From: a virus | Lineage: Duplodnaviria > Heunggongvirae > Uroviricota > Caudoviricetes | IMG/VR virus record: IMGVR_UViG_2654587568_000008 | Location: 1-6,553 of that record | Length of the DNA stretch: 6,553 nt | Strand: one strand, 5' to 3' | Part shown: positions 1 through 6,553 of the stretch, one piece after another | Layout of the letters: every line of letters starts with the position of its first letter | How positions within the stretch are numbered: position 1 is the stretch's first letter | Position numbers and translations under genes: made by a program | Notes under the pieces: generated by a model | Seen by the model: the letters and a program-made list of their open reading frames with translations, nothing else | Databases searched by the model: none | Told to the model about the DNA's origin: nothing

Positions 1-928
1 GGATTGGATTAGGTTTAATAACATACCTATAATGTTCAGTCATGAGATATCAAGAATAAATGCTACGCCTGGTAACGTTCTTCTACAGAGCACCTCTGCT
101 TTTCCGCGCGTTTTAGTAAAAGCATCTGAGTTGAGAAAGGTTTTAGTTATACGTTCTTTTGAGCCTGATGATCACTTAAAGTTCATATTAGAGAACGCAA
201 TTGAGATATTTAAAAAACAGATGCCAGATCTTGATTGCGAGATTATTGATGTTAGATCGAAAGCTGAGTTTATTGATGCTCTAAATCAATATCAAGGTCA
301 TATTCTTGTTATGGATTGTCATGGAAACCATGATGGCAATGGGAGTCATGGATGGTTAATAATAGGTGAGGATAAAGTGGACACTTGGAGTTTGAGAAAA
401 ATAGCAAGAATTCCTCCTATCGTAATTCTGAGTGCATGTTTAACATCTGCCCTAAGTGGTTCTCATGCCTCTGTTGCTAATGGCTTCGTTATAAGTGGTG
501 CATTAAGTGTCATCGGAACATTACTGCCTGTAAATGCGATAGACTCTGCTATTTTTGTAAGTCGGTTGATCTACCGGTTTTACGAGTTTCCTTCGACGCT
601 ATCTACAAATTTTACACATGTTAATGTAAGGCTTTTTCTTTCTGTTTTTCTTAGGATGTCCTATGCAAGCGATTTAATAAGAGGATTTTTATCTGAAGAT
701 TTGATACCGAATAATTCATGGAAGAAAGATGCAGTTGACATTAACATGTATATAAACATGCTTCACCATGATTGGTATGATTATGTAATTAACAAATTGA
801 CGATGTTAACGGGGCTCACGAAAAAAGATGTACTTGATTTTATCGATAGAAAATTATTCATAACCGAAACTATGTGCTATAGCCAAATTGGATTTCCAGA
901 TGCAATCACAATTAGTCTTAAAGATTGA
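1..928 (+). CDS. CHAT/caspase-like (His-Cys dyad) protease-domain protein, probably 5'-partial (reading frame open from window edge; first in-window ATG at 32; stop TGA 926-928)
   Basis: Frame beginning at nt 2 has no stop before ATG 32, so the ORF may continue upstream, and there is no Shine-Dalgarno before ATG 32. Translation contains ...HILVMDCHGNHDGNG... (His-Gly), about 40 residues later ...PPIVILSACLTSALSG... (Cys), then ...ANGFVISGALSVIGTLLPVNAIDSAIF..., the layout of the CHAT/caspase catalytic core. The gene is much more AT-rich than the rest of the window. Family call is by eye, not HMM. Confidence 0.6.
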   Translation, partial: DWIRFNNIPIMFSHEISRINATPGNVLLQSTSAFPRVLVKASELRKVLVIRSFEPDDHLKFILENAIEIFKKQMPDLDCEIIDVRSKAEFIDALNQYQGHILVMDCHGNHDGNGSHGWLIIGEDKVDTWSLRKIARIPPIVILSACLTSALSGSHASVANGFVISGALSVIGTLLPVNAIDSAIFVSRLIYRFYEFPSTLSTNFTHVNVRLFLSVFLRMSYASDLIRGFLSEDLIPNNSWKKDAVDINMYINMLHHDWYDYVINKLTMLTGLTKKDVLDFIDRKLFITETMCYSQIGFPDAITISLKD

Positions 929-959
929 CAACTGTATGTAATAAATATGGCATACTTCC

Positions 960-1000
960 GGCACAGAGCGAATATAACAGATCAGGTTTAGCTCTGTGCC
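960..1000. repeat. Perfect 10-bp inverted repeat GGCACAGAGC (960-969) / GCTCTGTGCC (991-1000) with 21-nt spacer, between convergent genes at the GC-content boundary
   Basis: Arms are exact reverse complements. No U/T tract follows on either strand, so it is not a classic intrinsic terminator. Confidence 0.7.
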
Positions 1001-1035
1001 ATAGGTGTACCAACTCTCATCTGAGCTAATGCTCG

Positions 1036-1230
1036 TTACTCAATAACTCCCGCAAATTTGTAAATCTTGCGTGATGCCCATTTATTTGGGCATGATTTAA
1101 TATCAGGATCTGGAAAGTCTGGCCTGTATTTCTGGCCAGTTCTCCTGTTTACGCTGTTCCAGCGAAGAACTGTCGATACTGAAACTCCACAGAAGTTGGC
1201 GACTTGTTTAGTTGTCATTAAGTTGTTCAT
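1036..1230 (-). CDS. Small DNA-binding protein, excisionase/AlpA-like (Xis family), 64 aa
   Basis: ATG at 1228-1230 is preceded by GGAGG with 7-nt spacing. Stop TAA at 1036-1038. Product MNNLMTTKQVANFCGVSVSTVLRW...FPDPDIK...KW has the winged-helix pattern of phage Xis/AlpA proteins. Its start overlaps the upstream gene's stop by 1 nt (TAATG). Confidence 0.7.
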   Translation of the reverse strand: MNNLMTTKQVANFCGVSVSTVLRWNSVNRRTGQKYRPDFPDPDIKSCPNKWASRKIYKFAGVIE

Positions 1231-1850
1231 TACTTTACCTCCTGCGGCGGCTCCGGTAGCGGCATCCAGTGGGTTACTTTCGATGCCGGTTCTTCCACAT
1301 CGTCAGTAACTGCCCACCATTTGTTTCTCGACCAATCGTAATACCCTTCGAAGGTATCGCACTCAGTCCAGCCGTAAGACTTCCCCCAACACCAAACATA
1401 CTGTTTATCGTTCGGCATTCGCTCACTACAGCTTATCCAACCATCCGGAGTTACCGGAGAGTTGCCCGACAGCTCGTTCAACTTGTAAGTCTGGCTTACA
1501 GGTTTGGCACCATGAAGCATGGCGGCGCGGCAGGCGTTCCAGCCTTCATCAAAGCCGACTATGCCATTATTTAAAGACGGAAGAGCATCCGGCACCACCG
1601 ACACTGGCTGAGCCATATATAGCGGCTGAACATACCAGCCCTTTGATAACCAACTGTCAGCAATGTTTTTGCTCCTGGTTATTGCCGGAATACCTAAGCC
1701 ATTGTCTGAATGAAGCCACGCCACCGGCTCTGCTTCCAGTGATGCCAGAGCAATTTCATAAGCAAGGCGCTCAACATTGTCTCGCACGTCTAGGCTGCCG
1801 ATTCGTTCTTTGATTTCTTTAATCTGTTCCTTATCGGTGTAAGTGGTCAT
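1230..1850 (-). CDS. yfdT: DUF551-domain prophage protein (Eaa/YfdT-like), 206 aa
   Basis: ORF with ATG at 1848-1850 overlapping the upstream stop (TAATG). C-terminus ...WISCSERMP...VWCWGKSYGW...KVTHWMPLPEPP is the DUF551 signature as I recall it. Position after yfdS matches the K-12 yfdQ-R-S-T order. The symbol is by synteny and memory and is less certain than for yfdQ/yfdR. Confidence 0.7.
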   Translation of the reverse strand: MTTYTDKEQIKEIKERIGSLDVRDNVERLAYEIALASLEAEPVAWLHSDNGLGIPAITRSKNIADSWLSKGWYVQPLYMAQPVSVVPDALPSLNNGIVGFDEGWNACRAAMLHGAKPVSQTYKLNELSGNSPVTPDGWISCSERMPNDKQYVWCWGKSYGWTECDTFEGYYDWSRNKWWAVTDDVEEPASKVTHWMPLPEPPQEVK

Positions 1851-2212
1851 TATGCTCCAGCCTCCGGTGCTTTTGGCATTACTGCCCAGTGAGTGATATT
1901 AATATTTTCAAGGTCCCCGATCTGAAATGTCCACTGCCATTCTCCGGTTTCTTTTTGTCCCCAGGTGTACCAGAGAGAACGCCAGCCAATCAGCCAGCCT
2001 TCTCCGTTAGCATCAAATAACAGAACACTTTCATTTGCTGGTGGCAGTTCAACTGATACTGGTATTACTTTGTTTTCCTGTGCTGCACATTTAGCTTCAA
2101 GCGCATCGAATTTACGCACCAGGTATTCAGCATCCGTTTCATTCACTTTCAGGTCTCGTGGTACACATCTCCCGTGAAGAAACCCTTCCATTTCGAAAAC
2201 ATTCATGCGCAT
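1850..2212 (-). CDS. yfdS: DUF551-domain prophage protein YfdS, 120 aa
   Basis: ATG at 2210-2212 with GGAG 8 nt upstream. Stop TAA at 1850-1852. C-terminus ...GWLIGW...WYTWGQ...NITHWAVMPKAPE is DUF551-like. It overlaps the yfdR stop by 10 nt. Length and position match K-12 YfdS from memory. Confidence 0.75.
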   Translation of the reverse strand: MRMNVFEMEGFLHGRCVPRDLKVNETDAEYLVRKFDALEAKCAAQENKVIPVSVELPPANESVLLFDANGEGWLIGWRSLWYTWGQKETGEWQWTFQIGDLENINITHWAVMPKAPEAGA

Positions 2213-2739
2213 TTGCGTAACTCCGATAACTCGTTAAAACGTTCCATAAACATCCCGTAGGCATGGCCCGGAGCCAGTGGAATAACTTTGAACATCTCTG
2301 TTGTCGGGATACCTTCCAGTACTGGCCAGAAAGAGCCATCATCAAGCCCGAGATCGCGGCGTTCAGTTGCCAGCATGATGAGATCGGCATATTTCACAGG
2401 CGTGCTCATAACCGGGGGTAACCCGTATTTCTCACGGATTACGGCGTCTATTTTTTCTTCCATCCGTTTATAGTCAGGAAGAAGGCGTTTCAGTGGAGCG
2501 GGGATGTCCTGACAATACGCTTCTGTTGCATCATGCATTAACGCTTCAAAAGCAAATTCCTGCGGCACCAGCTGGCTGCAAAGCACCGCATGCTGGGCGA
2601 CACTGTAGAAGTGTGAAAGATGTCCTGCAAAGCGACAGATATTTGAAAGGGAAACTGCGATATCGTTAATCACGATGTCGTCTTTATTTATCTTGTCATA
2701 ATAAAAATGCTTCCCGGAAAAAGTTTTAATAAATGACAT
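2203..2739 (-). CDS. yfdR: HD-domain phosphohydrolase (5'-deoxynucleotidase-type) YfdR, 178 aa; start at ATG 2737-2739 rather than the track's GTG at 2751
   Basis: HD motif H...HD...D is visible (FAGHLSHFYSVAQHAV...ALMHDATEAYCQD). ATG at 2737-2739 is preceded by GGAG with 6-nt spacer, while the track's first codon at 2749-2751 is GTG. The resulting 178-aa length and its position between yfdQ and yfdS match K-12 YfdR from memory. Confidence 0.8.
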   Translation of the reverse strand: MSFIKTFSGKHFYYDKINKDDIVINDIAVSLSNICRFAGHLSHFYSVAQHAVLCSQLVPQEFAFEALMHDATEAYCQDIPAPLKRLLPDYKRMEEKIDAVIREKYGLPPVMSTPVKYADLIMLATERRDLGLDDGSFWPVLEGIPTTEMFKVIPLAPGHAYGMFMERFNELSELRKCA

Positions 2740-2832
2740 TTCGTTCTCCACTTTATATGCGCTGCACCGCGCTGAATTCTGCTAAAAGGAAGCTCTCACC
2801 ATCCGGTGATTATTGAGTTAATTACGTTTCCA

Positions 2833-2856
2833 TAAATGCCCCCGCAGGGGCATTTG
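2833..2856 (-). terminator. GC-rich palindromic hairpin AAATGCCCC-cgca-GGGGCATTT in the yfdQ-yfdR intergenic gap; candidate intra-operon terminator or attenuator (possibly bidirectional)
   Basis: 9-bp perfect stem (2834-2842 / 2847-2855) with 4-nt loop, U-rich at the 3' side of the stem on both strands. It lies in the 116-bp gap between the yfdQ stop (2868) and the yfdR start (2739). Confidence 0.45.
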
Positions 2857-2867
2857 CAGTAATGAAA

Positions 2868-3692
2868 TCAGGCGGTGAAAGTACCAATAAAGGTTTCTAC
2901 TTTGCTGTCTTTGAATTTCTCAACAAGCAGATCACGAAATTCGTTAGCCATTTCTTCCTGCATCGCTTCCAGCTGAATAATGCGCAGAACCAGTACAGGA
3001 CGATCGCCAGTGATAATGCTGAGGCGTAATTTAAACGGACGTTCTTTCAGGCCTTCAAACGGAACGCATTTAAATTCAAATGCCACTGGCATAATGTCTT
3101 TGGTTTTCGCTTCGACAGACTCCATCAGGGAGCGTTTGCCGCTGAAGTCATTGTCTTCAAAATCAGCGGTCTGGTTTGCTTCAATTGTGATTTTACGGAC
3201 TGCCGCAGCCGCTTTGGTTGCCTGAATGGTGTCACCATTAGCATCAAAGCCCACAAGGTAGTCGGCCCAGTCTTCAATCCATTCTGCCAGTGACTTCTGG
3301 GAGTTACGCTCGCCATTAACAGACAACAGAGCAGAAAACGGTGCTGTCTTTTTCAGTTTGAGGGTGGCGGTGTTATCTGCGTGACCTGGTTCATCAATAG
3401 TACCCAGGTTAAGCACACTGACGGCTCGCATATTATCGGCATCGATAAAGCAGCGGGTGCCTTCATCTGCAAGATCTTTAGAATAACGGGTAAAGTCATC
3501 GATGCTGGCAGTGGAAAGCGCACCACGGAAACGGAAGCGATTTAAATTAAATTTTTCCAGATCATGAATGCGGAAATTCTCAGGCAATGCCACAGCATCG
3601 GCACCAATCTTACTGATAATTTCATTAACACCCTGAGCAGAAATAAGGGCATGGATTTGATTAATTGCGGTTGCGTCTAAGTTCTGAGACAT
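2868..3692 (-). CDS. yfdQ: Prophage protein YfdQ (DUF2303 family, function unknown), 274 aa
   Basis: ATG at 3690-3692 is preceded by GAGGA with 6-nt spacer. Stop at 2868-2870. No recognisable catalytic motif. The 274-aa length and position upstream of yfdR match K-12 YfdQ from memory. Confidence 0.8.
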
Positions 3693-3757
3693 AATAAGTC
3701 CTCACTATATAAAGATATTCAGTGATGAGATAAATAATCAGTTAATTAAGAACGATA

Positions 3758-4120
3758 TTAATGACCTGCTGCGCGGAGTTTTCCGTCAGGTTCACCGGCA
3801 AGAGTCAGTAATTGTCCCTGGTCTTCCTGCAGAATAGTCAGGCGACCACCGCGATTGACATACATCGGCGTTTCGGTGGTGTCTTCTTCGGAAATTTTCC
3901 CGCGGTTAGTCGGGCGAACATATGAGAGTTTGTGTTTTATTTTCACACGGTTCTCATCAAACGGTTCGATTTCCAGGTTGAGCGAGACCTTACCTTTGGT
4001 TTTCGTGTTCATCACACCGGAAGCGACTTCACTGAGAACTGCGCCGATTTTGGTTTCAAATACGCCGCCGTCCAGCTCCCCGATAAATGCCTGCACATCA
4101 GTACTGCGTTCGCTAGCCAT
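3758..4120 (-). CDS. yfdP: Prophage protein YfdP-like, 120 aa (true start ATG 4118-4120; the track's 197-aa ORF starting at 4351 is an over-extension)
   Basis: Internal ATG at 4118-4120 (MASERSTDVQ...) is preceded by GAGGAG with 7-nt spacer. The upstream 77 codons translate to a Cys/Arg/His/Pro-rich, non-protein-like sequence and overlap strong RNA hairpins. The 120-aa length matches K-12 YfdP from memory. Confidence 0.7.
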   Translation of the reverse strand: MASERSTDVQAFIGELDGGVFETKIGAVLSEVASGVMNTKTKGKVSLNLEIEPFDENRVKIKHKLSYVRPTNRGKISEEDTTETPMYVNRGGRLTILQEDQGQLLTLAGEPDGKLRAAGH

Positions 4121-4168
4121 TTTGCTGCTCCTCATCATATCGACCCTGCAAGGTCGGTTGGTTTCTCC

Positions 4169-4257
4169 ACAAAACAGAGAAGAACACCTGCGGTGGCAGC
4201 CGCCCGGATGGATTGGGTTATGAGCCCGTCGTCCGGTGATGCTCTTCTCTGTTTTGT
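4169..4257 (-). repeat. 15-bp perfect inverted repeat ACAAAACAGAGAAGA (4169-4183) / TCTTCTCTGTTTTGT (4243-4257) enclosing a 59-nt GC-rich, internally structured loop; long stem-loop in the yfdP 5' leader
   Basis: Arms are exact reverse complements. The loop contains further short hairpins (GCGG/CCGC 4190-4203, GGGTT/GAGCCC 4215-4227). It sits between the DicF-like terminator and the yfdP ribosome-binding site. Confidence 0.6.
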
Positions 4258-4325
4258 AAAAAGAGCGGTACCAGCCGGAAGCAAGTGTACAAACTGGTAC
4301 CGCCAAAGCAGTGGCTGTTGTGGTG
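4258..4325 (-). ncRNA. Candidate DicF-like prophage sRNA with its intrinsic terminator (stem GCGGTACCAG / CTGGTACCGC at 4265-4303, then TCTTTTT)
   Basis: Minus-strand sequence ...CUGCUUUGGCGGUACCAGUUUGUACACUUGCUUCCGGCUGGUACCGCUCUUUUU resembles the E. coli DicF core as I recall it (UUUGGCGGUAUCAGUUUUAC...GCCGCCCUUUUU). A 10-bp GC-rich stem followed by a U tract is directly visible. Location in the early-left leader of a lambdoid immunity region parallels dicF in Qin. Not confirmed by covariance search. Confidence 0.4.
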
Positions 4326-4714
4326 GGGTTGTCACTCAGGCGTATGGTCAACCTGACAATCCGGTGTCCTCAACGGGGAAAGAGTAACCCCGCCATACTT
4401 ACCGCCGCGCCATTTCGCGGATTACCACAACGCTGAGAGCACTTAGCCAGTTACGGCACCACACTTTGTCGCGGCTCCATAAATGCCCTCATCGTTGCAC
4501 CCTGGTCTCTTCCCAGGCGTCAAACCGAATCGCCACGCTGGTTAGGCGTCTTATCAGCATCATCATTGACTTGCACATTCCGGCTACCTGGTTTGTTTGC
4601 CCGAGCAAGGAGTGGATTGTCCCCTTTAACGTCCCCAGACCGCTAACGACGCATGTGCCATACGCCGTGTTACAACCAAATTTTGTTAGTACCTTGTTTG
4701 TAGGTCTGGAAAGA

Positions 4715-4767
4715 AAGATAAAATGAAGTTGCGCATTATGCAAGTGTTTTTATTGCGAGATATGCAA
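4715..4767 (-). promoter_or_regulatory. Candidate OL/PL: two 15-bp operator sites TTGCGCATTATGCAA (4729-4743) and TTGCGAGATATGCAA (4753-4767), centres 24 bp apart, overlapping a candidate leftward promoter
   Basis: Both sites share TTGC-N7-GCAA with the OR site at 5537-5551. Minus-strand -35-like TTGCAT (4738-4743) and -10-like TATCTT (4715-4720) with 17-bp spacing are weak. An alternative -10 CATAAT (4735-4740) has poor -35 spacing. Confidence 0.45.
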
Positions 4768-4777
4768 TTTGATGGGT

Positions 4778-4802
4778 AATGAAAAGCCACCTTCTGGTGG
4801 CT
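4778..4802 (-). terminator. Intrinsic terminator downstream of cI (stem AGCCACC/GGTGGCT, loop TTCT, followed by TTTCATT on the minus strand)
   Basis: 7-bp stem (4785-4791 / 4796-4802) with 4-nt loop and a U-rich tail, located 22 bp past the cI stop codon. Confidence 0.55.
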
Positions 4803-4823
4803 AATTGATGTTGAGGTAGGGGG

Positions 4824-5516
4824 TTAATTGTGTCGCTTAAGGGTTTGTGACTGACTGATTAAGACCTTTCCAAAGACCATAAACCGGTGTTCGTTTTCGC
4901 TGGTAATTCCCCATTCGCGGTAAATCTGATTATCAGAAATTACCAGCAGTTTATCAGGTATCATTTGCAGTCGTTTGACGTAAATTTTATCATCAAAACC
5001 AAATACATATATACCATCCCCATCAAACTGATTGATACTGATATCAACGAAGATGAGATCTCCTGGCTCAATGGTTGGACACATACTGTCCCCACGAACG
5101 TTGATAACTTTAATGTGATTTGCTGGTCGTCCACCAAACATCGATACAGCATTATCAGTTCTGTATTCAATGGCATGAATCACATCAATGACATCACCGC
5201 CCTGGATAAGGCCATTTCCCGCACTGGCACTGACATCCAGCATTTCAATACGGAATACATCCTTCACCTGCGCAACATCCTCACTAATACTGTTTTTACA
5301 TACAGTATTACTTTTGAGGTCTGAGGTAAAGAGATCAGCAATATCAACACCTAAGCTCCTGGCAATATTACTCAGGGCTTGTTCAGTGAATTGTTTCTGC
5401 TTACCTGTTTCGAGGCGCGAGATATTCGCCGCATCCACTCCTATTGCTTCAGCGAGATCGGCGATTTTCATGTTCTTCGCCTGGCGAAGTTGTCTGACTC
5501 GATTTCCTATGTTCAT
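4824..5516 (-). CDS. cI: CI-type prophage repressor: N-terminal XRE-family helix-turn-helix plus C-terminal LexA-like S24 peptidase domain, 230 aa
   Basis: N-terminus ...MKIADLAEAIGVDAANISRLETGK is a helix-turn-helix. C-terminus carries the GDSM serine motif (VRGDSMCPTIEPGD) and a downstream lysine (IYVKRL) as in LexA/lambda CI, with a candidate Ala-Gly cleavage site (SASAGNG). Divergent from the Cro-like gene. Confidence 0.9.
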   Translation of the reverse strand: MNIGNRVRQLRQAKNMKIADLAEAIGVDAANISRLETGKQKQFTEQALSNIARSLGVDIADLFTSDLKSNTVCKNSISEDVAQVKDVFRIEMLDVSASAGNGLIQGGDVIDVIHAIEYRTDNAVSMFGGRPANHIKVINVRGDSMCPTIEPGDLIFVDISINQFDGDGIYVFGFDDKIYVKRLQMIPDKLLVISDNQIYREWGITSENEHRFMVFGKVLISQSQTLKRHN

Positions 5517-5613
5517 GCGTTTATTACATTTCTTTATTGCGCGTTAAGCAAATCAACTTGCGCAAAATATTTGCGTGAAATAATATGCTCATCACGCAAT
5601 ATGTGGAGGTTAT
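5517..5613. promoter_or_regulatory. OR/PR/PRM divergent control region with repeated TTGCG half-sites
   Basis: TTGCG occurs at 5537, 5558 and 5571, CGCAA at 5561 and 5595. 15-bp site TTGCGCGTTAAGCAA (5537-5551). Palindromes TTGCGCAA (5558-5565), CGCAAA-ATA-TTTGCG (5561-5575) and TTGCGTGA...TCACGCAA (5571-5578 / 5592-5599). Candidate PR: -35 TTGCGC (5558-5563), 17-bp spacer, -10 TAATAT (5581-5586). Candidate PRM (minus strand): -35 TTGCTT (5546-5551), 17-bp spacer, -10 TGTAAT (5523-5528). GGAGG at 5605-5609 precedes the cro ATG. Confidence 0.6.
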
Positions 5614-5874
5614 ATGCAATCACCATTACGGAATGTGCGTAAGGCGCACGGATTTACTTTGCAGCATGTTGCTGCGGGCGTTCAGGTCAATCCAGCGACG
5701 CTGAGTCGTATTGAAAGACTGGAACAAATTCCATCTATCGATCTTGCAGAACGTCTGGCCAATTTTTTTAAGGGTGAAATCAGCGAAATGCAGATTCTTT
5801 ATCCGGCACGTTTTCAATCTAGCCAAAACCAGAATGGGTTTAAACCACAGGAACAGGAGGTAAGCCGTGGGTAA
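5614..5874 (+). CDS. cro: Cro-like helix-turn-helix regulator (XRE family), 86 aa
   Basis: ATG at 5614 with GGAGG 4 nt upstream. Helix-turn-helix ...FTLQHVAAGVQVNPATLSRIERLEQIPS. Divergent from cI across the operator region. Stop TAA at 5872-5874. Confidence 0.85.
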   Translation: MQSPLRNVRKAHGFTLQHVAAGVQVNPATLSRIERLEQIPSIDLAERLANFFKGEISEMQILYPARFQSSQNQNGFKPQEQEVSRG

Positions 5875-6418
5875 GCATCACTGGAAAGTGGAAAAACAAC
5901 CTGAGTGGCACGTGAAAGCTGTCAGAAAAACTATCGCGGCATTGCCTGGGGGTTACGCTGAAGCTGCTGACTGGCTGGATGTAACAGAGAACGCTTTATT
6001 CAACCGCCTTCGTGCAGATGGCGATCAGATTTTCCCGCTGGGATGGGCAATGGTTTTACAGCGCGCGGCTGGCACTCACTACATTGCGGATGCTGTCGCA
6101 CAGTCTGCTGGTGGGGTGTTCGTATCGCTTCCTGAAATTGAGGAAGTAGAGAACGCCGATATAAACCAGCGCCTGCTGGAAGTCATCGAACAGATCGGGA
6201 ATTACTCAAAGCAGATTCGTTCGGCAATCGAAGATGGGGTCGTGGAGCCACACGAGCAGACAGCAATTAATGATGAGTTGTATCTGTCAATTTCGAAGCT
6301 CCAGGAACATGCAGCACTGGTCTACAAAATCTTCTGCGCTCCAGAAAAGAGTGACGCCCGCGAGTGTGCAGCTCCGGGCGTCGTGGCGTTTTGTGTCTGT
6401 GGAGAAACTAACGCATGA
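5867..6418 (+). CDS. CII-like / YdaT-type prophage regulatory protein (putative), 183 aa, GTG start, translationally coupled to cro
   Basis: GTG at 5867-5869 is preceded by AGGAGG (5855-5860) and overlaps the cro stop (GTGGGTAA). Possible helix-turn-helix ...GYAEAADWLDVTENALFNRL. Position immediately after cro is typical of CII/YdaT-like regulators. Family assignment is by position and memory only. Confidence 0.7.
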   Translation: MGKHHWKVEKQPEWHVKAVRKTIAALPGGYAEAADWLDVTENALFNRLRADGDQIFPLGWAMVLQRAAGTHYIADAVAQSAGGVFVSLPEIEEVENADINQRLLEVIEQIGNYSKQIRSAIEDGVVEPHEQTAINDELYLSISKLQEHAALVYKIFCAPEKSDARECAAPGVVAFCVCGETNA

Positions 6419-6553
6419 ACAGTTTAACGGCAAATAACCGTTTGTCGCAACAGCTTGTATGGGTCCACCACATATTGCAATTTTTATTCTCTTTTAAAAT
6501 ATATTCCACGGGCGTCATTAGTGCGAGCGCCTTGTGGGGTCTTTTGCTGTTAT
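6415..6553 (+). CDS. Start of a further ORF, 3'-truncated by the window end, coupled to the upstream gene by an ATGA overlap; function unknown
   Basis: ATG at 6415-6417 overlaps the TGA stop at 6416-6418. GGAGAAA lies 7 nt upstream. Frame is open for 46 codons to the window end (MNSLTANNRLSQQLVWVHHILQF...). The AT-rich stretch 6470-6510 could instead be non-coding. Confidence 0.3.
   Translation, partial: MNSLTANNRLSQQLVWVHHILQFLFSFKIYSTGVISASALWGLLLL

What the first reader, a model, noticed from the sequence alone, without database searches (positions are those of the whole stretch)
1..928. AT-rich, horizontally acquired gene with a CHAT/caspase-like protease core, truncated at the window edge
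This gene is far more AT-rich than the flanking prophage genes, is oriented against the adjacent phage operon, and has no ribosome-binding site at its first in-window ATG. Its reading frame is open to nt 2, so the N-terminal part and any partner genes lie upstream of the window. The product shows a His-Gly (DCHGNHDG) then Cys (ILSACLTS) arrangement with the glycine-rich hydrophobic segment typical of CHAT/caspase-fold proteases. Such proteases act as effectors or activators in several bacterial immune systems (for example CRISPR-associated TPR-CHAT and gasdermin-activating proteases), and prophage ends near xis/int are common sites for defence cargo. It is the best candidate in this window for part of an uncharacterised defence or abortive-infection system.
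Basis: partly seen in the sequence, partly recalled or inferred. Interest (0 to 1): 0.7.

Follow-up and report, generated by a model that had tools for sequence, protein, structure and literature searches.

The report
Borvo anti-phage protease gene, truncated

Summary
Window nt 2-928 (+) encodes the last 308 residues of a 710-residue protein. The complete gene is in E. coli DCE7, where the first 1300 nt of the window match at 100%, and in temperate phages cdtI (orf33) and Ayreon.

His509 (nt 320-322) and Cys548 (nt 437-439) are invariant in 32 homologues down to 31% identity. Cys548 aligns with the catalytic Cys627 of TPR-CHAT.

The gene is a 34% GC, one-gene cassette between int and xis. Sister prophages at the same chromosomal site carry AbiU or an HNH protein in that slot. 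Distant homologues have no conserved neighbour, so there is no partner gene.

Published work on an E. coli Borvo shows abortive infection triggered by phage DNA polymerase. The protease substrate is unknown.

Interest is low.

The parts
2..928 (+). 3' part of bovA: codons 403-710 plus the TGA stop of the 710-codon Borvo gene. The first 402 codons lie upstream of the window.
   Evidence: Open frame. The first 1300 nt of the window are 100% identical to E. coli DCE7, where the CDS is L001:13796-15928, WP_015987617.1. The window part matches PADLOC BovA at E 8e-145 over profile positions 406-715 of 720.
257..568 (+). Segment matched by Pfam CHAT (PF12770), window residues 86-189; it holds both putative catalytic residues.
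   Evidence: E 1.9e-6, 28 bits against a cutoff of 24, profile positions 131-245 of 289.
320..322 (+). Codon of His509 (in the motif DCHG), the putative catalytic histidine.
   Evidence: Invariant in 27 and in 32 homologues down to 31% identity. Codon position read.
437..439 (+). Codon of Cys548 (in the motif LSAC), the putative catalytic cysteine.
   Evidence: Invariant. The profile alignment places VILSAC on VILGAC, residues 622-627 of Scalindua brodae TPR-CHAT. Cys627 there is the mutationally proven catalytic Cys (PMC9729208).
929..959 (.). 3' tail of the BovA-specific cargo cassette. Similarity to sister prophages with other cargo is absent up to about nt 959.
   Evidence: Alignment A4. 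BLAST matches of the AbiU and HNH prophages begin at window nt 978, and other prophage hits begin at 960-980.
960..1000 (.). Conserved hairpin (10-bp stem GGCACAGAGC/GCTCTGTGCC, 21-nt loop) at the right edge of the cargo slot. It is a boundary feature and its function is unknown.
   Evidence: Fold energy -23.7 kcal/mol, z = -4.4 on the + strand. The AbiU-carrying prophage has a compensatory G:C to C:G change in the stem. There is no T-run, so the terminator scan did not call it.
1036..1230 (-). Excisionase-like gene (64 aa), the neighbour that closes the int-cargo-xis slot. It is context, not part of Borvo.
   Evidence: Annotated as excisionase (orf34) in phage cdtI. Hits to HTH_17, Xis_Gifsy_1 and excise models are weak and below cutoff.

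Best explanation
Window nt 2-928 is the C-terminal, catalytic part of bovA. BovA is the only gene of the Borvo abortive-infection system. Here it is carried as a self-contained, AT-rich cassette between int and xis of a cdtI/Ayreon-like lambdoid prophage inserted next to yjjG.

Shown here:
- Family membership.
- A CHAT/separase-like fold.
- An invariant His509/Cys548 pair, with the Cys aligned to a proven catalytic Cys.
- One-gene cassette structure.
- The same slot holding other defence genes in sister prophages.

Taken from the literature on the Borvo system of E. coli 403116:
- The system protects E. coli by abortive infection.
- Expression of a phage DNA polymerase alone is toxic in Borvo cells.
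- Phages T5, SECphi4 and SECphi18 escape through mutations in the polymerase proofreading cleft.

Inferred:
- The roughly 400 N-terminal residues outside the window keep the protease inactive and sense the phage polymerase or a product of its activity.
- Activation lets the His/Cys dyad cleave one or more still unidentified essential host or phage proteins, which stops growth before phage release.
- A lambdoid prophage that replicates with the host polymerase can carry such a sensor without triggering it, and uses it to exclude competing lytic phages.
For: - PADLOC BovA: E 2.3e-241, 801 bits, covering positions 3-715 of 720.
- Pfam CHAT above the gathering score, and PGAP names the protein 'CHAT domain-containing protein'.
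- AlphaFold model: pLDDT 87.1, pTM 0.88.
- Foldseek top 34 PDB hits are all CHAT proteins or separases.
- Invariant D507-C508-H509-G510 and S546-A547-C548 in 32 homologues.
- Cys548 aligned to TPR-CHAT Cys627.
- One-gene cassette bounded about 25 nt after the int stop and at window nt 960.
- The same slot holds AbiU (E 2.6e-111) or an 868-aa HNH protein in other prophages.
- No shared neighbours in Pantoea, metagenomic and ICE contexts.
- The gene is present in active temperate phages cdtI and Ayreon.
- Borvo phenotype and polymerase trigger: 10.1101/2022.08.27.505566. CHAT assignment: PMC10952713.
Against: - The sequence of the experimentally tested BovA (E. coli 403116) was not available, so near-identity to this allele is only inferred. 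The inference rests on all 32 E. coli genome copies being at least 99% identical to each other.
- The Pfam CHAT hit is marginal and partial.
- No protease activity, substrate, or direct polymerase binding has been reported for BovA in the papers I could search. A 2024 paper calls Borvo 'poorly understood'.
- No sigma-70 consensus promoter was found upstream of the true start.
- Only 43% of the protein lies in the window.
Confidence: 0.85

Rival explanations
1. The gene is one component of a multi-gene system whose partners lie upstream of the window. Examples would be a protease activating a gasdermin, or a CRISPR- or CBASS-linked effector.
For: CHAT proteases do act that way in type III-E CRISPR and SAVED-CHAT systems, and these are the closest folds. 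The window alone cannot exclude upstream partners.
Against: - In the complete locus the only upstream gene is the prophage integrase, followed by chromosomal yjjG.
- The DNA that differs between sister prophages contains this single ORF.
- Homologues at 31-68% identity sit among unrelated genes with no shared neighbour.
- Borvo is described as a one-gene system.
Confidence: 0.04
2. The gene is a lysogenic-conversion or virulence cargo of the CDT-converting phage (a protease acting on host-cell or bacterial surface targets), and is not an anti-phage system.
Against: - Phage Ayreon and many carriers hold it within the same phage backbone.
- It matches the BovA defence model end to end.
- The slot alternates with AbiU, an abortive-infection gene.
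- The experimental defence phenotype is published for an E. coli Borvo.
Confidence: 0.04
3. BovA defends without proteolysis. On this reading the CHAT module is a scaffold or pseudo-protease, and toxicity arises from binding or sequestering replication proteins.
For: No BovA substrate or cleavage has been reported in the searchable literature. Separase-type modules include an inactive pseudo-protease lobe.
Against: His509, Cys548 and the surrounding DCHG and SAC motifs are invariant across a family that has diverged to 31% identity. This pattern is expected for a working active site.
Confidence: 0.07

Closest known systems
Borvo defence system, BovA (Millman et al. 2022; trigger work in Stokar-Avihail et al., 10.1101/2022.08.27.505566)
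   Same: - End-to-end match to the BovA profile.
- About 710 aa with a C-terminal CHAT domain.
- Single gene in a mobile element of E. coli.
   Different: No difference was detected. Identity to the exact tested allele (E. coli 403116) was not verified. The window holds only residues 403-710.
Type III-E CRISPR Craspase protease TPR-CHAT / Csx29
   Same: - Same His-then-Cys dyad; VILSAC aligns on VILGAC (Cys627).
- An immune protease kept inactive until a foreign-nucleic-acid-related signal arrives.
   Different: - 10-15% sequence identity.
- No TPR repeats were detected; the N-terminal region is predicted to be alpha/beta.
- No gRAMP/Cas7-11, Csx30 or Csx31 genes nearby.
- The trigger is a phage DNA polymerase, not a crRNA-matched RNA.
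Separase (eukaryotic CD-clan protease)
   Different: No long helical N-terminal domain, no securin or cohesin context, and it is bacterial and phage-borne.
SAVED-CHAT and gasdermin-activating caspase-like proteases of bacterial immunity
   Different: No SAVED sensor domain (Pfam finds only CHAT). No cyclic-oligonucleotide synthase or gasdermin gene is adjacent.

Membership tests
Borvo (BovA) | Full-length similarity to the BovA family profile | tested here: met
   PADLOC PDLC03831: E 2.3e-241, 801 bits, protein residues 4-709 on profile positions 3-715 of 720. Window part: E 8e-145.
Borvo (BovA) | CHAT protease domain in the C-terminal half, with a conserved His/Cys pair | tested here: met
   Pfam PF12770 at 26-28 bits against a cutoff of 24. 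His509 and Cys548 invariant. Fold matches.
Borvo (BovA) | Works as a single gene with no conserved partner gene | tested here: met
   One-ORF cassette between int and xis. Neighbours are unrelated in four distant homologue loci. Genomic evidence only.
Borvo (BovA) | Protects against phages by abortive infection, triggered by phage DNA polymerase | not testable with these tools
   Reported for Borvo of E. coli 403116. I could not obtain that protein's sequence to compare it with this allele.
CHAT / clan CD caspase-fold peptidases | Caspase-hemoglobinase fold | tested here: met
   [not shown]
CHAT / clan CD caspase-fold peptidases | Catalytic His followed by catalytic Cys at the homologous positions | tested here: met
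   Order is His509 then Cys548, both invariant. The Cys aligns with TPR-CHAT Cys627. The His is covered only by the Pfam profile match, and its spatial proximity to the Cys was not measured.
CHAT / clan CD caspase-fold peptidases | Peptidase activity | not testable with these tools
   Needs biochemistry. No report for BovA was found.
Type III-E CRISPR TPR-CHAT (Csx29) | N-terminal TPR repeats and genomic association with gRAMP/Cas7-11 and Csx30 | tested here: not met
   No TPR hit at E <= 1. The N-terminal region is predicted as alternating strands and helices. Neighbours are int, xis and phage genes.
SAVED-CHAT / gasdermin-activating proteases | Fused SAVED sensor, or an adjacent gasdermin or CD-NTase gene | tested here: not met
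   Only CHAT was found in the protein. No such gene is present in the cassette or flanks.

The most novel reading that the evidence does not exclude
BovA may be a separase-like, two-lobed protease whose conserved, otherwise unassignable N-terminal 400 residues form a new sensor of the proofreading cleft of phage family-A DNA polymerases. Lambdoid phages such as cdtI and Ayreon would carry it because they lack a polymerase of their own, which makes it a self-safe weapon against competing lytic phages. Neither the sensing step nor the substrate is known, and this locus (native cassette in an inducible phage) would be a natural system in which to find them.
Probability: 0.35. Interest if true: 0.45.

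Novelty: already known. Interest (0 to 1): 0.15.

Why it matters
As a discovery it matters little. Standard defence-finder models and RefSeq annotation already label this gene, and near-identical copies sit in two sequenced phages and 32 complete E. coli genomes.

Its residual value is practical.
- It documents Borvo as cargo of active temperate phages, including the CDT-I-converting phage.
- It documents the int-xis junction of this prophage family as a one-gene defence slot that alternates between BovA, AbiU and an HNH protein.
- It pinpoints His509 and Cys548 as the residues to mutate in a system whose substrate and activation mechanism are still unpublished in the literature I could search.

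Tried and rejected
- NCBIfam scan of the full protein: no family.
- Foldseek against viral predicted structures (BFVD): nothing below E 1e-3.
- Sequence-profile search of the PDB: only a weak local hit (E 0.009) around the Cys motif. It was useful for residue alignment but not for family assignment.
- Consensus promoter scan upstream of the true start: no + strand site.
- Terminator scan after the stop: it did not call the 960-1000 hairpin.
- Attempts to get the tested Borvo sequence or accession all failed. The Millman preprint version does not mention Borvo or CHAT. The Stokar-Avihail supplement gives only the strain name. The T7-kinase paper has no held supplements. Accession and phage-name searches found no paper linking cdtI orf33 to Borvo.
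- Model coordinates are not exposed to scripts, so the His-Cys distance was not measured.
- Multi-gene, TPR-CHAT, SAVED-CHAT and gasdermin-linked readings were considered and rejected on gene context and domain content.

Full report
**Observation**

The frame starting at window nt 2 is open to a TGA at 926-928 and encodes 308 residues. The first in-window ATG (nt 32) has no ribosome-binding site because it is an internal methionine.

The first 1300 nt of the window are 100% identical to E. coli DCE7 (NZ_CP090611.1). There the CDS is 2133 nt (710 aa, WP_015987617.1) and starts 1205 nt upstream of the window edge.

Base composition:

| Region | GC |
|---|---|
| Window nt 1-928 | 35.5% |
| Rest of the window | 46.7% |
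| Whole bovA gene | 34.0% (GC3 27%) |
| Neighbouring integrase | 45% |
| Flanking chromosome | 50% |

The gene is on the + strand and converges on a - strand early-left operon:
- a 64-aa excisionase-like ORF at 1036-1230
- two DUF551 genes
- an HD-type 5'-deoxynucleotidase
- YfdQ/DUF2303
- YfdP

Downstream of these lie a cI-type repressor (HTH plus Peptidase_S24), a cro-like HTH and a cII-like Phage_CP76 protein.

**What it is**

The full-length protein matches the PADLOC model for BovA from end to end (E 2.3e-241, 801 bits, profile positions 3-715 of 720). The window fragment alone gives E 8e-145. BovA is the single protein of the Borvo defence system, which the literature lists as a CHAT-protease system (PMC10952713).

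Pfam CHAT (PF12770) is passed, but narrowly and only over the catalytic core (28 bits for the fragment, 26 for the full protein, cutoff 24). RefSeq annotates the protein as 'CHAT domain-containing protein'. NCBIfam has no model for it.

**Catalytic residues**

A search of 5.8 billion proteins returned 34 clusters at 30-99% identity, almost all about 710 aa. In alignments of 27 and 32 of them the following are invariant: D507-C508-H509-G510, H512, G514 and L545-S546-A547-C548, T550. In window coordinates the His509 codon is nt 320-322 and the Cys548 codon is nt 437-439.

A profile of the family aligned against PDB sequences places VILSAC on VILGAC, residues 622-627 of Scalindua brodae TPR-CHAT. 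Cys627 is the catalytic cysteine there, and its mutation abolishes Csx30 cleavage. It forms a dyad with His585, equivalent to separase H2003/C2029 (PMC9729208).

**Fold**

An AlphaFold2 model built on the 32-sequence alignment has mean pLDDT 87.1 and pTM 0.88. The target was P0001, the cluster representative. It differs from the DCE7 protein, whose window-encoded part is identical to the window, at 5 of 710 residues.

| Search | Result |
|---|---|
| Foldseek vs PDB | The first 34 hits are all CHAT proteins or separases: Csx29/TPR-CHAT E 6e-8, separase, the anti-sigma factor DdvA, SAVED-CHAT |

An aligned span of about 300 residues suggests a two-lobed separase-type module and not a bare caspase domain. 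For the same reason the His-Cys distance was not measured.

The first 400 residues have no Pfam assignment. They are predicted as alternating strands and helices followed by long helices, and they contain many invariant positions between residues 281 and 431.

**Genomic setting**

In DCE7 the order is: yjjG, a 69-nt gene fragment, integrase (+), bovA (+), the unannotated xis ORF (-), DUF551, then the rest of a lambdoid prophage. Phage cdtI has the same arrangement: orf32 integrase, orf33 (= BovA, annotated hypothetical), orf34 excisionase. The cdtABC genes lie about 2 kb to the left. Phage Ayreon, isolated on E. coli K-12, also carries the gene.

Only 32 of 5426 complete E. coli genomes have the gene, all at 99% identity or more and all chromosomal. 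By contrast, the neighbouring xis/DUF551 sequence occurs in thousands of genomes.

Two sister prophages inserted at the same yjjG site carry other cargo in the int-xis slot:
- a 566-aa AIPR-family protein that matches AbiU (PADLOC E 2.6e-111)
- an 868-aa HNH-domain protein

Alignment of the three loci shows that similarity stops about 25 nt after the integrase stop codon and resumes at window nt 960. The variable segment is therefore a one-gene cassette with its own AT-rich upstream region.

Homologues at 31-68% identity lie in conjugative elements or integrase islands, next to unrelated genes. These include Tra genes, an HATPase_c_3 protein, an SMC/AAA_23 protein and other integrases, with no shared neighbour.

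**How it most likely works**

Published (preprint 10.1101/2022.08.27.505566):
- Borvo from E. coli 403116, under its native promoter in MG1655, behaves as an abortive-infection system. Cultures collapse at high MOI and survive at low MOI.
- Expression of the SECphi4 DNA polymerase alone is toxic only in Borvo-containing cells.
- T5, SECphi4 and SECphi18 escape through missense changes in the polymerase proofreading cleft.

Later papers still call Borvo poorly understood (PMC11348598). I found no report of its substrate or structure.

Inferred:
- The N-terminal 400 residues keep the protease inactive and sense the polymerase or a product of its activity.
- Activation exposes the His509/Cys548 dyad, which cleaves one or more essential proteins and halts the infected cell.
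- Lambdoid carriers encode no DNA polymerase, so they would not trip the sensor themselves.

I put identity as BovA at about 0.95 and the protease-effector mechanism at about 0.6.

**Caveats**

- The sequence of the tested 403116 protein was not retrievable, so near-identity with this allele is only inferred. The inference rests on the uniformity of the E. coli copies.
- The Pfam hit is marginal.
- No promoter consensus was found upstream of the true start.
- The window holds only 43% of the protein.

**Comparison and novelty**

This is a member of a known, named, experimentally validated family, found by standard tools and already annotated in RefSeq. It works like other immune CHAT proteases (Craspase, SAVED-CHAT). 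It is not a member of those systems, because it lacks TPR and SAVED domains and the associated genes.

Interest is low. The only open questions are Borvo's unresolved substrate and sensing mechanism, which this window does not advance by itself.

Noticed in passing
window 960-1000: A conserved hairpin (10-bp GC-rich stem, 21-nt loop) sits where similarity between prophages with different int-xis cargo resumes. The AbiU-carrying prophage has a compensatory G:C to C:G change in the stem. There is no T-run, so it is not a canonical intrinsic terminator. It might be a processing or retroregulation site for the xis/early-left transcript, or a recombination boundary.
   Followed up: partly
window 1036-1230 (-): A 64-aa excisionase-like ORF. 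It is annotated as excisionase in phage cdtI (orf34) but left unannotated by PGAP in the E. coli DCE7 chromosome. Hits to the HTH_17, Xis_Gifsy_1 and excise models are all below cutoff.
   Followed up: partly
L004:4118-5818 and L005:3319-5925 (same yjjG-side prophage slot as window 1-959): The int-xis slot of this prophage family is a one-gene cargo hotspot. It holds BovA in this window's lineage, AbiU (PADLOC E 2.6e-111) in E. coli 13P484A, and an 868-aa protein with a C-terminal HNH domain and no defence-system assignment in E. coli WCHEC020032.
   Followed up: partly
window 4688-5838: The immunity region (cI-type repressor at 4824-5516 and cro-like gene at 5614-5874) does not match phage cdtI or the DCE7 prophage. 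It does match phage mEp460 (97% over window 1862-6458). The window's prophage is therefore a mosaic of a cdtI-like left arm and an mEp460-like immunity module, and no complete E. coli genome in the collection matches the whole window at more than 97.5%.
   Followed up: partly
window 3758-4800: This is the most GC-rich stretch of the window (up to 55%). It has a 197-aa - strand ORF (3758-4351) with no Pfam hit that overlaps + strand ORFs. GenBank AB285204 labels a gene under the window match 'Valyl-tRNA synthetase', which looks like a misannotation.
   Followed up: no
L001:27281-28669: Further along the same prophage in E. coli DCE7, a - strand pair lies between the Q antiterminator and the lysis genes, a typical moron position. 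The pair is a DUF6731 protein and a 146-aa hypothetical protein. Neither matches any PADLOC model.
   Followed up: partly

Follow-up and report, generated by a model that had tools for sequence, protein, structure and literature searches.

YfdR of Escherichia coli K-12 (b2361) is encoded in the cryptic prophage CPS-53 and binds domain I of DnaA in a manner dependent on Phe46, in competition with DiaA and DnaB (PMC4776307, Noguchi & Katayama 2016). In that study, purified YfdR bound DnaA directly, the binding was lost with DnaA F46A, and inhibition was observed in vitro; initiation at oriC was inhibited by multicopy yfdQRS or yfdQRT, with yfdQ among the genes needed together with yfdR for the replication-inhibition phenotype (PMC4776307). 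DnaA binding and inhibition of initiation by YfdR are also treated in PMC12122000 and PMC5448010. The 2016 authors noted that the overexpression effect was possibly an artefact, and deletion of yfdQRST gave no replication phenotype (PMC4776307). Their Discussion had already proposed a role in phage takeover by analogy to lambda P and cited homologues of phage SfV (PMC4776307); hence the takeover hypothesis is not new. Lambda P, an early phage protein for which DnaA binding and inhibition of host initiation have been reported, is a functional analogue with no sequence relationship to YfdR: it binds domain III of DnaA and is the helicase loader, whereas K-12 YfdR is an HD hydrolase that binds domain I.

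K-12 YfdR also dephosphorylates deoxynucleoside 5'-monophosphates (dNMPs) with low affinity, according to Zimmerman 2008 as cited in PMC4776307; in the same citation, its nucleotide affinities are described as falling far below YfbR's and its function as one that 'remains elusive'. Knockout of yfdR left the CMP yield unchanged. E. coli YfbR, a 5'-deoxynucleotidase (PDB 2paq/2par), has the HD domain in common with YfdR and, unlike yfdR, is not a phage gene. Here, we describe the yfdR locus in a 6,553-nt stretch of a Caudoviricetes genome (IMG/VR record IMGVR_UViG_2654587568_000008, positions 1 to 6,553), hereafter called the window.

Identification of yfdR

The gene is located on the minus strand of the window.

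2203..2739, minus strand: yfdR, 178 amino acids plus stop codon (TGA, 2205-2203), predicted HD-domain phosphohydrolase, orthologue of K-12 YfdR

The deduced protein was identical to K-12 YfdR at 175 of 178 residues (98%) without gaps (E = 2e-137), had the same length and start, and carried the substitutions A146T, N150K and D169E (conservative). It was 100% identical to gp37 of phage cdtI by tblastn and matched PHROG 318, 'deoxyribonucleoside 5' monophosphate phosphatase' (E = 8e-110), and yfdR DNA was present in 2971 of 5426 complete E. coli genomes. By sequence, the identification is far above chance and the gene family is well populated. The earlier note had recognized the product as YfdR from the letters of the window, and this identity was confirmed.

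Comparison with phage genomes placed the locus more closely. The whole left operon of cdtI was about 98.8% identical in DNA to that of the window, and nearly identical left regions are carried by the viable phages Ayreon, mEp460 and cdtI; SfII gp34 and homologues from Stx2c phages were also close. In contrast, the immunity region (cI/cro) of cdtI and Ayreon differed, their cI being 675 nt long as opposed to 693 nt in the window, where cI had the same length as SfII cI and matched the SfII / Shigella flexneri type. We place the gene in a lambdoid prophage of the cdtI / mEp460 / SfII / CPS-53 type, with E. coli or a near relative as its source, and positions 2739-2203 hold an already annotated prophage copy of yfdR whose identity was already known. 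The re-identification itself is of small import, as the gene was named, its start was already in RefSeq and the hypothesis on its role dates from 2016.

Family and predicted fold of YfdR

The earlier note had reported an H...HD...D metal-binding motif, which could be read directly from the codons: His50 is CAT at 2592-2590, His69-Asp70 is CAT GAT at 2535-2530, and Asp119 is GAT at 2385-2383. These four residues were invariant in an alignment of 21 sequences reaching down to 32% identity, as were Arg36, Gly39, His40, Asp78, Lys84 and Glu126, and Glu73 was nearly invariant. The AlphaFold2 model (pLDDT 88.2, pTM 0.86) consisted of eight helices in an all-alpha HD-type fold. Its best Foldseek match was Atu1052 of Agrobacterium tumefaciens (PDB 2gz4; E = 4e-10, TM 0.73 over almost the full length), the closest solved structure; further matches, all HD proteins, were DatZ (probability 0.97), HDDC2 and YfbR. 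Searching the PDB with a YfdR profile also gave 2gz4 (1e-28), followed by Lin2634 (7e-7) and YfbR (3e-6), and OxsA, HDDC2 and DatZ were matched as well. Atu1052 was found by phmmer (E = 7.5e-14) at about 26% identity and is roughly 20 residues longer than YfdR owing to insertions. The curated Pfam thresholds for HD families were not reached, the scores being 24.3 bits for PF12917 YfbR-like (cut-off 25.9) and 17.0 for PF13023 HD_3 (cut-off 22.5). The family thus lies just outside the current Pfam models, and the profile and fold searches put YfdR in the HD superfamily. On this sequence and model evidence, YfdR is predicted to be a metal-dependent HD-domain phosphohydrolase of 178 residues.

Its relation to YfbR was more distant. 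The HD-x2-E-x4-D-x-P-x-P-x-K block could be aligned, with His69-Asp70, Glu73 and Asp78 of YfdR lining up with HD, Glu72 and Asp77 of YfbR in the pairwise alignment, and the HD-x2-E signature with its downstream Asp was found, MHDATEAYCQDIPAPLK aligning with YHDASEVLTGDLPTPVK. The identity was, however, only 33% over 40 residues, the fold comparison gave a TM of 0.43, and the score with the NCBIfam equivalog model NF003009 was 19.9 bits, the cut-off being 122. YfdR was therefore rejected as a YfbR equivalog and is assigned by sequence to a distinct, Atu1052-like subfamily. The name 5'-deoxynucleotidase, which the earlier note had used, is the RefSeq product name; PMC4776307, however, gives nucleotide affinities far below YfbR's and a function that 'remains elusive'.

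YfdR might instead act on another nucleotide, such as a dNTP as for DatZ, a modified nucleotide as for OxsA or an immune signal, with a role in genome modification or counter-defence. The distant profile and fold matches do include DatZ, the dATPase of phage S-2L, and OxsA, and Atu1052 was deposited without an assigned function. However, DatZ and OxsA were matched weakly (E = 0.19 and 0.0026; TM 0.45), the operon has no genes for modification or defence alongside yfdR, and the published activity, by the RefSeq name and as cited in PMC4776307, is on dNMPs. We consider a different substrate very unlikely.

Start codon of yfdR

Counted from its first in-frame start codon, GTG, the open reading frame (2751..2203, minus strand) encodes 182 residues; from the ATG at 2739-2737, it encodes 178. 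The earlier note had preferred the ATG, and the arrangement of the initiation region agreed with this choice.

2740..2751, minus strand: translation-initiation region, Shine-Dalgarno GGAG at 2749-2746 and 6-nt spacer before the ATG at 2739-2737

A protein of 182 residues beginning MENEMSF at the GTG (2751-2749), as in the ORF track, would use the first in-frame start after the preceding stop, and the GTG is kept among close E. coli relatives. However, this codon overlaps GGAG within the Shine-Dalgarno box and is not preceded by a Shine-Dalgarno of its own. Where other lineages retain the box, AAG, ACG or AGG takes the place of the GTG (ST64B, Citrobacter, Atlantibacter, Enterobacter), or RTGGAGAA stands 11 nt from the ATG, out of frame (Salmonella, Buttiauxella, Lelliottia and Yokenella loci). 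In Salmonella phage ST64B, an in-frame TAA five codons upstream of the ATG separates the box from the start. Furthermore, 110 of 120 cluster representatives began at the homologous Met and none at the upstream codon, and the 537-nt ATG form is annotated in the K-12, PGAP, cdtI and Ayreon records, all public annotations checked being in agreement. Shine-Dalgarno geometry, frame comparison and homologue N-termini thus ruled out the GTG, and initiation there is hardly credible. The GTG start arises only from a mechanical longest-ORF call. The earlier note had presented the ATG as a corrected start, which was not borne out, since the public records already use it.

Leftward operon and repressor region

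The features surrounding yfdR, in the direction of leftward transcription, are as follows.

4824..5516, minus strand: cI-like repressor gene, with HTH (E about 1e-11) and S24 LexA-type autopeptidase (Peptidase_S24, E = 6e-19)
4729..4767, unstranded: OL-type operators, two exact TTGC-N7-GCAA sites (4729-4743 and 4753-4767)
4157..4263, minus strand: long conserved leader hairpin, an inverted repeat with a stem of ~25 bp, just upstream of the yfdP Shine-Dalgarno in a leader of roughly 600 nt
3758..4120, minus strand: yfdP, 99% identical to K-12 YfdP, first gene of the leftward early operon (PF27127 YfdP in relatives)
2868..3692, minus strand: yfdQ (DUF2303), 98.5% identical to K-12 YfdQ (PF10065, E = 8e-92)
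2818..2866, minus strand: hairpin 1, a long stem-loop resembling a terminator, immediately following the yfdQ stop codon; its core is AAAUGCCCC-UGC-GGGGCAUUU and its U-tail, UUUAUGG, is weak
1850..2212, minus strand: yfdS orthologue, 93% identical to K-12
1230..1850, minus strand: DUF551 gene, 206 amino acids (PF04448, E = 7e-17)
1036..1230, minus strand: excisionase gene (xis), PHROG 1553 excisionase (E = 2e-35), cdtI gp34 excisionase; last leftward-operon gene in the window

The genes from yfdP to xis are tightly packed or overlapping, and yfdR is the third gene of this compact leftward operon, which has operators at its start that match the ones next to the cI-like repressor gene. A third exact TTGC-N7-GCAA site was found at 5537-5551 in the cI/cro intergenic region and a one-mismatch site at 5585-5599. 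Three exact sites compare with 0.25 expected in the window, a number reached in 1 of 200 shuffles. The region thus encodes a predicted cleavable LexA-like repressor whose gene is flanked on each side by matching operators, the arrangement of a lambda-type PL operon, and a terminator hairpin (4802-4785) follows the repressor gene. PL, placed from the operators only, would overlap the OL-type operators (4729..4767); a consensus promoter scan gave no convincing PL.

The four genes yfdP-yfdQ-yfdR-yfdS have the same order and strand as in K-12, at 99, 98.5, 98.3 and 93% identity, respectively, and the published minimal set yfdQ-yfdR-yfdS is complete in the window. The last 10 nt of yfdR are shared with the beginning of yfdS (ATG at 2212), an arrangement suggestive of translational coupling of the two genes. 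Downstream, K-12 carries yfdT, whereas only its first 42 codons are kept here: the first 42 residues of the DUF551 protein are homologous to K-12 YfdT (76%) and are joined to a different DUF551 body, and the gene is therefore a mosaic replacement of yfdT. In the other direction, the repressor, OL/PL and the hairpin in the leader of yfdP are no longer present in K-12 CPS-53, whereas the window has the repressor, operators and hairpin. The earlier note had described an apparently intact early operon under repressor control. The HTH and S24 domains of the repressor, the shared operators and the packed genes down to xis are consistent with repressor control, but yfdT is not intact.

The leader hairpin was 85% identical to ST64B, compared with 66-69% for the flanking coding DNA, and its folding energy of -67.7 kcal/mol (z = -5.25) was equalled in 0 of 200 shuffles. 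An HK022-type put RNA in the PL leader was rejected, as a blastn comparison (word size 7) with both arms of HK022, left and right, gave no match; Rfam gave no match at E <= 1 over the whole window. With respect to an N protein and nut sites (boxA/boxB), no N-like gene is annotated in relatives, Rfam had no match and a boxA-like string was not conserved. The annotations of relatives, Rfam and the HK022 comparison together yielded no antitermination system able to pass the hairpin upstream of yfdR. This hairpin 1 showed several compensatory pairs in RNAalifold (e.g. columns 24-40, GC/CG/AU) and a terminator is annotated at the corresponding position of the Ayreon record, but a consensus terminator scan did not call it. 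By sequence comparison, it probably serves as a partial terminator or attenuator in the yfdQ-yfdR spacer.

Possible roles of YfdR

YfdR homologues occurred in phages of Bacillus, Caulobacter, Pseudomonas, Vibrio and other hosts and in many bacterial phyla, mostly without yfdQ; yfdP or yfdQ lay near the homologue in only 6 of 80 species-level loci. Judged from this distribution over distant hosts, the conserved function of YfdR is therefore probably the enzyme activity rather than binding to E. coli DnaA. YfdR could even be purely a phage enzyme of nucleotide metabolism, a phosphohydrolase acting on dNMPs or other nucleotides to shape precursor pools, with DnaA binding being incidental or an overexpression artefact; a possible artefact was conceded by the 2016 authors (PMC4776307). 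The catalytic residues are invariant across homologues of very different hosts, and in virulent phages the homologue adjoins replication or nucleotide genes, namely those for DNA polymerase and dUTPase (Tunturi_4), a DNA replication protein (vB_OspM_OC), DNA ligase (Seuss), thymidine kinase (Sophrita), and a helicase and replication initiator (PGT2). On the other hand, the binding of purified YfdR to DnaA, its loss with F46A and the in vitro inhibition are published (PMC4776307), the substrate affinity reported there by citation is low, and the enzyme and DnaA roles can coexist. A role confined to nucleotide metabolism is accordingly a serious possibility, although we rate it at somewhat below an even chance.

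The earlier note had cited DnaA binding and inhibition of replication by the yfd cluster, in agreement with the Phe46-dependent binding and the multicopy yfdQRS and yfdQRT effects in PMC4776307, and we propose the following model. In a lysogen, the repressor would hold PL off. SOS-induced cleavage of the repressor would allow transcription of yfdP-yfdQ, transcripts passing the weak terminator after yfdQ would give expression of yfdR-yfdS-DUF551-xis, and YfdR might then dampen initiation on the host chromosome and/or trim the dNMP pool during early lytic development. Taken as a whole, an orthologue of K-12 YfdR, an HD phosphohydrolase translated from the ATG in a repressor-controlled leftward operon, with takeover as its proposed role, is very probably the best explanation of the locus. 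Near-identical, repressor-controlled copies of yfdPQRS exist in cdtI, Ayreon and mEp460, whereas the K-12 remnant is without promoter and repressor; the takeover idea can therefore be tested in a live phage.

Hairpins upstream of yfdR

The yfdQ-yfdR spacer contains two further stem-loops in the 5' UTR of yfdR.

2783..2796, minus strand: hairpin 2, UCACC-GGAU-GGUGA, 5 pairs
2759..2770, minus strand: hairpin 3, short covarying stem closing an invariant G[GUGCAG]C loop

In hairpin 2, pair 71-80 was G-C in seven sequences, A-U in two and G-U in two. The core of hairpin 3, GGTGCAGC at 2768-2761, lies about 10 nt upstream of the yfdR Shine-Dalgarno box, the hairpin being 24-36 nt upstream of the start codon. 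Its stem has 3 bp in the window and 3-6 bp elsewhere. In the covariation analysis, 87.7% of cells were paired compared with 58.6% in shuffles (0 of 500), with double changes in four of five pairs, and RNAalifold also supported the stem. Rfam on 2725-2880 gave only a chance STnc130 fragment (E = 4.5) and no family for the spacer, and a literature search for the hairpin 3 sequence gave unrelated matches only; the GUGCAG-loop hairpin may be new.

Two other readings of hairpin 3 were rejected. A boxA/boxB (nut) reading was discarded because other lineages do not conserve the boxA-like GCTTCCTTTTA and hairpin 3 lies downstream of the terminator-like hairpin. In cdtI, GTGCA-containing repeats lie inside the replication gene and the 8-mer GGTGCAGC was found 8 times compared with 2.25 expected; however, of these copies one was a GGAGGTG Shine-Dalgarno and two were a tandem duplication, and GGTGCAGC as a replication-iteron core was treated as coincidence.

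Hairpin 3 might be an undescribed post-transcriptional operator that lets an RNA-binding protein or antisense RNA regulate yfdR jointly with excision and antirepression genes, placing YfdR in a lytic-commitment regulon. We offer this reading only tentatively and consider it rather doubtful. If functional, the GUGCAG-loop hairpin shared by yfdR, xis and antirepressor genes would suggest that lytic-commitment genes are under a common post-transcriptional control across a large group of enterobacterial prophages.

A cassette of hairpin 3 and GGAGAA was also observed upstream of non-homologous genes in related enterobacterial prophages, often in two or three copies per prophage. The genes following it encode excisionases (Exc, DUF4224, PrtN-like), a KilA-N protein and Rha/ANT antirepressors.

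Identification of yfdR and its start codon

The minus-strand ORF from 2751 to 2203 has GTG as its first in-frame start, giving 182 aa; translation from the ATG at 2739-2737 to the TGA stop at 2205-2203 gives 178 aa. The HD signature was read directly from the codons of the window: H50 (CAT, 2592-2590), H69-D70 (CAT GAT, 2535-2530), and D119 (GAT, 2385-2383). The deduced protein was identical to K-12 YfdR (b2361) at 175 of 178 residues, with the substitutions A146T, N150K, and D169E, and 100% identical to gp37 of phage cdtI. This high identity and the codons themselves bore out the earlier note, which had reported a YfdR with an H...HD...D motif. yfdR DNA was present in 2971 of 5426 complete E. 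coli genomes.

The note had also preferred the ATG to the GTG. GGAG at 2749-2746 lies six nt 5' of the ATG; the GTG (2751-2749) overlaps this GGAG, and nothing resembling a Shine-Dalgarno sequence precedes it. Salmonella phage ST64B (68% aa identity) retains AAGGAG but has a TAA in frame five codons before the homologous ATG. A conserved ATGGAGAA box in Salmonella, Buttiauxella, Lelliottia, and Yokenella loci is out of frame because it lies 11 nt from the ATG, and the triplet matching the window GTG is AAG, ACG, or AGG in Citrobacter, Atlantibacter, and Enterobacter loci. Among the 120 cluster representatives taken from the protein search, 110 begin at the homologous Met (M-[SP]-[FY]-[IL]-x-T) and none begins four codons earlier. 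The 537-nt ATG form is annotated in K-12 (NP_416862.2), by PGAP (WP_000008176.1, WP_000008189.1), and in cdtI (YP_001272550.1) and Ayreon. From the Shine-Dalgarno geometry, the comparative data (ST64B TAA, box frame, and homologue N-termini), and these public annotations, we therefore concluded that the choice of ATG is right. The GTG was rejected as a start: it lies inside GGAG, has no Shine-Dalgarno sequence of its own, and is not kept in frame across lineages. The ATG is not a "corrected" start, since public records already use it; only a mechanical longest-ORF call was corrected.

Protein family and fold

Against Pfam YfbR-like (PF12917), YfdR scored 24.3 bits (cut-off 25.9); its match to PHROG 318 ('deoxyribonucleoside 5' monophosphate phosphatase') had E = 8e-110. 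The best-supported structural relative was Atu1052 (2gz4), found in the PDB by phmmer (E = 7.5e-14) and by a profile of 21 sequences, down to 32% identity (E = 1e-28). The same profile matched Lin2634 (E = 7e-7), YfbR (2paq; E = 3e-6), and, more weakly than these two, OxsA, HDDC2, and DatZ. Invariant in the alignment of these 21 sequences were G9, A28, L31, R36, G39, H40, V47, H50, L67, H69, D70, A74, D78, P82, K84, D119, L123, and E126. The AlphaFold2 model was all-helical (pLDDT 88.2, pTM 0.86), and its best Foldseek match was again 2gz4 (E = 4e-10, TM 0.73), followed by DatZ (probability 0.97, TM 0.45), HDDC2, and YfbR (TM 0.43). The profile, alignment, AlphaFold2, and Foldseek results thus indicated that YfdR is a genuine HD-domain phosphohydrolase. 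The YfdR block MHDATEAYCQDIPAPLK lines up with YHDASEVLTGDLPTPVK of YfbR, yet YfdR falls far below the cut-off of the NCBIfam YfbR equivalog (19.9 versus 122 bits). We place YfdR in an Atu1052-like subfamily, akin to YfbR but distinct from it.

Organization of the early region

Features of the window around yfdR
5516-4824, minus strand, cI-like repressor with HTH and Peptidase_S24 domains, first along the minus strand
5585-5599, TTGC-N7-GCAA operator-like dyad with one mismatch
5537-5551, third exact TTGC-N7-GCAA operator, between cI and the cro-like gene
4802-4785, minus strand, terminator hairpin after the cI-like gene
4767-4729, two exact TTGC-N7-GCAA operators (4753-4767 and 4729-4743)
4121-4728, minus strand, ORF-poor leader of ~600 nt, from the OL operators to yfdP
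4120-3758, minus strand, yfdP
3692-2868, minus strand, yfdQ
2740-2867, minus strand, structured yfdQ-yfdR spacer of 128 nt
2739-2203, minus strand, yfdR
2212-1850, minus strand, yfdS, overlapping yfdR by 10 nt
1850-1230, minus strand, DUF551 gene
1230-1036, minus strand, xis

TTGC-N7-GCAA dyads lie on either side of the cI-like gene, and the window holds three exact sites versus 0.25 expected. Identities to K-12 were 99% for YfdP, 98.5% for YfdQ, 98.3% for YfdR, and 93% for YfdS; K-12 YfdT is represented only by its first 42 residues. A prophage of E. coli GPEC389, integrated beside yjjG, matched 99% of the window at 97.5% identity; the isolated phages cdtI and Ayreon matched 81% of it at 98.5-98.8% identity. 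Considering the repressor, operators, gene order, and these matches, the "intact early operon under repressor control" of the note is therefore a reasonable inference, with PL as a putative promoter; neither an N/nut-type nor a put-type antitermination system was found for it. The leader at 4121-4728 yielded no convincing gene and matched neither the HK022 put region nor any Rfam family, and no N-like antiterminator is annotated in relatives. Taken jointly, the identification and context of yfdR are highly probable.

A long hairpin (4157-4263, minus strand, stem ~25 bp) lies in the PL leader just 5' of the yfdP Shine-Dalgarno sequence (MFE -67.7 kcal/mol for 4115-4275, z = -5.25). It was 85% identical to ST64B, with only 66-69% identity in the flanking coding DNA, and was absent from K-12 CPS-53; it may be similar to the hairpin in the lambda N leader that is sensitive to RNase III. 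The DUF551 gene (1230-1850, minus strand) was 76% identical to K-12 yfdT over the first 42 codons only and diverges after, and contains a recombination joint. The immunity region matches the SfII / Shigella flexneri type instead of the one in cdtI and Ayreon, a sign of mosaicism at the immunity module. The left end of the window cuts an ORF for the C-terminal part of a large CHAT-domain protein (32-928, plus strand; 710 aa in cdtI orf33). Its gene, read in the opposite direction to the early operon, occupies the interval between int and xis, where a moron or defence gene is typically found.

Distribution and possible role of YfdR

The published background given in the note was confirmed by Noguchi & Katayama 2016 (PMC4776307): YfdR binds DnaA domains I-II in a Phe46-dependent manner, and multicopy yfdQRS or yfdQRT inhibits initiation in vivo, as extracts do in vitro. 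Those authors found no phenotype on deletion of the yfd cluster, admitted that the overexpression effect may be an artefact, and, citing Zimmerman 2008, described nucleotide affinities much below those of YfbR and a function that 'remains elusive' (PMC4776307). A role of the YfdQRST proteins in ancestral phage growth, by analogy with lambda P, was already proposed there, with homologues in phage SfV cited (PMC4776307), and was repeated later (PMC12122000, PMC5448010). CMP yield is reported to be unchanged by yfdR knockout. The cdtI annotation contains no lambda-P-like helicase loader. The dNMP phosphatase activity, DnaA domain I binding, and initiation inhibition on oversupply are taken from the literature; orthology, catalytic motif, fold, start codon, operon anatomy, and shared operators were established here. 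The finding is correct, but each of its elements (gene, start codon, and hypothesis) was already known.

YfdR homologues were present in 333 phage records, among them virulent and jumbo phages, with Bacillus, Caulobacter, Pseudomonas, Vibrio, Rhizobium, and others as hosts, and there often adjoined genes for replication or nucleotide metabolism (for instance DNA polymerase, dUTPase, ligase, and thymidine kinase). yfdP or yfdQ lay within 3 kb at only 6 of 80 species-level genomic loci, and the gene 5' of yfdR in enterobacterial prophages can be yfdQ, rdgC, or none; this marks the enzyme as an independent module. Catalysis is most likely its conserved role, and DnaA binding may be a lineage-specific addition. 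That enzyme activity alone is the main biological role is possible, and we hold this view only tentatively. On the main reading, induction would derepress PL, the terminator-like hairpin after yfdQ would be partly read through, and YfdR, expressed early, would dampen host initiation and/or trim dNMP. This physiological takeover role is much less certain than the identification and context of yfdR.

A hairpin cassette shared with other genes

The yfdQ-yfdR spacer is conserved throughout and stays with yfdR where yfdQ is missing, as in SfII. RNAalifold of 11 spacer sequences gave three hairpins with 28 pairs, 11 of which showed compensatory double changes. Hairpin 1 follows the yfdQ stop directly; its stem (AAAUGCCCC/GGGGCAUUU) is terminator-like and carries a weak U-tail.

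2770-2759, minus strand, hairpin 3, invariant G[GUGCAG]C loop on a covarying 3-6 bp stem

Across 13 distinct yfdR leaders, 87.7% of hairpin 3 cells were paired versus 58.6% in shuffles (0/500 as high), and one pair occurred in all four Watson-Crick types. Irrespective of the gene upstream, all enterobacterial yfdR loci examined carry it 28-36 nt 5' of the ATG.

Other genes also have this hairpin upstream, with a GGAGAA Shine-Dalgarno box after it and the start codon at 24-36 nt from the motif: KilA-N in cdtI and GPEC389, the ST64B excisionase, and, on IMG/VR contigs, genes for small proteins (Exc-type, DUF4224-type, and PrtN-like) and for Rha/ANT antirepressors. The genes behind it in enterobacterial prophages (yfdR; Exc, DUF4224, and PrtN-like excisionases; KilA-N; Rha/ANT) are non-homologous. 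Instances lie in phage cdtI (L113, 39806-39821) and at the loci L005 (22433-22448), L006 (6375-6392), and L103 (2789-2806), with many more in IMG/VR (L114-L233). The IMG/VR scan, whose sole requirement was GGTGCAGC-N8-22-GGAGAA, gave at least three flanking Watson-Crick pairs in 33 of 131 matches versus ~1.6% by chance. Among 31 distinct instances, two stem pairs outside the selection were paired in 28 and 24, G-U present; the two pairs beside the closing G-C were imposed by selection and so carry no evidential weight. Neither Rfam nor a literature search with the sequence gave a match, and no trans-acting factor was identified. The cassette could hypothetically be a shared translational or mRNA-processing operator. 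It lies outside the yfdR claim and is the sole item here that might be new.

Iteron-like tandem repeats within the cdtI replication gene gp46 (37760-37900) also hold GTGCA cores (TTCAC...GGTGCAGC / GTAGTGCA), and the 8-mer GGTGCAGC occurs eight times in cdtI versus 2.25 expected; any link to the GUGCAG loop is probably a coincidence.

Follow-up and report, generated by a model that had tools for sequence, protein, structure and literature searches.

yfdP and yfdQ form a conserved two-gene cassette at the head of a lambdoid early-left operon, with a possible role in DNA replication or repair

In a stretch of 6,553 nucleotides from a Caudoviricetes genome (IMG/VR record IMGVR_UViG_2654587568_000008, positions 1 to 6,553; hereafter the window), the OL/PL region of a lambdoid prophage lacking both an N gene and a Rec module is followed first by yfdP and then by yfdQ, and the fixed order and near-absolute pairing of these two genes across genomes identify them as a single conserved unit. 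Both the genes and the open question of their function are already recognised in the literature, where the pair counts among the frequent early-left genes without an assigned function (PMC12315714). Our preferred explanation, put forward tentatively, is that YfdP and YfdQ make up a two-protein accessory complex acting on DNA replication or repair. The sequence features considered in the analysis are collected in Table 1.

Table 1. Genes and sequence elements of the early-left and immunity region in the window.
Feature	Coordinates	Strand	Description
yfdR	2203-2739	minus	HD-domain 5'-deoxynucleotidase; frequent, non-universal third gene of the cluster
Stem-loop	2834-2855	minus	AAAUGCCCC-UGCG-GGGGCAUUU; 9-bp stem, starting 13 nt past the yfdQ stop
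yfdQ	2868-3692	minus	274 aa; DUF2303/PF10065, phrog_210; pI 5.0 (mildly acidic)
yfdP–yfdQ spacer	3693-3757	minus	65 nt, AT-rich, with a GTGAGGA Shine-Dalgarno before the yfdQ ATG
yfdP	3758-4120	minus	120 aa, start MASERSTDV...; PF27127 'YfdP', phrog_204
Shine-Dalgarno of yfdP	4127-4132	minus	GAGGAG, 6 nt 5' of the ATG, read from the sequence
Untranslated leader	4121-4728	minus	~600 nt from the putative PL to yfdP, without an annotated CDS
Structured-RNA-like element	~4504-4681		conserved; within the leader
Putative OL operators	4729-4743 and 4753-4767		exact TTGC-N7-GCAA palindromes, 24 bp apart, overlapping a weak PL-like promoter
Terminator-like hairpin	4785-4802		past the cI-like repressor gene
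cI-like S24 repressor	4824-5516	minus
Further TTGC-N7-GCAA motif	5537-5551		in the cI–cro spacer
Further TTGC-N7-GCAA motif	5585-5599		in the cI–cro spacer, with one mismatch

Both yfdP and yfdQ are genuine genes. In an E. coli chromosome of 97.5% identity, RefSeq/PGAP annotates the two and places no gene between yfdP and the repressor gene; a 197-aa ORF reaching position 4351 was considered as yfdP and rejected as upstream read-through. The median dN/dS was 0.12 for yfdP and 0.12 for yfdQ, indicating purifying selection on both. Their naming in the initial annotation was borne out by profile matches: YfdQ aligned with the PF10065 HMM over residues 7-272 (profile positions 2-269 of 269) with E = 8.3e-92 and 307.7 bits, where the gathering cut-off is 26.6 bits, and it matched phrog_210 with E = 7e-120, while YfdP matched phrog_204 with E = 1.2e-49. 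The assignment of YfdP to PF27127 rests on annotated near-identical homologues, the domain having been precomputed on a 99%-identical cluster representative (P0121) and on all 120 listed YfdP homologues.

The initial annotation also placed the two genes immediately after a PL leader, a placement supported by the repressor gene, the terminator-like hairpin and the operator palindromes, whose motif recurs in the cI–cro spacer. PL itself is putative, because the minus-strand candidate (TTGCAT-17-TATCTT) is a weak consensus match read by eye, and an automatic promoter scan of the window did not flag it. No dedicated promoter was evident upstream of yfdP in the window, and the pair lies downstream of the operators, inside the repressed early operon. 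The RNA element in the leader had no Rfam match, and a search for a tRNA there found none; a put-like site as in HK022 was considered for it and rejected, there being no similarity to the HK022 immunity region.

The treatment of the pair as one unit was confirmed by its co-occurrence. Across 71 species-level genome loci, a co-oriented yfdP directly preceded yfdQ in 69, the two exceptions being 5'-truncated copies of yfdQ, and the spacing between the genes was similarly short in all homologous loci. Among phage records, 179 contained yfdQ and 180 contained yfdP, with an identical taxon breakdown. The order yfdP–yfdQ was kept in Xanthomonas phage MET23-P3, Vibrio VvAW1, Pseudomonas PG1, Psychrobacter Psymv2 and Acinetobacter fJoAci01, as well as in Pseudomonas and Marinobacter prophages, and it held in every distant phage inspected. 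Distance matrices of the two proteins correlated with a Mantel rho of 0.66, compared with 0.49 and 0.41 for their respective correlations with YfdR. A conserved third gene was considered and rejected, as YfdR follows yfdQ only in Enterobacterales (58/71 loci) and was absent from the distant phages examined; in other lineages yfdQ is followed by genes that share no relationship with YfdR and for the most part none with one another. No neighbours were conserved across lineages except YfdP and YfdQ themselves. In K-12, yfdPQ is listed as a transcription unit (PMC9181523).

The description of the pair as conserved in KpLE1-type prophages was correct as to conservation but too narrow in range, since yfdPQ occurs in phages of many Gammaproteobacteria. 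The allele of the window was found in 2722 of 5426 complete E. coli genomes (about half), in up to 7 copies per genome, and the DUF2303 family comprises 1778 clusters at 50% identity. Among the best 150 family representatives, DUF2303 proteins were 265-288 aa long, bar a few shorter partials, and none carried a domain fusion. Rare E. coli proteins with both domains fell into single-member clusters, were ~97-99% identical to the query over the covered part, and are probably frameshift or deletion artefacts. Plasmids were almost devoid of the pair (23 records, mostly phage-like or mislabelled chromosomes), and a conjugative-plasmid leading-region context was rejected as essentially absent. Conservation of this kind (dN/dS ~0.12, uniform length) is usual for a core-like activity and not for an arms-race protein.

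The cassette ends in an RNA hairpin, the stem-loop that stands between yfdPQ and yfdR (z-score -2.1). It lacks a U-tract in the window; several distant phages have a canonical terminator at this place. In 57 of 61 distinct homologous loci, a minimum free energy of <= -15 kcal/mol was reached within 70 nt after yfdQ; the hairpin was present in most distant phages too, and it covaries, its stem sequences differing among loci.

Neither protein had shown motifs recognisable by eye, and searches of Pfam, NCBIfam, PADLOC and the PDB (sequence and fold) agreed with this. No characterised family of known function was matched by sequence (Pfam, NCBIfam, PDB) or by predicted fold; Pfam, NCBIfam, PADLOC and PHROGs returned DUF or unknown-function matches at most, and PADLOC gave no match (E <= 0.1) for YfdP, YfdQ, YfdR, YfdS or the DUF551 protein. 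The word "uncharacterised" in the initial annotation calls for some qualification, as both proteins belong to Pfam families and the structure of a homologue has been deposited as PDB 9o7m. This entry, named "YfdQ Protein", was the sole PDB relative of YfdQ found by phmmer and by profile hmmsearch of PDB sequences. It comes from a CP2-like Xanthomonas phage (a podovirus), is 98.8% identical to the MET23-P3 protein, and aligns full-length with YfdQ at ~38% identity (E = 1.4e-44 with the single sequence and 4e-89 with the profile). With its 36 YfdQ chains, the entry would fit a large oligomer. No 9o7m chain was matched by the YfdP homologue of MET23-P3 or by 25 neighbouring proteins of that phage joined into one query, and neither the YfdP homologue nor another early protein of the 9o7m phage was found in the PDB. 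A literature search by ID found no paper on 9o7m; a cryo-EM preprint on the CP2-like phage Xacm4-11 lists different PDB codes and never mentions the yfdQ homologue.

Monomer models of the two proteins were moderately confident (pLDDT 77 and 68). YfdP is predicted to fold into a long N-terminal helix (residues 9-39) and, after it, a beta-meander of three strands (44-82), and its best conserved part is the C-terminal tail (~70-105, PTxRGKxSEEDTTETPMYV..GG.LT), predicted with low confidence. Near-invariant polar residues of YfdQ among 131 diverse homologues were E46, R56, T61, Y70, H104, Q132, E140, D141, R166 and R223, with H104 sitting in an FNLG....PGHAD loop. The low-confidence parts of the models, namely the Arg-rich RxRFRG motif and the D-F-S-G-K-R-S loop of YfdQ and the tail of YfdP, are all conserved, a pattern frequent in interface or ligand-binding segments. 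Two further ideas were rejected: DNA mimicry by YfdQ, whose pI is only mildly acidic, and a mutual relationship of YfdP and YfdQ (hhalign probability 0.2%).

Under the explanation that we prefer, the cassette, made up of a small gene, a short spacer, a DUF2303 gene and a closing hairpin, is inherited as a unit, and it is also passed as a unit between unrelated proteobacterial phages, temperate as well as virulent, within their early regions for DNA metabolism. PL would drive its transcription as lytic development starts; oligomeric YfdQ would be joined by its small partner YfdP, perhaps via the conserved YfdP tail, which is predicted to be disordered when modelled alone, and the complex would target replication or repair intermediates, of host or phage, early in infection. 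Its role would be that of an accessory factor in DNA transactions or of interference with host replication, rather than strand-annealing recombination, exonuclease activity or inhibition of RecBCD. The physical complex, the oligomerisation and the link to DNA are what we infer here. A DNA-related context is given by the HD deoxynucleotidase YfdR, which adjoins the pair in those 58 enterobacterial loci, and by the recombination, exonuclease and SSB genes that lie beside or near the pair in ArgO145, MET23-P3, VvAW1 and JC1; such neighbourhood evidence is weak, because any early operon is generally full of DNA-metabolism genes.

Published phenotypes come mainly from K-12. In one study (PMC4776307), multicopy yfdQRST inhibits initiation at oriC, with yfdQ needed and yfdP dispensable, and deletion of yfdQ in K-12 raises sensitivity to MMS and H2O2; the same study reports pull-downs with no strong binding of YfdQ to YfdR or DnaA, and its authors concede that the overexpression effect is perhaps an artefact. 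In phage JC1, the DUF2303 protein gp10 was detected in CsCl-purified virions (5 unique peptides, 21.6% coverage), and its authors proposed an association with DNA (PMC9144972). A bolder reading, conceivable though rather doubtful, would make YfdP and YfdQ a new two-component machine, in which a large YfdQ oligomer and a small adaptor bind DNA ends, forks or origins and in certain phages are maybe packaged along with the genome, or else a neutraliser of a host immune or repair pathway with a new fold. If true, such a machine would be encoded in roughly half of E. coli genomes and in phages throughout the Gammaproteobacteria.

Recombination was the first function suggested by the initial annotation, as the pair stands in the slot of lambda Gam, Bet and Exo; this would make YfdQ a hidden annealase or mediator, or the pair a Gam-like block on RecBCD. 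RecT, exonuclease and SSB genes indeed recur beside the pair: RecT and an exonuclease lie just upstream of it in ArgO145, a recombinase, an exonuclease and SSB downstream in Xanthomonas MET23-P3, exonucleases and SSB beside the cassette in VvAW1, and RecT and YqaJ near it in JC1. The 36-chain PDB entry also recalls ring- or filament-forming annealases. At the same time, the full Rec modules with which the pair coexists in ArgO145 and MET23-P3 mean that mutual exclusion fails and make a recombination role unlikely; Zheng et al. (2025), writing on the same genes, likewise saw little likelihood of a hidden role in recombination, since the cluster also turns up where a phage has a complete Rec module apart from it (PMC12315714). 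YfdP and YfdQ had no homology to components of Rec modules (the SSAPs RecT/Redbeta, Erf, Rad52/Sak and Sak4; exonuclease; SSB), nor to lambda Gam or P22 Abc2 in Pfam and in PDB sequence and fold comparisons. RecBCD inhibition is disfavoured by phage LLS, which carries yfdP, yfdQ and yfdR homologues and yet has its growth aided by RecBCD and Chi sites (PMC12315714), which argues against a Gam-like inhibitor. We regard both forms of this reading as highly improbable. A type II toxin-antitoxin pair was considered separately and rejected, with no toxin or antitoxin family match and the pair lying downstream of the repressor operators; the accessible portions of the literature on plasmid-overproduced YfdQ mention no toxicity. 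Counter-defence and host takeover, the other functions proposed at the outset, are possible. [quoted passage not shown] We nevertheless consider counter-defence unlikely, given that, of known inhibitors such as Ocr, ArdA, Tad, Acb and Gad, those represented in Pfam or the PDB resembled neither protein by sequence or fold, that the literature search brought up no experimental hint, and that the pair is almost absent from plasmids. Strongly purifying selection, a uniform length and a broad distribution also set it apart from most anti-defence genes, which are fast-evolving and narrow in range. As regards host takeover, the sole experimental link is the inhibition of replication initiation on overexpression.

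Two further readings assign YfdQ to the virion or to the lysogen. YfdQ could bind phage DNA ends and either accompany the genome or serve in packaging and injection, shielding the ends from exonucleases in the manner of T4 gp2. Its homologue gp10 was found in JC1 virions, where such a role was proposed (PMC9144972), the solved homologue stems from a CP2-like Xanthomonas podovirus, and the gene is at the position of lambda Gam. However, the detection in JC1 is a single low-abundance proteomics match, the cryo-EM paper on Xacm4-11 gives the gene no structural role, lambdoid yfdQ belongs to the early-left operon, a long way from the late genes, and RecBCD acts productively on LLS DNA although LLS has the gene, so that we hold a virion-associated DNA-end protein to be quite improbable. 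Very improbable, too, is a moron that mainly serves the lysogen through tolerance of alkylation or oxidative stress or through control of other prophages. The case for it comes largely from K-12: the greater MMS and H2O2 sensitivity of the yfdQ deletion strain (PMC4776307), the plaques of a second phage that appear in BW25113 on production of YfdQ (bioRxiv 10.1101/413146), and the transcription of yfdPQ in growing K-12 with binding by the host regulator SrsR (PMC9181523), to which the closing hairpin of the cassette may be added. The CPS-53 prophage of K-12 has, however, lost its immunity region, so expression in K-12 is not representative; in the window, with the pair placed downstream of the operators, a lysogen would keep it repressed. 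The SrsR boxes known from K-12 were looked for in the window and not found, and the pair also occurs in virulent-type phages (CP2-like, VvAW1).

The cassette is among the commonest phage gene pairs of E. coli, and DUF2303, with ~1800 clusters at 50% identity, is without known biochemical activity. Its function, once known, would supply a missing piece of how such phages begin lytic growth, and might explain the scattered K-12 phenotypes (inhibition of replication initiation, MMS and H2O2 sensitivity, control of another prophage). Strict pairing, a closing hairpin and a solved structure make the problem tractable.

Compared with known systems, the closest counterpart is the CPS-53/KpLE1 prophage of K-12, whose YfdP and YfdQ are essentially the same proteins (99% identity to the representatives "protein YfdP" and "YfdQ family protein") and follow the same order as in the window, yfdP-yfdQ-yfdR and then DUF551 genes. 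Around the window cassette the immunity region seems intact (cI, cro, cII, operators, leader), whereas K-12 has lost this region and has gained SrsR boxes upstream of yfdP. With the early-left genes of lambda (Gam, Bet, Exo, Ral, Kil, CIII), the pair has in common its operon position and timing, as early, PL-driven, non-essential accessory genes, but no sequence or fold similarity; it accompanies Rec modules rather than substituting for them and is compatible with active RecBCD. The cassette resembles phage morons in being self-contained, with a conserved closing hairpin and many unrelated genomic backgrounds, and differs from their independent promoter-gene-terminator layout in having no evident promoter of its own in the window and in lying within a repressed early operon. 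In the phage of 9o7m, a YfdP-like gene likewise precedes yfdQ, but there, unlike in the window, the pair is upstream of a recombinase-exonuclease-SSB module. The same yfdR, yfdQ, yfdP cluster occupies the same place in LLS (gp37-gp39) and ST64B (gp35-gp37), as well as in phiNP and SfV (orf29-31), again with no Rec module, although LLS/ST64B-type alleles are more distant (~58-63% YfdP identity); LLS, ST64B, phiNP and SfV are propagative, which makes them natural experimental systems for the pair.

Within an E. coli lambdoid prophage, of whose immunity and early region the window is the left arm, yfdP and yfdQ form a self-contained, strictly paired and strongly conserved early cassette (yfdP, a short spacer, yfdQ and a closing hairpin), encoding two proteins without characterised relatives. 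Pairing was evaluated in 71 genomes with a YfdQ relative, taken as one locus per species from Escherichia to Proteus, Xenorhabdus and Hahella, at 41–99% identity. A YfdP homologue was encoded immediately upstream of yfdQ on the same strand in 69 of these loci, the two exceptions being yfdQ fragments without the 5′ part. Among 50,697 phage records, YfdQ was found in 179 and YfdP in 180, with an identical taxon breakdown, and yfdP adjoined yfdQ on the upstream side in every record listing both coordinates. This order was kept in phages sharing nothing else with the window's prophage: MET23-P3 (CP2-like, Xanthomonas), VvAW1 (Vibrio), PG1 (Stutzerimonas), Psymv2 (Psychrobacter), fJoAci01 (Acinetobacter, 82 kb), the Stx-type phage ArgO145, and Pseudomonas and Marinobacter prophages. 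The co-occurrence proposed in the initial annotation was thus decisively confirmed. YfdR was encoded next in 58/71 enterobacterial loci; in other lineages this place was taken by genes unrelated to it. The distance matrices of YfdP and YfdQ gave a Mantel rho of 0.66 against each other, higher than the 0.49 and 0.41 obtained against YfdR. Of 5426 complete E. coli genomes, 2722 carried the window's allele, some in as many as seven copies.

The cassette ends in a stem-loop (z-score −2.1 versus shuffles), and a strong hairpin was found there in 57 of the 61 distinct homologous loci. Its stems varied by genus (e.g. AAAUGCCCC/GGGGCAUUU, AAUUGCCCUG/CGGGGCAAUU, AAAUCCCCGG/CGGGGAUUU and AAGCGUCGU/GCGGCGCUU) while the hairpin persisted; therefore the structure is conserved and the sequence is not. 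In VvAW1, fJoAci01 and Hahella a U-tract makes it a canonical intrinsic terminator, and strong GC hairpins followed yfdQ in Pseudomonas, Marinobacter and Psychrobacter relatives. The hairpin in the window is without a U-tract, and could be a leaky terminator, a 3′-end stabiliser or a processing site parting yfdPQ from yfdR. This arrangement, which shows the unit of inheritance to be yfdP–yfdQ–hairpin, fits the 'yfdPQ' transcription unit used in work on K-12 (PMC9181523). In K-12, SrsR binds the yfdO/yfdP spacer more strongly than any other site (PMC9181523); the K-12 SrsR boxes are absent from the window.

Both ORFs are real genes, as indicated by Pfam and PHROG matches, a YfdP start supported by homologues and a median dN/dS of 0.12 for each gene across orthologues. 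YfdQ matched PF10065 (DUF2303) over its full length (E = 8e−92) and phrog_210 (E = 7e−120); YfdP matched phrog_204 (E = 1e−49), and its homologues carry PF27127, a family named 'YfdP'. Direct comparison showed two proteins unrelated to each other. The YfdP start at 4120 (MASERSTDV...) was set by homologue alignments and is preceded by a GAGGAG Shine–Dalgarno sequence; a longer ORF reaching 4351 (3758–4351, minus strand, 77 extra open codons) was rejected, its upstream part not being conserved as protein. Public databases hold YfdP entries of 138–199 aa, which probably reflect a mis-called start in this upstream open frame.

YfdQ (30.5 kDa, mildly acidic, pI 5.0) belongs to a family of 1778 clusters at 50% identity (E ≤ 0.001), 936 of which reach 1e−30, with a strikingly uniform length of 265–288 aa and no fusions among the best 150 members. 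Across 131 diverse members, near-invariant polar residues were E46, R56, T61, Y70, H104 (within an FNLG-x4-PGHAD loop), Q132, E140, D141, R166 and R223. The AF2 model, of moderate confidence (pLDDT 77, pTM 0.62), comprises an N-terminal helix followed by alpha/beta units, with low confidence in the conserved RxRFRG stretch (51–55) and a D-F-S-G-K-R-S loop (173–191). YfdP was modelled, also with moderate confidence (pLDDT 68), as a long helix and a three-stranded meander; conservation peaks in the C-terminal tail PTxRGKxSEEDTTETPMYV..GG.LT, which is predicted to be disordered.

The sole sequence relative of YfdQ in the PDB is entry 9o7m, 'YfdQ Protein' (E = 1.4e−44 by sequence, 4e−89 by family profile), a solved structure from a CP2-like Xanthomonas phage that shares 98.8% sequence identity with the MET23-P3 DUF2303 protein; it was not in the PDB copy used for the Foldseek fold search (up to 8 April 2026), and a literature search found no publication for it. 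The entry holds 36 chains, a count that is no more than suggestive of many copies or a large oligomer. The MET23-P3 YfdP homologue and 25 other early proteins of that phage had no PDB entry. It is probably 9o7m that offers the quickest route to YfdQ function.

The window matched the chromosome of strain GPEC389 at 97.5% identity across 99% of the window's length, and 117 complete genomes carried at least 80% of the window. RefSeq annotation of the homologous chromosome gave exactly the same gene set, and from this together with the gene series it follows that the entire early-left operon lies inside the window. No annealase, exonuclease, SSB, Gam/Abc2 or N gene was recognisable in this operon. 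The two consecutive DUF551 genes overlap by an ATGA start/stop and encode acidic proteins (both pI 4.8); K-12 YfdT is annotated as a shorter, truncated protein, of which the 206-aa product of the second gene appears to represent the full-length version. The CHAT-domain protein (~710 aa overall, its C-terminal 298 aa in the window) matched the PADLOC candidate defence protein 'BovA' (PDLC03831, E = 7e−139) and phrog_34827.

Features of the early-left arm and immunity region
Feature	Position	Strand	Remark
CHAT-domain gene, 3′ end	32–928	plus	begins before window
Excisionase	1036–1230	minus	
DUF551 gene 2	1230–1850	minus	
DUF551 gene 1	1850–2212	minus	
Chi site	2037–2044	plus	
yfdR	2203–2739	minus	HD-domain 5′-deoxynucleotidase
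Stem-loop after yfdQ	2834–2855	minus	9-bp GC-rich stem, 13 nt past yfdQ stop
yfdQ	2868–3692	minus	
yfdP	3758–4120	minus	
Stretch of ~700 nt	between cI-like repressor and yfdP		no annotated gene
PL leader	4121–4728	minus	
Non-coding element, ~180 nt	4504–4681	minus	inside PL leader
TTGC-N7-GCAA, two exact copies	4729–4743, 4753–4767		left of cI (putative OL)
Terminator-like hairpin	4785–4802		after cI
cI-like HTH/S24 repressor	4824–5516	minus	divergent from cro-like and cII-like
TTGC-N7-GCAA, exact copy	5537–5551		cI–cro spacer (putative OR)
TTGC-N7-GCAA, one mismatch	5585–5599		cI–cro spacer (putative OR)
cro-like gene	5614–5874	plus	
cII-like gene	5867–6418	plus	
Chi site	6107–6114	plus	

All three exact palindromes in the window thus lie in one or other of the two regions where operators are expected. 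The left pair is overlapped by a weak promoter (TTGCAT-17-TATCTT) that was read by eye and not called by the automatic promoter scan. Together with the hairpin after cI, these features make yfdP and yfdQ, by inference, the first two genes after the PL leader, in agreement with the initial annotation. The non-coding element in this leader was 79–83% identical to unannotated DNA of unrelated phages, lying in P1 directly 3′ of tRNA-Ile2 and 5′ of ban, and occurring also in phiV10 (intergenic), D6, SJ46, SPN9TCW and Klebsiella phages; its 22-nt core was found in >100 viral contigs. RNAalifold applied to eight variants gave a multi-helix structure with compensatory changes, one hairpin alternating between CCUGG/CCAGG, CCUCG/CGAGG and GCCGG/CCGGC. 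Searches of the element returned no Rfam match, no tRNA and no similarity to the HK022 put region, and single-sequence folding was unexceptional (z 0.1). The element may represent a phage RNA not described before, perhaps tied to read-through in a phage without an N gene.

Obligate pairing, fixed order, correlated divergence and conserved segments that are disordered in monomer models suggest, as the most economical reading, that YfdP and YfdQ act together. Their target would lie in DNA replication or repair, and not in recombination proper, given RecT, exonuclease, SSB and HD-nucleotidase neighbours in five lineages (a weak pointer to a DNA role), the effects of yfdQ on replication initiation and DNA-damage sensitivity, and a virion or DNA association in Burkholderia phage JC1. 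Noguchi and Katayama (2016; PMC4776307) found over-initiation to be suppressed, and initiation at oriC inhibited, by multicopy yfdQRST, with yfdQ needed and yfdP not; YfdR binds DnaA, YfdQ binds neither tightly, and yfdQ deletions are cited as sensitive to MMS and H2O2. A preprint (bioRxiv 10.1101/413146) describes YfdQ production in BW25113 eliciting plaques of another phage. As these phenotypes stem from overexpression or a decayed prophage, we hold joint action on DNA replication or repair only tentatively.

Counter-defence, the main rival, agrees with the position and mobility of the cassette and is at odds with its strong conservation; it seems rather unlikely. The DUF2303 protein of JC1, gp10, was detected in CsCl-purified virions, and its authors suggested that it rides on DNA and protects the ends like T4 gp2 (PMC9144972); such virion-borne protection is improbable for the pair, and a benefit to the lysogen slightly more so. 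The initial annotation had placed the genes in the lambda Gam/Bet/Exo/Ral slot as candidates for an uncharacterised recombination, host-takeover or counter-defence module. This view is supported in part: the uncharacterised module stands, while published genetics opposes the recombination and RecBCD-inhibitor roles, which we regard as very unlikely. Zheng, Casjens, Davidson, Amundsen and Smith (Genome Res 2025; PMC12315714) described the cluster of yfbR/yfdR, yfdQ and yfdP homologues in the lambdoid phages LLS, ST64B and phiNP, and reasoned that, as it is also found beside complete Rec modules, it probably does not encode recombination proteins that have gone unrecognised; we confirmed the pair alongside Rec genes in MET23-P3 and ArgO145. 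LLS encodes yfdP/yfdQ, yet RecBCD improves its growth and its Chi sites are oriented (PMC12315714), which argues against a Gam-like inhibitor.

The genes are thus already catalogued families, and the question of their function has already been raised in the literature; the pair would gain interest if it turned out to form a complex of a new type, either DNA-associated or serving immune evasion. As for the prophage arm itself, with two Chi sites (GCTGGTGG) and no Rec module, it may relate to what Zheng et al. describe as the 'no Rec module, high Chi' class.

Follow-up and report, generated by a model that had tools for sequence, protein, structure and literature searches.

The leader between the cI-like gene and yfdP of an N-less lambdoid prophage consists of separately conserved, folded non-coding RNA modules

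In this work we have analysed the region between a cI-like gene and yfdP in a window of 6,553 nucleotides, by which we mean the whole stretch of phage DNA studied. This region, here called the leader, spans window positions 4121-4823, about 700 bases from the stop of the cI-like gene (4824) to the ATG of yfdP (4120). It is non-coding and made of separately conserved folded RNA modules on the minus strand, in the order OL and putative pL, module A, module B, a terminator hairpin, module C and yfdP. The original prediction had described the leader as GC-rich, structured and lacking any gene with a credible start, and all three points were borne out. The G+C content is 0.54-0.55 across 4050-4650 and 0.40-0.48 on either side; the RNA of minus-strand positions 4708-4121 has a folding energy of -231.6 kcal/mol (z = -5.1), and 0 of 100 shuffles folds as well; and of the 15 open reading frames of at least 20 amino acids that overlap the leader only one starts with ATG, a frame of 20 amino acids on the plus strand. 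The elements it had singled out are also there: the hairpins CGGGG/CCCCG (4374-4392) and CCGCG/CGCGG (4405-4420), an sRNA terminator with a perfect 10-bp stem (4265-4274/4294-4303) and a 15-bp repeat (4729-4743/4753-4767), which belongs to the operator. RefSeq annotates nothing in the leader, Rfam gave no family at E <= 1 in the whole window and only chance hits on the leader (E = 1.4-6), and neither ARAGORN nor the Rfam tRNA model found a tRNA in the window. The features are as follows, with the evidence in brackets.

4785-4802, minus strand: terminator hairpin of the cI-like gene, 7-bp stem AGCCACC/GGTGGCT (terminator scan)
4729-4767, no strand assigned: OL, two 15-bp operators, TTGCGCATTATGCAA (4729-4743) and TTGCGAGATATGCAA (4753-4767) (direct repeat)
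4715-4743, minus strand: putative pL, -35 TTGCAT (4743-4738), 17-nt spacer, -10 TATCTT (4720-4715) (analogy and operator overlap)
4425-4682, minus strand: module A, about 250 nt of conserved structured RNA without a database name (homology, RNAalifold, covariation)
4667-4659/4655-4647, minus strand: module A, H1
4642-4636/4590-4581, minus strand: module A, H2, with a variable hairpin inside
4570-4588, minus strand: near-invariant 19-mer GGUAGCCGGAAUGUGCAAG within module A (family count)
4570-4568/4534-4532, minus strand: module A, H4
4549-4546/4538-4535, minus strand: module A, H5
4517-4513/4505-4501, minus strand: module A, H6, CCUGG-GAAGAGA-CCAGG
4426-4499, minus strand: module A, H7 (4499-4481/4444-4426), a long interrupted duplex around a variable insert (RNAalifold, covariation, z = -3.5)
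4313-4431, minus strand: module B, a structured sRNA body (homology, RNAalifold, inverted repeats)
4431-4424/4324-4317, minus strand: module B, closing stem GUUGUGGU/ACCACAAC
4420-4405, minus strand: module B, hairpin CCGCG/CGCGG
4392-4374, minus strand: module B, hairpin CGGGG/CCCCG
4362-4354/4334-4326, minus strand: module B, helix GGAUUGUCA/UGACAACCC
4305-4316, minus strand: short unpaired stretch AGCCACUGCUU at the junction of body and terminator (15 family members, fold)
4255-4304, minus strand: intrinsic terminator of the sRNA, GCGGUACCAG, 19-nt loop, CUGGUACCGC, UC UUUUU (inverted repeat, BLAST to dicF)
4254-4266, minus strand: GCUCUUUUUACAA, earlier called boxA-like (terminator stem end, U-tract and start of the module C stem)
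4163-4262, minus strand: module C, a long hairpin with 25-nt arms (4257-4233/4193-4169) and a conserved branched core (inverted repeat)
4118-4158, minus strand: hairpin CCGACCUUGCAGGGUCGAU (4158-4139), Shine-Dalgarno GAGGAG (4133-4128) and yfdP ATG (4120-4118)

At the upstream end, the minus-strand T-run after the hairpin of the cI-like gene is weak (TTTCATT). The operator motif TTGCGnnnnnnGCAA is found again in the cI-cro interval (5537-5610), and the pR side (TTGCGC-17-TAATAT) served as the analogue for placing pL, whose transcript would start near 4708. The candidate pL agrees with the sigma-70 consensus at 7 of 12 positions and was missed by our promoter scan, which had a threshold of 9/12. 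In phage Ayreon, where module A has the same boundary, a promoter is annotated 34-61 nt upstream of it. At the downstream end, module C has arms that are 84% complementary (fold z = -5.5) and is common to SfV, SfII and ST64B. It is linked to the terminator rather than to yfdP, as other genes come next in three loci (L069, L083 and L199). K-12 CPS-53 was rejected as the source of the leader, since it shares nothing beyond the last 39 nt before yfdP.

No part of the leader is better conserved than module A. RNAalifold gave seven helices with 45 pairs, and 98.7% of the alignment cells are paired. Both-sided changes occur at 16 pairs, where shuffles gave 7.3 +/- 1.6 (0/500) and slid controls gave 2-7; H7 has 17 pairs, 7 of them with compensatory change. 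The 19-mer GGUAGCCGGAAUGUGCAAG is exact in 101 of 112 family members and carries one or two substitutions in the other 11, the members being counted among 116 stretches gathered via an independent anchor in H1. A pseudoknot of the H1 loop (GCACAU) with AUGUGC of the 19-mer was set aside, because the search patterns fixed both sides and its covariation is not assessable. Homologues of module A are found in P1, phiV10, SPN1S, mEp390 and others, and 30% of complete E. coli genomes carry it. Module A had no match in Rfam, and strings of its sequence had none in text searches of the literature. In epsilon15-like phages it lies directly before tRNA-Arg, and in relatives a tRNA-Arg(TCT) occupies the slot of the sRNA. 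Lambdoid and epsilon15-like phages have a common cassette order, in which a promoter is followed by module A, then by an sRNA body or tRNA-Arg, a terminator and a protein gene on the same strand.

The body of the sRNA, module B, has 31 pairs, 7 of which show compensatory change (RNAalifold, 15 sequences). The helix GUAUGG/CCAUAC is a possible alternative; P1 shows a single compensatory change in it, but it conflicts with another helix that has support. A tRNA-like reading of the sRNA bodies is no more than an idea: the closing stem of 7-8 bp resembles an acceptor stem and some relatives have T-arm-like hairpins, but ARAGORN recognises no tRNA in them. By itself the sRNA is no more stable than its shuffles (z = -1.5). 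The stretch 4305-4316 lies where relatives have a variable "seed", and from this position in the sequence it may have a seed function. Two further known classes were considered. The CA-rich CACCACAACAGCC hinted at AgvB, the GcvB mimic, but the Rfam model RF02702 had no match and AgvB lies downstream of pR', not pL; the Pas sRNAs are late-region RNAs.

Does this region evolve as RNA or as protein? This was the check proposed in the original prediction, and the alignments answer for RNA, with compensatory pair changes, no codon periodicity and gap runs that are mostly not multiples of three. For module A the variable columns divide over the three codon phases as 36/35/34 (p = 0.96), and for module B as 21/17/23 (p = 0.54). 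When module C is read in frame with yfdP, its variable columns fall 4/10/9, as against 7/5/34 within yfdP, in whose coding sequence 34 of 46 variable columns are third positions.

The closest known system is the DicF locus of the Qin prophage, and this homology supports the proposal of ncRNAs in place of a protein beyond the evidence on which it was first made. Window 4431-4309 is 89% identical over 123 nt to Qin DNA of NC_000913 (positions 2752-2874 of our locus L157), the match ending 9 nt before dicF, and by BLAST window 4307-4291 matches within dicF itself. Like the leader, the DicF locus belongs to a lambdoid element's early operon under repressor control. In both, a long interrupted stem precedes a structured body, the 5' arm of the terminator contains UUUGGCGGUAyCAGUUU, and protein genes follow the terminator, reached by read-through in Qin and presumably so in the window. 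DicF exists in two forms, one of 190 nt with its 5' end made by RNase III and one of 53 nt made by RNase E; both derive from the polycistronic transcript of dicBp, with no internal promoter, and a terminated transcript of 1146 nt and a read-through transcript of 1608 nt are both seen (PMC10448788). The length of 190 nt places the DicF 5' end within the H7-like stem of Qin, and this species corresponds to the predicted sRNA of about 175 nt in the window. With a precursor of the 190-nt DicF type the leader shares a structured body upstream of a terminator hairpin in a repressor-controlled early operon. The two loci also differ. In the Qin alignment the DicF seed UUUCUGGUGACG is absent from the window, which has CACCACAACAGCCACUGC in its place, followed by the shared UUUGGCGGUA. 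The Rfam DicF model (RF00039) had no match on 4100-4830 even at E <= 10, whereas the K-12 dicF control scored 76.7 bits. Before the RNA, Qin has ydfA-ydfB-ydfC and the window has module A; downstream lie dicB in Qin and yfdPQR in the window.

Related arrangements occur elsewhere. In the ban operon of P1 both modules are present in the same orientation as in the window, within one C1-controlled operon. Module B, which is 75% identical to the P1 Pban leader, lies directly after Pban and overlaps the annotated "dicF-like region", while module A, there without H7, lies between trnI and ban; the module order is thus the reverse of that in the window, with tRNA genes and tciABC in between. In SfV and ST64B the slot of the window sRNA, after an H7-type stem and before a DicF-like terminator, is taken by STnc100 (RF02076), and in Qin STnc100 comes after dicF, all three matches being sub-threshold at 33-39 bits. 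STnc100 had no match in the window, which has the alternative Qin-type body instead.

We think it likely that the leader is the untranslated leader of the pL operon, a polycistronic ncRNA precursor which is cut at its long stems and whose terminator attenuates the yfdP operon. According to this model, transcription from pL would yield module A first and then a DicF-type sRNA consisting of the module B body, the short variable stretch and the terminator hairpin. On the analogy of the dicB operon of Qin, from which we carry over cleavage by RNase III as well as RNase E, we propose that H7 is the RNase III stem between module A and the sRNA. Its cleavage would free module A and set the 5' end of the sRNA of about 175 nt, whose freed 5' GUUGUGGU would then pair with ACCACAAC and close the body; the intrinsic terminator would form the 3' end. 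Polymerases that read through would enter module C, whose 25-bp stem is probably another RNase III site, before reaching yfdP-yfdQ-yfdR, so that the terminator would attenuate the early-left genes. The dense structure probably shields the 590-nt untranslated RNA from Rho.

It is possible, if doubtful, that module A belongs to a novel class of phage RNAs whose target is the transcription machinery or RNA maturation. Perhaps it is a large cis-acting antiterminator by which N-less lambdoid phages get past the sRNA terminator, or perhaps a dedicated leader driving the release of the tRNA or sRNA that is always next to it. If true, either form would explain why module A is spread over lambdoid, P1-like and epsilon15-like phages and why its 19-mer is near-invariant. 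Could module A then be an analogue of HK022 put, a cis-acting processive antiterminator which modifies RNA polymerase and replaces N? HK022 is likewise lambdoid and N-less, and it has a structured RNA right after pL and before terminators; its put RNAs bring about read-through of terminators in cis, for which the beta-prime zinc-binding domain is needed. Module A begins about 25 nt past the putative pL start, with the same junction in at least four immunity types; a TTGACA-type promoter immediately precedes it in Kosakonia prophages, mEp390 and SPN1S; no N-like gene was found; and an intrinsic terminator separates it from the first gene. A put-like RNA in an N-less mEp460-like phage was speculated on in a 2025 paper (PMC12315714), and the silence of Rfam is compatible with such an RNA because Rfam has no put family. 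We nevertheless regard this as unlikely. A BLAST comparison of the leader with the pL-put region of HK022 (the cI-nun interval) returned only chance 9-mers (E = 3). A put RNA has about 70 nt, forms two stems and is found at pL as well as at pR; module A is three times that size, with about 250 nt and seven helices, and is present in a single copy, none being found by profile search in the pR operon within 6 kb to the right of cI (locus L001). Unlike put, it also lies beside tRNA genes, midway through the ban operon, following tRNA-Ile, in P1 and abutting tRNA-Arg in epsilon15-like phages, and Qin, SfV and ST64B have the same cassette of sRNA and terminator without module A.

An RNA from the same locus, strand and slot has already been described, sRNA-17 of E. 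coli K1 RS218, whose prophage is mEp460-like. It has 193 nt, was detected by Northern blotting and accumulates in stationary phase (Front Microbiol 2020, PMC7719688). Its 5' end is at CGTTGTGG, inside the 3' strand of H7, and its 3' end maps to about 4259, at the window terminator. Its last 85 nt or so, terminator included, are near-identical to the window (mEp460 99.5%), whereas the central body differs, being of type B in RS218 and mEp460 and of the Qin type in the window; the two would be one and the same sRNA only if activity resides in the short 3' form. The authors of that study regarded sRNA-17 as a primary transcript and proposed for it a promoter under ArcA control, placed within what we call module A. 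Were that promoter real, the sRNA would be a primary transcript and an independent gene repressed by ArcA, and module A would be promoter or regulatory DNA and not RNA. This view draws on a BPROM-predicted promoter with ArcA sites, on an ArcA EMSA with a fragment equivalent to window 4432-4682, and on the expression of sRNA-17 in a lysogen, a state in which repression of pL is expected (PMC7719688). The EMSA, however, used 20-80 uM protein and came without an assay of promoter activity (PMC7719688), and our promoter scan found no promoter-like site on the minus strand of 4425-4682. Module A varies by compensatory pair changes, a signature of RNA and not of protein-binding DNA. At the homologous DicF locus primer extension revealed no internal promoter, and spontaneous derepression accounts for expression in a lysogen. 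An independent sRNA gene is thus, in our opinion, quite improbable. The up-regulation of yfdP in the delta-sRNA-17 mutant was not used as evidence, as the resistance cassette was retained in that mutant and the effect may be read-through from it.

The original prediction held that no N-like antiterminator gene is present, and this was confirmed: leader frames compared with Pfam and PHROGs gave no N, Nun or other antiterminator family, and the first pL gene is yfdP, with no N-like arginine-rich ORF in the leader. The boxA resemblance that it had proposed after the terminator did not hold up, as GCTCTTTAACAA has no ungapped match with three or fewer mismatches at 4254-4266 or anywhere in 4121-4823. 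A boxB hairpin has a GNRA-like pentaloop, and the loop of lambda nutL boxB is GAAGA. A Nus-factor or N/nut-type site, in which GCUCUUUUUACAA would recruit NusB/NusE or H6 would be a boxB for an unrecognised N-like peptide, is very improbable and already largely refuted: a gapped likeness of 4266-4254 to the rrn boxA can be drawn and H6, with its 5-bp G+C stem and loop GAAGAGA, starts like the lambda loop, but that loop has seven nucleotides and not five, no partner protein was found, and the GCTC of the boxA-like string consists of the terminator stem's 3' end and the U-tract, varies with the stem in relatives (GCCC or GACC) and sits past the terminator that would need suppression. The earlier inventory of frames was right that there is no credible gene but overlooked three frames, each of which fails coding tests: a 66-amino-acid GTG frame (4335-4135, minus strand), the in-frame extension of yfdP, open up to TTG 4351, and a 151-amino-acid frame on the plus strand (3932-4387) annotated in some phage records (phrog_3651). 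That the leader encodes a small protein, be it the 151-amino-acid frame (annotated in phage cdtI), the minus-strand frames of 66 and 84 amino acids or an N-terminally extended YfdP, is barely conceivable in spite of the open yfdP frame and of PHROG matches for two frames (phrog_3651, E = 4e-96; phrog_33599, E = 5e-17), since the plus-strand frame is shortened to 104-134 amino acids in many relatives of 98-99% identity and the candidates have no third-position bias, contain 2- and 4-nt indels, start with GTG or TTG without a Shine-Dalgarno sequence and have no Pfam match.

In N-less lambdoid prophages of the SfV, mEp460, cdtI, CPS-53 and Stx2c types, which form a large group, the RNA modules described here fill the position of lambda N, and how early-left genes are expressed in such phages is an open question in the recent literature (PMC12315714). 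The 190-nt DicF, sRNA-17 of the meningitis strain RS218 and the STnc100-like RNAs are united in a single modular family whose bodies are exchangeable and whose seeds vary. Our results suggest that what was published as the promoter of sRNA-17 is itself transcribed and forms a structured RNA, and if so, the regulation of sRNA-17 should be reread. In module A, about 30% of complete E. coli genomes and phage P1 carry a covariation-supported RNA that has neither an Rfam family nor an annotation.

The window is a lambdoid prophage immunity region of the SfV / mEp460 / cdtI / CPS-53 kind, in which the following features are relevant here:

4824-5516, minus strand: S24-type repressor
5614-5874, plus strand: cro
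5867-6418, plus strand: CII/CP76-family gene
4729-4743 and 4753-4767: two 15-bp operators resembling those in the cI-cro interval
-35 at 4743-4738, -10 at 4720-4715, start near 4708, minus strand: putative pL
3758-4120, minus strand: yfdP, an early-left gene
minus strand: the other early-left genes, namely yfdQ, yfdR, two encoding DUF551 proteins and an excisionase-like gene

We infer that pL lies on the minus strand at 4743-4715; it is weak compared with the consensus and does not appear in the promoter-scan list. The early-left region has at its distal end a 298-aa ORF (32-928, plus strand) that matches the CHAT (caspase-like protease) domain PF12770 with 28 bits (E = 2e-6) and is possibly a moron or defence gene; L001, the closest relative, has a Panacea-domain gene in this area.

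The leader separating the repressor stop from the yfdP start (4121-4823) is a real feature and it is non-coding. Its G+C content is 0.54-0.55 compared with 0.40-0.48 in the flanks, the minus-strand RNA 4708-4121 folds better than 100 of 100 shuffled sequences (z = -5.1), and all the hairpins named in the original prediction were found. As that prediction held, there is no credible ORF: 15 frames of at least 20 aa overlap the leader, one of them with an ATG start, and an N-like gene is indeed missing, since no leader frame matches N, Nun or any other antiterminator family. The accompanying ORF listing was right that no real gene lies there but missed three longer frames:

4135-4335, minus strand: 66-aa frame with a GTG start
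minus strand: open upstream extension of yfdP
3932-4387, plus strand: 151-aa frame, annotated in cdtI and matching phrog_3651

The three frames do not behave like genes. In relatives at 98-99% identity the plus-strand frame shrinks to 104-134 aa, and variable columns are distributed over the codon phases as 4/10/9 upstream of the yfdP ATG versus 7/5/34 within yfdP. Deeper alignments of the two modules that we call A and B gave flat codon phases (p = 0.96 and 0.54), with gaps mostly not multiples of three. The families phrog_3651 and phrog_33599 appear to have been assembled from ORF calls over the non-coding leader (3932-4387, plus; 4135-4335, minus), and such calls also run antisense to yfdP; both families are likely to be annotation artefacts.

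BLAST against phage records showed the leader to be a mosaic: the phages in which it is conserved differ from one stretch to the next and are otherwise unrelated. The stretch 4100-4687 is common to phages with other immunity regions, the junction falling at an identical position shortly after their promoters. We treat the leader as made up of these elements:

4682-4425, minus strand: module A, a structured RNA of about 250 nt
4499-4481 with 4444-4426, minus strand: H7, the last helix of module A, a 17-pair interrupted duplex enclosing a variable insert
4431-4313, minus strand: module B, the sRNA body
4262-4163, minus strand: module C, a hairpin with 25-nt arms and a conserved core, directly after the U-tract

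Module A is 79-83% identical to the DNA that separates trnI from ban in P1, P7, D6 and related plasmid-phages, to DNA directly upstream of tRNA-Arg(TCT) in epsilon15-like phages (phiV10, SPN1S, a Klebsiella phage) and to the post-repressor leader of mEp390. The consensus fold of 21 sequences at most 93% alike (RNAalifold) has 45 pairs in seven helices; 98.7% of the cells in these pairs are standard pairs, and 16 pairs are changed on both sides, compared with 7.3 +/- 1.6 for shuffled columns (0 of 500) and 2-7 for partners displaced by 1-3 columns. The 19-mer GGUAGCCGGAAUGUGCAAG is exact in 101 of 112 family members among 116 stretches retrieved through an independent anchor. A scan of contigs with a 19-mer, one genome per species, located the module in Kosakonia, Citrobacter, Klebsiella, Kluyvera, Enterobacter, Buttiauxella, Phytobacter and others, and 1,638 of 5,426 complete E. 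coli genomes carry it. A MAG labelled Bacillota (L153) has a true module A and so probably includes a misbinned enterobacterial contig; in an Oscillospiraceae record (L141) the 19-mer alone matched, by chance. Of 210 distinct copies, 49 precede the window-type sRNA body, 46 precede tRNA-Arg and 35 precede an RS218-type body, and another 22 copies come after tRNA-Ile. Module A is a well-supported structured RNA family of which we found no description: it matches no Rfam family, its sequence strings do not occur in the paper collection searched, and 40 records sampled across the ranking carry no annotation under it save the neighbouring tRNA-Arg. In five records (L127, L138, L143, L149, L152) the palindrome (A)TTACCTTTTAGGTAA(T) lies 20-40 nt upstream of module A; it occurs in epsilon15-like phages and prophages, and since it looks like an operator and adjoins a TTGACA box, the cassette may be repressor-controlled there too.

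H7 shows compensatory change in 7 of its 17 pairs (z = -3.5). Its 3' strand terminates in CGUUGUGG, the last four bases of which form the start of the tRNA-Arg acceptor stem in epsilon15-like phages; in the window module B comes after them. The H6-H7 start (GACAGCCUGGAAAGACAGGCACACAACAGGUAAGAGCAUU) occurs a second time after the first unit, about 300 nt downstream of module A, in Candidatus Erwinia dacicola (L144), and also in records L129 and L134, which suggests that "stem plus small RNA" units are arrayed in tandem. H7-like units recur in the ban operon of P1 (L005 994-1080, 1189-1314, 1493-1575), opposite in strand to the annotated genes plp and upl, which calls the reality of those two ORFs into question.

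Over 123 nt, module B shares 89% identity with DNA of the K-12 prophage Qin ending 9 nt before dicF, and it shares 75% identity with the P1 Pban leader, where a "dicF-like region" is annotated. Both hairpins singled out in the original prediction fall within it, its closing stem is GUUGUGGU/ACCACAAC, and 7 of 31 predicted pairs show compensatory changes. A short variable stretch precedes the sRNA terminator, a perfect 10-bp stem followed by U5, which gives an expected sRNA of about 175 nt (4432-4259). The terminator 5' arm has UUUGGCGGUAyCAGUUU in common with DicF, but the DicF seed is missing, and the Rfam DicF model found no match in the window, with K-12 dicF scoring 76.7 bits. DicF accumulates in stationary phase as 190-nt and 53-nt species, with RNase III making the 5' end of the former and RNase E that of the latter; both are cut out of the polycistronic dicBp transcript, no internal promoter was found, and terminated and read-through transcripts were both seen (PMC10448788). 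With a length of 190 nt measured from the DicF 3' end, the 5' end would fall in a Qin stem equivalent to H7, on its 3' strand. Part of the leader is a prophage sRNA precursor of the DicF type that carries another seed. Sub-threshold STnc100 (RF02076) matches, with 33-39 bits against a gathering score of 47, occupy the slot of the window's sRNA body in four compared records:

L261 (SfV) 1336-1551
L260 (ST64B) 1298-1416
L157 (Qin) 2933-3142
L005 (P1) 1571-1690

The Qin match directly follows dicF, so Qin seems to have two tandem sRNA units, and STnc100-like RNAs seem to be members of the same modular family.

RACE and Northern blotting have mapped a 193-nt "sRNA-17" in E. coli K1 RS218, within an mEp460-like prophage (PMC7719688). 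Its primers put the 5' end at CGTTGTGG and the 3' end at the terminator; the 3' part matches that of the window, whereas the body is a different module. The fragment that the authors call its promoter is module A. The case for a promoter consists of BPROM and an EMSA at 20-80 uM ArcA, and the deletion mutant with 100-fold more yfdP retained a resistance cassette (PMC7719688). In mEp460 (L002 5696-5884), the pR operon has a tandem of IsrK (67 bits) and C4 antisense RNA (83.6 bits) before the Rha/antirepressor gene, a P1-type immI module within a lambdoid phage; the window stops short of the equivalent position.

Module C (fold z = -5.5) is common to SfV, SfII and ST64B. On other contigs it precedes genes other than yfdP, which assigns it to the sRNA cassette; 3' of it come a small hairpin, GAGGAG and the yfdP ATG.

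Could the leader RNA play an antiterminator role like that of put in HK022? With N missing and a large RNA transcribed immediately downstream of pL, before a terminator, the layout is that of putL, and a put-like RNA has been speculated for an N-less relative (PMC12315714). We nevertheless consider this unlikely: the HK022 pL-put interval has no detectable similarity, module A differs from put in size and architecture, the pR operon has no copy of it within 6 kb, it adjoins tRNA genes in P1 and epsilon15-like phages, and Qin, SfV and ST64B have the same sRNA-terminator cassette without it. The suggested boxA fails, having no ungapped match at up to 3 mismatches and consisting of the terminator stem end plus U-tract, which varies with the stem in relatives and lies after the terminator. 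SfV (L261 690-790) and ST64B (L260 940-1010) share a conserved non-coding stretch, ACAGGCAGGACGCCCACGAAGTAGCCGCC...CCGGAUGAUUCG, right after pL at the position of module A; its 8-mer CAGGAUGA also occurs in the HK022 putL region, a match that by itself is not significant. The ST64B leader is likewise ORF-free, at about 815 nt.

We think it probable that the leader acts instead as an sRNA precursor. One long untranslated RNA would be made from pL; H7 would fold first and, by analogy with Qin, be cut by RNase III, freeing module A and setting the sRNA 5' end. The predicted fold of the full-length RNA contains H7 but lacks the sRNA closing stem, which does form in the isolated sRNA; this fits refolding after cleavage. 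Most polymerases would stop at 4259, and those reading through would continue across module C, which is another long duplex, into the yfdP operon, so that the terminator would set the ratio of sRNA to early-left mRNA. Of this picture, the structures, the homologies and the lack of coding are established, and the enzymes, the read-through and the position of pL are inferred. The function of module A is directly testable.

Follow-up and report, generated by a model that had tools for sequence, protein, structure and literature searches.

The perfect 15-bp inverted repeat at positions 4169-4257 of the window (the whole 6,553-nt stretch of DNA that was analysed, taken from IMG/VR virus record IMGVR_UViG_2654587568_000008) belongs to the closing helix, P1, of a conserved three-way-junction RNA. 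P1 comprises approximately 20-25 bp, and the RNA is located in the untranslated leftward early leader of a lambdoid prophage without N (SfV/ST64B/mEp460 type). By analogy with the DicF locus of the K-12 prophage Qin, the element is most likely one of the DicF-locus class of RNase III-type processing stems, with a new conserved three-way-junction interior. We assign a probability of about 0.55 to its being the RNase III processing site between a small RNA and the early mRNA.

Organisation of the leftward early leader

The window covers the immunity and early-left region of a lambdoid E. coli prophage. The features that flank the element are listed in the direction of leftward transcription.

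5537-5551: third copy of the TTGC-N7-GCAA palindrome, between the repressor and cro-like genes
5516-4824, minus strand: XRE/cI-type repressor gene
4802-4785, minus strand: repressor-gene terminator
4729-4767, unstranded: two TTGC-N7-GCAA operator-like palindromes (oL), which mark the leftward early promoter region
4139-4158, minus strand: small G+C-rich hairpin between P1 and the Shine-Dalgarno sequence (SD), present in homologues with other sequences
3758-4133, minus strand: SD GAGGAG (4133-4128) and yfdP coding sequence, with the ATG at 4120 and the stop at 3758

The TTGC-N7-GCAA motif is matched three times in the window against an expectation of 0.25. The leader is ~600 nt long, poor in ORFs and highly structured, and the element is positioned ~470 nt downstream of the operator/promoter region (4729-4767). 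On the minus strand yfdP is followed by yfdQ, yfdR and further early genes, and the synteny formed by the repressor, a gap of 600-900 nt and yfdP-yfdQ-yfdR holds in ST64B, phiNP, LLS, Eeyore and mEp460. No N gene was found in the window or in mEp460, which carries a Q-like antiterminator, and SfIV and its relatives are devoid of an N-type antiterminator (PMC3851460). The initial annotation had placed the helix about 50 nt upstream of the yfdP ribosome-binding site. The SD is indeed downstream of the helix, at a distance of ~36 nt rather than 50, the ATG being ~49 nt away.

The inverted repeat and the predicted fold

A repeat search of the window returns two 25-nt arms (4169-4193 and 4233-4257) that are 84% complementary. 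Their outer 15 nt, ACAAAACAGAGAAGA (4169-4183) and TCTTCTCTGTTTTGT (4243-4257), are perfect complements separated by a spacer of 59 nt. This 15-mer is the longest perfect inverted repeat of the window among spacers of up to 100 nt, and a length of 15 is attained in one of 300 dinucleotide shuffles of the window. Both the 15/15 repeat with its spacer, as initially annotated, and the judgement that it is unlikely to arise by chance are borne out. The long helix with inner hairpins of its own that had been proposed for the leftward transcript is likewise recovered, and the fold is composed of the following parts.

4238-4262, minus strand: full 5' strand of P1 (25 nt) in MFE folds, its first 5 nt being the U-tract of the upstream terminator
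4243-4257, minus strand: 5' arm, on the transcript, of the perfect 15-bp repeat, core of P1, 15/15 complementary to 4169-4183
4204-4236, minus strand: P2 hairpin, with a CCGGA/UCCGG base, internal loops, a GGG/CCC tip and the 7-nt loop CUCAUAA
4210-4230, minus strand: near-invariant tip motif of P2, GACGGGCUCAUAACCCAAUCC, formed by alignment columns that hardly vary across genera
4190-4203, minus strand: P3 hairpin GCGG-CUGCCA-CCGC, of variable length among homologues, with inserts of up to ~30 nt
4164-4188, minus strand: full 3' strand of P1, GGUGUUCUUCUCUGUUUUGUGGAGA, in MFE folds and in the 75-sequence alignment
4169-4183, minus strand: 3' arm, on the transcript, of the perfect 15-bp repeat
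4161-4170, minus strand: conserved GUGGAGAAAC, at or just past the 3' end of P1, kept even where the helix sequence is unrelated

The 102-nt element (4262-4161, minus strand) folds on its own with an energy of -51 kcal/mol (z = -7.8), and in its context (window 4100-4320) the z value is -6.8. In the MFE fold P1 is built from 25 pairs, G-U pairs included (4262-4238 with 4188-4164), and encloses P2 and P3. In the window these correspond to 20 continuous pairs and 5 basal pairs.

Conservation and covariation

Twelve or more Enterobacterales genera, together with their phages, keep the fold. The element was recovered from phages of Escherichia, Shigella, Salmonella, Klebsiella and Citrobacter, and also from Mangrovibacter, Enterobacter, Atlantibacter, Leclercia, Superficieibacter, Phytobacter, Kosakonia, Scandinavium and Pseudocitrobacter, the sources being loci of YfdP relatives in genome and viral collections, a motif scan and phage records. 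Twenty-three hand-collected sequences were aligned with MAFFT, and the structure obtained with RNAalifold contains P1, P2 and P3. In this alignment 97.8% of cells are paired and 13 pairs display compensatory changes, compared with 5.7 for shuffles, none of 500 of which comes as high, and no more than 5 for controls with slid partners. The covariance model built from it retrieves 78 copies on the sense strand, 75 of which are distinct. In these 75 sequences the paired cells amount to 97.9%, and 14 pairs and 146 cells are compensatory; all 500 shuffles stay below them on each measure, and the slid controls reach at most 4. As the 75-sequence alignment was fitted to the model, these values lean towards the structure.

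In the same 75 sequences the 17 pairs of the P1 core are 99.1% paired and include 6 compensatory pairs, as exemplified by columns 19/148 (GC 40, CG 34) and 14/153 (CG 53, AU 16). Compensatory changes also affect four of the six pairs of P2 and three of the four pairs of P3. The six basal pairs of P1, established between the U-tract and GGAGA, present almost no covariation (1/6), and this pairing is putative. Most homologues contain one or two internal mismatches in P1 (C-U, G-G or C-C, at columns 15/118 and 19/114), and the perfect 15-mer is therefore a property of the E. coli variant only. An absence of covariation, named in the initial annotation as the result that would speak against the helix, is clearly not what the homologues display, and the substitutions demonstrate both the structure and its conservation.

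An Rfam 15 scan of the window identifies no family, its two matches (E = 1.7 and 7.1) being at chance level, and the AgvB and AsxR families have no match here. The Pas small RNAs and HnrS were considered as a possible identity and rejected, since they are described in late or structural-gene regions of prophages.

Strand, coding potential and association with the leader

On the sense strand U-G pairs alternate with C-G or U-A (columns 29/138: UG 64, UA 7, CG 4), which places the RNA on the yfdP-sense strand, in agreement with the context. Folding energy discriminates weakly between the strands (-49.1 versus -46.4 kcal/mol; 19 of 27 sequences favour the sense strand). Among homologues the length of the element ranges from 102 to 133 nt with differences that are not multiples of 3, and the region is thus non-coding. 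The overlapping ORFs (4135-4335 on the minus strand; 3855-4223 and 3932-4387 on the plus strand) were rejected as coding on the basis of these lengths and of substitutions that compensate within pairs. Similarly, a mini-ORF starting from GUG/AUG-GAG-AAA was discarded, as neither its frame nor its stop is conserved.

At every locus the element is positioned 3' of a hairpin followed by a U-tract and 5' of the first gene of the operon. In the loci of the motif scan this first gene is mostly yfdP and elsewhere an RdgC-like, a yfdR-like or an unrelated gene. Because genes other than yfdP also follow it, the element belongs to the leader and is independent of yfdP. The small-RNA module upstream differs among loci as well, and the element constitutes a conserved linker of the leader.

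The adjoining DicF-locus small RNA

Two features located directly upstream of P1 relate the leader to the DicF locus of Qin (L033).

4325-4431, minus strand: leader segment that, aligned with L033:2250-2612, shares ~90% or more identity with the 5' part of the K-12 Qin DicF precursor (190 nt)
4264-4304, minus strand: intrinsic-terminator hairpin of the DicF-locus small RNA, G+C-rich, with a 13-bp stem followed by C and U5 (4263-4258), immediately 5' of the helix

The leader of ~110 nt is nearly identical to that of Qin, the terminator hairpin and its U-tract occupy the same place, and the 5' half of the hairpin, UUUGGCGGUAcCAGUUU (UUUGGCGGUAyCAGUUU), aligns with dicF together with the U-tract. 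Relative to Qin, the alignment reveals that 19 nt including the DicF 5' end are missing and that the 3' half of the hairpin differs. The Rfam DicF model (RF00039) gives no match, either at the gathering threshold or at E <= 10. The description of this terminator as DicF-like in the initial annotation is thus upheld by position and flanking homology and not by family membership. By position the hairpin is that of a DicF-locus small RNA, and by the Rfam test it lies outside the DicF family. A conserved UUGCUGUGUGUAGUCUU makes up the single-stranded stretch upstream of the hairpin in many other loci.

P1 as a probable RNase III processing stem

In K-12 Qin a helix of ~21 bp (L033:2443-2463 with 2578-2598; z = -4.8) is found right after the dicF terminator, where it encloses a branched interior of ~110 nt and ends just before the dicB SD. 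The 72-nt DicF is made by an RNase III cut, according to PMC5069750 and PMC9438474, in which Faubladier 1990 is cited. Counted from the annotated 5' end, the 3' end of the 72-nt DicF falls at L033 ~2454, in the middle of the 5' arm of the Qin helix. A second RNase III cut creates the 5' end of the 190-nt precursor (PMC10448788). It is this published cut inside the positionally equivalent Qin helix that points to RNase III as the probable partner of P1. The valley of RNase III fits ~22 bp of dsRNA (PMC6212723), and P1 provides, within one transcript, the roughly two helical turns (~20-22 bp) expected of such a substrate. Among the three roles put forward in the initial annotation, an RNase III site that separates the small RNA from the mRNA is, by this analogy, the best supported, with a covarying helix of >20 bp at the position of the helix that is cut in Qin; the antitermination and translational roles do not hold up (see below). 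Table S1 of Gordon 2017 adds to the analogy an rnc-dependent site 'dicF-dicB', marked as known, at 1649470; the coordinate corresponds to L033:2471, and its lying 7 nt past the arm of the Qin helix counts against the RNase III reading. Also against it are the internal P1 mismatches of most homologues, the near-invariant P2 tip and the recurrence of this tip on short closing stems (see below). In K-12, where RNase III sites have been mapped, the element is absent upstream of yfdP (L003/L011-type region).

Providencia loci contain a third, unrelated long helix in the same place, followed by UGUGGAGUAAU and displaying compensatory differences of its own (L027 versus L029). As the three helix types are unrelated, long dsRNA (~21-25 bp) directly after the terminator is the single feature common to all three. 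The element and the Qin dicF-dicB helix share the operon type, the location directly after the DicF-locus U-tract and before the next SD, the closure of a branched interior by a helix of ~21-25 bp and an upstream leader that is ~90% or more identical over ~110 nt. In contrast, the Qin helix and interior are without sequence homology to the element, whose covariance model has no match in L033, the Qin interior of ~110 nt has no tRNAfMet-like tip, the downstream gene is dicB instead of yfdP, and cleavage is documented for the Qin helix only.

From the site mapped in the Qin helix we infer a cleavage of P1 with the following consequences. When transcription reads through the DicF-locus terminator, P1 would fold immediately after it, and host RNase III would cut both strands of P1 near the middle, at roughly window positions 4250 and 4176. 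The small RNA would be freed with a short 3' extension, which exonucleases could trim to the terminator hairpin. The yfdP-yfdQ-yfdR mRNA would gain a new 5' end with ~10-15 single-stranded nt (...GUGGAGAAAC) followed by the small hairpin.

Such an arrangement is known from the stems of rRNA operons and of the T7 early mRNA, in which the flanks of a structured RNA pair, RNase III cuts both strands and the RNAs are separated. The long helix formed by the flanks of a structured RNA is common to these stems and to the element; the RNA enclosed here differs in being only 39-70 nt long, and any function or stability of its own is putative. The lambda N leader reportedly contains an RNase III-sensitive hairpin between nutL and N (Kameyama et al. 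1991, Mol Microbiol), whose structure involves the N ribosome-binding region and modulates N translation. That hairpin resembles the element in its length and in its position, since both are found in the pL leader of a lambdoid phage shortly before the early-left genes begin. In contrast, the SD is here outside the structure, no conserved masking of the SD is observed and there is no N gene.

The P2 tip and the initiator tRNA

The near-invariant tip of P2 goes beyond the needs of a plain RNase III site. Of the 17 positions of 4231-4215 (CGNCGGGCUCAUAACCC), 16 are identical to the E. coli tRNAfMet (metZ) anticodon arm, with a local alignment score of 29 that is attained by none of 2000 shuffles. 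The three G-C pairs and the 7-nt loop CUCAUAA share the stem-loop register of the tRNA, the loop equivalents of C32, U33 and CAU are invariant or nearly so, and positions 37-38 vary. Unlike the anticodon stem, P2 is interrupted below the three G-C pairs, and one subfamily keeps two. The alignment of the flanks of the tip to tRNAfMet gives no significant similarity. A tRNA gene or remnant was rejected, as ARAGORN detects 0 tRNA genes and no cloverleaf in the element and the likeness is confined to the anticodon arm. The tip motif is also present in phage contig L154, after a terminator and directly upstream of a holin gene, where it is closed by a 6-bp stem, and in L162, with a closing stem of ~9 bp. 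Since stems of 6-9 bp are too short for RNase III, the sequences suggest that the apical domain has a sequence-specific role of its own.

The same data bear on a doubtful alternative, in which the element would be a sequence-specific ligand-binding RNA whose P2 tip mimics the initiator-tRNA anticodon arm and whose P1 is a mere scaffold. The candidate partners are a VapC-type anticodon nuclease, MetRS or the 30S P site, with the RNA acting as a decoy or sensor in early phage development. The in-register match, the retention of the C32, U33 and CAU equivalents beside variable positions 37-38 and the recurrence of the tip on short closing stems argue for it. Enteric VapC toxins cut the anticodon stem-loop (ASL) of tRNAfMet and also accept mimics of it (PMC7180214), and phage tRNAs neutralise an anticodon-targeting defence (PMC11464382). 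Against it, the likeness was noticed only after the fact, one subfamily (GACGGCUCAUAACCC; e.g. L010, L014, L024) has lost the third G-C pair, L028 has a different loop and the 3' AAUCC, which is equally conserved, has no counterpart in the tRNA; the flank and ARAGORN results given above point in the same direction. It is also unlikely that the P2 tip, judged by its sequence, is a functional mimic of the tRNAfMet anticodon arm, presented by a stable three-way junction in the earliest transcript of the early-left promoter. There it could serve as decoy or sensor for a host factor that recognises this arm, and RNase III cleavage of P1 could free it as an RNA of ~60-80 nt.

Alternative roles of the element

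A passive structural module, in which the stable fold, with no specific nuclease or ligand involved, would deny Rho loading or shield the 5' region of the downstream mRNA from decay, is another doubtful reading. It is consistent with the length and structure of the ~600-nt leader, with phages that have no N-type antiterminator (PMC3851460 for the SfIV relatives) and with the presence of three unrelated helix types at the same position. It leaves unaccounted for a helix length that stays at ~20-25 bp across the three types, the invariant sequence of the tip and the RNase III cut mapped in the Qin equivalent.

It is improbable that the element is a put-type antiterminator RNA acting in cis, or a nut site, which would modify RNA polymerase for passage through the downstream terminators of the early-left operon. 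The put RNA consists of two tandem stem-loops of ~70 nt arranged in a V shape with a triplex, has no closing helix and is located directly after PL (PMC9378689). HK022 putL and putR resemble the element in being conserved, structured RNAs in cis that contain two hairpins and lie in early leaders of lambdoid phages without N. The element also heads a long operon; these phages are without N (mEp460; PMC3851460 for the SfIV relatives), and a boxA-like CGCTCTTTTTA is present in the window only. In contrast to put, the element occurs once, on the sense strand, in the 44.5 kb of mEp460 and is absent from the right operon, the tip motif has a single copy in the window, and the RNA is placed past the first leader terminator, ~470 nt from the operators, and is closed by a long helix. 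The region of HK022 from 20 to 33 kb yields no covariance-model match and no meaningful blastn match. The architecture and placement of put, its left and right copies and similarity to HK022 are all missing, as is the set of conserved boxA, boxB hairpin and cognate N gene expected of nut, the boxA-like CGCTCTTTTTA being confined to the E. coli variant. The put-like or nut-like role raised in the initial annotation is thus disfavoured by the single copy, the distance from the promoter, the different architecture and the boxA that is not conserved.

Translational control of yfdP, the third role suggested initially, fares no better, and an operator that masks the yfdP ribosome-binding site is very unlikely. 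The window MFE does pair 12 nt upstream of the small-RNA hairpin (AGCCACUGCUUU) with GGAGCAG...UGGCU at the yfdP SD and AUG. Against such an operator, native duplexes between upstream and ribosome-binding regions average -8.1 kcal/mol versus -7.7 kcal/mol for non-native ones (mean z of +0.4 relative to shuffles), the SD and AUG are 36-49 nt outside P1 and unrelated genes also follow the element. The long-range anti-SD pairing was rejected as a conserved feature, since native duplexes are hardly better than non-native ones. Two further contacts were considered and discarded. A pairing of the single-stranded region of the small RNA with the C/A-rich 5' arm of P1 is at odds with E. coli loci that differ in the 5' region of the small RNA and share the P1 arm, and a pseudoknot between the P2 loop and the ribosome-binding site is at odds with different loops (L017 UUCC, L025 UAAC) that accompany identical ribosome-binding regions.

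A site that acts as DNA, whether as a palindrome bound by protein, in recombination or as a module boundary, would fit a conserved linker between variable modules (small-RNA variants upstream, first genes downstream) and compensatory changes that also preserve the DNA palindrome, and is most improbable because the inner hairpins P2 and P3 covary too, pointing to single-strand folding, with conserved U-G pairs on the sense strand and a variable spacer of 39-59 bp or more that is atypical of a protein-binding palindrome.

Prevalence and significance

The E. coli form of the element (at least 90% identity) is present in 2,490 of 5,426 complete genomes, at 3,319 places and with up to 5 per genome, where it either has no annotation or is called a hypothetical protein. 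Diverged copies occur in phages of Salmonella, Shigella, Klebsiella and Citrobacter, and many further enterobacterial genera carry them too. A description of the element was not found in the literature searched or in Rfam. It ranks among the most widespread unannotated structured RNAs of E. coli prophages, and the alignment and covariance model could found a new Rfam family and clear the spurious 'hypothetical protein' calls at these places.

The tRNAfMet-like tip offers a testable lead to a phage RNA in contact with the machinery of initiation or tRNA surveillance; if the mimicry is true, phages would encode a new class of partial-tRNA mimic, which nearly half of the complete E. coli genomes would contain. 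If the element is an RNase III site, the dicF processing scheme of 1990 would be a general design of the early-left operons of N-less lambdoid phages, in which one transcript gives rise to an Hfq-type small RNA and, after the cut, to the early-gene mRNA. Such a design would provide a handle on the maturation of prophage small RNAs from read-through transcripts.

Apical domain of the leader RNA

The tip of hairpin P2, within the conserved leader RNA that precedes yfdP, closely resembles the anticodon stem-loop of tRNAfMet, with 16 of 17 positions (4231-4215, minus strand) identical between CGaCGGGCUCAUAACCC and CGuCGGGCUCAUAACCC of metZ, the E. coli initiator tRNA gene. The sequence of this tip is almost unchanged across genera. 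The full motif extends as follows:

4230-4210, minus strand, full P2 tip motif

The core formed by hairpins P2 and P3 is also found independently of the long helix, because two further copies are closed by short stems. In L154, an unrelated viral contig, the core (1917-1971) is closed by a stem of only 6 bp and sits directly between an intrinsic terminator on its 5' side and a holin gene on its 3' side; a small terminase gene comes after the holin gene. A second variant, in L162 (10416-10500), displays a closing stem of approximately 9 bp. Thus, the apical domain exists without the long helix.

Region between the helix and yfdP

Just 3' of the helix the segment UGUGGAG(A/U)A..UAAC, which includes a Shine-Dalgarno-like GGAG, is retained in the window (4161-4170, minus strand) and upstream of yfdP in L007, L018, L027 and L029, and its conservation persists where the helix sequence itself is unrelated. 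For a mini-ORF starting at GUG/AUG-GAG-AAA within this segment, neither frame nor stop codon is conserved. The Providencia loci L027 (1387-1482) and L029 (approximately 1395-1480) carry, at the position of the element, a third, unrelated long helix of approximately 22 bp whose loop is simple. It lies upstream of yfdP, flanked by the terminator U-tract on one side and UGUGGAGUAAU on the other, and the differences between the two loci are compensatory. In E. coli L003 and L011, repeated GATTTTGACGGGTCAGA-like units precede yfdP in place of the element, with homology to the window beginning only 17 nt before the yfdP ATG; we suspect that this type of upstream region might be the K-12 CPS-53 arrangement.

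Operators, repressor terminator and DicF-locus small RNAs

Three TTGC-N7-GCAA palindromes flank the repressor gene, against 0.25 expected by chance; they probably represent the operators, oL and oR, of this immunity type. The hairpin that closely follows the stop codon of the repressor gene has a terminator-like score on each of the two strands; it probably terminates transcription of this gene and insulates the leftward promoter pL.

4729-4743, TTGC-N7-GCAA palindrome
4753-4767, TTGC-N7-GCAA palindrome
5537-5551, TTGC-N7-GCAA palindrome
4785-4802, symmetric hairpin AGCCACC-AGAA-GGTGGCT

The window leader at 4264-4431 (minus strand) is almost identical to the DicF precursor of K-12 Qin (L033, 2252-2440), although the window small RNA lacks 19 nt that include the DicF 5' end and differs in the 3' half of the hairpin. 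A further small RNA variant, with a conserved single-stranded UUGCUGUGUGUAGUCUU region, is present in many other loci. The variants differ between loci and, therefore, the DicF locus hosts several different small RNAs.

Follow-up and report, generated by a model that had tools for sequence, protein, structure and literature searches.

The window, which is the whole stretch of 6,553 nt analysed here, is a lambdoid immunity region. It contains a cI-like repressor gene (4824-5516, minus strand), cro-like and ymfL genes that run rightward from the immunity region and, leftward of the repressor, a 700-nt non-coding leader followed by yfdP, yfdQ and yfdR (Table 1). The pattern TTGCN7GCAA occurs 3 times, against 0.78 expected, at the positions expected for the OL and OR operators of a cI-like repressor. 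The OL pair lies ~430-470 nt upstream of the terminator hairpin described below and marks the leftward promoter region. Since sites of the OL/OR type stand beside the repressor gene, the leader is under repressor control. This bears out the initial annotation, which had placed a small RNA candidate (4258-4325, minus strand) in the leader of a repressor-controlled leftward operon.

Table 1. Features of the leader and its surroundings, in window coordinates.
Feature	Position	Strand	Context or basis
yfdR	2203-2751		downstream of yfdQ; RefSeq annotation of 99.7% identical locus
yfdQ	2868-3692		downstream of yfdP; RefSeq annotation of 99.7% identical locus
yfdP	3758-4120	-	first gene 3' of terminator; RefSeq annotation of 99.7% identical locus; phrog_204
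Long hairpin H, ~23-bp stem	4169-4257	-	between terminator and yfdP; fold, conservation
Predicted whole leader RNA, ~174-175 nt	4258-4432	-	ends inferred from identity with sRNA-17; fold
Terminator module T, allelic type B (UUU, hairpin 4304-4264, U-run 4262-4258)	4258-4307	-	sequence, fold, covariation
3' strand of P0, CCACAAC (4323-4317), and single-stranded linker AGCCACUGC	4308-4325	-	alignment with K-12
Structured domain U, ~115 nt, four helices	4317-4431	-	15-sequence alignment, covariation
P0, closing helix of U	4431-4425 with 4323-4317	-	
P1, hairpin of U	4420-4405	-	
P2, hairpin of U	4392-4374	-	
P3, helix of U	4362-4354 with 4334-4326	-	
Possible pseudoknot in U	4398-4393 with 4347-4342	-	
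Operator-like sites OL, TTGCN7GCAA, two copies	4729-4743 and 4753-4767		immediately beyond the terminator of the repressor gene
Terminator-like hairpin closing the cI-like repressor gene	4785-4802	-	terminator scan
Operator-like site OR, TTGCN7GCAA, third copy	5537-5551		between cI-like and cro-like genes

Downstream of the candidate neither dicB nor kil is present, and the long hairpin H and yfdP are found there instead. H folds with an MFE of -49.1 kcal/mol (z -7.5), which none of 200 shuffles equals. It has been retained in six genera or phages, where 4 pairs show compensation and the apex varies, and copies occur in Citrobacter, Salmonella phage F1055, Erwinia, Trabulsiella and Izhakiella. 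By analogy with the dicF locus, H is likely an RNase III substrate on read-through transcripts.

Two other observations concern the edges of the window. At the left, a 298-aa ORF (32-928, plus strand) lies beyond a xis-like gene. At the right, in the Rha/antirepressor region of the same prophage, matches to the Rfam families isrK (67.9 bits) and C4 antisense RNA (83.6 bits) adjoin each other about 220-410 nt past the window's end (9076-9264 of locus L002; also 6096-6284 of L003). Judging from the C4 match, this prophage type also carries a P1-like C4 immunity RNA.

The terminator hairpin and the domain upstream of it

The sequence quoted in the initial annotation is present where it was placed, with the minus strand from 4307 to 4258 reading UUUGGCGGUACCAGUUUGUACACUUGCUUCCGGCUGGUACCGCUCUUUUU. 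Its core stem pairs G4303-G4294 with C4274-C4265 in 10 perfect pairs, 7 of them G-C, and can be extended to 13 pairs by G4304.U4264 and two inner pairs. The 81-nt stretch that holds it has an MFE of -22.5 kcal/mol (z = -2.5), a value equalled by 4 of 200 shuffles. The hairpin is nevertheless beyond chance, because compensatory changes maintain its stem in homologous copies from other types of phage and other genera: the five outer pairs (GGCGG/CCGCC) hardly vary, and at positions 6-10 of the stem 2-5 kinds of standard pair are found. The terminator hairpin is real, and it is the conserved feature of the module, rather than any seed sequence.

A generic terminator scan had missed this hairpin, only because its loop of 15-19 nt exceeds the 3-8 nt limit of the scan. 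As in intrinsic terminators, a G+C-rich stem directly precedes the U-tract on the transcribed strand. The short loop (typically 3-8 nt) and the long uninterrupted U-tract are lacking, the tail being UCUUUUU to position 4258, i.e. 5 U after a C. On the opposite strand the hairpin has no T-run, so the terminator is unidirectional. The long loop and short U-tract suggest partial, not complete, termination, with uncertain efficiency. Of the strong intrinsic terminator initially described, the strength of the stem can be retained, and the loop and the U-tract speak against the rest.

The remaining part of the candidate (4308-4325) stands in place of the 5' seed region of DicF. At its junction with the hairpin module, the motif GC/UUU (4309-4305) resembles the RNase E consensus RN/WUU and could be a putative cleavage site.

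The closing strand in this part belongs to a structured domain, here called U. In 15 aligned sequences, 93.1% of the cells are paired and 10 pairs are changed on both sides; none of 500 shuffles reached this pairing and covariation, and slid controls gave 0-4. The loop and junction sequences GGCGCGGCGGUAAG and CAGGUUGACCAU stay the same from E. coli to Izhakiella and phage P1. U is also found in phages P1 and P7, where it lies downstream of the promoter Pban (~30 nt from it in P1). No Rfam family matches U, and the domain is a reasonable candidate for a new one.

Could the hairpin be the target of RNA antitermination or attenuation, with U acting in cis on RNA polymerase like the put RNA of HK022 and deciding read-through? 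U always lies 3' of a repressor-controlled early promoter, each copy of this upstream block has a hairpin and a T-run 14-60 nt further on, no N-like protein gene is recognisable between the promoter region and the terminator, and the downstream early genes need expression after induction. However, searching the HK022 genome with a covariance model of U gave no match at E<=10, and we rejected U as a put homolog; put itself is a ~70-nt RNA with two stems (PMC9378689), a different architecture. Moreover, mEp460 and RS218 have another cassette at the place of U, and Stx phages have the terminator module without U and encode N. We regard this explanation as rather improbable.

Two ORFs overlap the RNA region, an antisense one (3932-4387, plus strand) matching phrog_3651 (E 4e-96) and a sense one (4135-4335, minus strand) matching phrog_33599 (E 5e-17), and hypothetical proteins are annotated here in some phage records, as would be seen if the region were protein-coding and the hairpin incidental. 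Against this, neither ORF has Pfam matches, and RefSeq annotates nothing here, be it in the 99.7% identical locus or in the sampled genomes. The homologs in Citrobacter, Erwinia, Trabulsiella and Izhakiella preserve the RNA helices, with the ORFs broken or replaced, and in mEp460 the antisense ORF is shortened to 47 aa. The antisense ORF would also overlap yfdP on the opposite strand. We therefore rejected a coding function, which is hardly credible given the missing Pfam matches and the loss of the ORFs where the helices persist. Both phrogs were probably built from miscalled ORFs.

Relation to DicF

The candidate had been read as DicF-like, and the resemblance is real but partial. Over the ~115 nt upstream of it, identity with the sequence that precedes dicF in K-12 is ~90%, and the alignment of both loci reveals a common core, UUUGGCGGUA(U/C)CAGUUU (16 of 17 positions match), and a shared U-run. 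In a global alignment against K-12 DicF, 42 of 68 columns are identical, with the DicF 5' end missing: its ~19 nt are deleted in the window, and the loop and the 3' arm are replaced. The 5' single-stranded region of DicF, UUUCUGGUGACG, is absent from the window, and CCACAACAGCCACUGC is found in its place in the K-12 alignment. This single-stranded part reportedly serves as the pairing region for xylR and pykA. The alignment thus reveals a positional and partial homolog of dicF, differing from it at the 5' end, in the loop and in the 3' arm.

Membership in the DicF family, proposed in the initial annotation, was contradicted by covariance-model searches. The Rfam DicF model (RF00039) has no match at the gathering score in the whole window, and a search of 4150-4450 (301 nt) returned no DicF match at E<=10. 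When only an 86-nt stretch was searched, DicF came out on top of 4227 Rfam families, still below the threshold, with 11.8 bits (E 1.8) against a gathering score of 48, and only model positions 12-52 were aligned, to 4307-4263. As positive controls, K-12 dicF and the copy of phage Tritos scored 76.7 and 72.5 bits.

The predicted effect on host cell division did not hold either. According to PMC5069750, the ftsZ ribosome-binding site pairs with the 3' region of DicF. For duplex prediction we used the ftsZ segment -32..+6, which reproduces the published DicF pairing, and 1000 shuffles; a 140-nt ftsZ target and a sliding 18-nt window scan were rejected, as genuine DicF was not separable from shuffles with them. 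The duplex of the window RNA with this target has -16.4 kcal/mol (z +0.5), a value equalled by 68% of the shuffles, whereas K-12 DicF reaches -27.9 kcal/mol, equalled by 3.3%. In addition, the hairpin of the window is more stable than that of DicF (-22.5 against -15.9 kcal/mol), so that its loop and arm are less available. Since the seed and the ftsZ-pairing parts of DicF are missing, ftsZ repression by the window RNA is not to be expected.

A functional DicF, i.e. a 50-70 nt trans-acting sRNA repressing ftsZ and metabolic targets once the leftward operon is derepressed, is therefore very improbable. Its positional homology to dicF, the shared 17-nt core and the first rank among the Rfam families would fit, and cleavage at the putative RNase E site could yield a 5' end at U4307; set against these are the low covariance score beside those of the controls, the larger searches with no match, the deleted 5' end and replaced 3' region, the weak ftsZ duplex, the more stable hairpin and the gene that follows, which is not dicB. 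What the locus has in common with DicF is a 3' terminator hairpin in a repressor-controlled prophage early operon, with the conserved upstream block before it. By descent and position the candidate is a dicF relative lacking the family-defining features. It can be described as a putative allele of the dicF locus, with the same position, the same upstream domain and the same GGCGG...CCGCC base, a different interior and no 5' seed. For prophages with this element, an ftsZ-mediated division block should not be assumed, and an attractive functional inference is corrected.

sRNA-17 and the leader RNA

A discrete RNA has been mapped in a sibling prophage. sRNA-17, of 193 nt, was defined by 5' and 3' RACE and Northern blot in a mEp460-like prophage of the E. 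coli K1 strain RS218 and was said to have 'no homolog in Rfam' (PMC7719688, Front Microbiol 2020). To place it, we located the primers of the published table in phage mEp460, which gives both its position and its strand. There the full-length pair spans 194 nt. The 3' RACE primers have the sense of the leftward strand, and those for 5' RACE, like the Northern probe, are antisense to it. The forward primer of the 'full length' pair, AAAAGAGCGGTACCAGCCGGAAGCAAGTGTAC, corresponds to the window's terminator in reverse complement, and the 3' RACE end falls in the U-run of a hairpin which, in RS218, is identical to that of the window. The small RNA postulated in the initial annotation has, in this sibling prophage, a mapped counterpart ending at an identical hairpin, with a length of 193 nt instead of 50-70 nt.

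sRNA-17 and the window agree exactly in the first 9 nt and in the last 67 nt, the latter corresponding to 4325-4259 and comprising the 3' strand of the closing helix, the linker and the complete terminator. Between GUUGUGG and CCACAAC, 61 of 118 aligned columns are identical. Apart from this one cassette, the window and mEp460 share 99.2% identity over 3700-4850, with both flanks identical. In the predicted folds, sRNA-17 and the window RNA each have a multi-helix domain closed by GUUGUGG/CCACAAC and then the terminator. Some rows of the supplementary alignment of 'degenerative sRNA-17s' hold this 3' segment alone (PMC7719688), and the window allele corresponds to such a 'degenerative' form.

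In K-12, the DicF precursor has 190 nt, with a 5' end made by RNase III (bioRxiv 10.1101/2023.04.14.536235), and we found that it starts just 5' of the same closing helix GUUGUGG/CCACAAC that is present in the window. The three RNAs (sRNA-17, the DicF precursor and the window RNA) are thus counterparts, and the window combines a DicF-type 5' domain with an sRNA-17-type terminator. No connection of sRNA-17 with DicF was found in the papers that could be searched, and the sequence string of the element had no match in searchable paper texts. The correspondence gives sRNA-17 of meningitis E. coli the position and architecture of the DicF precursor, and joins two literatures unconnected in searchable papers.

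Deletion of sRNA-17 raised yfdP by log2 6.6, and yfdR also went up, with low yfdP read counts (0.5 vs 47) (PMC7719688). The increase suggests compatibility with a barrier acting in cis. According to the published primers, however, the deletion arms spare the terminator hairpin as well as ~27 nt at the start of the RNA, and a resistance cassette was inserted (PMC7719688). With the hairpin left in place and a cassette inserted, the yfdP rise is no clean measure of termination at the hairpin. The ~95-fold increase may stem from an effect in cis or of the cassette, and not from regulation in trans.

The candidate might instead be the terminator end of a trans-acting sRNA with a regulon of its own, as was proposed for sRNA-17, with the regulatory part in the upstream cassette or in the terminator loop. 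The Northern and RACE evidence, the ArcA-dependent expression, the ~48 differentially expressed genes and the infection and blood-survival phenotypes on deletion, all for the RS218 allele, speak for it (PMC7719688), and the invariant loops and junctions of U are what a binding surface would look like. But no direct target of sRNA-17 has been validated, its largest effect is on yfdP, the adjacent downstream gene, and the terminator loop varies among E. coli copies and has an unrelated sequence in Citrobacter. As the cassettes of the window and of sRNA-17 differ, any cassette-borne regulon would differ too. We consider a trans-acting role unlikely.

Our preferred reading is that 4258-4325 (minus strand) is probably the 3' module of a modular leader RNA of the leftward early operon in a mEp460/SfV/CPS-53-like lambdoid prophage, and that it works as a leaky intrinsic terminator. 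We favour it because the hairpin covaries, always accompanies U and is identical to the end of a mapped RNA. Transcription from the leftward promoter, under control of the repressor through the operators at 4729-4767, would produce the ~115-nt multi-helix domain with its GUUGUGG/CCACAAC closing helix, followed by a short linker and then the hairpin and the U-run. The hairpin would terminate part of the transcripts, providing the 3' end of a ~174-nt RNA and limiting transcription into yfdP-yfdQ-yfdR, and the read-through transcripts would carry the ~23-bp hairpin H, a probable RNase III site. We infer that the window allele terminates and accumulates like sRNA-17, and its products would be processed by RNases III and E.

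Allelic types and known counterparts

The family was collected by anchoring on the conserved upstream block, which gave 118 viral loci that could be used. In these, at least six allelic types of the terminator module follow the block. Type A is DicF, type B is the type of the window (~35 of 118 loci), and types C-F differ from them in the interior; the Rfam DicF threshold is passed by type A alone. The type-B loop is the part that is polymorphic within E. coli, and the Citrobacter copy keeps the window's stem, GGCGGUACCAG/CUGGUACCGCC, around its unrelated loop. The candidate is an ordinary member of a known modular family.

When species-representative genomes were scanned, true homologs came up in E. 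albertii, E. ruysiae, Shigella, Citrobacter, Trabulsiella, Erwinia and Izhakiella. In this genome-wide pattern scan, most matches had arisen by chance in high-GC genomes, and those in Enterobacterales alone were kept. Searches of phages and plasmids added P1, P7 and Salmonella phage F1055. The 68-nt element is present, unannotated, in 1,591 of 5,426 complete E. coli genomes (~29%), and a correct label for such a common element has practical annotation value. In the CPS-53 prophage of K-12 the element is not retained upstream of yfdP, so the K-12 transcriptome catalogues are uninformative about it.

Some additional copies of the DicF type were observed. In Stx phages encoding N, a DicF-type terminator module with no upstream domain lies upstream of kil, flanked by the long-range complementary arms that K-12 also has, CCGTGCGC and GCGCACGCGG. 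The gene after this module is annotated as 'Kil protein' in Shigella phage 75/02 Stx (locus L128, module at about 2540-2600), and kil is annotated as 'cell division protein FtsZ' in phiSTEC1589-Stx1c (locus L130, about 2500-2560). The 254-kb Aeromonas phage AP1 (MT713136.1, 249906-249991) contains 86 nt that are 98.8% identical to the K-12 dicF segment. It is odd for this host and may be the result of contamination or of a chimeric assembly.

A wider view, which we put forward only tentatively, is that DicF, sRNA-17 and the P1 'dicF-like region' are alleles of one modular early-leader platform of temperate enterobacterial phages, in which the U cassette has a function of its own. Such a platform would consist of a swappable cassette closed by a short helix, followed by a GGCGG-based leaky terminator whose interior evolves freely and by an RNase III hairpin. 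The ftsZ-pairing loop of DicF would then be one outcome of this free evolution, and U could be either a cis regulator of read-through or a scaffold for processing or stability. If so, the interiors of these terminators would be a nursery for new host-targeting sRNAs. The conserved structured domain U, and DicF, sRNA-17 and the P1 region as one family, are the more interesting leads from this locus.

Compared with DicF of prophage Qin, the window shares the position in a repressor-controlled early operon, the upstream domain, the core, the terminator base and the U-run, and its U domain plus terminator corresponds to the 190-nt DicF precursor. Unlike DicF, it lacks the 5' ~19 nt, the ftsZ complementarity and an Rfam match, and has hairpin H and yfdP instead of dicB. 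sRNA-17 comes from the same prophage type and, like the candidate, from the leftward intergenic leader between the cI-like repressor and yfdP. The two differ in the internal part, a ~118-nt cassette in sRNA-17, which is the part probed by Northern blot, against a ~103-nt U-domain part in the window, and expression, ArcA control and phenotypes are known from the RS218 allele only. The put RNA of HK022 is also a structured cis RNA in a lambdoid early-operon leader, upstream of terminators, but it is a two-stem RNA with neither sequence nor structure similarity to U, which is a closed four-helix domain of ~115 nt. The P1 'dicF-like region' (NC_005856.1, 68791-68892) has a U domain (103 bits with the covariance model) followed by an intrinsic terminator; it belongs to the leader of an operon under repressor control and follows Pban, a promoter controlled by C1. 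Its terminator, GCCCAUC...GGUGGGC, is unrelated in sequence to that of the window, and tRNA genes and ban follow it.

Follow-up and report, generated by a model that had tools for sequence, protein, structure and literature searches.

The question raised by this locus is whether a short pseudo-palindromic motif, repeated on both sides of a cI-type repressor gene, is the operator of that repressor, and whether it defines the immunity specificity of the phage. We analyzed the whole stretch of 6,553 nucleotides, referred to here as the window. On sequence grounds, it is highly probable that the 15-bp pseudo-palindromes are the cognate operators of the cI protein encoded between them, and most likely also of the Cro-like protein. 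The locus is conceptually a standard lambda-like switch; it is very probably an ordinary lambda-style switch with a binding-site sequence that was previously undescribed for a widespread phage group.

The gene content supports the operator reading, because a repressor carrying HTH and Peptidase_S24 domains faces a Cro-like gene of the HTH_3 type, and a CII-like gene lies beyond the latter:

4824-5516, minus strand: cI-type repressor, 230 aa; Pfam HTH_3/HTH_26 and Peptidase_S24; PHROG transcriptional repressor / CI-like repressor
5614-5874, plus strand: Cro-like protein, 86 aa; Pfam HTH_3; PHROG transcriptional repressor
5867-6418, plus strand: CII-like regulator of the YmfL / Phage_CP76 family; Pfam PF06892; PHROG CII-like activator

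The cI and cro genes are divergent and separated by a 97-bp gap, and the CII-like gene, which starts with GTG, shares its first 8 nt with the end of cro. The repressor comprises an N-terminal HTH domain (residues 3-64, with the HTH_3 match at 7-62) and a C-terminal Peptidase_S24 match (residues 104-218), and its predicted self-cleavage features are an Ala99-Gly100 site, Ser144 within a GDSM motif, and Lys181. A PDB sequence search with cI returned no close solved relative, the best match having an E value of ~2e-4. BLASTP of cI against Cro gave no significant alignment; both proteins matched the HTH_3 profile in register, with NISRLE and TLSRIE in their respective helix-3 regions, and the similarity of the recognition helices was read by eye from these in-register matches.

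Pattern searching of the whole window revealed three exact matches to TTGC-N7-GCAA against 0.25 expected, and at least three matches were obtained in only 1 of 200 shuffles. These matches, TTGCGCATTATGCAA (4729-4743), TTGCGAGATATGCAA (4753-4767), and TTGCGCGTTAAGCAA (5537-5551), are the three 15-mers claimed by an earlier sequence-only reading of this DNA, and our search placed them at the same positions, all inside the two regulatory gaps that flank the cI-like gene. When one mismatch was allowed, the whole-window total was 4 versus 4.9 expected, so that the count alone was not above chance, but all four copies lay within the 213 bp that the two gaps make up together (P ~1e-6). The fourth copy, ATGCTCATCACGCAA (5585-5599), had been overlooked by the sequence-only reading, although the three sites that it listed were all real. 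Its statement that TTGCG occurs far above chance held for the regulatory gaps, which contained 7 of the 17 copies in 213 bp (binomial P ~6e-7), but not for the window as a whole, where 17 copies on both strands compared with 18.2 expected showed no enrichment. Those 7 copies include the five in direct orientation that had been counted earlier, at 4729, 4753, 5537, 5558, and 5571. Literature searches found no mention of the operator 15-mers.

The gap beyond the end of cI contains two of the candidate operators together with the predicted PL promoter and a terminator:

4729-4743: OL site a (PL-proximal operator), TTGCGCATTATGCAA; exact pattern match, with its right half forming the predicted PL -35
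4753-4767: OL site b, TTGCGAGATATGCAA; exact pattern match, 24 bp from site a
4715-4743, minus strand: predicted PL; -35 TTGCAT (4743-4738), 17-bp spacer, -10 TATCTT (4720-4715), start near 4707
4785-4802, minus strand: intrinsic terminator of the cI transcript; 7-bp stem followed by a T run (terminator scan)

The terminator is located between the cI stop codon and OL, and a hairpin at this position is maintained in relatives through compensatory changes. Of 10 aligned relatives, 9 kept the half-sites of OL site a in the same position, and the AAGATAA sequence at the predicted PL was conserved among relatives. Of 139 unique regions, 128 had two OL sites, and the spacing between them was 22-24 bp in 127 of these 128; the 24-bp spacing reported earlier is therefore correct here, start to start, but is not a fixed value in relatives. 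A third OL site ~24 bp leftward (centre near 4712) was absent, both by reading of the sequence and in a one-mismatch search.

The gap between cI and cro contains the following elements:

5537-5551: cI-side OR site (OR3-like), TTGCGCGTTAAGCAA; exact match, covering the predicted PRM -35 and spacer
5557-5565: invariant CTTGCGCA(A) block; predicted PR -35 (TTGCGC, 5558-5563), perhaps also one half of a weak middle operator (5558-5572)
5585-5599: cro-side OR site (OR1-like), ATGCTCATCACGCAA; one-mismatch match, overlapping the predicted PR -10 and start
5581-5586, plus strand: predicted PR -10 TAATAT, 17 bp after TTGCGC; start near 5591-5594
5523-5551, minus strand: predicted PRM; -35 TTGCTT (5551-5546), 17-bp spacer, -10 TGTAAT (5528-5523)
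5605-5609: cro Shine-Dalgarno sequence GGAGG

The OL/OR reading is supported because the motifs lie in the cI-cro gap and just past the cI terminator, the places anticipated for OR and OL, where they overlap the inferred -35 and -10 hexamers. The OL/OR architecture proposed earlier was borne out in that sites occur on both sides of cI, but the second full OR site and the conserved half-site/octamer had not been recognized. None of PR, PRM, and PL was called by a consensus promoter scan, because TTGCxx agrees with TTGACA at only three of six positions. The only call that the scan made in OR, a minus-strand promoter (5607 to 5580, TCCACA-16-TATTAT), was rejected because it is built on the non-conserved region of the cro Shine-Dalgarno sequence. 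No Shine-Dalgarno sequence was found upstream of the cI ATG, and the predicted PRM start falls on the A of this codon (5516), which would give a leaderless cI mRNA.

A first locus search in viral contigs returned solely cI proteins that were 99-100% identical and was therefore useless for footprinting; relatives came instead from searching genome contigs, from tblastn against phage records, and from a reverse pattern search. Among relatives with cI 67-100% identical, the half-sites were invariant and the 6-7 central bases variable. Across 12 OR regions (cI 50-100% identical), TGCG/GCAA, CTTGCGCA, and ATGC/GCA were invariant while the intervening bases varied, and OL behaved likewise. The cI-side OR site retained TGCG and GCAA around six variable central bases in all 12 loci, and C44-A51 of the CTTGCGCA(A) block were invariant. 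The right half of a 15-bp middle OR site (5558-5572) was not conserved across relatives; since the middle element is conserved only as a half-site, a lambda-like three-site OR was not established. At the predicted promoters, T68, A69, A72, and T73 of the PR -10 region were invariant in the 12 loci, and ATTACA and CAT at PRM were invariant or nearly so.

The two full OR sites, at 5537 and 5585, are exactly 48 bp apart, and 132 of the 142 unique regions had ATGC-N7-GCAA at +48, even though this position had been left unconstrained in the search pattern. The first base of the cro-side site was A in 100% of the 142 regions, which is explained by its overlap with the predicted PR -10 TAATAT. A distance of 48 bp (~4.6 helical turns) does not favour direct cooperativity between these two sites. 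When the OR pattern was used in reverse to search viral contigs, 201 of 204 instances adjoined a cI of the same family, with the helix [AG][AG]N[ILV]SR[LV]E. Lack of conservation beside homologous repressors had been named at the outset as evidence against the operators; the 12 diverse loci and the reverse search revealed the opposite, with half-site conservation being partly confounded with promoter function and with the shared ancestry of the sequences. The resulting operator consensus is T/A-TGCG-N5-(C/T)GCAA, in which the half-site centres are one helical turn apart.

An alternative built on this confounding is that the motifs are promoter elements only (a TTGCxx -35 with neighbouring bases) kept by ancestry, and that the repressor binds elsewhere. 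At every inferred promoter the -35 does come from the octamer or from a TTGC half-site, the loci in the alignment are interrelated, and the one-mismatch count is not above chance window-wide. We nevertheless consider this alternative highly improbable: the partner GCAA, always 7 bp away, is conserved just as strictly as TTGC but serves no promoter function at OL site b or at the left half of the cI-side OR site, whereas the bases between the half-sites vary freely. Moreover, no repeated or palindromic motif common to OL and OR was found other than the 15-bp sites, and a change in the recognition helix is accompanied by a change in the motif.

At PR, the operator could instead be a longer inverted repeat, TTGCGTGA-N13-TCACGCAA (5571-5599), or a 32-nt imperfect inverted repeat across OR; Cro alone, or a dimer or tetramer with a different spacing, would bind it, and the 15-bp reading would then be incidental there. 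The former has perfect 8-bp arms separated by 13 nt, and the latter is 72% complementary. This possibility also appears very unlikely, in that the left arm TTGCGTGA is unconserved, with unrelated bases in ST64B, the Klebsiella relatives, and the Buttiauxella and Trabulsiella contigs, whereas ATGC-N7-GCAA is retained in them, and no long inverted repeat like that at OR was found in OL. It is scarcely credible that the TTGCG copies in direct orientation serve the CII-like protein as activator sites resembling those of lambda CII (TTGC-N6-TTGC): lambda CII binds TTGC direct repeats, direct copies occur at 5537, 5558, and 5571, and a CII-like gene lies downstream of cro, but this protein belongs to the CP76/YmfL family rather than to that of lambda CII, the repeats are spaced by 21 and 13 bp rather than 10, the 5571 copy is unconserved, the inverted partner GCAA is invariant, and a leftward establishment promoter should have its activator sites downstream of cro rather than in OL.

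Evidence for a tie between the motif and immunity specificity, as the sequence-only reading had proposed, came from comparison with related phages. The motifs fall within an exchangeable immunity cassette (4688-5838). Similarity to phage Ayreon ends at 4687 and restarts at 5839, with flanks that are 96-99% identical (Ayreon, e14), and the Ayreon segment that replaces the cassette encodes an unrelated repressor of e14-type immunity and carries GGTACA-type sites. The Ayreon/cdtI cassette has the same flanks, namely the PL leader as far as 4687 and, starting at 5839, the cII-like gene, and the same layout OL-terminator-repressor-OR-cro, but differs in an unrelated repressor N-terminus and in operators that are GGTACA/TGTACC-type palindromes; at this locus it represents a heteroimmune alternative, in which the repressor of Ayreon is identical to e14 YmfK. 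In phage ENT47670, whose repressor is 50% identical, the motif is shifted to ATGCG-N5-CGCAT, and none of the operator sites was found in phage Turner, whose repressor is 44% identical. The cassette swap, the motif shift, and the lack of sites in Turner all support the proposed tie, and these comparisons showed that the motif, judged by its distribution, follows both the repressor family and the exchangeable cassette. In 2025, the related LLS repressor, which has the mEp460_4F5 repressor as its closest known relative, was described as having an operator specificity that was unknown and likely novel (PMC12315714).

With the 15-bp sites taken as operators, the switch would work as follows. The -35 hexamers TTGCxx would be supplied by operator half-sites, that of PL by OL site a and that of PRM by the cI-side OR site, and the PR -35 by the conserved octamer. 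In the lysogen, repressor dimers on OL sites a and b and on the cro-side OR site would block PL and PR, and filling of the cI-side OR site by excess cI or by Cro would turn off the leaderless PRM transcript. Derepression would follow from RecA-stimulated self-cleavage at Ala99-Gly100 by the Ser144/Lys181 dyad. By analogy with known switches, dimers on the two OL sites, 22-24 bp apart, could plausibly cooperate in pairs, and a loop of ~800 bp between OL and OR is likewise plausible.

Comparison with lambda revealed a shared plan: divergent cI and cro genes, a repressor combining an HTH with a LexA-like S24 domain and an Ala-Gly site, and one pseudo-palindromic operator repeated on both sides of cI and overlapping PR, PRM, and PL (predicted promoters in the present locus). 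Operator pairs ~2 helical turns apart, a leaderless PRM transcript (predicted here), and a cassette exchangeable as an immunity module are likewise common to both. However, the operator here is a 15-bp TTGCG-N5-CGCAA rather than the 17-bp TATCACCGCCAGTGGTA type of lambda, OL has two sites instead of three, and OR combines a conserved half-site with two full sites separated by 48 bp, so that the lambda-type arrangement of three sites in each of OL and OR was not found; lambda, 434, and P22 typically show such an arrangement, but the mechanism does not depend on it. The OL-OR distance is ~800 bp here versus 2.3 kb, rexAB is absent, and CII is of the CP76/YmfL family. There is also no N gene here, the leader ORFs being without a Pfam match, and an N-less organization has been reported for relatives (PMC3851460, PMC12315714).

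Among repressors of known specificity, the closest is P22 C2 (immC), which has the same architecture, the identity to P22-like c2 proteins being ~42%, but the N-terminal DNA-binding domain has diverged and P22 operators are of a different sequence type. The LLS repressor was reported to be 47% identical to P22 C2, mostly in the C-terminal domain (PMC12315714). HK022/HK639 resemble the present locus in a cI that is 43% identical over residues 19-228, in having no N gene, and in a structured RNA directly downstream of PL, but differ in their operators.

The analysis provides a concrete operator consensus and a predicted promoter map for a whole immunity group. Its members include the Stx2-converting phages Stx2a_WGPS2, Stx2a_1447, and phiSTEC1575-Stx2k as well as mEp460, SfII, and ST64B, and the group is found in many prophages of E. 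coli, Shigella, Salmonella, Citrobacter, and Klebsiella. The repressors of mEp460, SfII, and ST64B are 84-96% identical and carry the same recognition helix. Cross-immunity among prophages should be predictable from the consensus, which may also be used to design reporter and induction assays in toxin-converting phages and could add an orthogonal repressor/operator pair for synthetic circuits.

Outside the immunity cassette, the 5' end of the predicted PL transcript is occupied by a further element:

4495-4674, minus strand: structured RNA, leader of the PL transcript; covariance model R1, 142.6 bits

This leader RNA is conserved, pseudoknotted, and ~180 nt long, with 96.8% of cells paired and compensatory changes in 12 of 28 pairs. 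It starts ~35 nt past the predicted PL start (~10 nt after the -10 in L106 and L136), and lambdoid, P1-like, and Uetakevirus phages carry it as a portable 5' leader. An Rfam search of the whole window with E values up to 1 gave no match, the leader RNA included; the element is absent from the RefSeq annotation, and literature searches with a 19-mer from it found nothing. HK022 and HK639 gave only tRNA and STnc100 matches to Rfam, which contains no put family; because of this, the absence of the leader RNA from Rfam says nothing about its relatedness to put.

The leader RNA has only a first-stem motif, ACGGCG-N-CATGCGTCG, in common with putL of HK022 and HK639. In contrast to put RNA, which is ~70 nt long in HK022 and 126 nt in HK639, the leader RNA extends to ~180 nt with a pseudoknot and has no second copy downstream of PR. 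Covariance model R1 detected neither the HK022 nor the HK639 put RNA, and with filters off it returned only noise in HK022. We tentatively suggest, giving it somewhat less than an even chance, that the leader RNA represents a polymerase-modifying antiterminator RNA of a new and larger class, or else a ligand- or factor-sensing leader. If so, a classical repressor/operator set would be combined with RNA-only elongation control of a new type in an N-less early-left operon.

Downstream of the leader RNA, a terminator-like hairpin followed by a U tract is present at 4262-4304 on the minus strand.

The window spans 6.5 kb of a lambdoid prophage and represents its early regulatory region. Its identity was 99% to phages PhiR40_1, mEp460, and phiSTEC1575-Stx2k, approximately 97% to Stx2a_WGPS2 and Stx2a_1447, 90% to Shigella phage SfII, and approximately 73% to Salmonella phage ST64B. 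Among 5,426 complete E. coli genomes, 907 had places covering at least 80% of the window query. The genes are as follows:

5516–4824, minus strand: cI-type repressor with HTH_3/HTH_26 and Peptidase_S24 domains
5614–5874: Cro-like HTH_3 protein
5867–6418: CII-like protein of the Phage_CP76/YmfL family
32–928, plus strand: C-terminal 298 aa of a homologue of BovA (Borvo anti-phage defence, CHAT domain; PADLOC E = 7e-139)
Leftward operon: yfdP, yfdQ (DUF2303), an HD-domain yfdR-like gene, two DUF551 genes, and excisionase

The CII-like ORF has a GTG start 8 nt ahead of the cro stop codon (overlap 5867–5874), which suggests that the two genes are translationally coupled. The BovA ORF covers PADLOC profile positions 416–715 of 720. 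The window's left edge truncates the gene, which seems to be a defence gene near the prophage excision end.

The sequence-only reading had interpreted three 15-bp TTGC-N7-GCAA sites as operators flanking cI, and all three were found at the positions it gave: OL site a (4729–4743), OL site b (4753–4767), and the cI-proximal OR site (5537–5551). The window was expected to hold 0.25 copies of this motif, and three were reached in 1 of 200 shuffles. The accompanying claim that TTGCG is far above chance did not hold window-wide (17 copies vs. 18.2 expected) but did hold for its clustering: the two regulatory gaps, 213 bp in total, hold 7 of the 17 copies (P ~6e-7). When one mismatch was allowed, TTGC-N7-GCAA had only four matches in the window, all inside these gaps (P ~1e-6). 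The fourth, the cro-proximal OR site ATGCTCATCACGCAA at 5585–5599, is new, at a distance of exactly 48 bp from the site at 5537. The original observation was confirmed, and its operator interpretation was supported and extended.

Comparison loci encoded cI proteins 96, 94, 93, 84, 76, 71, and 69–67% identical to that of the window and came from Shigella, Citrobacter, Salmonella phages ST64B and F1055, Klebsiella phage 1 LV-2017, and Escherichia phage Eeyore, with further loci on genome or metagenome contigs assigned to Pseudescherichia, Klebsiella spallanzanii, Buttiauxella, and Trabulsiella. A motif search beside these homologous repressors revealed that the OR sites were kept in all compared loci (cI 96–67% identical): the cI-proximal site as TTGCG-N6-GCAA, the block CTTGCGCAA 5 bp beyond it, and ATGC-N7-GCAA at +48 from it, while the central 6–7 bases of the sites varied freely. 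Most compared loci had two OL sites at 22–24 bp spacing; K. spallanzanii had one, the second was degenerate in C. amalonaticus, and none was found within 200 bp in the Pseudescherichia contig.

A reverse search of viral contigs with TTGCG-N6-GCAA-N5-CTTGCGCA, pooled with the loci collected earlier, yielded at least 204 instances. Among the matches listed, the adjoining leftward ORF was a cI of the same family as that of the window in 201 of 204 instances, and the adjoining cI proteins, with 47 distinct N-termini, all carried [AG][AG]N[ILV]SR[LV]E. In 132 of 142 unique regions among the matches listed, the +48 site, left unconstrained by the pattern, differed from the motif only by the A at position 1. 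In 128 of 139 such regions, the 160 bp beyond the cI stop codon held exactly two OL sites, spaced by 24 bp in 52 regions, by 23 bp in 50, and by 22 bp in 25.

Promoters of cro (PR), cI (PRM), and the leftward operon (PL) were predicted from the sequence, and conservation in the relatives agrees with the assignments:

Predicted PR: −35 TTGCGC at 5558–5563, 17-bp spacer, −10 TAATAT at 5581–5586, start near 5591–5594
5605–5609: cro Shine-Dalgarno GGAGG, with the cro ATG at 5614
Predicted PRM, other strand from PR: −35 TTGCTT at 5551–5546, 17-bp spacer, −10 TGTAAT at 5528–5523
Predicted PL: −35 TTGCAT at 4743–4738, 17-bp spacer, −10 TATCTT at 4720–4715, start near 4707
4785–4802: terminator of the cI transcript, ahead of OL

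In each predicted promoter, an operator half-site or the conserved octamer would supply the −35 element. At PR, the predicted −10 and start lie under the cro-proximal site, which accounts for the invariant A at position 1 of that site; the cI-proximal site overlaps the predicted PRM −35, and OL site a the predicted PL −35. A consensus promoter scan of the window called none of the three, because TTGCxx fits just 3 of 6 positions of TTGACA. The predicted PRM start is the A of the cI ATG (5516), and the window sequence has no Shine-Dalgarno upstream of that ATG; the cI mRNA is therefore predicted to be leaderless, as is that of lambda PRM.

The best explanation, which we consider highly probable, is a lambda-type switch with the 15-bp sites as cI/Cro operators. 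Sequence comparison establishes which sites make up the set, that they are conserved, and that they are linked to both the repressor family and the immunity cassette. The promoter that each site would repress can be provisionally assigned from the sequence; SOS induction would cleave cI at Ala99-Gly100 (Ser144/Lys181), binding at OL may be cooperative, and OL and OR may interact by looping. Unlike in lambda, OL has two sites, and 48 bp separate the two full OR sites, which puts them out of phase by roughly half a turn. Between these two sites, conservation extends only to TTGCGCAA; the remainder of a 15-bp site there is unconserved, and a canonical OR2 is therefore not established. That the motifs are promoter elements only would fit their predicted use as −35 elements but leaves unexplained the invariant GCAA partners where no promoter sits. 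It is improbable that a long inverted repeat is the operator instead. OR does contain a perfect 8-bp inverted repeat, TTGCGTGA-N13-TCACGCAA (5571–5599), as well as an imperfect 32-nt one (5535–5601); the aligned Escherichia/Shigella and Citrobacter FP75/C. braakii sequences retain the left arm of the former, more distant aligned relatives lack it, and the 5571–5599 repeat as a whole is not conserved across the relatives. Lambda CII-type TTGC direct repeats misfit the spacing, the conservation, and the CII family in the window.

The link between the operator motifs of this lambda-type switch and immunity specificity, also drawn in the sequence-only reading, was supported by comparison with phage Ayreon. 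Similarity to Ayreon ends at 4687 (99%) and restarts at 5839 (96%), so that OL, the terminator, cI, OR, and most of cro form one exchangeable cassette containing the motifs. The repressor of Ayreon (locus L097, 1560–2465) is identical to YmfK of the E. coli K-12 element e14 (L320, 4600–5535), and GGTACA/TGTACC-type palindromes occupy the place of the window's operators between the same flanks. The difference is a heteroimmune cassette swap with boundaries at 4687 and 5839. The latter junction falls within the end of cro, just upstream of the cII-like start.

Cronobacter phage ENT47670 (L095) has a repressor of 50% identity with a changed recognition helix, DVGNLSRLERG, and in its OR and OL regions ATGCG-N5-CGCAT replaces TTGCG-N5-CGCAA. 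It is a natural specificity variant usable for mapping the residue that reads the outer operator base. An N-like gene is annotated beside its repressor. At the locus of phage Turner (repressor 44% identical), neither TTGCG-type nor ATGCG-type sites were found. For the related LLS repressor, operator specificity has been described as unknown and probably novel; the nearest known relative of LLS is the mEp460_4F5 repressor, and the nearest one with known specificity is that of P22, at 47% identity (PMC12315714, 2025). Our literature search found no paper containing the window's operator sequences.

The switch is useful, testable, and unsurprising; the adjacent leader RNA is the less ordinary object of the window. 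The 590 nt between PL and yfdP hold no Pfam-recognisable ORF and, as RNA, fold far better than shuffles (z = −4.45). Three elements were identified:

4495–4674, minus strand: conserved structured RNA of ~180 nt at the 5' end of the predicted PL transcript
4262–4304, minus strand: terminator-like hairpin, 13-bp stem then CUUUUU, downstream of the leader RNA and before yfdP
4165–4262, minus strand: hairpin with a 25-bp closing stem (z = −7.1), directly after the terminator-like hairpin and before yfdP

The 5' arm of the 25-bp hairpin includes the U tract, and the two hairpins are therefore alternatives, as in an attenuator. Alignment of 35 leader RNA representatives (<85% mutual identity) revealed a five-helix structure including a pseudoknot, with 96.8% pairing (27–51% in slid controls) and compensatory changes at 12 of 28 pairs; G-U pairs identify the PL transcript as the sense strand. 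RNAalifold also predicted an invariant long-range GCACAU/AUGUGC pairing that competes with the first hairpin. The 19-mer GGUAGCCGGAAUGUGCAAG is invariant and present in >120 viral contigs.

The leader RNA lies at PL transcript 5' ends in lambdoid phages of several immunity types: in Ayreon, in Klebsiella phage 1 LV-2017, and at 20 of a further 79 loci. It also occurs between a tRNA and ban in P1 and upstream of tRNA-Arg and a small gene in Uetakevirus phages. A tRNA gene adjoins it in the same orientation in 6 of 34 representative loci (L098, 1687–1762; L099, 1428–1504; L100, L103, L116, and L133): tRNA-Met upstream in P1-like elements, and tRNA-Arg(UCU) 70–120 nt downstream in Uetakevirus-like ones. 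An Rfam search left it unmatched, and RefSeq annotated it in none of the 40 records listed of 1,834 E. coli genomes carrying the element.

The first-stem motif ACGGCG-N-CATGCGTCG has a single copy in the window; putL of HK022 likewise contains it once, and the annotated putL-like RNA of HK639 has one copy at its 5' end. The leader RNA covariance model detected neither the HK022 nor the HK639 put RNA. Our tentative working hypothesis is that the leader RNA may be a put-related but much larger processive antiterminator, which would fit the suggestion that N-less relatives use a put-like mechanism (PMC12315714). Loci without the 180-nt RNA carry a different conserved ~65-nt stretch directly downstream of PL, containing ..CATCCGGTCATTCGTATGCCACCGGCGGCTACTTCGTGGGCGTCCTGCCTGTTCG.., common to ST64B (L002, ~2320–2385), F1055, Eeyore, a Buttiauxella contig, and e14 (L320, ~4610–4680), with loci L091 and L094 also cited; PL leader elements may thus come in a second type.

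Follow-up and report, generated by a model that had tools for sequence, protein, structure and literature searches.

The cI repressor of phage lambda has been known since 1976 to be translated from a leaderless mRNA. On the lambda record its maintenance promoter, PRM, reads TAGATA-17-TAGATT-6-ATG, and the operators OR3, OR2 and OR1 are centred at -19, -42 and -66, respectively. Other prophage repressors have been mapped to leaderless or nearly leaderless mRNAs: the leader is 0 nt for racR of Rac (which reads GAATAT-6-ATG) and 3 nt for dicA of Qin, paaR2 of CP-933P is leaderless by both 5' RACE and N-terminal sequencing, and the cI transcript of PY54 was similarly mapped as leaderless. These four proteins belong to repressor families other than the one studied here and act at other operators; RacR and PaaR2, moreover, lack an S24 domain and have -10 hexamers that are canonical at -11. 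In the e14 element of E. coli K-12, dRNA-seq gave the ymfK mRNA a leader of 0 nt (Romero 2014, Table S3; PMC4681348). This gene is preceded by TTGTAC-17-TTTAAT-6-ATG, with a palindromic operator (TTGTACC...GGTACAA) that starts at the TTG of the -35 and lies between the -35 and the -10, and its neighbours are the cro-like ymfT and ymfL. In a restriction-modification context, transcription of the C.AhdI gene (ahdIC) begins at the first nucleotide of the initiation codon, downstream of a -10 hexamer TGTAAT; the C protein binds two adjacent sites centred at -29 and -44, and without it ahdIC transcription falls more than 10-fold (PMC2275141). Leaderless translation in E. coli is stated to need an AUG (Brock 2008, as cited in PMC8630535). 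A Klebsiella table of transcription starts (PMC3415461) includes no phage repressor among its leaderless genes.

Here, we examine a 6.5-kb window (the whole stretch of 6,553 nucleotides that was analysed), which corresponds to the early-left and immunity region of a lambdoid prophage whose immunity is of the mEp460/SfII/Stx2a_1447 type. In megablast searches with positions 4780-5900, matches of 99-100% were obtained to the Escherichia phages PhiR47_1, phiSTEC1575-Stx2k and mEp460, of 96% to Stx2a_1447/WGPS2 and of 92% to Shigella phage SfII; in all of these the matching region is annotated as cI, cro and cII. Of 5426 complete E. coli genomes, 1040 carry a 321-bp core of the immunity region, and the cI of Sp1, the prophage at the thrW site of O157:H7 Sakai, differs from that of the window. 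Since this immunity type is so frequent, and is carried by several Stx2-converting phages and by the Shigella serotype-converting phage SfII, the production of its repressor bears on both prophage stability and the induction of toxin phages.

We put at about three in four the probability that a weak promoter, TTGCTT-17-TGTAAT, starts cI transcription at A5516 in the lysogen and gives a monocistronic leaderless mRNA that is translated from its 5'-terminal AUG. Such a mechanism is already well known, and a leaderless cI resembling that of lambda had been proposed in a preliminary description of this sequence. The leaderless reading is strongly supported by inference rather than proven, and the actual 5' end, the manner of translation and the activating and repressing roles of CI are all deduced; no mapped 5' end for mEp460, SfII or Stx2a_1447-type phages was found in the literature searched, common as this immunity type is. 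(A mention of mEp460 in PMC10448788 concerns another phage, mEp460_evo81, and its dicA/rem genes.) In the lysogen, a weak promoter analogous to lambda PRM would serve for maintenance transcription of cI, with RNA polymerase starting at the A of the cI ATG or no more than 1 nt away from it. The transcript, of roughly 0.73 kb, would be monocistronic and would end at the hairpin that follows the gene. As it would have neither a 5' UTR nor a Shine-Dalgarno sequence, the ribosome would bind directly to the 5'-terminal AUG. The features on which this reading depends are listed in Table 1.

Table 1. Features of the immunity region (window coordinates; operator sequences are those of the cI strand where so marked)
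Feature	Position	Strand	Remarks
cI repressor	4824..5516	-	230 aa; Pfam HTH_3 residues 7-62, Peptidase_S24 residues 104-218
cI start codon ATG	5514..5516	-	transcription predicted to start at A5516 (+1), preceded by C (-1)
PRM-like -35 hexamer TTGCTT	5546..5551	-	3/6 to TTGACA; also the left half-site of predicted OR3
17-bp spacer, -35 to -10	5545-5529	-	read from sequence
PRM-like -10 hexamer TGTAAT	5523..5528	-	5/6 to TATAAT; G at position 2 (-11)
Discriminator aaacgc	5517..5522	-	6 nt; sequence unconserved among relatives
Intrinsic terminator-like hairpin after cI	4785..4802	-	a terminator is annotated at this position in the SfII record
cro	5614-5874	+	GGAGG Shine-Dalgarno
cro Shine-Dalgarno GGAGG and ATG (5614)	5604..5616	+	duplex energy -10.0 kcal/mol; internal contrast to cI
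cII	5867-6418		CP76/YmfL type; downstream of cro
Predicted operator OR3	5537..5551		TTGCTTAACGCGCAA (cI strand); 15-bp palindrome; pattern search
Candidate operator OR2	5551..5565		TTGCGCAAGTTGATT (cI strand); one half-site perfect
Predicted operator OR1	5585..5599		TTGCGTGATGAGCAT (cI strand); overlaps PR -10 and start region
Predicted OL operators	4729-4743; 4753-4767		TTGCGCATTATGCAA; TTGCGAGATATGCAA; centres 24 bp apart
Probable PR	5558..5586	+	TTGCGC (5558-5563), 17 bp, TAATAT (5581-5586)

Several traits of the locus are those of lambda. The cI and cro genes diverge, with predicted operators between them and matching OL operators, as a lambda-type switch requires, and the CI protein joins an N-terminal HTH domain (HTH_3, E-value 1.1e-10) to a C-terminal S24 self-cleavage domain (Peptidase_S24, E-value 5.9e-19). 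The cII gene, however, is not of the lambda CII type; it belongs to the family of ymfL, the neighbour of ymfK in e14, although YmfK itself is only 23% identical to the window's CI.

On the cI strand the sequence reads ...gttgat TTGCTT aacgcgcaataaagaaa TGTAAT aaacgc ATG aac ata... The coordinates and spacings of the preliminary description are all correct: the A of the ATG is the seventh base past TGTAAT, TTGCTT stands at a 17-bp spacing and overlaps the 15-bp palindromic operator at 5537-5551, and the string quoted as lying upstream of the ATG, gaaatgtaataaacgc, is found exactly at 5532-5517. Equally sound was the comparison with lambda PRM, in which the distances from -35 to -10 and from -10 to ATG are identical to those found here. 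As to the promoter hexamers, their positions stand but they are weaker than had been described, the -35 agreeing with the consensus at just three positions and the -10, which in lambda is TAGATT, having G in place of A(-11). The latter is normally the most conserved, near-invariant base of a -10 hexamer; at the start itself, C at -1 and A at +1 form the preferred dinucleotide. These two weaknesses explain why a generic sigma-70 consensus scan of the window did not call TTGCTT-17-TGTAAT, calling instead TCCACA-16-TATTAT (5607-5580). When the 97-nt intergenic region was subjected to 20,000 dinucleotide shuffles, 1.8% of the products had a match of at least 5/6 to TATAAT at exactly -12 to -7, and 0.2% had this together with TTGnnn at 16-18 bp.

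Two other registers for the -10 were considered and rejected. TAATAA at -10 to -5, and the extended -10 TG-T-AATAAA, would each lose T(-7) and have transcription begin within the ATG or past it, and both conflict with the positions that are conserved among relatives (T-12, A-9, A-8 and T-7). A start codon immediately followed by a stop (ATG-TAA, 5524-5529 of the minus strand) overlaps the hexamer, and an NTG-TAA is present there in every relative that has TGTAAT; it could be relevant only on read-through (PRE-type) transcripts, or it may be no more than a consequence of the hexamer.

The conservation of this arrangement was examined among relatives of the repressor. An IMG/VR search with the CI protein retrieved 80 loci, all at least 99% identical; near-identical copies being unusable for this purpose, they were replaced by diverged homologues, taken from tblastn matches in phage records and from a profile scan of GTDB contigs with one genome per species. 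Removal of duplicates left 33 non-redundant upstream regions, from relatives with 45-100% protein identity in about 20 genera (Escherichia, Shigella, Citrobacter, Salmonella, Klebsiella, Kluyvera, Pantoea, Erwinia, Proteus, Serratia, Yersinia and others). In all 33, the order TTGnnn, 16-18 bp, hexamer, 6 or 7 nt and ATG is kept, counts which overstate independence since the sequences are phylogenetically related. The spacer is 17 bp in 30 of them (16 or 18 bp in the other three), and the hexamer is separated from the ATG by 6 nt in 25 and by 7 nt in 8. The commonest hexamer is TGTAAT (20), followed by TTGAAT (4), TTTAAT (2) and TCAAAT (2), with TTAAAT, TCTAAT, TTAACT, TGTAAC and GTGAAT seen once each. 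T..AAT ends at -7 in 24 of the 33 regions and at -8 in 6; elsewhere upstream it occurs 0-1 times per position, except for a cluster of up to 5 per position at -82 to -86, which lies in or near the start of cro. By their high information content, T-12, A-9, A-8 and T-7 stand out as an island in the alignment, whereas the discriminator and the 3' half of the spacer are constrained in length and unconserved in sequence; the pair at -1/+1 is pyrimidine-A in 26 of the 33. The 1-nt differences in length between hexamer and ATG indicate that this stretch is non-coding. Such a partition into constrained and drifting positions is what would be predicted of a promoter that starts at the ATG.

The second position of the hexamer is never A among these 33 relatives; it is G in 21, T in 9 and C in 3. 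A single G-to-A change in TGTAAT would create a perfect TATAAT, and ymfK (TTTAAT) and ahdIC (TGTAAT) are likewise devoid of A at this position. The systematic absence of A(-11) looks like the result of selection to keep the promoter intrinsically weak. The 0-nt leader of ymfK implies that, in E. coli, a hexamer that lacks A(-11) directs initiation to the seventh base downstream.

The absence of a Shine-Dalgarno sequence before cI, which the preliminary description had asserted, is borne out by the calculated duplexes with the 3' end of 16S rRNA. The best of these in the 20 nt upstream of the ATG has an energy of -0.9 kcal/mol, as against -10.0 and -11.6 kcal/mol for the cro and cII of this window. 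Folding predictions leave the first 9 nt of the putative cI mRNA (5' AUGAACAUA) unpaired. An Rfam search of the whole window at E<=1 matched no RNA family. The start codon is ATG, as E. coli leaderless initiation requires, and it is ATG in all 33 relatives that carry the hexamer. A different intergenic region with an SD-like motif is found in six other relatives (L102, L104, L108, L109, L110 and L124; 41-59% identity): the anti-SD energy is -5.7 to -9.5 kcal/mol in four of the six and only -2.9 in L102 and L104, the hexamer is absent from all of them and about half start with GTG. This restriction of GTG to the SD group fits the AUG requirement of leaderless translation, and the presence of both types within a single family of repressors indicates that it has switched between leaderless and SD-led expression. 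In the more distant ST160-type c2 clade (42-45% identity) the arrangement, TTGACC-17-TAAATT-7-ATG, would be compatible with a leaderless start.

A first alternative, which we consider unlikely, is that the maintenance mRNA of cI has a leader, made from an upstream promoter and translated independently of a Shine-Dalgarno sequence. The promoter could be the TCCACA-16-TATTAT site, with a start near 5573, or else a cII-dependent, PRE-like promoter inside cro/cII; translation would then be S1-dependent, by way of an A/U-rich, unstructured leader, aataaagaaatgtaataaacgc. To its credit, it is this site and not TTGCTT-17-TGTAAT that the generic scan calls, the leader would indeed be A/U-rich, and in lambda a cI mRNA with a leader is made from PRE. 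Furthermore, in another data set the only start reported for ymfK was 277 nt upstream of the gene (11 reads; Kim 2012), so leadered transcripts of such genes exist too; the disagreement between the two ymfK maps is consistent with the presence of both PRM-like and PRE-like promoters, as in lambda. The TATTAT, however, is not conserved, being replaced by TGTTAT in SfII and in the relatives from Salmonella and Klebsiella; it mirrors the -10 of PR and its -35 complements the cro Shine-Dalgarno, functions that suffice to explain the presence and conservation of these sequences; and in the lysogen the promoter would lie under OR1 and OR2. We have rejected it as the maintenance promoter on these grounds. 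A leadered mRNA would also leave unexplained the T..AAT motif, the 17-bp spacer and the length constraint on a 6-7-nt discriminator. A leadered, PRE-like cI transcript probably exists in addition, as in lambda; its coexistence with a leaderless PRM transcript would entail no contradiction.

A second alternative takes T..AAT at -12 to -7 as a signal other than a promoter, either a site for protein binding or a non-SD translational element in a 5' UTR. The motif does occupy exactly the location of a Shine-Dalgarno sequence, so that its fixed position cannot by itself distinguish a promoter from an element of translation, and the exclusion of A from its second position (0/33) is odd for a sigma-70 -10. 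Nonetheless, it has no complementarity to the 3' end of 16S rRNA and is unlike the TTGCG/CGCAA half-sites of the operators; it retains four bases of the -10 consensus, T(-12), A(-9), A(-8) and T(-7), at a fixed distance of 17 bp from TTG; and the same types of hexamer precede the mapped leaderless starts of e14 and AhdI. We judge this explanation to be very unlikely.

The least credible alternative, that translation begins at the internal ATG of Met16 (5471-5469) and the 5516 ATG is irrelevant, can appeal to a weak AGG upstream and to the 215-aa CDS that the annotators of Stx2a_1447 (AP012536) called from this codon, but it would remove helix 1 of an HTH_3 domain that begins at residue 7, would disregard residues M1, I3, G4, R8 and R11, invariant among homologues down to 51% identity (the MxxG start persists to 45%), and would depend on an anti-SD duplex of merely -2.9 kcal/mol in a stretch sequestered by a hairpin at 5475-5489; we have therefore rejected it. 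The use of a different start codon had been named at the outset as an observation that would overturn the leaderless reading, and on this point the ATG at 5516 is upheld: an in-frame TAA (5546-5544) closes the frame upstream, this ATG is the first possible start after it, and it is the sole start that keeps the HTH domain intact. The hairpin just mentioned, of 6 bp (CUUCGC CAG GCGAAG on the minus strand), lies inside cI and covers the only SD-like bases of Met16.

The start of the repressor gene is inconsistently annotated in public records. In Stx2a_1447 (AP012536, 344-991) it is placed at Met16; in Klebsiella phage 1 LV-2017 (KY271401, 1136-1396) just an 86-aa C-terminal piece is annotated; and in phage Turner (PP925837, 339-1094) the annotated start is 75 nt upstream of the onset of homology. 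Gene callers based on Shine-Dalgarno sequences appear to mis-handle these predicted leaderless genes, and a leaderless cI would fix the correct start codon.

A pattern search for TTGCG-N5-CGCAA yielded the predicted OR3, OR1 and OL operators, all of 15 bp. The OR3 blocks TTTGC and ACGCAA are conserved in the alignment of relatives, and an invariant block, TTGCGCAA, pointed to a third and weaker site, the candidate OR2. In the clade of the window this site has only one good half-site, and hence the geometry of activation rests on a putative operator assignment; in the Cronobacter/Pantoea clade it is a better palindrome, ATGCGCAAGGCGCTT. The centres of OR1, OR2 and OR3 are at -76, -42 and -28 from the cI ATG, OR3 falling between the -35 and -10 of the PRM-like promoter. 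OR1 is 34 bp from OR2, and the last two overlap by 1 bp with centres 14 bp apart, compared with 23 bp in lambda; the OR region of the window thus has unevenly spaced operators and departs from a regular centre spacing of roughly 23-24 bp for three operators. The position of OR2 is nevertheless the same as in lambda. On the other strand, PR would probably give a cro mRNA whose leader is about 20 nt long, and its spacing is the same in SfII and in the Salmonella relatives, there with TAACAT.

With this layout, repressor bound at the -42 operator would assist RNA polymerase at PRM while repressing PR, as in lambda, whereas binding at -28, between the -35 and the -10 as in ymfK, would shut PRM off; the -42 site thus fits activation and the -28 site autorepression. 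The absence of A(-11) in 33 of 33 relatives and the abutting of OR2 and OR3 are what is mildly unusual about this locus. Judged from its geometry, the uneven OR layout resembles the C-boxes of restriction-modification systems more than it does the OR of lambda: the candidate sites at -28 and -42 correspond very closely to those of C.AhdI at -29 and -44, and the -10 hexamer is the same. There are also clear differences, for C.AhdI is a small protein without S24, not a 230-aa repressor with that domain, the -35 spacing of ahdIC is 18 bp, its box sequence is unrelated to the operators of the window, and the neighbours of cI are cro and cII instead of restriction and methylase genes. It is a tentative and rather doubtful suggestion that the exclusion of A(-11) and the abutting operators together define a distinct, obligately activator-dependent, leaderless autoregulatory promoter module of the C-protein kind. 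If so, this module would be the maintenance promoter of a widespread family of enterobacterial prophage repressors, and would use a mutually exclusive or tetrameric occupancy of two sites in place of the OR1-OR2 cooperativity of lambda.

The leaderless genes of enterobacteria form a short list, nearly all of them repressors of mobile elements, to which a leaderless cI would add a large and comparatively well-documented family. The coexistence of leaderless and SD-led lineages in one family of repressors amounts to a natural experiment on the reasons for the preference of repressors for leaderless mRNAs.

Some minor observations concern the rest of the window. The approximately 380 bp between OL/PL and the next leftward gene (4352-4728) contain no ORF that matches Pfam or PHROG; this is where a nutL site or an N-like antiterminator might be expected. 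In the adjoining ORF (3758-4351) the match to PHROG 204 begins only at residue 72, so that its true start is probably an internal Met near 4140. At the other end, a CHAT-domain ORF (32-928, + strand) matches only positions 432-729 of the 729-residue profile phrog_34827, and hence is either cut by the edge of the window or a truncated gene. It adjoins an excisionase gene (phrog_1553; 1036-1230, - strand), a proximity which suggests that it is a cargo gene at the end of the prophage.
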